Part shown: one piece after another, positions 1-64,000 of the stretch
How positions within the stretch are numbered: position 1 is the first letter of the stretch
How the letters are laid out: every line of letters begins with the position of its first letter
NCBI GenBank assembly: GCA_001949185.1
Contig: BDGG01000002.1
Location: 4,516,448 to 4,580,447, forward strand
Direction: 5' to 3'
DNA: 64,000 nucleotides
From: Ramazzottius varieornatus
Taxonomy: Eukaryota > Animalia > Tardigrada
Program-made: the position numbers and the translations under genes
Notes under the pieces: model-generated
Databases searched by the model: none
Seen by the model: only the letters and a program-made list of their open reading frames with translations
Told to the model about the DNA's origin: nothing

Positions 1-871
1 TCGATTTCGAATACGCTTCGGTTTGGAGGGCTTTGATCAAAATGAGCATTGGAACACAGAATGAGGAGAACTACATGTCCAGGAGGACGTTACAATTTTA
101 GATCCGGAGGTGAGGGGACGATTTTCATTTCTCGGTTCACGATCAGAAATTCCGCGGTCTTCGAGCAGTTGTCGGTAGCGCTGTCGTCATGGACAAGCTT
201 GTTAAGTACGGCGAAACGCACGCGCGGTTTTTGGACAAAACTAGGTATCTCGAAATAAATGGATCTTTATAAAGCATAGAAATACTGAAGTGTGAATACC
301 ATGTTGCCGGTACTCTGCTGAATCACAGCTTTAATTAAATTTCTGATAAAGTTCCTGGTTGCCGATTATCGGGGGTTCGGTACGAGTGCCTCGTCTGACC
401 AGACCGAAACGTGTTTGACTTCCGGCTGAAGATCGTTGCCAGTGACAGTGGCGACCGTCTTAGACGGACAGTTGAGCCATGACGGGTCTTCAGTCAGGTC
501 TCAAACAACTAATCATGGTCATTCGGATTAACAGCAGTCGTAATTGTGTTGGTCCGGTACGCAGTTACGCCGTACACCAGACTCGATCTTCGAAATTTGA
601 ACTTAGCTTGCCATCGAAGAAATCAGTCCGAAACGCTACAGTTGCTGACATTTGATAGAAATCCGAATTCTGAACTGTTGACTGTTGTTGTGTCATCCTG
701 CGTCTTTATAATCAGCCATCAGGTCTGACGTTCAGTAAAAGCCGAGTGACTGGCACCTGTTTCGAAGCCGCGCTTCGGTCAATTAAGATCATTAATTACT
801 GGTTACAACTCACAAAAACTTCGGAATTAGAAATATCGACAGCAAAAGTATAAAAAAGAGGGGGAAACCAG

Positions 872-9098
<8,227 letters not shown>

Positions 9099-10455
9099 AT
9101 TGCGTCATCATCTCTCATAATACAATATTCCGAGTAACCAGGATCTACAATATCACGCGGAGTTAGGAATAACATAAATGAACCTCGGTAGCAGGGTAAC
9201 AAAGGCAGCTCTCTTGTCGGGGGTTCTCGATCGAACGAGCGGTGGTGCGCAGAGCCAGTTGTGGACTCTTCAGCGGAAATGGATGGGACAATAGGCTCAA
9301 GGACCACTCTGTCGATGTCAACTACAGCATTAGGGGGAGAAAATCCCTTTTCAAGCCTGATGTTCACGTCAAGTGGACTCTGAAAAGGCAAAATGTTCAG
9401 ACAGTGGCTGGCTCGACGTTGGGCGCGTAATGCTAAAGAAATAATCAACTTGATAAATGACTACAAACAGGCAACTCTCAAGCCGTATATCATGCCGCGA
9501 TCTTCCACCATCATGGCAGTCCGCCTTTGATCTTTGCTGAATGCCTAGTATGCACAAGACAACATAAGCTTACATGTATGGATGGGGATGCTGTACGGGT
9601 TCTCCGTGGCATCAGTTCCCGCCCGTTGAGCTCTCCGTGTTATCAGCATTCCAATAGGCTTAGGGCGCTATGGCATCGGGATCAGCCTGTGAAAGGCCAC
9701 ACCATCGAAGTCCTTCTGCCAGTTCACTGCAACATACACTATCCGGATTCAGATAAGCTCCATGCTGTTCATACAGAAGATTACACAGAATACGAGCAAT
9801 GTTGCCTACAGGTCATAAAGATGTTCTTGATATGTGTGCCTGGATCCGGATGGGATTCGAGGCGAGAATGAGTTTTGTATCACAACCTCTACACATTCGA
9901 CGATTCCTGCAACATACAATTCAGGAACTACCCGGGACTTTAGATACATTTACAGCGGACTTTTTAAATTACTGCAGCAGGACGTAGAAGATGCAGAGCA
10001 GGATGTACATATGTATGATAACTTGCTAGCATTGCCAAACAGGAAACCGAGTCTCCCATAAATTCACCTTTTCATTAATTCATAGGTACTCGATTAACGA
10101 CGGACATTACTCACCCATTTATCCGGTGCGTTAAGTCGTGAAAGTATTTACGTGCATTGTTTTTCTGGGTCTGCAAATAGCAAAAAAGGCCTCGACAAAT
10201 GAACACAAACTAGCTCAAGGCGGACTGACAGAAAATTTTATTCTCTGGTTCAAATGATTGCTATTTTGCCCCAGAGAGGTACGCGTATGTTAAGATAAAT
10301 GGCAGTTTTTTTGTCAAAGTGGATATTCGAATGCGCTTAGCTCCGTGAGCTTATGCTCGCAGATATCGGGAACCGGCGCTATATGTCCCCAACGATGGCG
10401 TCACCTGGGCCTGCTGACGGAACATAGGGAAACATAACATATAAGATCGTCGTCT

Positions 10456-10504
10456 TGAGTGGCGCACCCTTCCGGTCAATACGAATGATTACGTGCGCCA
10501 CTTG
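10456..10504. repeat. Family A core hairpin
   Basis: TTGAGTGGCGCAC-N~24-GTGCGCCACTTG. Confidence 0.5.
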
Positions 10505-10836
10505 ATACCACAATCTTGTGATCCCAGCTCCCATCTTTGATGGCTGTTTGAAATCTTCCAAGCGCTTCAAAATCTCCGACAGTAAGTGCAGCTTTTCGTA
10601 TGGAAAGCTTGCTTAATCTAAGTGGGCTCACAGAGAGTTTGACCCAAAGTGCTGCTACGTTGCACTAACAAGAACTGGTGCGAGTGATCGCGGAAAAACA
10701 GTTTGCTGGATAGAAACTTGGAAAAAGCTAAACCAAATCACGCAATAAAACGACGGTTTGAACTACCCAGCCGACGAATACCTCATGCGTGATGGGAAAT
10801 CTCAGGCAAGGACGCTAGTAATAGTGGGGAATGAGC

Positions 10837-11807
10837 TTACGTTGTCTTTGGCTGTTGTTGGAATCCAATGACGCCGCAAGCCAGGCGACCGCCAGCGCTT
10901 CCGGTCTTCTTGCTTTCTGGAGTGTTTCCTCGACCAAGATCATCGGCTTTCTCGTGGACAACGACGCTGCGTCCGATGATGCTGTTGTTTCCGGAGAGGG
11001 AAAGAACCATGTCCGTCAGATCGACCGTCACTTTTCCACTATCTACAAGGACAAAACGTTTGACTAGAAGATCAATCGAAATTTCAAAATTTGAGTCAGA
11101 AAGATAACACAGAAACCGCAACGAGAAAGAAAAGTTTTCTCCTTCACCACATATACTGTAACTTTCAAGATTGTAGTAACGTATAAACTTACCATCAGCT
11201 TCGACGTTGCCGAGATCGCCAACGTGACGGGTAGAGTCGTCCTTATCGCCGTGCGTCTTCTTCTCCGGGTTGTAGTGGTCTCCGGCGGAAATGCAGCCAT
11301 TGCTCAAGTCACCTGCAAGGAAAAAACCCAAACGTTCGAGCTGGAAACCAGGAAGTTTCTTCATATGTGAAAGGCTGAAAGCATCGACGTACCGAATTCG
11401 TGAACGTGGAAGCCATGTTTGCCTATGGAGGGGAAAAGCAAGTTCTACGCAACATTGTCAGTTTAGTAAGCAAAATCCTCGAGGAGGTTCAGAGTCCTGA
11501 GCTTCATACCACTACGAACCTGGCTTGAGTCCTGCCAAAAAATAACACGGGTCAGTTGCAGACGACAAGAAATGCGGCAGTGGTTCCATTGTTTAACGAT
11601 GGTTATGTACTCCGACGTACCTGTAATTTCTCCGGTGATCTTGACGGGAGAATTCATGCCGTCTTGGGCGAAACGGATAGTCCCTTTGACGTCGTTCTCG
11701 TTTCCAGACATGACAGCGATGGCTTTCATCTGGGCAGCGGAAGAGCGGTGCAGCAGAAGGAAGCCTCCCAGGCACAGAAAGACGGTTGCTGCTGTAAGAC
11801 GAGCCAT
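10837..11807 (-). CDS. Secreted Cu/Zn superoxide dismutase (SOD3-like), 5 exons, 184 aa
   Basis: Exons 11807-11621, 11531-11520, 11422-11393, 11312-11193 and 11042-10837 total 555 nt in frame. Signal peptide [24 protein letters not shown]. All ligand motifs are intact: [54 protein letters not shown]. Confidence 0.96.
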
Positions 11808-12317
11808 GGTTGCTTGACGAAAGGTTCTCTTCACGAAAGATGCAGAACGGGACTGGAATAAGCTATTCTCCGGCGACGGTGAAGGAGAGTGACTTTGCCT
11901 CCGACGCATTAAATATCGGCTTTACGAAGGTTGCAGATCCGTATCCGGATACTGGAATGCGCGCCGACGACCATGAATTTTCGCGGCTCTAGAAGGAAGA
12001 AACAGACAGCAGCTTGTATCGCCGATAACCATCAGTTGTAATCAGCTTTCGGGCCCAGGCAAACAGGATTTCCCCGCGGTCTAACAAAGGAACAAAGACA
12101 ACTTTCTGATTGTAAAAAACAGAAGACAAAGCCATGCTTTGGGGCTTCGGCTTAGCGGTGGACGGATGATTTATTCAGCCTAATATCGAAAATCACGGAA
12201 CTGCCACCTACGACCCGTCGAGGAGCGGTACAACGGGCAATCTTATCATGAGTACGCGAATTTTACCTCTAATGAACAAGAGACCTGGTGTTCGAACGAC
12301 ATTCGGAACGGTATTTT

Positions 12318-12410
12318 TCAAATGGATAATATTGGTCGACTGAGTACCGTTCCAAAGTTGGGCAGCTCTTGAGGTTGCGAAGCCGTTCCGTGTTTTGGAA
12401 ACCATGAAAA
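12318..12410 (-). mobile_element. Possible decayed 3' fragment of a non-LTR retrotransposon (CR1/L2-like ORF2 tail)
   Basis: KTRNGFATSRAAQLWNG resembles the R..FF..R...WN.LP C-terminal signature of CR1/L2-type ORF2. The match is short and degenerate. Confidence 0.3.
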
Positions 12411-12718
12411 AAAGAGCCGACATGCTGGAGAGAAATAGGAGAGGGAAAGTAGAGTCAAAAAGAGGCCATTGCCAATATTCATTCGATCAGCTTTCAGTTC
12501 CTGCGCGCACACCACTATGAGTCCTCTCTGCCTTTTGATCGTTATGTGCCTACGACCTATCCTGTCTGCTTCCTGGCTACTTACTGTCTTCTTATTAAAT
12601 TCTCTGTTTTTGATCCGTTTGATGACTTTTATTCTTTTTCGTTTTTTCTTCGCCTTTACACTGTAGCTGGTCTGGTCGCGCAAAGTCTGCTTTTTGTCGG
12701 GAAGAGGATCACTTTTAA

Positions 12719-12824
12719 GAGTCGGTATTGATCTGCAGACGATAACCATAATTTTCCATGGCAAAAAACAGTGGGTCAATCAGTAACCCATTGGTCAGAA
12801 GACGAGAAACGTCAATACCGACTC
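12719..12824. mobile_element. TTAA-flanked MITE-like element
   Basis: Perfect 19-bp inverted repeat TTTTAAGAGTCGGTATTGA (12713-12731) / TCAATACCGACTCTTAAAA (12812-12830), with TTAA on both sides. Confidence 0.55.
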
Positions 12825-13439
12825 TTAAAATTTTGAAAACTGACACGCCATTGAAAAGATTAAACGCAGACAGGAAAAGAAACACGTGAACGACAGAGTG
12901 CTATCAGTCTGCAAATACGTCAGTTATTAGCCCCGCCCGTCGAAATGATGCGCAATGTGACGAGTGCAGGCAGTCTGCGCGTGTGCGCACCACTTAGTCA
13001 GCTTCCACTCTTGTCACTGTCGGCTTCCGGTAGCTGGCAGTCTTATAGTTGGCAAAAAGTAGAGTATTTTCCTTGGGTTTTGCAGACTGCCACGCGATAG
13101 AACGAAGCCAGCTCCGCAAGGCCGTACTGCGTGAATAAGGATTCTCTATCCATTCCCTTGTAGTTGCTGAAGTCGGGCGGCGGAAGAAATCGACCAGCGC
13201 TCCAGAAACGTATTTTGGATAATTGGGAATGGCCGCCTTGCTGAGAGTCGAGTTAGCCAAGCTTGATTGGCTGTAGAACACGGCACAAGAAGACGCCGTA
13301 TCCGACTGTCAAGAAAAACCTACGGAAAAGGTGAGATGCAAAGAATATACTTTAACTCTAACTTTAACTCTTGCAGTCTAACATAAGACTACGGTGCGGT
13401 AGTTGTGAGCCGAGACGGTCTCCGTAGTTCCACCGGTAC

Positions 13440-14380
13440 CGCTAAATTCCAAGACGATGTCAGCTGAAAATGGCCGGTGTTTTCAGTGGGTACTAGGCTA
13501 CTAGCTCTTCTCGACATTGTAAACTCTTTGCGTTTCCCTGCCATCTCCAGTCGCTCTTCAGCATTTTGGCGAGACGTAAACCGTGGCGAGGACTGTTGAC
13601 GGATGAGGCAGGAACTTTTGTAGGGATGTTCCGTGCAGTGAACTTACCAGCGCTTATTGGATCTGTCAGTGAAACAGCATCCTCCATAATCGACTTGTTT
13701 TCCCTGTGGAGCTGGCTCGTGCTCTTGGGGACAAGTGATCGAACATGAACAGCTGCATCAAATCAAATCAAAATCGAGCTGCATCAAATTGACTCCCGTC
13801 CGCTAAAATTCTTCATGAAAGAGGATTTGTCATGCGTCAGCAGAGACCTGATGGAAAAAATTCTGCGACGATCAGAGCTCAATATGCAGAAGTAAGAAGA
13901 AATCGAGGGCAGCTATACAGTGTCGCCAAGGAGTACGACCATTTCGCGCACAATATCGGGATAACACGTAAGTTAGCTTTGCTGCAGCTGTCTGATACAT
14001 TTTATTTTAATAATGATCAACCTTTCTTTCGAACATCGTTCGTCGTAAGCGTATTTCCTGCTCGTTACTTTATAGGTGGGCATTATACGCAACCCCTCCG
14101 AACACCACCGGGAGCCAAGGCGGAAGAGAGCGAGGTCGATTTAGGCTTTTAGCTATTGCGATCGAACCTTTGGTCAAGTGCGTCCGCCTCCCTTTGATGA
14201 CAGTGGCACAAGTGGAAGATGGCCCGCTGAAGGTATAGAACTTGTTCTTCAATTTCTAGTTGGATGGGAGTCTGATTTTCGCAGGATGGAGTGCTTTCCA
14301 AGACAAATGTTGCGCAGATTATGGAGCAAATCTCTAGTTTGGTCCCACGGAGAAGCAAAAAGAAGAGCTCGGACATCTGA
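13440..14380 (+). pseudogene. BTB/POZ-BACK domain pseudogene
   Basis: BACK-like motifs LHQID..EDLSCVSRDLMEKILRRSELNMQK*EEI and IEPLVKCVRLPLMTVAQVEDGPLK, then after a GT-AG intron DGVLSKTNVAQIMEQ...SDI*. There is an in-frame TAA near 13893, a TGA near 13736, and frameshifts. Confidence 0.6.
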
Positions 14381-15434
14381 ACATTGGAATGTCCGTTGGT
14401 GGCAGCGGTTATATTAATTAAGTGCCTTCAAGTTCAAGTGGATATTGTTCCAGACGTGTTGAACAGACCGGGCACGTGTCGTCGGTTCTTGGAGCTTTGT
14501 CGTGGCTACTCCCGTGTTCAATTCCGCTCGCGTATACGTAGCCTTTCTCAAGACTTTGAAGACAAGCGAGTCTTTGGCGACGACGAGCGATCTCCGTCAT
14601 GTACTGCGCCTCCTTCTTCCGAGAACGAACTGATGTATGACTGGGGAGGTATTGTCTCAGTTCACTACATTCCCACCAAACGCAAGATGGGTGAAAACGG
14701 CCAGGTCGAAGGCAAAGATGAGGCTGAAGCCGGGTGGGATGACAAAGCGGAAGACCTTTCGAGCAACTGTTCGTTACAGGTTATTCCTGGAAACAAGCCT
14801 GGATGGGCTCCAAGTGTCGTGTTCGGTAGACTCAAGAACCCGACTGCTAATGTTGGCAATTAAGCTCGATAGTGTAGCAAGGACCGCAAGGACCGCCCAA
14901 AACAGACACGCTGCTAGGTCTTACAGTGTAAGACAAAATTAACCGTTAAAAATGTAATACTACAGCGGGAGATTATTTACGACTCGGCCAATGAGAATTC
15001 TATTTTGCTGCATGCGCAAATTTCACTGGCTTGATCCATCTGGTTCCATCCAGTACCTATTTTTAACGGTTTATTTTGTCGTACACTGTATATGGTGTTA
15101 GGCGAAGCTGAGCTTCGCATAACAGCTTCAGAAGCTGCTGTATTATTTTCAGTTGTGAAGCCGCCCTAGACGCCACAAACTGCCGAGAGTTGGTGATTAC
15201 GTTCTTCTGCAAGCAGGAACCTTGCGAGCAGCTATAGAGGCTCTGGAACCTAGCGCAGTGATACCAGAAGTTATCCATACATAGGAATACCGATGGCCTC
15301 GGAAGTACAAGTTCATGCTTGTTACGGAGTATGATCAACCAGTTATTCGTATAAGATCGCCGTTCTGTAGTTCTAAAGTAATAAATGCAGATGGAAGAGT
15401 ATGTAAAGCAGGAGTAATTTTGTGAGACTGTTTC

Positions 15435-18091
15435 TTATGCGCGACCCAAAATGCCGCAACTGATGGGTTGTCCCATTCGCATGCCTGGCGCCATCGTGGG
15501 TCTTTTAGACATTCTTTGGAATCGCCTGCGCATACCCTCGTCTCTCATCCGACCCGCGTAATTCGCGTCCACGGGCATGAGACGATCAGGTCGGATTATA
15601 GTCACTCCCTGGACTGCAGCAGTACTAGTATTATTGACCGTCTGGTAGGTGGTACCACTACCATCAGAGCCGCTGATATCGAGACCGTAGACTCCTGTAA
15701 CGATAAGCCAGCCTTTAGTGAAATTCCACACGCCGAGTGTAGTGCGATTTTACAAGAATGCACATATTACCATCCACGGGTTGTCCAGCAACAATTTGGC
15801 GCTTGTTGCGTCTGACACCATATACTGGTCGGATAGCCACGGTTCGTCCATACAGATACCTCGGGTTTCCGCAAGCAGACTCTTCGGGGATGTAAAAGTC
15901 AAAGTTTCCGCGTCCGTTTTCTAGGAAAAGAACCGTGTTTTCCATTCAGACTTTAGACCGAACGGAGCTACAGTAGCATTGACTGAGGTCTCGAAAAAAC
16001 TGCTAAACGTCGACACAGAAGTCAACACCTACCGTCAGTCACGAAGGTTCCGATGACGGCCCCGTTGTAGTCTCGTGCATCACGTCGGCTGGCGGCAGCG
16101 CTGAGAGGACCAGTCTGGCGCTTGTTGCGTCCACGGCGTCCATCTGTGAAAACAAGGAGCATCGTAGTACTGGATAAAGTCGGGGTCCGGGTCGAAATGA
16201 AACGCGCAGCTTCAGCTATGACGTCTTGCACTTGGGTCTCCGCAAGCTAGCGCACTGCATGCTTACAAAAACCTAGGTAACACTTACCGCTTCTAGGCAC
16301 CATTGCTTCCATCTCCACCGGTTCGTAATTGACATCGGGGAACCCTATGAAGCTTGTTGGTTTGAAATGCAGCGGGAGAAATTTTAGGCCAGTACTTCCT
16401 TAGAGCCCGAAACTTAGAATTGCGGAGACCCACAGACTCTTATCCTTCTCGTTTAACGCGCTGTATTTTCAATACGGACCATTAACTGTCAGTGGAAATT
16501 CCCAAGCCCGACGGGTGGATCTTACCTCGTTCTCGCGGTACGTAGTTGTCACCCAAGTACTGTGTGTATCCGGTCGTTACATTGCTTCGTGGGTTAACCA
16601 CTACCACATTGTCAGTCGGGTATCCCGAAACTGGAACGTAGTTGACGGGAACGTAGCCACCGTTATAGTAATTGGTGTTAGTGGTGGCATTGACTACTGT
16701 TTGCAAGGGCAAGAACTTGACGTTGCTTTCATCATTCTGGGTGTTGTTCTGATAGACCACGTGGTCGTTGTTACCAGTTCCCCGAACAGAAACTGGGTTC
16801 AGCTTGTTGTACACTCCATTGGGGTCGTTTCTGTAGTACGAAGTATCGTTACCACTGTAGTCGACGCCGGGAATGAAGAAGGCGACGTTACTGGGTAGAC
16901 CATTCTGATTGTACCCTTGACCAAAGGCTCGTGCTCCGCTGTAGTAAGTTTGGTTGGTGCCATCCTGGTTGACCACGACATAATTACTTCCGTTGGACAC
17001 AGGCTGCAGAACTGCGGTGTTGCCACCACGACCGTAGTTGCCGTACCCGTAGTTGCTCGGGGCGTAGTTGGTGTAGTCGGCTTGGTAGTTGGAGACTGCG
17101 ACCGGTACTGCGTTTTCGATAACGTATGCGGTGGCACCACTAGTACTACCAGTGTTAGTGTTCCCGTTGGGATTCGCAACGCCAATGATGGTACCGTTAG
17201 AGTCGACCAATGCGTGTCGGATGTAGTTGTCACCGGTAGCTTCCGTGTTGACTCCTCCCACGGGAATGTTGCGAAGTCGCATACCCTGACCCAGCTGCGA
17301 GCATCCGCCACTCATGTCACCGAACTGATGGAAGGTTAGGACGTAAGTCTCCGCTACAAAACGACATGCGATTAGCTGGAGAATGTGTATAGGTTCTTGA
17401 TATCCAAATAGAAATTTCAAGAAACGATGATTCAACGTGTCACCGGGTGGACCTATATTTTTCGGCTTTCCTTACCGGGAACAAGAGAACTGACGTTTCC
17501 AGACACCATATAGCCAGATCCGTAAGCACTAACTGGGTAGACAGTGACCACGATCGATCCAGAGCCGCGGTTCCTCATTCGGTCAGCATCACGGTTCCTC
17601 ATTCGGTCAGCATCACGGTTGCGCGATCGGTCAGCATCACGCTTTCCACGGCCACGGTAGTTGTCACGCGAGGTTCCATCGACCACCGCAGTGGCGGTCG
17701 CTGTCGGGACGGCATAGACCACTCCGTCGCTTCCTCGGACATACTGCACAGCTGTGGAACCGGTAGCTGTGGTTCCAGTAGATGTGGTACGTACACCAGT
17801 GTTGTCTGCATTCGTGTTCGTTACTACAACGGTGTCGACGGGGATTGCGGCGTCCTGGACCACGACTAAGACGGTGGTAGCGTCGATGCTGTACGGGGTG
17901 GTGACAGTCACGTTGTTAATTCGTGTGACCGGTGTGACGTAAGCGCCAGAACGCCTGGTTATAGGGGAAAGGAAGACGACTAGGGCCACTATAAGGATAA
18001 GAAGGGCTAAAGTAGAAAAGACTAGACCGTGCTGGCATTTGGTCGTGGTGCTCATTCCTGCGCTTCCGCTCGAATACGTATCACGAGCCAT
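15435..18091 (-). CDS. Type II membrane-anchored, catalytically dead Cu/Zn-SOD-fold protein with three large furin-site loop insertions (~673 aa, 6 exons)
   Basis: Exons 18091-17476, 17353-16526, 16344-16288, 16143-16033, 15920-15771 and 15694-15435 total 2022 nt, all GT-AG and phase 1. SOD motifs appear in order: GSIVVTV..YMVSGNVSSLVPAETYVLTFHQFGDMSGGCSQLG / GAVIGTFVTDENGRGNF / YLYGRTVAIR / GQPISCGILG*. Confidence 0.85.
17568..17639 (-). repeat. 24-bp coding tandem repeat x3 (DADR[S/M]RNR)
   Basis: CGGTTCCTCATTCGGTCAGCATCA repeated on the + strand, directly after the RGKR site in the protein. Confidence 0.85.
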
Positions 18092-18868
18092 GATGGCAAA
18101 TGGATAGGAATCCCTCCAAGAAAGTCAAGGTACAGGAAAAAATGTACCAATCAGCAGAAAATGGGGAATTTGTAAATGTCTACAGTAACATACAGCCCAT
18201 TCGGGTGGCACAGACAATCCAACGCGAAGAGCTTGAAGACTCCAACGTTTTTCCGTTGTCAAATGCCCCAGGCAAGCCTTACTGTTTGTCACCGTACCGT
18301 TGGGGATTCTGGTCTATTGTCTGACAGCGAAGCATATTACCCCCCAGGTATCGCCTGTGGCATTTCCTGAAGTCCCGTACCAAACACTAAAATATACGCA
18401 CGGCAGAGAGCTCAACGAGAAAGACTTGCGTGGTGTTTCTAGCCGACCTGACTTCAGAAGAGAAATCGGTCTATCCCAATTTCTGGTTTGCTTTAGTTTA
18501 CACAACTTGTAGAAGTGGAGGCTGGAAAAGATCGTGTTACTAATAGAGAGCTCGAAACTTCTTTTTCGCGAAGCTGATGCGTAAGTTAATAACAACTTCC
18601 ATTTGAAGATGGGAAAACTGCGAGCGGCTGGTTCTTCGCCCCGCAGCATACAATACCACAAGGCCTTTGGCAATTAACGCAGTCTTTGGCTAGGAGACTT
18701 CCTTACATTGGGACTTTCCAGAAGAAAGCCTTAAGTATTGAACGTCGTGGTTCGAAATTGCTGCCTTTACGCCTGCAACGTTTCGTGACCAAGAAAAAAT
18801 TCTTTTCCAGCAAAAGATGTAAGACGTTCGGTAAACTCCATAACCATATTTCGGCGGTGATGAAAATT

Positions 18869-21800
18869 TTAGTTTTTCATAACTTCATCAATCCACGCTT
18901 GATACTGGCCAAGATTAACAAACAAAGCCGGCATACCGCCTTGACCACATTGGATACCGGAGACAATAATACCAGCTAGCTGGGACGTGCCTCCCACAGA
19001 GCAGATCAGCGGTCCGCCACCATCCCCGTTACATATGGTTTGTCGTCCAGTGGCGCTACCACACATGAAGGACGTGGTTTGGAACTTAAAGCCGGGCCCT
19101 AGAGGCGAATTTCTTAGACGATAAGCGCATTCTTGATTGGGCCATATTCGCGTCGTTATTCGCTTCAGCCGTGATGAAAATGGGAAATCTGCAGCAAACA
19201 AACAATCAAGTATCTCTCTATGAGGAATATTCGAGGCTCTGTACGACGCACTTTGTCCAAGTTTGCCCCATCCGGAGGCCTGGCAGTTCATCCCATAGTA
19301 GTCGATCTGTCCAGGTCGACATACGAGGCAAATGTTACTCAGACTGATATCAGCCGGACGGTTCAATTTCAGCATAGCGACGTCGTTCTCGAGGGTCTTT
19401 GGATTGAAGCTGGAATGTATGTACAGGTTGAAGACCGAGTAGTCGCGAGGTCCCGGTATTTCCGTCGTCACGTTGAAGTCCCATTCTCCCAGCCGTACTG
19501 TGATGTCCATAGGACTTCGCCTGTTTGATGAAGAATAGTTAGGGTTTGCGATCCGCGCTCAGTTCAGTAATCGCATGGACTTACTTCGAGACACAATGGG
19601 CGGCAGTCAGGAGCCATATTGTATCGATCAAGACTGCTGAACAGAAATAGTTTCCGGAAGATCGGTCAAGCAGTGCCGCCTAACAGCAATAAATTTCTCG
19701 GTTTTCAGTCTGGATTGGATCCGAGCATAGCGAGAAACGTGGATAACAAACCTGCCAGCAGTTTTCTCCAACGTCAACGAAATCCGGGTCCGACACACCA
19801 GCTTCCGGAATGGGCATACCGTTAATGGCCGCCGAATATGCGCCACCATAAGCCGGAGCAGCTGAGCCCCTTCCCTTGACACCACATTGTCCATTGACCG
19901 AGTTCCTTGTGTAACAGCAACTCAGTTCTGGTGACGAGCAACCGTACAGCGACACTTCCATATTGTACATGGAGCAGTTCCTGGCCGCGCTGTTTGGCAC
20001 ACAGATACCTGGATGGTCTTGTATCACGCACTTGTTGGCCTGATCCAGTGTGAACGAAGACTCCCTGTCCAGCTCGTTCGTCGGAGTAAAACAGCATAGT
20101 TGGTCCATTCCACATCCTCCAACCCGAGTGCGGTAGCCCATCTTCACGCAGGACTGCACCATATTTCGGCTTATACAGGAAGCTGCTTCACCCCGACCTC
20201 CACACATCCCACCGGCTGGTTGAGATTGGATATTGCTGGATGACGCCTGGAAACCTCCACCACCAAGTCCACCTTGTAAGTTCCCTTGGTCAAGATGGCT
20301 GTTGCCGTTCATGTTGTTCTGGTTATTACTAATGAACAATGGCAAGACCGTCTTGATCAGTGAACCAATATCGAAACCCGACGTCATGGAATTCGATGGA
20401 GCAGCGGGTGCTGATTGTCCCGCCAGGGTTCCGATAACTGGAAGTGCAGTCTGAACGGCAGTTTGCACAGGATTCACAGCTTGAGCAGGAGACGGTTGCT
20501 GAATGTTCTGGGCGGAAATGGTGTTTGGTGACAGCAGGGAAGGCAGTTGCTGCATGTTGTTGGTGGCTAACGGAGGAGCGCGACCTTGAGCACTAGGCTG
20601 CTTTGCTTCGAAAGAGATGGCTAGCGGCTCTTCTTTGAGGGAAGAGACGTCAAGGTTAGCTGCAGCGGATGGGTCGGATGAATAGCAGCAGGACTCGGAA
20701 GACTCACATCCGCTAGGAGAGATCTGCATGCCGAGACCTGGACAGAGAGCGGTGAGGGAGGTGGCGACGCAGATACCGTCGAACCCACTGACGGTACACG
20801 CCCTTCGAGCTCGAGCCTCACCAGCCCGGTCTGACGCTGGCGCAGACAGCTCATCGAGCTCGGAACCTTCCATCATCATGTCATCGCCTAAACTTTCTCT
20901 TTTGGGTTTCTTTACGGCTTGCGTGATGGTGTTGACTAGATCGTCGGGAATTCTTGCATTTGGGCTACCTGCGGAGAAAAAGCAAAGTAACAATCGGACA
21001 TTATTAGGGAAGGCTTCACTTACGTGCGCAGCAAATCTGAGGCGAAGGGCAGTTTCCGGGTTCAATCTTCAGATTCATATTTTGACATACACCCTGCATG
21101 GAGGGTGGCATGCAGAATCCCCGCGACCCGTTACTAACATTGCAAGAAGATAGATTGGACGCGGCAGCTTGCAGGCTTCCTAACATTGCCGGTGAGATCT
21201 GCGAAGTAAGGGACGGTGGAAGCGTGTTGGAAGGAGTCGCCGTAACCTGAGGTCGTTGCTCGATGACGGGGGCTGGAGTGGTTATGGCAGCCGTCAGCAA
21301 CCCATCGATCAGACTGGTCGCAATGTTGGTGGGACTTTGTGCTTTAGGAGCGGTAAGGGTACTCAGGATCATACTTAGGACATTCGGAGGAATGTTGCCG
21401 GTAGTCTGCTGCATTTGAGACTGCATCACATTGCTCAAAGTGTTTTGAATGGGGTTGTTGGATTGAACGAAGGAACCGCCACCGACTCGGCTAAACTGAG
21501 CCAAGTTCTGAGCTGGGGTATTGTCCGCCATGGCTGTGGAAGGCTGAGAGGGTATAAAACCAGTAGGAAGTGCGTTCTGGTTACCCAGAAAATTTTGAAT
21601 GTTCTGCTGTTGGTTTTGGCTGTTCAGTTGACCAAGACTGTTGGGTTGTTGGTTCTGGGCGCCGAAAACGTTGGGTTGCGTCATCGATGACGACGCCATC
21701 TGGGGGGACTGGTTCGCCATCAGCCCATTCTGCATGCCGTCCAGCGAAGGCGGCTGTTGCAGACCACTCATGGCTTCTGGTGCTCTTCGATAACAGCAGA

Positions 21801-23641
21801 CATCACGAGTCATGGTCTGGAAGTTTATGCATCCGCCGTCTCGGATTTCATATCCGTACAGCTGGCAGACACCTTGGAGGGAGACTGGCATGCACGAACC
21901 TTTGTACCCGTCGACGAAGCATGGCTTGGTCTCTGGCAAATGAAGCATCCCTCGTTGTTCGCAAGAAAACTAGTGATGCATTGATTCAATGAGTTGCTTA
22001 CCTTTACTGACAAACTCGGCTGAAGCCTGGTCTTGTCGGAAAGCATTAGAGTCGGGCTGAGCATTGCCGCCAAGAATAGAGTCGATTCTGTTGGATCCCA
22101 TCATGGCTGAAGGATCACTCCCCAGGTACGATTTCAGCATGTTTTCGGTCGAAGAAGAGGATTGTCCATTGAAGGACCGTACAGAACCGAAGGACTGCGA
22201 TGGCGAGCTACCGGAACCTAAAGGAAAAACATACCGCATGGTCCTCTTCATACAAAGAATGGAAGCAAAAGCAATGTTGGCATACCTAACAGCTGTGCCA
22301 GCTGCGCGTTACGGTCTGGGGCTGATGAAAATCCGCTTGACGAACCTTGGTCAGAGTATCCCGAATTCATGTTGGAAAGGGCGCTTCCAAGACCTTGAGA
22401 GTTCCTTAGTCCACCGCCCAACTGCTGTAGCGATCCCATAGACTGACTGCCTCTCACACTTTGCAGAAGATTTGCCAGTGAATTCGAATCCATTTGTGAG
22501 TTACCACCCCCTAAAACAGAAACTCGGCATTAGAGCTGTCAAGATTTTATTTCTGGCAATATCTGATTGGAATTTTTGACTGATATCTTCAGCACGCAGA
22601 AAAAACTAGTAATCTCCAGTACACAAAGAACTAAAGATAGCGTGAAACCAGTATTTCGATTTTCGGGACTGCTCGAAACAGAATGTAATTTCGCTCGACA
22701 CCGCTAGCCAGGTAGGACAATCTGTGCCAGTTTTGAGATCAATCCAGTAAAAACTTCGCCCGGCTGGCCATCATCACTCCGAGCCTCACCTCCAAACTGC
22801 CCGCCAAACTGTTGTCCTCCGTTTCCCAGGGATGCCGCCAAGCTGCTAAGTTGAGAGCCGCCTCCGCCGCTCAGGAGACCGTTCAGACCATTGCCGGAAC
22901 CGCCGCCACCGGCGCTGTTCAATAAACTACCGAGACTTCCGCCTCCCCCGCTGTTCTGCAGCAGTGACTGTAGATTGTTATTTCCACCACTGTTTTGCAA
23001 CAGGGAACTCAAGCCGGTCCCTCCACCGTTTTGTAGCAACGAGCTCAAGCCATTCCCTCCACTACTACTCTGAAGTAAGGAGCTCAGGCTATTTAATCCG
23101 CCCCCGCCGCCACTCTGGAGCAGTGAAGTGAGTCCGCCCCCTCCACCACCGGAAGAGCTGGATAGTAGTCCCGAAAGCTGGCTAACGAGAGCGGCGTTGT
23201 TGCCTCCGCCGCCACCCAGGGAGCTGAGTCCTCCTCCACCGCCACCGAGAAGTCCTGATAGGGCGCTCCCGCCTCCACTACCGCCCCCTCCATTGCTCGC
23301 GGATAACAAGGGACCAACCATCGATAGCAGAGAGCCTATGTTCAAGCCACTTCCGCCTCCATTTGTGCTACCTGTGAATAAGGTCTATCGTCGTCATTTA
23401 GATTTATTTTAAATTGATAGAAAATCTGCATGATTTGTCCATGATATCCGATCGATGGAAAAACACCTATAGTGTCGTATTTACCTGCTGATCCAGTGAG
23501 GGCTCCCAGACCGCCGCCACTTCCGCTCAGCATGCCCAACAAGGGCATCAGACTCTGCAAATTGATTTGCCCATTCACGAGTAGCCATGGCACACAAATG
23601 ATTAGACAAAAGAATTTAAGCTGGATATTGAATAGCTGCAT
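18869..23641 (-). CDS. Masquerade-like clip-domain serine protease homolog (five clip/disulfide-knot motifs, inactive trypsin domain) with Gly/Ser/Leu-rich N-terminus, ~1329 aa
   Basis: Nine exons (23641-23485, 23371-22790, 22510-22286, 22217-22002, 21932-21024, 20968-19752, 19679-19585, 19520-19252, 19188-18869) total 3990 nt in frame. Signal peptide and five C..C..C..C..CC motifs. LLTAAHC and ENDVAML are intact, but the catalytic Ser is Gly (CNGDGGGPL). VRLGEWD and RLRNSPLG are typical of clip-SPHs. Confidence 0.85.
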
Positions 23642-24124
23642 TGTGCCTTAATCGATCAACATTGACAGAAAGCAGCTTATCGAACACAAGACAATTCACA
23701 CCTTGATAGTTGAAGGCGAAGGCGAGACGCCTTATTATTTGCATTGTTTCGCCGCACGAAGATTGACTTTGGTCCGCTATCTGCGGAGGCCGACGTTGCA
23801 TCGTTGCGCGTTCGTGAAGCCGCTTCGTGCTGACCATTGCAAGGTTGTAGGCCATGACCGCGATCCGGCCGTTAGCTGTTGCGTACATCTAAAAGAAAAA
23901 ACTGAACAAGTAGATTATGTTATATCAAATCAACACGGCAGACCGATAGAAAGAAAACCTACTTCCGCAAATTTCCGCTTGATTTCTGCCCACCGCCACA
24001 TCTGCCGAGATACTGCGGCGAATCGGCCGGTGCAAAAAAGCATCAGCCCACTTTCTTACCTACCCACGTCGAAAAACCATCCGACAAATATGTCCGAAGA
24101 CACCATCGTTAACCTCACTTCGTG

Positions 24125-24501
24125 CCATTGCGATCAGGAACGTGAGGACATGGCAAATCAATCAATCAAAACGAAGGCGGGAGTTCGGGGCGGAATCGCA
24201 ATCAAGAGATTTGATGACTTTATTGGAAAGCACTCCCTGAAATCTAAATCACCCCATCACTCATACTGTAGCCTCGACTCATCCCAAACTCTATTACAGA
24301 ACACAATGACAGATGAAGCTACAGATATCACAGAAGACATCACAAAAAGACTCCCGGTATCACAAAGGAACACCTGTTACGCCTGAAACAACTGACTGAG
24401 CTGGAAACGTTGATCAAGGCTCTTGATTGCCGTGACGTCTAGTCATACGGTCAGTTTTGATTGATTGATTTGCCATGTCCTCACGTTCCTGATCGCAATG
24501 G
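24125..24501. mobile_element. 377-bp element with perfect 48-bp inverted repeats
   Basis: CCATTGCGATCAGGAACGTGAGGACATGGCAAATCAATCAATCAAAAC at 24125-24172 and its exact reverse complement at 24454-24501. There is a further internal GCAATCAAGAG/CTCTTGATTGC pair. Confidence 0.7.
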
Positions 24502-24826
24502 TAAGTTCGCATGGCAGCTCGGCACACAAAATGCATCACAATGTTGCACACACCACCAGGCACGATTATCATGGCGGCTAAGTATGCAGGTGGGTGCAAA
24601 GCATGGACATACATTGTGCCGACCTCCCTTACGAAAAAGAGCGGCATGTGGAATTTGTTAGCTGGCCTTTGGCAATGAATATATATGTACAAAGCTGTAA
24701 CAATAACGGTATAAGCTGAAGCACCAGCATATTATCAACATCAATCTTTCCATCAAACTTGCGACGACGCGGGAAAACTAGAACAGATGAAAACATTAAC
24801 CAAAGGGTAAAAGCTTTGAAGAGAAG

Positions 24827-41768
<16,942 letters not shown>

Positions 41769-42632
41769 GACGCCGGGTGCTTTGGGTGTGGACTCTGTCC
41801 CAGCTGGTTCAGCCGGGAAGACCCAACTTAGATCCAGTACAAGTTTTTGTTGCAGAGAGTTCCAGTAAGGTAGAATCGAGATCCCATGCAGGCGAAAAAT
41901 ATCCTGAGACCATGAAGCGGAAAAGTATCACTCTCTTAGGCTTCCAACTGTTTGAATAAAGTTTGAGTACGGTTACCAAGTATGAATAGCATTTTGTCAA
42001 TTGCCCTGAATAGCTCGTCTGTTGGTTGAAGAGAGTTTATTCTTCAGTTTACCCCTGGTTGGCCTTTCTCCACTCTTATCATTTTCGGCAATTATGCTTC
42101 CACGTGAGCGGCAAAGGCTCTTGCAACCCGAGACGTACGCCGCGCTAGCGCGCAATCCTTGAGACACCGCGGACTTACGGGAGGCGATTTCTTGACGAAT
42201 AGTCATCGCTTGTTTGCTGGGAAAGCATATCGCAATCAACGATGTACTCTGCGGATTACATGGCGGACTATACCATACTTCCTCAAATGATTGGACCTAA
42301 TCGAGTAGCCAACGAGCATCAAGAACATCTCTAATCCATTTGCAGTAGTGACACACCTAGAGCTACCTCAAGTACGCACTGCCACATCCATCACCCTACA
42401 TCATAACTCTACCACTCCGCAATATTTCGTCATGATGCAATAGTTTTGATAACTGTCACGCGGATCCAGAAAACATATCTCTGTTCGGTGGCTTACTCAA
42501 CATCCCAATATCAGAGCTATGGCAATCGCAGGCATTAAAAAGAATAAAGTACAAAATTTCAAAAAGCTATTAATCTTAAACTGGTCAGCAGTTCCCACGT
42601 AGACTACTCTTTGCATGTTTATTTCTTTTCCT

Positions 42633-43883
42633 CTACACAGGCACATGGATCTTCTGGGCAGCCTTTCGTACTGCCATACTTGTAAGAGTTTTCACAATAT
42701 ATTGGACAGTACACGGCTTCGGTCCTGCAGTTGGTATTCAGTGGTCCCCGAAGAACAACTGCAATATCGATGTCTGTTCACCAGCTCTAACTTCCCCTTT
42801 TTGAAACAGGTTTCCTACCTCCAACTCCAGTGGTAACACTCGGCCCTCGGGAGTTGAAAACGATGGTCTGGTTACTTGTGCCCAGTTCTTCCCCCCTCAA
42901 TGCAGCTTCGATGTCCTCTGGTACGACGTACACAGTCGAAGCGTTGGATGCTGCTATGGGTCGCTGGGTTGCGGCAAAGTTCAGCGGCTGTCTCTCTTTG
43001 AGTTCACCCATCGGTTTCATCAAGACCACGGTATCCACTGCGAGGAGACCGTTTGTCGACCTACAAAGCCAAAATTATTGCATCGCGTCAGGGATACCTT
43101 CTAATCTACGGCACTGATACTTGCATGTTTTGGTCCACACCCTTCTCGTCGATAGAACGGAACCGTAGAACCCGAACTGCATTTGTATCGTTCAACAATG
43201 GTCCGAGATCTTTCCGTAGCGCTTGCAAGATCTGTGAATTGGAACCTCAGAAAAGCCGCGCAATCGGTACATCTAGCCTTCGCAATCGGCCTCCGAAAAA
43301 CGACGTGCAGATTTACCGAAAAAAATTTAGGTAGTACTGTATATCAAAGTCATACATCAGCCTCATATTGCCTTTTGGTCTCATTTGTCGCTTCTAGATC
43401 CTCCGACAGTTCTGGTCGATACGTTGCGTTGTCAGCTCGGAAAGCAACGTAGAACTCCTTAGCATGGCACGACCATTCGTCATCGCCTATTGTGCCTGTA
43501 AGACGAAGATTCGCGGGTTACCATACACGCCATATGCAACTGACTACGGGCGGTCTATATAGACGGTGACTTACATTGAGCAGTGCCATCGCAAAGTTCC
43601 TTCGCCGGAATACACTTTCCATCACGGCAAGCCACATCTCCATCTTTGCATTTTGTGCCAAAGTAAACTCCAAGCAGGATGGCGGCCAGCAGCGCAACAG
43701 CTATGCCGAAGCCAAGGCCGATGAATCCAGCCTCGCGACCGTTCACCACACGGTTCGAAAACTTCCGGTAGTCTTTTCCCTGGAATCAGTCAGACCAAAA
43801 TCGTACATAATTTCTATTATTGTGACAGGAATTCCGACCACGACTGCTGCTTTCATGAAACATGATCATACCTCTTGGGTCAT
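42633..43883 (-). CDS. Small type II membrane protein: TM + LDLa + SEA-like domain, no protease domain
   Basis: Spliced sequence MTQE|GKDYRKFSNRVVNGREAGFIGLGFGIAVALLAAILLGVYFGTKCKDGDVACRDGKCIPAKELCDGTAQC|..GDDEWSCHAKEFYVAFRADNATYRPEL..VRVLRFRS..VDTVVLM.. ends in IHVPV*. Confidence 0.7.
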
Positions 43884-45230
43884 TTTCGTGTGGCTTGAAA
43901 TGAGCCAAAGAATTATCCGTCCACTTTGTGATACGTGGTGTCAATCAGCGCAACTTTCGTGAATCAAAGTCTTAAAAGAATTCTTCGATGTCGAAGAGAA
44001 ACAACAGGTTGAGGTTTATTTGGTGTAAGAACAATGACACTCCGTAATAGTTTCAGCTGGCCCGATATTTTTGGGCAGTCTAGCCCGGTATACGATATTT
44101 TACATAATTGTGCGCGTCTTATCAGTAGGTACGCCGCCGATAGTAACTTGAATCATACAGTTCCCCGCGATACGGCAACATCATATTCCCTATCGCCACG
44201 GTCTTATTGAATGTCCCCCTTCACGTACTATGGCTCCATATTCCAGCGAGTATTGCCGACTATAACACGAGGTGCTCGTACACAAATCAAACCAGGTAAC
44301 CACCATATTACGATCCATGTGTAAACAAGGAAGTCCGAAGTCCGCCCCGCCGTACTAACGGAAAATTCACTGGTGCCCTTGATCTTAATAATTTTGAAGA
44401 ACCACGGCTCCGCCAGCACAATCCAGCAAATTCTTCTCTCTAAGTCGCATGCCAAACGCAGAGGAAGTTCAAAGGCAAAGACCTGATAGTGACTTGTTAT
44501 TTGCGAAGTGGCGCCCTCGGTAGTATCTCTTTTACATACAAATCATCCGGCTTTGGCCGTTTGGCTTCCACGCGATCGCGGCCAACATTGCAAAAATACA
44601 GCGCCAAAAAAAGTCATGCTTTCTGAACAGCAAAACTCGGTGAAATGATACGAGGTGATTTTCAGCCTTCTCTGACTGTAATCGGGAAAACCAGCAGCAA
44701 CGTCAACACTTTTCATCGATATCACACGCAGCACGCCACATCTGTACTTTGTGAAGTACTGTAGTTTTTAACACATCCATAGTGTTCCTCTGTCAGCCTA
44801 ATCATCTCACTCGCGGCGAAACAATTCAACTTGAAGTACGGCACAGTCCATCTGCATATACATATCCATCCTTTTAACACCAGGGTCCCCGAGTCCCTTA
44901 CACGCACTCACACCGTATGCCCTCACGGATGCACAAAAGATCTATCCCGTAAAGCCGCAATTTGTCCCACATAAAAGCTCTGTCTAGCCTTTCTTCACGC
45001 TTACATGTACCTCATTCGCAAAAGTTTCGGCGTACGCCATCCGCATTTCCGGAACCCACCCAATTCATTTGTAGATCATTGTGTTAAGAGACCGCTATTC
45101 GATAATGATCGAGCTCCCAACATCCGGAAGCAAGCGAAACTCCCACAATAATATTGCTAAAGAAGACTAGCAGGATGTAAATATCGCATTTTCATGGGAA
45201 AAGTCTTTCCGTTGCAGCTCAACAGCCGAG

Positions 45231-47714
45231 ATGACGGTTAATTCAACCACCGAATATCCTCTGGATCTTCCTCGCACGGTGTCTGTCTCCATCTTGTTGG
45301 CCCTGATAGACATGATCACCATATTCGGCAACGTTTTAGTTATCATTGCCGTCCTGATTACGCCGACTTTAAAATCCGCAACAACTTCGTACTACATCAT
45401 TTCGTTGGCTATCTCGGATTTGATGGTGGGAATTTTAATTCTGCCGTTTAGTTCTGTTTATGAAATTCTCGACTATTGGGTCTTCAGTTCAGTATTTTGC
45501 GTCATATGGCTATCGACGGACGTGATGACTTGCACAGCCAGTATCTTAAACCTCCTTTGCATATCTATAGATCGTTACTTGGCTATCTCGAGACCTCTCT
45601 ATTATCACAAGTACAGCTCCCCCAAATTTGTCTATCTAATGATCGGTGCTGCTTGGTTCGTGGCCTTTCTCATTTCCGTGGCACCCATCTTCGGGTTCGA
45701 ACGATCGAGCGAGGACGAACACCAGTGCAAAGTATCGGCCAGTACTTTATTCTGGGCACTTTACAGGTGAGATATCGAATCCTTGATCGCCAGTACCTTT
45801 TCACTCAATAGCCAGTTCGCAAAATTATCATAATCGTATTAACTTTCTCAGCTCGGTCGGGTCCTTCTTCCTGCCGCTGACGATTATGCTAATCCTGTAC
45901 TGGAGGATCTACTTGGTGGCCTCGAAACACAGCAAATCAATGCGGGAAGAACGGGAGCGCTTTGCTTCACTGGCGCAGCAATTGCGCGGATTTGATGAGA
46001 CAAGAGGCAGAAACCTTTCCCTGGAAAGCAACGAACCAAACGAAATTAGATCGGACCACCGTGTGTCAAGAGTCACAATTCAGTCAAGCGAAACTCCGCT
46101 AGCAGAACATCATGGATTACCCAAAGATTCAATTCCAAATGCGAAAAAGATTGGATTTTCAAAAAAGCTACGGCGGATGTCCAAGGACAAAAAGGCCGCC
46201 AAAACGCTGTTCATTGTCATGGCATGCTTCGTTGGCTGCTGGTTTCCGTTTTTCACGGTTTACTTCATCGATGGCGTCTGCAAGGAGATATGCAATATAC
46301 CGTCCTGGGTCTTCAAGAGCTTCTTCTGGCTGGGCTACTGTAACTCTATGCTGGTGAGTGAAGGAGTGAATGATGTCGTAACAGTCTAATTCCGGCTTAA
46401 GGCGACAAAAAACCAGTCACAATCCGCCCGAACGAATGCAGTTACCGATTAGCTTTTAAATTATCAGACGGTTTTTCATCACAGCACTGTCAATTGTTTC
46501 CCGCTCCACAAAATCAAGAGACGACCAAGCCCAGTTCAATCAAATTCTGTCTCCTCCTGTATTTTTCCACTGGACACAAGATTCTTCCTGCAGTCGGGAC
46601 CTAAGCGAACAGACTCGATAAGGCACTTTTCCAAGTGGCGCACGTTTCCAGCCAATAACACTCTAGACGCGCGCCACTTGGAAAAACGATTTTGTCGACT
46701 GTGTTTGCCGAGCTTTCGTTTGTAACGAAAGAGGAAAAAGCTAAAAAATTATTGGCTGTTTTTCCAGAACCCTGCCATCTACGCAGCAAGCTCTCAAGAC
46801 TTCCGCATGGCTTTTAGGAGAATCGTTCGTTGTTCTTTCGAGCGACCATACAACAGGGACCCATTTGGCCAAGGAGACGCCGAACGCAGTCACTTTCAAT
46901 CTACCCGCCAAACGGGGAACGGGGAACCCGGTAGTACAGCTGCACCCCAAAGACAAAGTGTTGCCTCTCACATAATTAGCAAGGGGAGAAACAACGCCCA
47001 TGAGTTGGATTCCCCCGCTGTAAATCGACTGTCGCCTGTCGGCCAGATTAACGTTCGTTTTGAGCAACGAGAAAACGGATTAGGTCCAATCATCGACTTC
47101 AAATGGCAAGTGGGAGATGAGGAACCTTATTCATCTCCTCAAAAAGTTCCTGACCTACTATTAGAGGACGGTAAGGGTTAAAAGCGTGTTTCAGAATAGT
47201 TGAAGTTGCCTCTACCCTACCGCCTTCCGTAATCATCTCCACATCAATCAGTCCTTAAACTTTTTTCTCTCATCACTAATATGCACACATTACGGCCCAA
47301 CTTTTTGACTCTTTAATCATAATCACGAAACAGCCTCATATTGGTTCTACGTTTTCAGCGCCTGAAGTACCCAACAACGCCTCCCCAAGTTCGACGAAAA
47401 ATCATGGTCACAAACTTCTGACCAGCAAAGCGTCTCTACCGGCCTATCCAACGAGTGCAGCTCTCCGCTCTCGACGTTTGAGCTCTGTGGGAGAATATCA
47501 GTCTCAAGAGCTGGACCAAGAAGCCCAAAGGACCAAGGGAGGAGGGATGAAAAGCACAAGATCGTTTTTGTCGGATCTCAAAGAGGAAACCAGTGAATTT
47601 AGAGGTTCAAGCATAATTCAAGTTTCGGACGCGGGAGTGTCAACGTATGACCCTGAACGGGTTGAAATAGGAGTTCAGACTAGCGTTTCATTCGTAAACT
47701 TGGGATCAATATAG
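45231..47714 (+). CDS. Biogenic amine GPCR, alpha-adrenergic-like octopamine receptor (OAMB-like)
   Basis: GNVLVIIAV, SLAISDL, WLSTDVMTCTASILNLLCISIDRY (TM3 Asp), spliced TM5 YSSVGSFFLP, KKAAKTL..CWFPFF, FFWLGYCNSML|NPAIYA..DFRMAFRRI. The last exon is 47359-47714. Confidence 0.88.
46631..46681. repeat. Family A core hairpin in a GPCR intron
   Basis: CCAAGTGGCGCAC-N~25-GCGCGCCACTTGG. Confidence 0.6.
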
Positions 47715-47986
47715 CTATAAGCAAAGTATTGCTTTTCCACCACAGTACATTCGACATTAGGCTTTGTTCAACCGAAACTACCGTCAAACAATTTCTGATG
47801 CAAAGAGCAGTGAATCACAAAAAGTCATTGAAAGCGGAAAAACAAAAGCCCATTAAGTTTTTCACCAAGTCGGTCACATCCAAAGCGTTTTACAAAATAG
47901 GTAGTAAAAGATCAGATCAACGTTAGAAGGACTGCAATACCAAATACTGCATAATAATCAGGACAGAAGGCGGATCGCCCTTACAT

Positions 47987-50900
47987 CTAGTCGAAATTCT
48001 CTTCTTCTTCATCATCGTCTTCAGAAATATTGAGGCTGTTGTTTTCCAGCGTTCTATTAACAGAACGAAGTTTTGAAAAATTTCAGCGCTTCCCTAACGT
48101 TTTTACAACTTACGTGTGCCATCCATCCCACGCGTCCTGCTCGTCTTTCGCCACTGTCTTAGCCAGTGCTGCCGTCTTCTTTGATCGGCTTAAAACTGCA
48201 AACAAAGACGCGCATCTTGTTCAGTGATCAGAATTGCCATACTACAAAATGTAAAACTTACTACTATTGATCAGCATTTGTTTCTCGACCGCATTTGCAC
48301 CGTAAATTTTGGCACCGACATTTTCACCTCCAACAGACTCTGTCGGTTCCGTATTTGCGCTCGTTGATGCATAGTGGCTTCGGCACAAACGTCGCAAACG
48401 CCCTGGGGAAGGACTCGGTTCTGTGCTCGCCATAACACAAACAAATGTTTATCGTGCATTTCCCTTACAGTACACGCGCCTGGCCTAAATGTGGGGATGG
48501 ACAAAAATGTGGGGAACGGAGCGAAAGCGACTGTGCTTCAAATGATTTAATTGATTGGTCAACCACAGCTGGCCTGTGTCGCTTCGCTCCGTTCCCCACA
48601 TTTTTGTCCATCCCCACATTTAGGCCAGGCACGTGTACTTCGGTACCTTGGACTTGTGAAAGTGGCGCTATCGGGGCAACGGGCCTTCCGGAACCTGGAT
48701 AAAGAAAAGAAGTCATGACTGCAGCGTTTTCTGTGCGAAAGTTTACAAGGTGATACTAACCACGTGAGGTACTCGTACTGGGGCTGGGTCGAGGGCCATC
48801 ACTCCGTTGCGAAGAAACTCCAGAATTTCGCTTTTCTCTCTTACGACCTGCTGTAGAATCAGCAAATGGGAGACTTGGATGATATAGAAAAATCATTCTC
48901 GTACCAGGTTTAGAAGCCTTCTTCGTAAAAGTGCGAGCGGCTGATCTACTTGAGGACCTGCTGGTTCGTGGTTTTCTAACAACCTTATGCGGAATGATCA
49001 GTGGTAACTTGCTGATCCGCTTTGGCTTATCAGGCTTCTTTGAAGTAGACGGGCCGTCCGATTCCATCGGTGGCATCGTTACCGAAGAACTAGTACCCGG
49101 AGCAGATTCCCGTACGGATACTTCGGAAGGCGTATCGTTTGGTTGGACTGGAAAGCAAGTCTAGATTGAAAATGTGAGCACAAAAGTTTCCAGTACACGC
49201 GCCCGGCCTGATTATCGGCCGGGATAAAATTTTTGTCCACCGACCGAAAGCGGCAGCTGCCAGCTAAACTGACCAATCAATCGAAGCGCTGCCGGTTTCG
49301 GCCGGTGGCCAAAAATTCTGTCCCGGCCAATAATCAGGTCAGGCGCGTGTACTCGTGACCAGTAAGGAACTTCTTTCATGGCGCAGGAAAAACCTTACAG
49401 ACGGACGATTCAGCGTTTTCTCTTGGTGGAAACACCTGCGAATCTGGGAAGATCCGTTCTTCCGAAAGAGATTCTTCATCTGTCAGAAGGCGCTCCATGG
49501 CATCGCTACGCACCGGAGGCTCCGTAGAATGTGTAGGCGTTTTCGTTGATACCACCACCGCTGGTGCATTTTCAGGAAAACCGGAAGACTCCATGTCGAC
49601 GTCATCATCTGAGAAAACATCTCCACAACCATTAAACTTGGTCACTGGTAAACGTAATGCAACGATCACCGTGTACCTGAGTGATCACCGTCACATTCTT
49701 TCGGTGATACAACAGGTTCGTCTAAGTCGGTACTCCGGACAGCGACTGTGGTACCTTCCTTCTGGAAGTTGCCGGCAAAGAAGATCCCATCTTCGTCGAT
49801 ATCCACGTCCACCGCCGACGTCTGAGTAGCGGCCACCTCGTTCTCGAGGAAAAGGATATCTTCTTCTTCCTCCATCCTTGTCTCCATCTTTACTTCCGGT
49901 TTGACTATCTCTGCAGAAGCTATCAGTAAATAACAAAAACTCACCAGGAAACGTACCAACTTCAGTATTGTCACAGTATAAAGTTAGAATAATTATCCTG
50001 ATTATCAAATGAAAATGAAATTCCAAAACTGTAAAACCATTCGAGCACATCACCATGAGAAGCGTCAGTAATACTCACCACTGGGAAAGCTGCTTGGTTC
50101 CGTGAGCGGCTCGTCGGACACGGGCACCCCGGGTGGCGTTATCGGGATCGAAACAGGCTCCTCCAACACTTCTTCCTTCACTTCCGACTCAGTATCTTGA
50201 ATAAAGACAAAGGGATCACACGATTCGTCGGCGAAATCTATAGTCTCGAGAGCAGCAGGAATCCCAAAATTCTCATCTGCAAACAGTAACAACAATCGCT
50301 TCCGATCTTTGTCTGTACGACGCGTCACAGGAAATTTTCGCCCATTACCAATCTCCTCTGCATCAGCAGGAACAGAAGCGTCTGACTCAACTAAAGAAAT
50401 CTTCGCCTTGAGAACCTTTTCAAGTTTTGGAGAAGACGTTGACGATCCAACTGACAGTGGACTTTCTGGTGGTTCGTCTGATAGAAGGTCGGCTTCCAGT
50501 GCGCGGGCTTCTGCCTCTAACTTGTCCTCCTCCAGTTGCGCATTCTTCTCCCGGTTCTTCTTCACCATGCTCAGAAACCTTTCTTCAAAAGCCCTATTTC
50601 CGTTCTCAAAACACTTCTTGCGTTCAGCCTGGCTCCGCGACAGCATCCAACTGAGGACCAACCCTTCTCGCGCGAAGCTACCGACCGACTCATAACCCTT
50701 CACATCGAAGGCTCGACACAGATGCGTTGTCAACATATCCGTATCGTACTCGTTCTGGTCAGGAATTTCATCGAGGTTTCCGGATGCCGAAAGCGTAGTC
50801 TCTTGTCCAGCCTCAGACGTAAGCGGAAGGTTATCGTCGAGAGGATTCAACGGATCGACCACCGAGGAAAGACAAAGATTCTTCGGACCAAAGGGACGCT

Positions 50901-51871
50901 TGACAAGTCTATTGATGACCCCAACTTCGGGCTTCGGTGGAGGCGCAGGCTGCACTGCCTTCGGAGCTTTGACCGGCTCTATACAGAAACAGTCTCTAGA
51001 CAGAGTAGGAATGAAGAATTGACATGAGCCTAGCTTGGTCAAACCTGGTGGGAGTTCGATGGGTAGCGCGACGGAAGCTGGCTTGACGACGCACGCAGAT
51101 CCGGATTCTGAAACCGATATTTACAGTCTTCTGTAGCACGTAGTCTGGAAGAGGATACCGACTTACGATCTTCGATGTCGTAGTATACTTGGCTTGGTCG
51201 GGCATTTGCAGCGTGAGGATCGAAAGCATCGAGGGAAATGGGATCGTCAGAGGCAGGGCCAGGATCGAAATTCGAGAAGGTATTTCCGTAACCATATAGC
51301 AGATCATCGAATTCAGCCGGAGCGTCCATAGCTTGTCCCAAAGTTCCGCGGACAATGAGGACGGCTCCAGACACTCGAAAGCTCGAGAAATACCATCGGA
51401 TGCCCCACGATCACCTCAAGCTTTCATTGGAACAGAAAGTGCACGATAAGCTCATCAAGCAGGAGAAGGTTCCAGACTTTCAGACTTCAAACGTCCAGTG
51501 GCACTACCAGTATGTTGTCATCAGTATACTCTCCCGGATTTCTGACCAGCCTGTTCGTCGACTCGAATAGATACCAGAGAGTTTCTAAACTCCCAGCACT
51601 TCAAAGGAATGGCGCAAAAGCAGCACTTTACAATTGAAGTTCACACTTTGATAAAATTCATACTTTTGATGGATAATGAAGTTATCCCGGGGCGCTTCTC
51701 CGAGGTCTCGGTGCCGGATTATTAGAGGCGGAGTCAAAGTCACATCAAACCAACCTTTGAGTCTTTGATGATGGACGATCCTGGCCGCGCCAACGACCCC
51801 CAAAATCTAGGATCCCGCCGGGGGCGCCACCGTTGCTTCGATTTCGCGCAAAATCCCAGTTTTCCTTCCAT
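47987..51871 (-). CDS. Uncharacterised multi-exon protein, acidic and low complexity
   Basis: Long open exons (50065-51042, 51039-51374, 49666-49974, 49376-49669, 48756-49076) with GT-AG junctions. It ends in ..SEDDEEEENFD*. No domain was recognised and the 5' exon structure is uncertain. Confidence 0.55.
48473..48635. mobile_element. TA-flanked MITE (family B1)
   Basis: TA|CACGCGCCTGGCCTAAATGTGGGGATGGACAAAAATGTGGGGAACGGAGCGAA ... near-perfect reverse complement |TA. Confidence 0.85.
49196..49349. mobile_element. TA-flanked MITE (family B2)
   Basis: TA|CACGCGCCCGGCCTGATTATCGGCCGGGA ... TCCCGGCCAATAATCAGGTCAGGCGCGTG|TA. Confidence 0.8.
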
Positions 51872-52574
51872 AGTTTTGACTTTTGAGTGTTAACTGTAGA
51901 ATTAGACGTTCTCCTGAACCATTCTGCTATTGAGTTCGTGCGTCTCTTTGATCAGTCATGGACGGATGCTGCGCATTAAGGAGATGTATGTGGTCACTGT
52001 GGAGTCTGGCAGCACGTAAAAATCTTCAGCTCGCCAGCACCAACCAAGAAAATGTTTAAGGTATTAACTACGTAATAAGTCAAAGAAGTTAGTTAAACCT
52101 TCGTGACAAAGATCCTCATGCTGTTTGTTGTGGTTTGTAGTTTCCGGAGCGACTCAAAGTCTCGCAGACTCTCCTCTCGTCTTCGCTGTTCTTCCAAAAA
52201 GATAGGAAGGCGACGGCCAACCCTCCTCTACTGATAACGCGTCCATCTTCATCAACATGAAGACGTGCTCCTCATCATCGAACGCACAGGCATGTTCTGT
52301 AGAACCAATGAGCAGTTCGGGACAAGGGCGACGTTTATGGAGACCTGACCAAGCCACGCTATAGCCCGCATGAATTCCGAAAGTCCAACGAGGAGCAACA
52401 TCGGACATGGCGGTTGACGCACGGAGGTATGTTAAATATGTAAACTTAGCACACGCCACCGAGATTGCTTGGAATGAAATCACATCACAATAGAAATCAC
52501 CTACAAATACACTCCTAATTGCCAATCTGTAACCACTTGATATTGCAAAGAAACTTATTTTCGTTTTCTACTGT

Positions 52575-55500
52575 TTACATGTCGCCGAAGATTCCAGCGA
52601 AAGTTCGCTTGAGGTTGGACATGGTATCGTCTGTGTCTCCTGGATTTGTGCTTTTAGGCTGACCACCCATTCCCATGGCTCCTGGTTGCTGATTTCCTTG
52701 TCCTGACAGGCTTCCTCTTTCACCCCCCGATCCAGTCATGTCACCCATACCAGAGCCCATCGATCCGGACATGTTCATGCTAGGCCTTGACATCTGTCGT
52801 GTTGGCGGTCCTTGGGCGTTCGTAGTCCCGAACTGGGTTCCCGAGAAGGTGTTGCTTGCGTTTGGAGGTTGTGAACCCATCTGCGGGCTCATGCCTGTTG
52901 TAGGGACGTTGGTGGGTCGAGAGTCTAGACCGAGTGCTGCTCTATTGGCCAGGTTTGCAGCGCTACTGACACTGCTTTCTTTCGTCGCAGTTTCCCAGTT
53001 AGCACTTTGAGAGTCCCGAGCAGAGCCGAAGTCTCGAGATCCACTGACATCGCGGATGTTCGAATCTCGAGGGTCTCGCATAGGTGGCGGGCGTCCGGAA
53101 CCAGACAGATCTCTGTCCGCATAGGAGCCCATAGGAGGTCGGTCGGTGGGCCGTGAAGACGGATAGCCAGAACTGTCCGACATATCGCGGTCACTTCCGA
53201 TGGACTCTCGGCTGCCTCGTCGGTTCGGTCCGCCGATAAACCCGTTGGCCATAGCCGGTCCTGGTGGGTTGTTAGGTCTGATGCTCTGAAGAGGCTGTTG
53301 AGACATTCGTTGTTCGTTGGTGGAAGGTCCGCCCAGTGTGCTGGATCGCCGACGATTGTTGTTGGTACCCTCTGAGCTCATTTTGTGGTAGACGAGCTCC
53401 GCAATTAGCTGACGGTCTTCTTCTTGTGTTTCTCCGAGTAGTGTCATGGAAGACGAATCGTTTAGTGAGATGATGAATTCTTGACCTTCTTTACTTGCTA
53501 CCGCTTCAATGGCGAAGACGTCCAGTCCGCCAAATATGCGCGAGCATTCGTCCAACCAGGCGCGCCACCTTTCTTGTAGAGGAATCTGTTCTAACATGGT
53601 GGAACCGGTGTTCGCTTTCCACGAGCCGGAAATACTACGACGAGTTAAAAGTCCGACCTTCAAAGTACTGATCTGAAATTCTAAAGCCTTCCTTTTACCT
53701 CTTCCTCATGTAGGCTTTGTACGATGGTCCAATTTTCTGCAGATGCAGGTCGTATTTGGAATCGACGAAGGGTTCTGCCGTACAATAGGCGCCACAGCTG
53801 CCGACTATGCTGGCGATATCCTGCATTTCTTGTGCTGAAGTCACGCGAGTCTTCCCGAGACCCGCATGCGCATGGCCTATCTTGAGTACCACCGGAAATG
53901 AAGAAATGGTCTGCATCTCTTTGTGAGTCGGGTAATACGACTGCGGAATGAGAGGAAAGTTATTTCTGCCTAGACGTTGCTGAATTTCAATGAGTTGAGA
54001 GAATATCAGAGGTTTGTCGAGGAATGAGGCCAGGCTCTCCAGACTGTTGACCGATGGAACGTTTCCATAAAGTAGAGCTAGTAGCAGATGGCGGTAGTCT
54101 CGGCTTCCGTCTCGAATCGGCTGACGAACCAGCACGAAATCAGGACGAAAGGATCTGTAAATTGAGAAACCGTCATCAGGAAATTCTTGCCCGTGACTTT
54201 CTTAAATCGTAGAAAGGACTCCAGCGAAAGGAAACGAACCTGGCCGTTTTTGTGCCACCGCGGTTGACTTCCACATCTACCATAGTTCCTCGATCCGAAA
54301 ACGCTGTCATGCTTATTTCACTGAATTCGGCCTGAGCAGGTGAGACAGACAGTGGTCGATGAACAGTAAATTTAAGGTGGTTAGCAGGAGCGAACAGTTT
54401 GATGGGTGCAGTACCTGCTCAACACGGATGTCGAATTCGTTGTGAATTTTCCGTCCTCGAAAATATTTCGACCTGCAGGTTTATCAAGTTAAGGATGTTG
54501 GAGAGGAAGAATCTATTTCGCCCCGGGGCACGATTAGCTTTGACTCGTAGTCTTTTATCGGGTTTGTCTTTTTGTACGTGTACCTATAGGCGAATATGAC
54601 ATGCATTGCGCAGTATAGTGCTGCGTCACTTACCAGTCGGTGTGCTGGTCATCGATAACTAGCAGCACCTTCCCTTTCCCGCTGGAGACTCCGGAGACCC
54701 CGGCAACGGTTTGCTGTACCAAGTTCGTAGTAGATTGACTCACTTGACGGAAGATGTTCCTTGCAATATCTGTAACCATACCAAACGTTTGACTATGTTC
54801 AGCAAAAGAGTTGTGTGTACTTTACAGATGTTGTTGTCGGGGGCTTTTCTCGATCATGAGAACTGTGGGCATGGGCCCTGATGAGGCACCATTATTACAC
54901 CAGCTTAAGATTATCAGCGCGGTACTTCTTGCATGAAGTGACGGAAATACCGCTAAATCGTCATTTAGCCCGTAAATCGATCTTTAGGCAGGCCACCGTG
55001 CTCCTGGTCGATGCCAGGAGCACGGTCCTAGAAGCAACGAACTGCCTTTTCTGCACGCCGTGCCATGTTGGTTTGTTTGCGAGGGAAGGATGCCTGCTCA
55101 TCAATCGTATTATTTCCAAATTCCTTTAATGGTCGTCACTCTTGATGAGCCTCCGTGAACAAGTGGATTATAGTCATCATATTCGATTTTCGTCTTTGAC
55201 CAGTACATACAGCGTTCTAGGGTTGAGCGTAACACTAGTTGACTTACTAGCTGCAGTCGCTGACGTGCTTGCAGGATTGTAGTTGGTGCGTGTGGGCGAG
55301 CTAGGCTGACTTGCGCTTGTCATTTTGGGTTGCGGCTGTGGCTCCATCGGCCCTTGCTGTCCGGGGCGCTGAGGCATCTGCGGCGGCATTCGCGGTGCCT
55401 GACCCATGGACCCAGGAGGTCCTGCAGCGCCACTTTGAGGTCCGCTGGCAAAGGAACTGCTTCCCAGGTTCAAACTCATGTGAGGTCGATCCCGAAAGCT

Positions 55501-56234
55501 GCTGGTTGGGGGTCCAGGCGGCCCCACGGAGCCCATATTACTGTTGCTGCTGTAGATGCTGTTCAGGTTCTGCTGACTTCCGCTTCCAGCTGACATACTC
55601 ATTGGTGGATTAGGTGAGGAAGTAGAGGTAGTTTGTGGGGTAGTTTGGTCTTGATCATCGTCCTGTAGGAACGTGACATGACATAACTCAGTTGTATAAG
55701 GAAACTAATTCAGCAGATCAGTTCGTCGGTATGAAAATGGATATTGTTTAGAAACTGGTCCCAGCTGGGACGACGGGATTTCATTTTTTACGTCGGCTTT
55801 GTACACGCGGAAGATCAGGGATAGCATTTAGAACTGGAATGAGGTTTGGCAAAACGTATGAGGGAGGAGGAATACAATGAATGTATTACGTCATGGAACG
55901 ACAAACCGCTTACTTCAAGTGCGAGCTTTACATGCATTCATAGGTCTTCCAGTTCTATCAAACAGGGATCGTGGCTGAAATGGGTGTGAAGGATGTTCAA
56001 GCCACATATTGCAGCTACATAAATGCACCAGATATCCTCACGCCAAGCATGACAAACCCTCATAAAATATTGATTGCTCACTGCAGGACCAAAAAGAGGG
56101 AGATGGGATAATCATGGATCTAAATGAGTGAGCCGGAAGTGCAGAGCCGTGTCGGGCAAACAAGCAATGAACTACCAGACAACGGTACGTACCTGTAGTA
56201 AACTTTGAGAGACGCGTCGTTGCAGTTGGGACAT
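52575..56234 (-). CDS. Syn: Synapsin
   Basis: C domain: KVLLVIDDQHTDW, DIRVEQ|AEFSEI, SFRPDFVLVRQ, PSVNSLES, FPVVLKIGHAHAGLGK, EPFVDSKYDLHLQKIG..SISGSWKANTGSTMLEQI. E domain: DDTMSNLKRTFAGIFGDM. The putative A-domain exon 56234-56193 reads MSQLQRRVSQSLLQ (RRxS site). Confidence 0.95.
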
Positions 56235-57543
56235 CTTCCCCGATAATCCCGAGAGTCCATCTCGAAAATTAAAGGACATGATGAGTAATTAGAGCTAGTA
56301 ACGAGATGGGTCACATCTGGCGAAAGTTCTGTGCTCTTTGAACAGATAGGTGATGGGTGGTGGGGTGTATACTAGTAAAATGAGGCAAAAGCTAGAAAAA
56401 AGAGTGACAGTCAACCAGCGGCATGTTGATTTTAAAATCGGCATGCAGGCTCTTCACATCCACAGTCCTTCTTTGGCGCTGGAGCGATCGCTTGCGAGCT
56501 GGCAGGGAACAGATCAATACATTCCCCCTTTCTTCTTCCAACAACTTTACTTTTCGGTGAATATGTGCGATGTGACAGACCGCTCCTGTATATAGTCTCT
56601 GGGATCCTCCTAGAGAAACAGGGATCTAGTTAAGTGCCGGACAGACATCGTTCGATGCACTCCCTAAACTCACGAGCCGGCATAATTACGTACGATCGAC
56701 CAGGCTGGATGACATGCACTCTATCAAACCTTCAAGACTCTCAAGCGTAATTCACAAAGGTTGAATATTGCCGTTTTCGAGAGCTAATCCCGTCAAATGA
56801 GTTTAGCGAGAGCACTTTGCCAGGCAGGTATGGCAGGCAGGTAAATCTTTCTAATTTGATGCAGCCAGATTAACATGAGCAAAAAGGTGATCAGTGAGAG
56901 TGCAGGTGCATCCCATTATTCCCACAGGCAAAGCCTTGCTCGCTGCTTTTTACGGGAGTGCAGAAAAAATCGATGCTTTGGCGGGTGACATGTTTTTCGT
57001 GCATGCTACATGATCGTCATCATGCATGCATTCCATCTGTCAGCATCAAACATCCGTCTCGGTCTTTCGTTATAACCATAAAAAGTCGTGCCGACAAGCG
57101 GGTTCCTACTGGGAATCCTGTGGCGCTTTCAGTGAATTATCTCCTTTACCATAACCATTATCATGTTAACGCTCCTATCCCAACATATTATTGTTCTGAT
57201 GTCATTAAACTGTTCCCACAGTTTCTGGACACGATACCAAGCTTCTGGTTCGAAAAAAGAATTTCCTACGATTAATTCGAATGAGCATCTGATGAACAAG
57301 GGCTCGATAAACAAACTCGACCAGGGTCCTCCTCCCAAGTGGCGCCGTTTTCAGGAGTTTGGCTGGATGCTTGCGCCTTCTGAGAAAAAGATCTGGACGA
57401 GTTTGATTGCCGTGATCTCGAATACTACTGTAATAAATCTTTTCAATGCGACAGGTGTCAGGAAGAAACTTGAAGCTTTGCGTTTTACAAAAACTCTATA
57501 CAGAAAACTCTACTCTGGAAAATCAGGCTGGGCTATTTTGGTG

Positions 57544-60500
57544 CTATACTCTAGGGACACACTGACGATCAAGGCAGTAATATGAATTTACAACATCCTC
57601 TTTGCACATCGTCCCATCCGGGAAGTATGCATCTTCGGCTAGCATGATTGCTACAGCGTTCTTGGGATGGCGGTATAGATCGCTGTTCTCCGCACGGCAA
57701 TAAATAGCGCAAGATCTGTCGGGAGATTTGTCTGAAATACAGCAATTGTACAGCGGTAGATTGAGTTAGGTGGGGCTTCATGAGTTGACATCGATTAAAT
57801 TTATTCTGGAACCTTAATTTATTACCGGCACTGAATGGCTGCTGTTTTCCTTCAGGCTGTATACCGGGAACTCCGGCATTGACGTATCGTTGACAAGCCT
57901 TGGTCGCGTACTCGGTTGCCGATATCCTCGTGCTGCATTTCTGTTCCAAACCCCAACGAAAATTACAGGTTGTTTCCAATTGACTGAATCAGTTTTGACG
58001 CACCACGAAAACTTTAATTCTGATGATTTTGTCGCTATATTTTGCACACACGTAGGCATGGCTCCTGGAGACGGTACTGGAAAGTTTTGTTGAGTTTGAG
58101 CGCTCCCTGAAAAACTTACGAGGAATAGCATGGACCCTCCGAAAACAAAGAAGTTCAAAACGTACGCTCAAATTTTTGTACTTCAGGTCGAACAAAAATT
58201 TTTTGAAGTTTTCAGCGAATGCTAGTCGACGCAGTCTCATTAGTTTATTTAAAATGCTTCCCTTTCGAATTTGCCTTCCTCGTGGGTGCTGGTCAGCAAG
58301 AATTGTCGCATGTATACCAGTCTGCATTTGTTTTGTCGGGCTAGAAAAACTAGAAGATGATACATTATAATTCTGATTAAAGGGACATCAATAGGCCACT
58401 CGAGATAAATGATTTCATGTGTCTGAGCGGCTGTCTACAAATGCAGAAAATTTCGCAGTAGCCAAGCCCCTTTTCTTCCCGGTATACAAGCGGTTTTGCG
58501 TAAATTCCGCTTATCGACCAATCAAGGTCGAGTGGAGGAGAACACATAGAATCGCATGTTCAGAAAACGGTTTATCCAATGAGCCGTAAAGCAACGAAAC
58601 TAGATTAGAAACCAATCTCTTACGAAACGTCAAAAACGATTCAGTGTAACTGGAAACACCGTTCAAGCTATTGCACGAATTTCGGACACAGCACACGTTT
58701 TGGAGGTTAGTGGACTTACAAATGTATCGTCGCAGGTCAGAACCTCATAGCTCCGCCCGGAGCAATTGGATTCAGTGTTTTGTGGTTCTGGGTGGTTGCA
58801 GGAACGTTCGTTGATTTTGTAGCCTAATGAAGCGTCGACGCAGCCGGAATCGCAGCTTCCGGTTGTCCAGCTGGACCATCCCGGCTGGACGACAGGTTGG
58901 GGCAGAGGCCACGGTACACAGTCACCGCTTGAGCACCACTAGGTAATGAATGTCTGATATGGACAAACCTCTCAAATGAAATTTTGTCTGTTCGTAAACT
59001 ACGACGAACCTTCCCGTTTCCGCAGTATGTGCCGTCAAGAGCTGGACCGATCTCGGTGACTGCCAGTCCTCGGGTTTGCCGACATTTCAGAGAGTTACAA
59101 ATGGTCTGCAAAAAGTCCACACGAGTCAGAATACGACAGACGGGATGTTACAAATTCTATTCGAGGTGTCAGCACTGACCGCCAGAGATTGATTGGGGTC
59201 TTTAATGTATCTCTTGTTCTTCATTTGCATGGCGCACTGGGAATTAGCGGAATAAATCTGGCCGGGAAGCTTGTTAAGTCTACCGTAATCAAGATCGGCT
59301 TTCGGAGGGATCAGATCGGTCTCGAACAGACACATCCGGGAACTTTGAAATCAGAATCTGTGTAGTGCGCATATATGGAGGACGTGGTAATTATACATTA
59401 CTTACCCTATTTTTGCTTTTATAGCGTCGCGACTACACGTGGACCACTCCGTTTGTCCTTCCCAACGGCGAGCAGGAGACATGATGTACTTTTCTGAAGA
59501 ACAGTCATTTTGCTCGCCATCGTGGAATAGTCCCAAACTAAATTTGGAAACGATACAGAAAGATCGTGATTTAGGATATTTAGCTACGACGTTGCGTTTA
59601 GCTTAGGAAATCTCAGATGATCCTACTTGTGGGCGATCTCATGCGCCACCATGTAGCTGCTCAGGAACCCAGATGACTGGATTGCGCTCTTCGTGTTGTC
59701 TGTGGCTCCAAGCTCTGCCACTGTAGCACTATAAAGTGGATGACACATGGCTCCAACTCTTGACATGCCTGTAGCAAAACGGAAGAATATAAATACCGGT
59801 ACTTAAGTCAAGATCAAAAATCAAATCAATTGGCATGGTCCTAGTAATATTACCCATGACGCTATAGTCGAAGTCCCCGCGATACATCTTTTTTCTGCAG
59901 ATGATACCAACCATGAGAAATCGCGAAACAGTGCAATTTGCAGGAACCTATAGGAACAAATGTGATACCCGGTAAGAAGCACTGCATGGTCCCAGTGTTG
60001 TGGATCTTCCTCCGGCTTGTTTTGGTCCTTCTGGAAGTCGCTGAATGCTGCCAGGACTGATTCGATGCCGGCTTTCTCCGGAATATTCGTCGGGTTCTGC
60101 TTAAGAAGATGCATATAGACGATTTTGATGTCCACTGAATCCAGGAACGATGGTAAGTGGAAGATCAGTGCGATCTGGAACATGCGAATATTCCAAGTAT
60201 GAATGGGATATTTTCGATGCAATTCAGTGATAGTGTTTTCTAGGTACTTGGTCGATGAAAGTGAGAAGGAATTCCCTCAAAGCATCTTCTGTTCCCAAGT
60301 ACGATGTGAAAGTATTGCACGCGTCAGCGTCAACGAAGATTGCCAGTTCGATGGTTGCGGTTGGAGCGCCCTCTGTCAACCACGCCAGCTGTCCCGCATT
60401 GGGCCTTTTTCCAGGTTTATAAGTGGTATCAAACTTGCATCTTCCTGCGAAGGAAAATATACGTGGAAGTTTGAAATCGAAGCGGACAATGGGCAGATCC

Positions 60501-61463
60501 AGAGTTTGCTAGTGAATTATACTTTCTAGATTTATGCAAAACCTCTTCTTATGTTGATCGTACCGTTTGGACATTCATCCTTTATGTTTATAGCGCAGCT
60601 GTTGGTTGACTTCCGGCGGGACACAGCTTTACGGAGCGCGGCTAGAACGTTAGTATCTTCGGGTAGTTCATCGTCCTGCCGATCGTCCAAGGTATCCGCC
60701 TGACGATGAACTCTGAACAGCAAATGTGGTTCGCCGGTAGGTTCGTCAAGAAACCTCTTGGCTAATCTTCGAGGGACTGGGGATAAACGGTAAATCGAAC
60801 CGTTCTTGTACAGATAACCACGCTGAAATTAAAATAGTTGGCCTATTAACAGTTTATTCAGTTTTTCCTGAAATTAGGTACCAGAAGCTCCAGATTAGAC
60901 TTCGATGTGTGGACCGCGGCACTCAAGTCTTCAGTTCGCGCTTGGTAAGCGCATGTTCCGGAAGTCGAGAAGCGGCTCAGTGGTTGATCCGAGGGGTCTC
61001 CGCTGGTGATGTCGAGATCGGGGGCTATATGGGGACTAAGCATCAGTTGCATATCCCATTCTTCGCCGTAGGCCTCGAACCGCCGTCGGATGGACAGTGG
61101 ACAAGCACTGGAGTTCGCGCTGGCCTGCGTATCCTGATTTGCATTTGCAAGGTAACTTGTTTGATATGCATCTTAGAATCAACAGCAAAAAAAAATCATT
61201 AGGAAAGAAAACGTGGTGTTGATGTGCTGTGGGTATGTGTGAAGGCCGAGTAAAGACTCCAGTCATACTTCAGTGGCTGGCTTACCATTTTCGGTAAGCA
61301 AGGCCCGCGGATAACTCGGTCCGAATGCACTGTTGTGCTCGCCATCTGTCATCAGCGTGTGAAGTTGCCGAGCGGGAAGGCTTTCTGCAAAGCTTAGACC
61401 GACTAGAATGAGGGCCGTGACAAGTGTCCAGTTTTTCTGAAGCAACATTCGAGTCCGAGACAT
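57544..61463 (-). CDS. Short ADAMTS-type metalloprotease (prodomain, reprolysin, disintegrin-like, one TSP1, Cys-rich)
   Basis: Signal peptide, TIELAIFVD, HWDHAVLLTG, spliced zinc motif HEIAHNLGLFHDG, Met-turn YIMSP, LPGQIYSANSQC, GPALDGTYCG, WSSWTTGSCDSGC, YFPDGTMC. The 3' end is uncertain. Confidence 0.88.
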
Positions 61464-62134
61464 CGCAAAAACAGCAAAAATGTAGGGAAACCAGAGTCCG
61501 GCCAATCGTACGCGGCTCGTCGACCTCTTCGGCCAGACAGATGATCAGAAGTGAGGGTTCGATCGTTAGTTCGTTAGATTATACCGGATCGAGCTGAGTC
61601 TCGATGTCAGCATGCAACCATCAGTTTTGGCGTGATCAAGAGGTGGCACATGGCGCATTTCCGGTCGTCCACTAGCATTGATCTTGAAATTTGCTTGTGC
61701 TTTGGCAGTTCCGTGCAACGAGGTGTTTGCCAATTGCCTTTACATAAGCGCCCTCGAAGTGTCTACAGTCGTTCAAGCTGATGGTTTTGGCGGCAGGTTG
61801 CAAGGTTACACCTGACCACGGGATCACAAGCCATTCTAACTACGTCAAGGTACCCTCGATATTCTTGGAAACACTTATTCATTGTAGTTACACCAATAAA
61901 GCTTCGGTGTTGCGGAAGCATATGGTGAGCTTATGGCCTCTTACGTAGTTGCTTGCATAAGGTTGTGAGGTTCTGCATCGACGAGAAGCACGGAAAAACC
62001 CATGGCGAACTTCAGACCCATGGACCTTCTTCCGGATGTTTTCTCAGAAATTGAAAGAAAGGTACGTACTGTACGATATCGATTTGCGTAAGAATGAGAT
62101 GGGTGAGGTTGCTTCCAGTTTCCAAAGCAGAAGT

Positions 62135-63341
62135 TTACCGGAGCTTGTACGGGGACTGGCGACCACTATTACTGTCAACATGCTCGGTAGTAAGGTTCTT
62201 GTGGCTTTTGGTACTTCGAACCGGCAAACTTATGGGATGCATCGTGCCGCGCAGATCAATTTCTGGGTGTTCTAGGGTGGGCTCCTCCGACGGCTCGTGG
62301 TTGGCGGTCGGCCCGAAAATCCCTGCAGTCCCCTCCTTGAGTTTCTTGTATGTTCGATAGTCCTCGTTTTTAGGTTGGTTGACAATTGATTCAGTCTCCG
62401 CGATCACTGATTCTCCTCTTCCAGGTCGTAAAAAGGGCAGTTCGTAGTCGATCCCGCGGGACTTGTAACACCGTAGCATGAGGTCTTCTGGACCTCCAAG
62501 AACTTCTCGCAGAATGAACTGCAATTGGTACACCATTAGCACGATCATATACAGTATAGACGTGAAGGAAGTCATGCATACTCTGCCGGCAGCTTGCATC
62601 TGGTAGTCAGTGAGGTCCCGGGCAGACATGGAGCACAGTATAAGCGAAAGTCTTTCCAGCGCAAAGTTAAAGTTGTCCCACGGTACGCTGAAGAATTTCT
62701 CAACGATCTTCATTGGCTTTGTCGTTCCCATCATGATTTTACATTGATCTTTCAAATCTTGAAACCTGAGAAAAAATAGGCCGTGTCAAAAAGAGAGGTA
62801 TGGACGAAACGGTGCGAAGTCTCCTGTGCATAACAACGACTACCATGTGTTGACGCGAAAAACATCTTTCTTCTGGTGGAACTTGTCCGCAAAAGTTTCT
62901 TTCTTCCGTTTCAGGGCTCGTTCCTGCCAGTTCGGATTTTTCAGAGCAAAGAAGACTTCCCTGAAATATTACTATAACCAACGAGAACGGTCATCAGATC
63001 AGGGCAACATACTCTTTCTTTCGTTGCAAGTATTTCTCGTATTTGACTCGCTTTGTCCTTTCCGCCTTCTTCCAGCGTTCGTGGACTGTGTTCAACAGGT
63101 GTCTAGCGTTGTCGGTCGTTACTTTTCTTTGCGTCCTATACAAATCGCGAGTAACCAAAGAGATGAAAATGTTCGCAGCTGAGCGTGGCACTAACTTCCT
63201 GACAATGGTCTGTAGGCTTAGTTCGCTCTTGACGGCCTGGAACCGATTGTGGATCTTTGAGATGACTTCAAGCCAAGGGGGATTACCGTTGAATCGCCAT
63301 TCGTCAACGCCGGTTCTAGAAGGGATATATATGACTAGCAA
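62135..63341 (-). CDS. Unknown spliced ORF (5' and 3' limits uncertain)
   Basis: The 115-aa and 206-aa ORFs can be joined in frame through a middle exon EVFFALKNPNWQERALKRKKETFADKFHQKKDVFRVNTW with GT-AG junctions. No family was recognised. Confidence 0.45.
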
Positions 63342-64000
63342 GTGGTTTTGACCACTGAAGAGGCCGAGCGAGCGCGATTACACTACAGTAGCCAGACGGT
63401 ACATTTAGTCGAGCACAAAACCGAGTTGGGAAAGGCGCGCCTCTTCCACAGCCTTCTCACGCGTCTGCGGAGGGTTGGCTCGGTCGTCCGCCCCTCGGCT
63501 GAGTTGAGCGAGGGAACACTGAGCTTTGGGAAACATCACGGGGCGCAGCCCCCTGATGATGAGATCGGTCGTACACGCCTCGCCAAGACGTGGGGGCTAA
63601 CCAATGCGGCCAGGTTTATTCAGAATCGTTAGGAGTCATAGGACCCTGCGAAGAAACCTACAACTGCCTTGCGCATAGCACGACGTTCTACGTCGCCTCC
63701 TATCCTTCTCAATACGACTGCGAAGCTGGGACGACTTTTTAGCACCGATTCGATGAAGTGGCGCATTCGTTTTCACTGTGGTGTTTGCGATAGCAATATT
63801 GCGATTAAATTGTCGAAAAGAATGGACGATACACTAGTCCTCCTCACGACGAGCTATTTATGTCGCAAACGGTTGATTAAAAATTTGAGTTGCTTGATCA
63901 ACGGAAATTAGTCGTGAGTGAGGCAAAATTGGATTTTTCGCAAGTCTCGGAAACGGGACCGGAAATGCGCGAGTTTTGCGGGGTAGGTTTGTAGGCAAAC

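Follow-up and report, generated by a model that had tools for sequence, protein, structure and literature searches.

Does the gene at 15435-18091 (minus strand) of Ramazzottius varieornatus descend from a Cu/Zn SOD, and if it does, what has become of the enzyme? Positions are those of the window, the whole stretch of 64,000 nucleotides analysed here. An earlier note, made from the letters of this DNA, had read the locus as a membrane-anchored SOD barrel that has lost its metal site and carries three very long loop insertions; its coordinates match exactly those of the minus-strand gene RvY_04937.

Gene model and SOD ancestry

We find that RvY_04937 has five exons and encodes 654 aa, with all four introns in phase 1 and bounded by GT-AG (Table 1), rather than the six exons and 673 aa first proposed. 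The joined-exon translation is identical to the NCBI entry "hypothetical protein RvY_04937" (654 aa), with no Pfam domain, which is the label that the earlier note expected automated annotation to give. The search for orthologues that it recommended yields one cluster from a sister species, in which five intron-free transcript contigs cover the whole protein (609-611 aa, 58% identical to and collinear with RvY_04937) and genomic ORFs end at the same exon boundaries; because these transcripts are intron-free, the splicing of RvY_04937 is supported. A search of 1.8 billion representatives returns no homologue or paralogue beyond this cluster, and the identifier RvY_04937 was not found in the papers and supplements searched. 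The gene is single-copy, lineage-restricted and transcribed, the last as seen in the sister-species transcripts, and is known from two species.

Table 1. Features of RvY_04937 and the neighbouring SOD gene, in window coordinates
Feature	Residues (aa)	Position	Strand	Basis
RvY_04937 exons		18091-17476, 17353-16526, 16143-16033, 15920-15771, 15694-15435	minus	GT-AG sites
Hydrophobic segment (signal anchor)	22-41	17969..18028	minus	Sole segment, highest Kyte-Doolittle window; 90% identical in sister species
Thr/Val-rich stalk, RGKR and three RDADRxRN repeats	42-175	17567..17968	minus	Composition; 56-57% identity
RGKR site		17639-17650	minus	Between stalk and RDADRxRN repeats
SOD strands 2-4 and disulfide sub-loop, intron 1	176-232	17274..17566	minus	hhalign SOD 28-63, score 41.6
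Possible Zn loop remnant	233-256	17202..17273	minus	R251-H252...D256; equalled by 4/60 shuffles
Large Asn/Val/Gly/Tyr/Thr-rich insert, intron 2	257-505	16073..17201	minus	SOD signal absent
Conserved insert core	316-430	16680-17024	minus	83% identical in sister species
RNKR site, insert end		16118-16129	minus	RxKR motif
SOD strands 5-7, intron 3	506-552	15820..16072	minus	Hairpin IGTFVTD-ENG-, C535, GRTVAIR; hhalign SOD 85-120
RNKR site, loop VII		15799-15810	minus	RDKR in sister species
Expanded loop VII, intron 4	553-635	15495..15819	minus	SOD signal absent; 52-53% identity
SOD strand 8 and stop codon	636-654	15435..15494	minus	GQPISCGILG; hhalign SOD 141-152; 89% identical
Neighbouring intact secreted Cu/Zn SOD		10837..11807	minus	3.6 kb downstream; Sod_Cu 110 bits

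Homology was evaluated with hhalign against a reference profile of 70 Cu/Zn SODs, with 60 column shuffles per segment as controls. The best three local matches of full-length RvY_04937 are collinear on SOD 29-69, 85-120 and 144-151: aa 193-234 match the first (P about 1e-7 to 8e-6), aa 512-549, with GRTVAIR, the second (P 0.15 at full length and 0.01 as a cut segment, 0/60 shuffles), and aa 646-653 the third (P 0.018 at full length). The FHQFGD..GC block scores 41.6 (P 1e-7), a value that none of the 60 shuffles reaches (maximum 18.2), and the C-terminal ISCGILG cut segment matches SOD 141-152 (P 2e-4, 0/60 shuffles). Deleting the inserts, a check proposed in the earlier note, gives a profile that aligns with SOD 19-152 at an E of 4e-10 to 1e-8. 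The motif-by-motif correspondence with SOD that was first described stands for the FHQFGD..GC, GRTVAIR and ISCGILG blocks, each of which beats 60 of 60 shuffles, and is not supported for RHVGD paired with YNGAV, the first five residues of the fourth match, since 30 of 60 shuffles equal that pairing.

Our own HMM of the 70 SODs scores RvY_04937 at 12.0 bits and the sister-species protein at 14.5 bits, where none of 200 shuffles exceeds 5.3, and aa 176-232 score 10.8-12.0 bits (shuffle maximum 5.3); the gathering score of Pfam Sod_Cu (PF00080) is 28.9 bits. PF00080 itself finds no match at E up to 10 in the five exons or either full-length protein, a genome scan with the same model and limit gives no signal at the RvY_04937 locus, and a PDB sequence search with exons 2 and 5 returns chance matches and no SOD. 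A MAFFT alignment of RvY_04937 with the 70 SODs was set aside, as it wrongly placed strands 5-7 on the insert.

Introns 1 and 3 (phase 1) lie in the same codons as introns of the neighbouring SOD gene and of unlinked SOD genes. The neighbour encodes a spliced product of 184 aa with the full ligand set and a cleavable signal peptide. Intron 1, in codon A206, shares its HMM column and phase with an intron of the neighbour, and intron 3, in codon E519, has the position and phase of EAD^D in the neighbour and YVP^D in the C15 SOD, a position occupied by a near-universal SOD-family intron in the R. varieornatus genome. Judged by the collinear profile matches and shared introns together, RvY_04937 descends from a Cu/Zn SOD, as the earlier note had held; its ancestor is likely to have been a tardigrade extracellular Cu/Zn SOD gene, and it probably arose by duplication beside the intact SOD 3.6 kb away. 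Shared intron positions and segment-wise profile comparison recover a homology that whole-protein searches miss.

Metal site and insertions

The alignment places T212, H214, G229 and R549 at the Cu ligands H46, H48, H63 and H120 (human SOD1 numbering), so that one of the four is kept, and P645 (in GQPISCG) at the catalytic R143; all five residues are identical in the sister species. These assignments agree, in both species, with the substitutions listed in the earlier note (H46 to T, H120 to R and R143 to P, with H48 the sole Cu histidine kept), and the disulfide cysteines that it considered retained are found as C223 and C648, which align with the C57-C146 pair and are invariant in six sequences. 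All four Cys of RvY_04937 are conserved in the sister species. The further claim that no Zn ligands are recognisable may go too far. Gly stands at the H63 position and an H71 equivalent is missing from R. varieornatus, although the sister species carries HHGG opposite H71-G-G of SOD. R251-H252...D256, invariant in the sister species, aligns with R79-H80...D83; when aa 233-256 are included, the hhalign score rises to 61.2 from 50.6, a gain that 4 of 60 shuffles equal. A Zn loop of native length with an R-H...D remnant may thus survive. Both species lack three of the four Cu ligands, as well as the bridging His and the catalytic Arg. As read from its aligned residues, RvY_04937 therefore cannot act as a canonical SOD, and a non-enzymatic role is most likely.

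The extra residues come to about 400 aa in total, of which some 250-275 aa precede strand 5. Loop VII, which links strand 7 to strand 8, is 93 aa long, about 70 more than in a canonical SOD and close to the 95 aa first estimated. The expansion of about 300 aa assigned earlier to Zn loop IV corresponds to a real and large insert, but if the native-length Zn loop survives, the insert sits just before strand 5. An expansion of about 95 aa in loop I is not established: aa 42-175 carry no SOD signal, strand 1 was not located there (a possible site lies near aa 131-138), and the Thr/Val-rich stretch may be a stalk. The RDADRxRN repeats of this region are missing from the sister species.

Identity between the two species is 74-89% in the barrel strands, 83% in the insert core and 39-62% in the linkers. 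Because the core (aa 316-430) is as conserved as the barrel, the insert is not the mere displayed low-complexity loop that had been envisaged. We find no relatives of the insert beyond the sister species among 1.8 billion representatives and no look-alike in the ESM Atlas, and its internal repeats do not rise above composition-matched shuffles, apart from RDADR and a duplicate present in one species. Two candidate origins, a second degenerate barrel and an amplified strand 5-6 hairpin, were rejected, as the insert has no SOD signal and its repeats are not above shuffles.

Anchor, fold and alternative readings

The N-terminal signal anchor described in the earlier note is borne out as a single hydrophobic segment; its orientation is ambiguous, with two Arg after the segment and one Lys before it, and with glycosylation sequons at chance level (11 observed, 9.3 expected), which makes them uninformative on topology. 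Three RxKR sites are conserved in both species, one after the stalk, one at the insert end and one in loop VII, and two different loops contain R-[ND]-K-R-Q, which is kept across species. The R. varieornatus genome encodes proprotein-convertase P domains.

Structural modelling points weakly to a Greek-key barrel. The ESM Atlas model, with a pLDDT of 0.37, lies closest in structure to a Sod_Cu cluster (169 residues aligned, TM 0.62 by the SOD row), and an ESM Atlas feature search with the whole protein and the insert gives no usable match. The two half-barrels co-fold with a score of 0.47 against 0.01 for the best control, with runs sharing at least 47% of contacts and a partner pLDDT of at least 42. 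Of 78 solved complexes, 51 come up to this mark, as do 2 of 108 mismatches; at 0.60 or below, it takes in only 5 of the 78 solved complexes and all 4 passing mismatches. AlphaFold2 with a six-row alignment returns a mean pLDDT of 26.5 and no confident barrel, and Foldseek on that model is uninformative.

We think it likely, taking these data together, that RvY_04937 is an anchored scaffold derived from SOD, with its metal site lost and its insert core conserved. The barrel would be a rigid, disulfide-stapled scaffold held on the N-terminal signal anchor and Thr/Val-rich stalk, most likely facing the cell exterior or lumen, with the conserved core of the insert of about 250 aa just before strand 5 as its working surface. 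Proprotein convertases are predicted to cut at the three R-x-K-R sites, freeing the ectodomain and nicking the loops, with the pieces staying joined through the barrel and the disulfide, and the role would be one of binding or of a matrix type rather than catalytic. More tentatively, and with some doubt on our part, aa 316-430 might be a new Asn/Val/Tyr-rich module of 115 aa, selectively maintained and born within a single exon, in one tardigrade lineage, from a loop in a SOD barrel that was already decaying, the barrel then being cut at the three convertase sites into a disulfide-held, multi-chain assembly. If true, this would be a datable domain birth through loop expansion in a pseudoenzyme.

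Other readings share much of this evidence. An unrelated low-complexity orphan gene might have captured a SOD exon block (strands 3-4 and the disulfide sub-loop), with the C-terminal likeness due to chance, as could be argued from the strong significance of the N-terminal block alone, the P values of 0.018 and 0.15 for the other full-length matches and the absence of a confident fold model (AlphaFold2 mean pLDDT 26.5). Such a capture appears highly improbable given that the second and third matches keep the order and the positions expected on SOD and each outscore all 60 shuffles, that C648 lies in a CG-IG motif at the extreme C-terminus as in SODs, and that intron 3 is the near-universal intron of the family in this genome; the modelled half-barrel co-folding (0.47 versus 0.01) leans weakly the same way. 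In another reading, H214, H252, D256 and H403 would form a remodelled site that binds metal or performs redox chemistry, making the protein an altered enzyme or a metal sensor rather than a dead scaffold. H214, H252 and H403 are the sole non-cytosolic histidines and are invariant in the sister species, which also keeps HHGG at the H71 position, and R251-H252...D256 aligns with the end of the Zn loop, R79-H80...D83. That alignment is not significant (4/60 shuffles), however, R. varieornatus has no H71-like His, both species have T, G, R and P in place of H46, H63, H120 and R143, and no structural model brings the four residues of the site together; we regard a remodelled site as improbable.

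The protein could also be inserted the other way, with its N-terminus outside, the SOD-like part cytosolic and the R-x-K-R motifs serving in nuclear localisation or membrane binding. The excess of positive charge after the segment (two Arg versus one Lys before) is compatible with this, a 20-aa segment with a short N-terminal tail can favour an N-out orientation, and the sequon count of 11 against 9.3 expected fits as well. Ancestry among secreted SODs, with a neighbouring copy that has a cleavable signal peptide, argues against it, as do the mucin-like Thr/Val stalk, the conserved disulfide pair and the conservation of R-[ND]-K-R-Q in two loops across species, and we consider this topology unlikely.

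Relation to known SOD-derived proteins

RvY_04937 shares with canonical extracellular Cu/Zn SODs the order of core motifs, the C57-C146 pair, a C-terminus that directly follows strand 8, and the positions of two phase-1 introns, and it is adjacent to such a gene, at 10837-11807 on the same strand. It differs from them in having no Pfam match, in carrying about 250 aa ahead of strand 5 and a loop VII longer by about 70 aa, and in having an uncleaved hydrophobic anchor and stalk instead of a signal peptide. SOD-family barrels are found at the membrane in the GPI-anchored fungal Cu-only SOD5 family and in the membrane isoform of C. elegans SOD-4, both of which are active and C-terminally tethered, whereas in RvY_04937 the tether is N-terminal and the catalytic residues are lost. 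Domain II of CCS is likewise a SOD-like domain whose Cu site is lost and which is reused non-catalytically within a larger protein; CCS differs in being cytosolic, fused to Atx1-like and CxC domains instead of being split by inserts, readily detectable with Sod_Cu and conserved across eukaryotes.

Oyster dominin/cavortin and the Cu-less CSRPs share with RvY_04937 a SOD-derived barrel, a retained disulfide, a lost Cu site and a presumed non-enzymatic extracellular role. Dominin differs from the anchored RvY_04937 in being compact and soluble, a protein of the plasma. Metal-less SOD-like CSRP copies exist in arthropods and tardigrades, with four to twelve tandem compact barrels, 5-9-residue linkers, a shortened loop VII, no Zn site and either a GPI anchor or a signal peptide, according to a review (PMC13017621). 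RvY_04937 has instead one collinear set of SOD segments, a loop VII lengthened to 93 aa and an N-terminal anchor, and no second SOD signal is found in its inserts.

The R. varieornatus genome has 16 SOD genes, an expansion often cited in tardigrade stress biology (PMC5034306). The family has produced at least one copy that is invisible to domain databases and, as judged from its residues, unable to be a canonical SOD; SOD gene counts are therefore not equal to antioxidant capacity. Confined to two species, RvY_04937 would offer a compact case of a pseudoenzyme scaffold gaining a conserved module. Metal-less SOD-like proteins are already known, and it is the architecture of RvY_04937 that is new among them: the range of SOD derivatives represented by CCS, dominin, Cu-only SODs and CSRPs widens to include a single barrel that is anchored at its N-terminus and accommodates an insertion of 250 aa.

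Gene model and neighbourhood

The gene spans exactly the interval that the earlier note assigned to it, 15435-18091. Reading its exons on the minus strand, we find five exons and a 654-aa product, slightly off the six exons and 673 aa proposed there; the product is identical to database record P0009, named "hypothetical protein RvY_04937" and carrying no precomputed Pfam domain. Single exons, or P0009 and its sister-species relative P0001, served as search queries. HMMER with exon 2 against 1.84 billion representatives returns one relative, P0001 (609 aa), head of a 90% identity cluster in which five members are full-length and come from small contigs (2.0-2.2 kb), and three are short and come from genomic contigs. 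The full-length members are uninterrupted across all four RvY_04937 exon junctions, while the short ones are exon ORFs running into introns where introns 1 and 2 lie, so the 2-kb contigs are spliced transcripts from a sister species, and as such support the five-exon model. RvY_04937 is single-copy in the genome scanned (55.8-Mb assembly, 200 contigs) and found so far in two species only.

No convincing gene lies between RvY_04937 and the adjacent intact, secreted Cu/Zn SOD gene. Directly upstream is an apparent multi-clip serine-protease homologue, in which four C..C..C..C..CC modules with Gln-rich linkers between them precede a trypsin domain (85 bits with Pfam Trypsin) that carries GDGGGP at its catalytic Ser motif; the last of the Cys modules matches CLIP_SPH_mas (masquerade-type) below threshold.

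Features of RvY_04937 and its surroundings (nt, window positions; aa, RvY_04937; residues at left, human SOD1 numbering; identity, between the two species)
Feature	Position	Strand	Detail
Exons 1-5	nt 18091-17476, 17353-16526, 16143-16033, 15920-15771, 15694-15435	minus	GT-AG borders, all phase 1
Intact SOD	nt 11807-10837	minus	
Predicted micro-exon, intact SOD	nt 11520-11531	minus	12 nt, L-K-P
Protease homologue	nt 18869-21948	minus	
Low-complexity ORF	nt 22704-23345	minus	213 aa, Gly/Ser/Leu, repeated SSLLQNSGGG-like units
H46	T212		replaced
H48	H214		kept
H63	G229		replaced
H120	R549		replaced
R143	P645		replaced
C57 / C146	C223 / C648		kept
Third cysteine	aa 535, nt about 15870		E-S-A-C-G-N-P
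R-x-K-R sites	aa 148-151, 487-490, 556-559		
RDADR(S/M)RN repeat	aa 151-174, nt about 17570-17640	minus	threefold tandem
Alike stretches	aa 264-290 and 457-479, nt about 17100-17180 and 16530-16600		window scores 37, 35
Anchor			90% identity
Barrel segments			74-89% identity
Insert core	aa 316-430		83% identity
Other linkers			39-62% identity

Descent from Cu/Zn SOD

Pfam searches with the five exons, P0009 or P0001 return no family even at E 10, the Sod_Cu model recovers about 14 SOD loci in the R. varieornatus genome with RvY_04937 not among them, and PDB sequence searches with exons 2 and 5 give chance matches only. Profile-profile comparison of RvY_04937 plus five sister-species forms with 70 diverse Cu/Zn SODs aligns aa 194-231 to SOD columns 35-71 (E 8e-6). 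The three best matches of the uncut protein among suboptimal alignments (aa 193-234 to SOD 29-69, 512-549 to 85-120 and 646-653 to 144-151) are collinear and without overlap. Cut-out segments score 41.6, 17.6 and 21.5, versus maxima of 18.2, 16.1 and 16.6 in 60 column shuffles each; the stalk, big insert and loop VII, taken as negative controls, give no SOD signal (P 0.36-0.58). An HMM built from the 70 SODs gives P0009 12.0 bits and P0001 14.5, with 200 shuffles at or below 5.3, and on this sequence evidence the signal is real; it lies far under the Pfam cut-off of 28.9 bits, which explains the "hypothetical" label.

Shared intron positions provide evidence of SOD descent independent of the profile comparison; since all introns in both genes are phase 1, only their positions count. 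Introns of the intact SOD interrupt the Gly codon of L-K-P-G and, in E-A-D-D, that of the second Asp; corresponding introns lie at L-R-P-G and Y-V-P-D in a SOD on contig 15, which is unlinked, and exon-wise HMM matches show both positions to be typical of SODs in this genome. Intron 1 of RvY_04937 falls in the Ala codon of L-V-P-A, at the same HMM column as in the intact SOD, and intron 3 in the Glu of V-T-D-E, at the matching SOD column (hhalign alignment). The intact SOD itself seems to need a micro-exon flanked by two phase-1 introns, without which it would miss the conserved G-L-x-x-G turn preceding the HxH motif.

AlphaFold2 on P0009 with a shallow alignment yielded no usable model. The nearest structural neighbour of the low-confidence ESM Atlas model of the exact protein is a Sod_Cu cluster (TM 0.62 as listed for that match, with an alignment of 169 residues in the span from 19 to 654). 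Co-folding of aa 176-256 with aa 506-654 scores 0.47 (best control 0.01). Of 78 solved complexes 51 attain this mark, as do 2 of 108 mismatches; at 0.60 or under, only 5 of the 78 complexes and all 4 mismatches that passed do so. Contacts agree between runs in at least 47% and partner pLDDT is at least 42, and we read the result as weak support for a predicted co-fold.

Active site, inserts and topology

The earlier note had H46, H120 and R143 replaced by Thr, Arg and Pro, one HxH histidine left and the disulfide cysteines kept; the alignment confirms this, and all states are identical in the sister species, so the loss is older than the species split. The replacements at ligand positions are, from these sequences, themselves conserved, and RvY_04937 misses several features that define active Cu/Zn SOD. 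The third non-cytosolic cysteine, conserved in both species, presumably sits in the Greek-key loop region, near the position of human SOD1 free Cys111; the odd cysteine count on that side could permit an intermolecular disulfide.

That no Zn ligands are recognisable may be too strong a statement. With aa 233-256 kept contiguous, so that R251-H252...D256 falls on R79-H80...D83, the score is 61.2 instead of 50.6, a gain matched by 4 of 60 shuffles; R251-H252...D256 is invariant across both species, and the sister species has HHGG at the SOD H71-G-G position. Pairing RHVGD with YNGAV, as first suggested, brings no score gain (30 of 60 shuffles equal it). We weakly prefer the reading that a near-native Zn loop may be retained, with an insert of about 255 aa between it and strand 5. 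Profile comparison locates no SOD match for strand 1, and the expanded Thr-rich loop I is not borne out; the Thr/Val-rich stretch at aa 42-145 may simply be stalk, with a shorter Arg/Asp-rich insertion following ahead of strand 2.

The Zn-loop insert had been viewed as a displayed low-complexity loop, but its core is constrained as much as the barrel, so the insert is more than a floppy loop of low complexity. The core lies wholly within exon 2 and, apart from the sister-species protein, has no homologue or look-alike in the databases searched, the 1.84 billion representatives included. Much of the two alike stretches, on neighbouring diagonals, falls in sister-species alignment gaps, which suggests a recent internal duplication inside the insert. 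Positions of the three R-x-K-R sites are conserved between species, and the genome encodes several proprotein-convertase P domains. The RDADR(S/M)RN repeat, directly after the first site (RGKR), is absent in the sister species and so a recent expansion.

The 20-residue hydrophobic segment has one Lys before it and two Arg after it, and its sequons number 11, about what chance would give for the protein (9.3 expected). The C-terminal part is fairly likely to face outward, given the secreted-SOD ancestry, mucin-like stalk, retained disulfide pair and recurring R-[ND]-K-R-Q motif.

Comparison with known SOD relatives

Metal-less SOD-like proteins are already known, among them CCS domain II, oyster dominin and Cu-less CSRPs (tandem SOD-like-barrel proteins), including tardigrade ones (PMC13017621). 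RvY_04937 differs from CSRPs in its single barrel, long loop VII and long inserts, which rule out that assignment; it is best filed among the SOD-derived pseudoenzymes, as a further variant.

What the first reader, a model, noticed from the sequence alone, without database searches (positions are those of the whole stretch)
15799..17650. Each of the three inserted loops carries an R-x-K-R furin site
Seen: RGKR|DADR in loop I (17639-17650), RNKR|QTG in loop IV (16118-16129) and RNKR|QIV in loop VII (15799-15810). The two RNKRQ sites share a 16-nt identical stretch. Further basic pairs occur (SRRDAR, MRRRFQR, MSKR). Established: R-x-[K/R]-R is the furin/proprotein convertase consensus, and a new N-terminal Gln can cyclise to pyroglutamate. 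Inference: the barrel would be nicked into four chains held together by the beta-sheet and the conserved disulfide, exposing free sticky arms or releasing peptides. This would be a proteolytic maturation switch built into an antioxidant fold.
Basis: partly seen in the sequence, partly recalled or inferred. Interest (0 to 1): 0.85.

Follow-up and report, generated by a model that had tools for sequence, protein, structure and literature searches.

The report
Conserved convertase-type sites in tardigrade pseudo-SOD loops
A well-expressed tardigrade gene for a membrane-anchored, metal-less relative of Cu/Zn superoxide dismutase carries three canonical R-x-K-R convertase (furin-type) motifs, one in each enlarged loop; all three are kept in the only known relative, but neither cleavage nor the side of the membrane they face is shown.

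Summary
RGKR (17650-17639), RNKR (16129-16118) and RNKR (15810-15799) lie on the minus strand inside exons 1, 3 and 4 of a five-exon gene. RNA contigs from four studies give its splice joints. The product is identical to NCBI's 'hypothetical protein RvY_04937' of Ramazzottius varieornatus (654 aa).

- Enrichment: strict R-x-K-R occurs 3 times against 0.05-0.25 expected (P about 0.001 or less, even when only 20-residue blocks are shuffled). The broader R-x-[KR]-R is not enriched once local Arg-richness is kept.
- Conservation: the only homologue found among 1.84 billion representatives is a 609-aa transcript-derived protein from an unnamed second organism, about 60% identical. It keeps all three sites (RGKR, RNKR, R[D/N]KR), each Gln after the second and third, and both SOD-type cysteines. 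Sequence next to the first two sites diverges with indels.
- Enzymes: the genome has six loci with a subtilisin domain followed by a P domain.

Open points: the flank charges of the single hydrophobic segment (+1 N, +3 C) favour a cytosolic C-terminal domain. Pfam does not see Sod_Cu. The AlphaFold model failed. Cleavage is untested.

Verdict: plausible conserved convertase sites (about 0.45). The 'four-chain nicked barrel' remains inference. The scan noted this same stretch before, not other DNA.

The parts
15435..18091 (-). Whole coding region of the gene (RvY_04937, 654 aa). Exons: 18091-17476, 17353-16526, 16143-16033, 15920-15771, 15694-15435. All four introns are phase 1 with GT..AG ends.
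   Evidence: Splice joints in RNA contigs of 4 runs from 4 studies. The translation of these exons is identical to P0009 = NCBI RvY_04937.
17957..18028 (-). Single hydrophobic segment (aa 22-45), either a signal anchor or a long signal peptide. Flank charges are N +1 and C +3.
   Evidence: Kyte-Doolittle best 19-mer scores 3.16, next best 1.65. Flank charges are the same in both species.
17639..17650 (-). Site 1: R-G-K-R (aa 148-151), with P6 also Arg and P1' Asp. It lies in the insert just before the segment that aligns to SOD loop I (RGSGS against KGxGP).
   Evidence: It is conserved as GRGKR in P0001 and P0005-P0008 and is followed by a 16-residue indel.
17568..17641 (-). Three tandem 24-nt units coding R-D-A-D-R-[S/M]-R-N. 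They start at the P1 Arg of site 1 and are absent from the orthologue.
   Evidence: Exact repeats at mRNA offsets 450, 474 and 498. There is a gap in the alignment. Short-read contigs break there.
16118..16129 (-). Site 2: R-N-K-R (aa 487-490), with P6 and P7 Arg and P1' Gln. It is 14 nt inside exon 3, at the C-terminal end of the roughly 260-residue Tyr/Asn/Gly/Val-rich insert in the Zn-loop position (loop IV).
   Evidence: It is conserved as RRRRNKRQ in the orthologue and is preceded by a 22-residue indel.
15799..15810 (-). Site 3: R-N-K-R (aa 556-559), with P5 Arg and P1' Gln. It begins 7 residues after the conserved GRTVAIRP segment (SOD strand 7), at the start of the loop VII insert.
   Evidence: It is conserved as R-[D/N]-K-R-Q in P0001 and P0005-P0008.
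17301..17303 (-). Cys223 in FHQFGD-x3-GC, which corresponds to the first Cys of the SOD intrasubunit disulfide.
   Evidence: Invariant in A1. It aligns with the Cys of FGD-x3-GC in solved Cu/Zn SODs.
15456..15458 (-). Cys648 in P-I-S-C-G-I-L-G, which corresponds to the second Cys of the SOD disulfide.
   Evidence: It aligns with LACGVIG of the neighbouring true SOD.
10843..11807 (-). Context: the neighbouring four-exon true Cu/Zn SOD with a signal peptide. It is on the same strand and is the likely parent by tandem duplication.
   Evidence: PF00080 hits at window ~10867-11046 and ~11170-11316. Motifs HVHEFG, HVGDLGN and LACGVIG are present. Two phase-1 introns lie at equivalent positions.

Best explanation
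The three R-x-K-R motifs are functional recognition sites for furin-type proprotein convertases. The precursor is inserted with its N-terminus in the cytosol, an orientation inherited from the signal peptide of the neighbouring secreted SOD. Its SOD-derived domain then passes through the Golgi, where a convertase cuts after Arg151, Arg490 and/or Arg559. Each cut opens one enlarged loop and turns a closed loop into free ends. It would leave new N-termini D-A-D-R..., Q-T-G... and Q-I-V..., the last two able to cyclise to pyroglutamate. The pieces could stay together through the sheet and the Cys223-Cys648 bridge. Shown: the motifs, their expression, their enrichment, their conservation in one orthologue, and convertase genes in the genome. 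Inferred: the topology, loop exposure, cleavage itself and what follows it.
For: 1) Motifs verified and inside RNA-supported exons. 2) Strict R-x-K-R: 3 observed against 0.05-0.25 expected, P about 0.001 or less even with 20-residue block shuffles, in both species. Three of only 7 Lys are at P2. 3) All nine constrained residues, plus Gln at P1' of sites 2 and 3, are invariant in the orthologue cluster. Only 28 of 53 Arg are conserved overall. Flanks of sites 1 and 2 are 35-48% identical with many gaps. P3 varies (N/D) among P0001 variants while R, K and R stay fixed. 4) Extra upstream Arg at P5-P7, and P1' of D/Q/Q, fit the established rules for furin substrates (established knowledge). 5) Six loci carry Peptidase_S8 followed by a P domain. 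6) The neighbouring parent-like SOD has a signal peptide whose c-region (HRSSAA) resembles RRSGA after the hydrophobic segment here. 7) Furin processing of an SOD-family protein (SOD3 tail; PMC12774472) and of N-terminally anchored ecdysozoan matrix precursors (BLI-4 and collagens; PMC10538796) are known precedents.
Against: No cleavage data of any kind. There is only one orthologue, so conservation has odds of roughly 0.014 by chance given the Arg and Lys retention rates; that is suggestive, not decisive. Flank charges of +1 (N) and +3 (C), and a long, very hydrophobic segment, favour N-out/C-cytosolic by the classic charge-difference rule. That orientation would make convertase access impossible. 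R-x-[KR]-R is not enriched in this protein once local Arg-richness is preserved (P 0.2-0.26). Exposure of the sites could not be checked (AlphaFold pLDDT 26.5). The orthologue has Asp at P3 of site 3, which is less favourable.
Confidence: 0.45

Rival explanations
1. The motifs are conserved but not cleaved. They would be parts of Arg/Gly-rich basic patches with a binding role, for polyanions such as nucleic acids, glycosaminoglycans, chitin-associated matrix or acidic lipids, or sorting or retention signals (R-x-R type). This could be on a cytosolic C-terminal domain tethered to a membrane by an N-out anchor.
For: Flank charges are N +1 and C +3 in both species, with a 19-24-residue very hydrophobic segment. 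That is the pattern of N-out/C-in anchors (established charge-difference rule). The motifs sit in RG-rich contexts (YRGRGKR and GRRGRNKR; the orthologue also has GRGRGR upstream) next to a Tyr/Gly/Asn-rich region containing GYG and RGG. The broader basic motif is not enriched beyond local Arg-richness.
Against: A binding patch would tolerate Arg/Lys exchange, yet Lys is fixed at P2 in all three sites in a Lys-poor protein, and Gln is fixed at P1' of two of them. The gene looks derived from a secreted SOD. The SOD disulfide cysteines and 7 aligned N-x-S/T sequons are kept. A Thr/Val-rich stalk follows the anchor.
Confidence: 0.3
2. The motifs are by-products of Arg-rich, fast-evolving loops, shared by two fairly close species through common descent and with no function of their own. 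The 16-nt identity would reflect a small duplication or conversion event, or chance.
For: There is only one orthologue cluster, about 60% identical. R-x-[KR]-R is at expectation under block shuffling. A repeat expansion of Arg-rich units sits right at site 1. The choice of the strict motif is post hoc.
Against: Strict R-x-K-R has P about 0.001 or less under the most conservative shuffle, in both species. All 9 constrained residues are kept, although 47% of Arg elsewhere changed and flanks are 35-48% identical with indels. Three separate loops each carry exactly one site.
Confidence: 0.15

Closest known systems
Mammalian extracellular SOD (SOD3), whose C-terminal heparin-binding domain is removed at a furin site
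   Same: It is a Cu/Zn-SOD-family protein of the secretory pathway whose behaviour in the matrix is set by furin-type cleavage at a polybasic site (PMC12774472).
   Different: SOD3 is an active enzyme with one site in a C-terminal tail outside the barrel. Here the protein has lost the metal ligands, has an N-terminal membrane segment, and carries three sites inside barrel loops. Cleavage here is not demonstrated.
C. elegans cuticle collagens and MACIT collagens cleaved by BLI-4/furin
   Same: They are ecdysozoan, N-terminally membrane-anchored precursors of repetitive, structural-looking proteins with a conserved consensus furin site after the anchor. Cleavage promotes secretion and assembly (PMC10538796).
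   Different: Those have one site that frees the ectodomain from the anchor. Here site 1 lies after the putative first strand, and two more sites lie inside the fold, so cleavage would nick the domain rather than simply release it. There is no collagen sequence.
Metal-less SOD derivatives: oyster dominin/cavortin, Cu-less CSRP of arthropods and tardigrades, CCS domain II
   Same: They are SOD-derived folds that lost Cu and/or Zn sites and took on non-enzymatic, mostly extracellular roles (review PMC13017621).
   Different: The review was searched for 'furin' and 'proteoly' and has no occurrence of either, so it describes no convertase sites. It also does not describe loop inserts of hundreds of residues or a membrane anchor. 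Those proteins are still recognised as SOD-like by sequence, whereas this one fails Pfam Sod_Cu.
Ectodysplasin-type type II membrane proteins with overlapping R-x-R-R / R-N-K-R furin sites (recalled from memory, not tested here)
   Same: They have a type II anchor, a stalk and overlapping polybasic furin sites. The orthologue's RRRRNKR resembles that arrangement.
   Different: The fold (TNF) is unrelated, and a single cleavage region releases a soluble ligand.

Membership tests
Furin/proprotein-convertase substrate site | Arg at P1 and P4 with a basic residue at P2 (R-x-K/R-R) | tested here: met
   RGKR, RNKR and RNKR. The orthologue has RGKR, RNKR and R[D/N]KR.
Furin/proprotein-convertase substrate site | P1' is not an aliphatic hydrophobic residue; extra basic residues at P5-P7 help (established rules) | tested here: met
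   P1' is D, Q and Q. Site 1 has P6 Arg, site 2 has P6 and P7 Arg, and site 3 has P5 Arg.
Furin/proprotein-convertase substrate site | The site faces the lumen of the secretory pathway or the outside of the cell | tested here: inconclusive
   There is one N-terminal hydrophobic segment. Flank charges of N +1 and C +3 argue for a cytosolic C-terminal domain. Resemblance to the neighbouring SOD's signal peptide argues for a lumenal one. No topology predictor was available.
Furin/proprotein-convertase substrate site | The site lies in an exposed, flexible segment | tested here: inconclusive
   Indels of 16, 22 and 1 residues lie directly beside the sites, which suggests loops. The AlphaFold model was unusable (pLDDT 26.5).
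Furin/proprotein-convertase substrate site | A convertase is present in the organism | tested here: met
   Six loci carry Peptidase_S8 followed by P_proprotein in the correct order.
Furin/proprotein-convertase substrate site | Cleavage is observed | not testable with these tools
   No proteomic or biochemical data are held. The identifier RvY_04937 occurs in no held paper.
Cu/Zn superoxide dismutase (Pfam Sod_Cu, PF00080) | Match to the family model above the curated cut-off | tested here: not met
   There is no Pfam hit at E up to 10 for the five exon pieces, P0009 or P0001. A six-frame PF00080 scan of the genome misses this locus but finds the neighbour.
Cu/Zn superoxide dismutase (Pfam Sod_Cu, PF00080) | Four His ligands for Cu, and three His plus one Asp for Zn | tested here: not met
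   There are only 4 His in 654 residues (21, 214, 252, 403). FHQFGD keeps one of the H-x-H pair. The Zn-site region reads RRDARDY.
Cu/Zn superoxide dismutase (Pfam Sod_Cu, PF00080) | Conserved disulfide pair (FGD-x3-GC ... CG[VI][IL]G) | tested here: met
   Cys223 and Cys648 sit in those motifs and are invariant in both species.
Cu/Zn superoxide dismutase (Pfam Sod_Cu, PF00080) | Eight-stranded Greek-key barrel | tested here: inconclusive
   The profile against PDB sequences gives Cu/Zn SODs as all five best hits in one register, but at E about 0.1. The best structural neighbour of the ESM Atlas's own low-confidence model is a Sod_Cu cluster (TM 0.62 by that row). The AlphaFold model failed.
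Cu/Zn superoxide dismutase (Pfam Sod_Cu, PF00080) | Descent from an SOD gene (gene structure and position) | tested here: met
   A true SOD lies about 3.6 kb downstream on the same strand. Two phase-1 introns are at equivalent places: after strand 3, within one residue, and in the strand 5/6 turn.

The most novel reading that the evidence does not exclude
A beta-barrel domain is cut on purpose in three of its loops by convertases. The single-chain, membrane-tethered precursor would become a four-chain 'nicked barrel' held by its sheet and one disulfide. Its giant Tyr/Asn/Gly/Val-rich loops would become free arms, two with pyroglutamate N-termini, that can then assemble or adhere outside the cell. 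This would be a maturation mechanism built on a dead antioxidant fold and restricted to a few tardigrades.
Probability: 0.2. Interest if true: 0.75.

Novelty: new variant of a known kind. Interest (0 to 1): 0.5.

Why it matters
If the sites are cut, this would be an unusual use of proprotein convertases. They would open several loops inside one folded domain instead of removing a propeptide or shedding an ectodomain, and the domain is an enzyme fold that has lost its chemistry. It would also give a concrete, testable handle on a lineage-restricted, well-transcribed tardigrade protein of unknown function. The predicted neo-N-termini, R-to-A mutants and reducing versus non-reducing gels are all direct tests. 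If the C-terminal domain proves cytosolic, the conserved R-x-K-R-Q motifs still mark functional elements of another kind.

Tried and rejected
- My first exon-3 acceptor, guessed from ORFs at 16224, was wrong. RNA contigs place it at 16143. The RNKR site is unaffected.
- Pfam on the five exon pieces and on P0009 and P0001 gave nothing.
- A six-frame Sod_Cu scan of the genome misses this locus.
- BLASTP of P0009 against the neighbour SOD's open frames gave only motif-sized matches, E 0.17-1.5.
- Own-genome searches with exons 3 and 5 found only the gene itself, so there is no paralogue with these loops.
- An exhaustive HMMER search with exon 2 found one cluster only.
- Word-indexed searches with P0001, with P0009 residues 480-654 and with P0002 found no further relatives.
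- A metagenome scan with alignment A1 found none.
- AlphaFold with the 6-row alignment gave pLDDT 26.5, so no fold search was run on it.
- The ESM Atlas feature search had no usable hit.
The organism and the nucleotide sequence of P0001 could therefore not be obtained, and no codon-level test was possible.
- The identifier is absent from the held papers and from two supplements.
- I considered a peptide-hormone-like release of the segment between RNKR and the RR at 501-502. I rejected it because that segment is poorly conserved beyond its first three residues.
- I handed no self-joined spliced model to any search tool. Exons were searched by reference, and the full-length searches used the database's own records P0009 and P0001. 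The join was made only inside local scripts, to check frame, identity to P0009 and internal repeats.
Full report
**What is there**

The finding lies in a minus-strand gene of a eukaryotic genome of 55.84 Mb in 200 contigs. Six-frame reading and splice-site inspection gave a five-exon model.

RNA-derived contigs from four runs of four different studies were laid on window 15300-18200. They show four joints: 17353/17476, 16143/16526, 15920/16033 and 15693/15770 (the last fits equally one base further right). All have GT..AG ends on the minus strand. This corrected one of my guesses: the exon-3 acceptor is at 16143, not 16224.

The exons are 18091-17476, 17353-16526, 16143-16033, 15920-15771 and 15694-15435, and every intron is in phase 1. 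Their translation (654 aa) is identical to a database record, P0009. NCBI names it 'hypothetical protein RvY_04937 [Ramazzottius varieornatus]'.

I gave no self-joined model to any search tool. Exons were searched by reference, and full-length searches used the database records P0009 and P0001.

**The observation**

- RGKR is at 17650-17639 (aa 148-151).
- RNKR is at 16129-16118 (aa 487-490).
- RNKR is at 15810-15799 (aa 556-559).

All three are exactly as described and inside the mRNA.

The two RNKRQ sites share the 16-nt string GACGCAACAAGCGCCA. It is the only exact repeat of 14 nt or more in the mRNA apart from a 24-nt tandem repeat. Given the same peptide, four identical codons have a probability of about 0.02 with this gene's own codon usage. 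CGC is not the commonest Arg codon here (11 of 54, four of them in these two motifs). The identity is therefore mildly more than the shared peptide explains. A small copying event, or chance, remains possible.

**Is it more than chance?**

- The protein has 54 Arg but only 7 Lys. Three Lys sit at P2 of these motifs and a fourth is in MSKR.
- Strict R-x-K-R occurs 3 times against 0.046 expected by whole-protein shuffling (0 of 20000).
- With shuffling confined to 20-, 30- or 50-residue blocks, which keeps the local Arg-richness, the expectation is 0.12-0.25 (P 0.0011-0.0001).
- The broader consensus R-x-[KR]-R is not enriched in this protein under block shuffling (3 against 1.6-1.8; P 0.2-0.26).
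- In the orthologue the broader consensus is enriched (4 against 0.7-1.0; P about 0.006-0.012).

The signal is real, but it depends on Lys at P2, and that motif choice was made after seeing the data.

**Relatives and conservation**

An exhaustive HMMER search of 1.84 billion representatives with exon 2 found one protein, P0001 (609 aa, E 3.6e-77). It comes from transcript-sized contigs of public runs, and short genomic fragments occur in its 90% cluster.

No other relative was found:

- word-indexed searches with P0001, with P0009 residues 480-654 and with P0002;
- own-genome searches with exons 3 and 5;
- a metagenome scan with the alignment.

P0009 and P0001 are 61% identical over aligned positions. 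All three sites are kept: GRGKR, RNKRQ and R-[D/N]-K-R-Q. P3 varies among P0001-cluster variants while R, K and R stay fixed. Gln after sites 2 and 3 is invariant.

Elsewhere only 28 of 53 Arg are conserved. The 20-60 residues around sites 1 and 2 are 33-48% identical, with a 16-residue indel right after site 1 and a 22-residue indel right before site 2. Site 3 lies in a better-conserved stretch (62-70%).

Given these retention rates, keeping all nine constrained residues has a chance probability of roughly 0.014.

- RR501-502 is kept, but it aligns with the SOD Zn-site segment.
- MRRRFQR becomes MRARFER.
- MSKR becomes MTNK.

**Is it an SOD barrel?**

By sequence models, no. Pfam reports nothing for the exon pieces or the full-length proteins at E up to 10. 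A six-frame Sod_Cu scan of the genome finds the neighbouring gene but not this one.

Evidence of descent from an SOD is nevertheless reasonable.

- A true, signal-peptide-bearing Cu/Zn SOD lies on the same strand at 11807-10843.
- Two phase-1 introns fall at equivalent places: after strand 3, within one residue, and in the strand 5/6 turn.
- The motifs FHQFGD-x3-GC, GRTVAIRP and PISCGILG match SOD strand 4, strand 7 and strand 8.
- A profile of the two species against PDB sequences returns Cu/Zn SODs as all five best hits in one register, at E about 0.1.
- The best structural neighbour of the ESM Atlas's own low-confidence model is a Sod_Cu cluster (TM 0.62 by that row).

My AlphaFold run with the 6-row alignment failed (pLDDT 26.5), so I ran no fold search.

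The protein has only four His, and at most one of them occupies a Cu-ligand position. It is not expected to be an active SOD.

- site 1 lies in an insert just before the segment aligned to loop I;
- site 2 lies at the end of the roughly 260-residue insert in the Zn-loop region of loop IV;
- site 3 begins seven residues after strand 7, at the start of the loop VII insert.

**Could a convertase reach them?**

The genome has six loci with a subtilisin (S8) domain followed by a P domain in the right order, so the enzymes exist. The open question is topology.

There is one hydrophobic segment (aa 22-45). Its flanks carry +1 on the N side and +3 on the C side in both species. By the classic charge-difference rule this predicts an N-out, C-cytosolic anchor, and that would exclude convertase cleavage.

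Several observations point the other way.

- The neighbouring parent-like SOD begins with a signal peptide. Its c-region (HRSSAA) resembles the RRSGA that follows the hydrophobic segment here, which suggests an inherited N-in orientation.
- A Thr/Val-rich stalk follows the anchor.
- The two SOD cysteines and seven aligned N-x-S/T sequons are conserved.

I could not resolve this with the tools available. I put a lumenal or extracellular C-terminal domain at about 0.65.

**Mechanism and odds**

Best reading (0.45): these are functional convertase sites, and at least some are cut in the secretory pathway. Cutting would open the enlarged loops. The fragments would be 1-151, 152-490, 491-559 and 560-654, with Cys223-Cys648 linking the second and fourth.

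The sites fit the established substrate rules:

- Arg at P4 and P1, and Lys at P2;
- added Arg at P5-P7;
- P1' of Asp, Gln and Gln.

It is entirely inferred that the pieces stay together as a nicked barrel and that this frees 'arms'.

Rivals:

- conserved basic or RG-rich patches with a binding or sorting role, possibly on a cytosolic domain (0.30);
- by-products of Arg-rich loops shared by descent (0.15).

**Comparison with what is known**

- Furin processing of an SOD-family protein is known for mammalian SOD3, but there it removes a C-terminal heparin-binding tail (PMC12774472).
- N-terminally anchored ecdysozoan matrix precursors with consensus furin sites are known (BLI-4 and cuticle collagens; PMC10538796). 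Those have one releasing site.
- Metal-less SOD derivatives are known: dominin, Cu-less CSRPs including those of tardigrades, and CCS domain II (PMC13017621). That review contains no occurrence of 'furin' or 'proteoly'.

Three conserved convertase-type sites inside the loops of one SOD-derived domain would be a new variant of known kinds, if cleavage is real.

**Verdict**

- Cleavage, topology and fold are unproven.
- The scan had already noted this same stretch under other headings (pseudo-SOD, shared introns, Tyr/Asn-rich insert), not on other DNA.

Noticed in passing
window 17568-17641 (minus): Three tandem 24-nt units code R-D-A-D-R-[S/M]-R-N and start at the P1 Arg of RGKR. They are absent from the orthologue, and short-read RNA contigs break there.
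   Followed up: partly
window 16162-16536: Low-depth contigs (depth 2-7 against 140-200 for the exons) lie inside intron 2. They are unspliced pre-mRNA or DNA carry-over, and no alternative joint was reported.
   Followed up: no
window 18869-19510 (minus): A trypsin-like open frame has GDGGGP where GDSGGP is expected, so it is probably a catalytically dead serine-protease homologue next to the pseudo-SOD.
   Followed up: no
window 10843-11807 (minus): A four-exon true Cu/Zn SOD with a signal peptide. All three of its introns are phase 1, two of them at positions equivalent to introns 1 and 3 of the pseudo-SOD. It has one extra intron inside HEFG|D that the pseudo-SOD lacks.
   Followed up: partly
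G000: C3:2.166 Mb, C4:0.570 Mb, C4:2.884 Mb, C16:1.111 Mb, C3:1.060 Mb, C1:9.313 Mb: Six loci carry Peptidase_S8 followed by a P_proprotein domain. This is the genome's proprotein-convertase complement as seen in six frames.
   Followed up: partly
window 15799-15814 and 16118-16133 (minus): The 16-nt identity at the two RNKRQ sites uses CGC for all four Arg, although CGC is a minority Arg codon in this gene. A micro-duplication or conversion between the sites is possible.
   Followed up: partly
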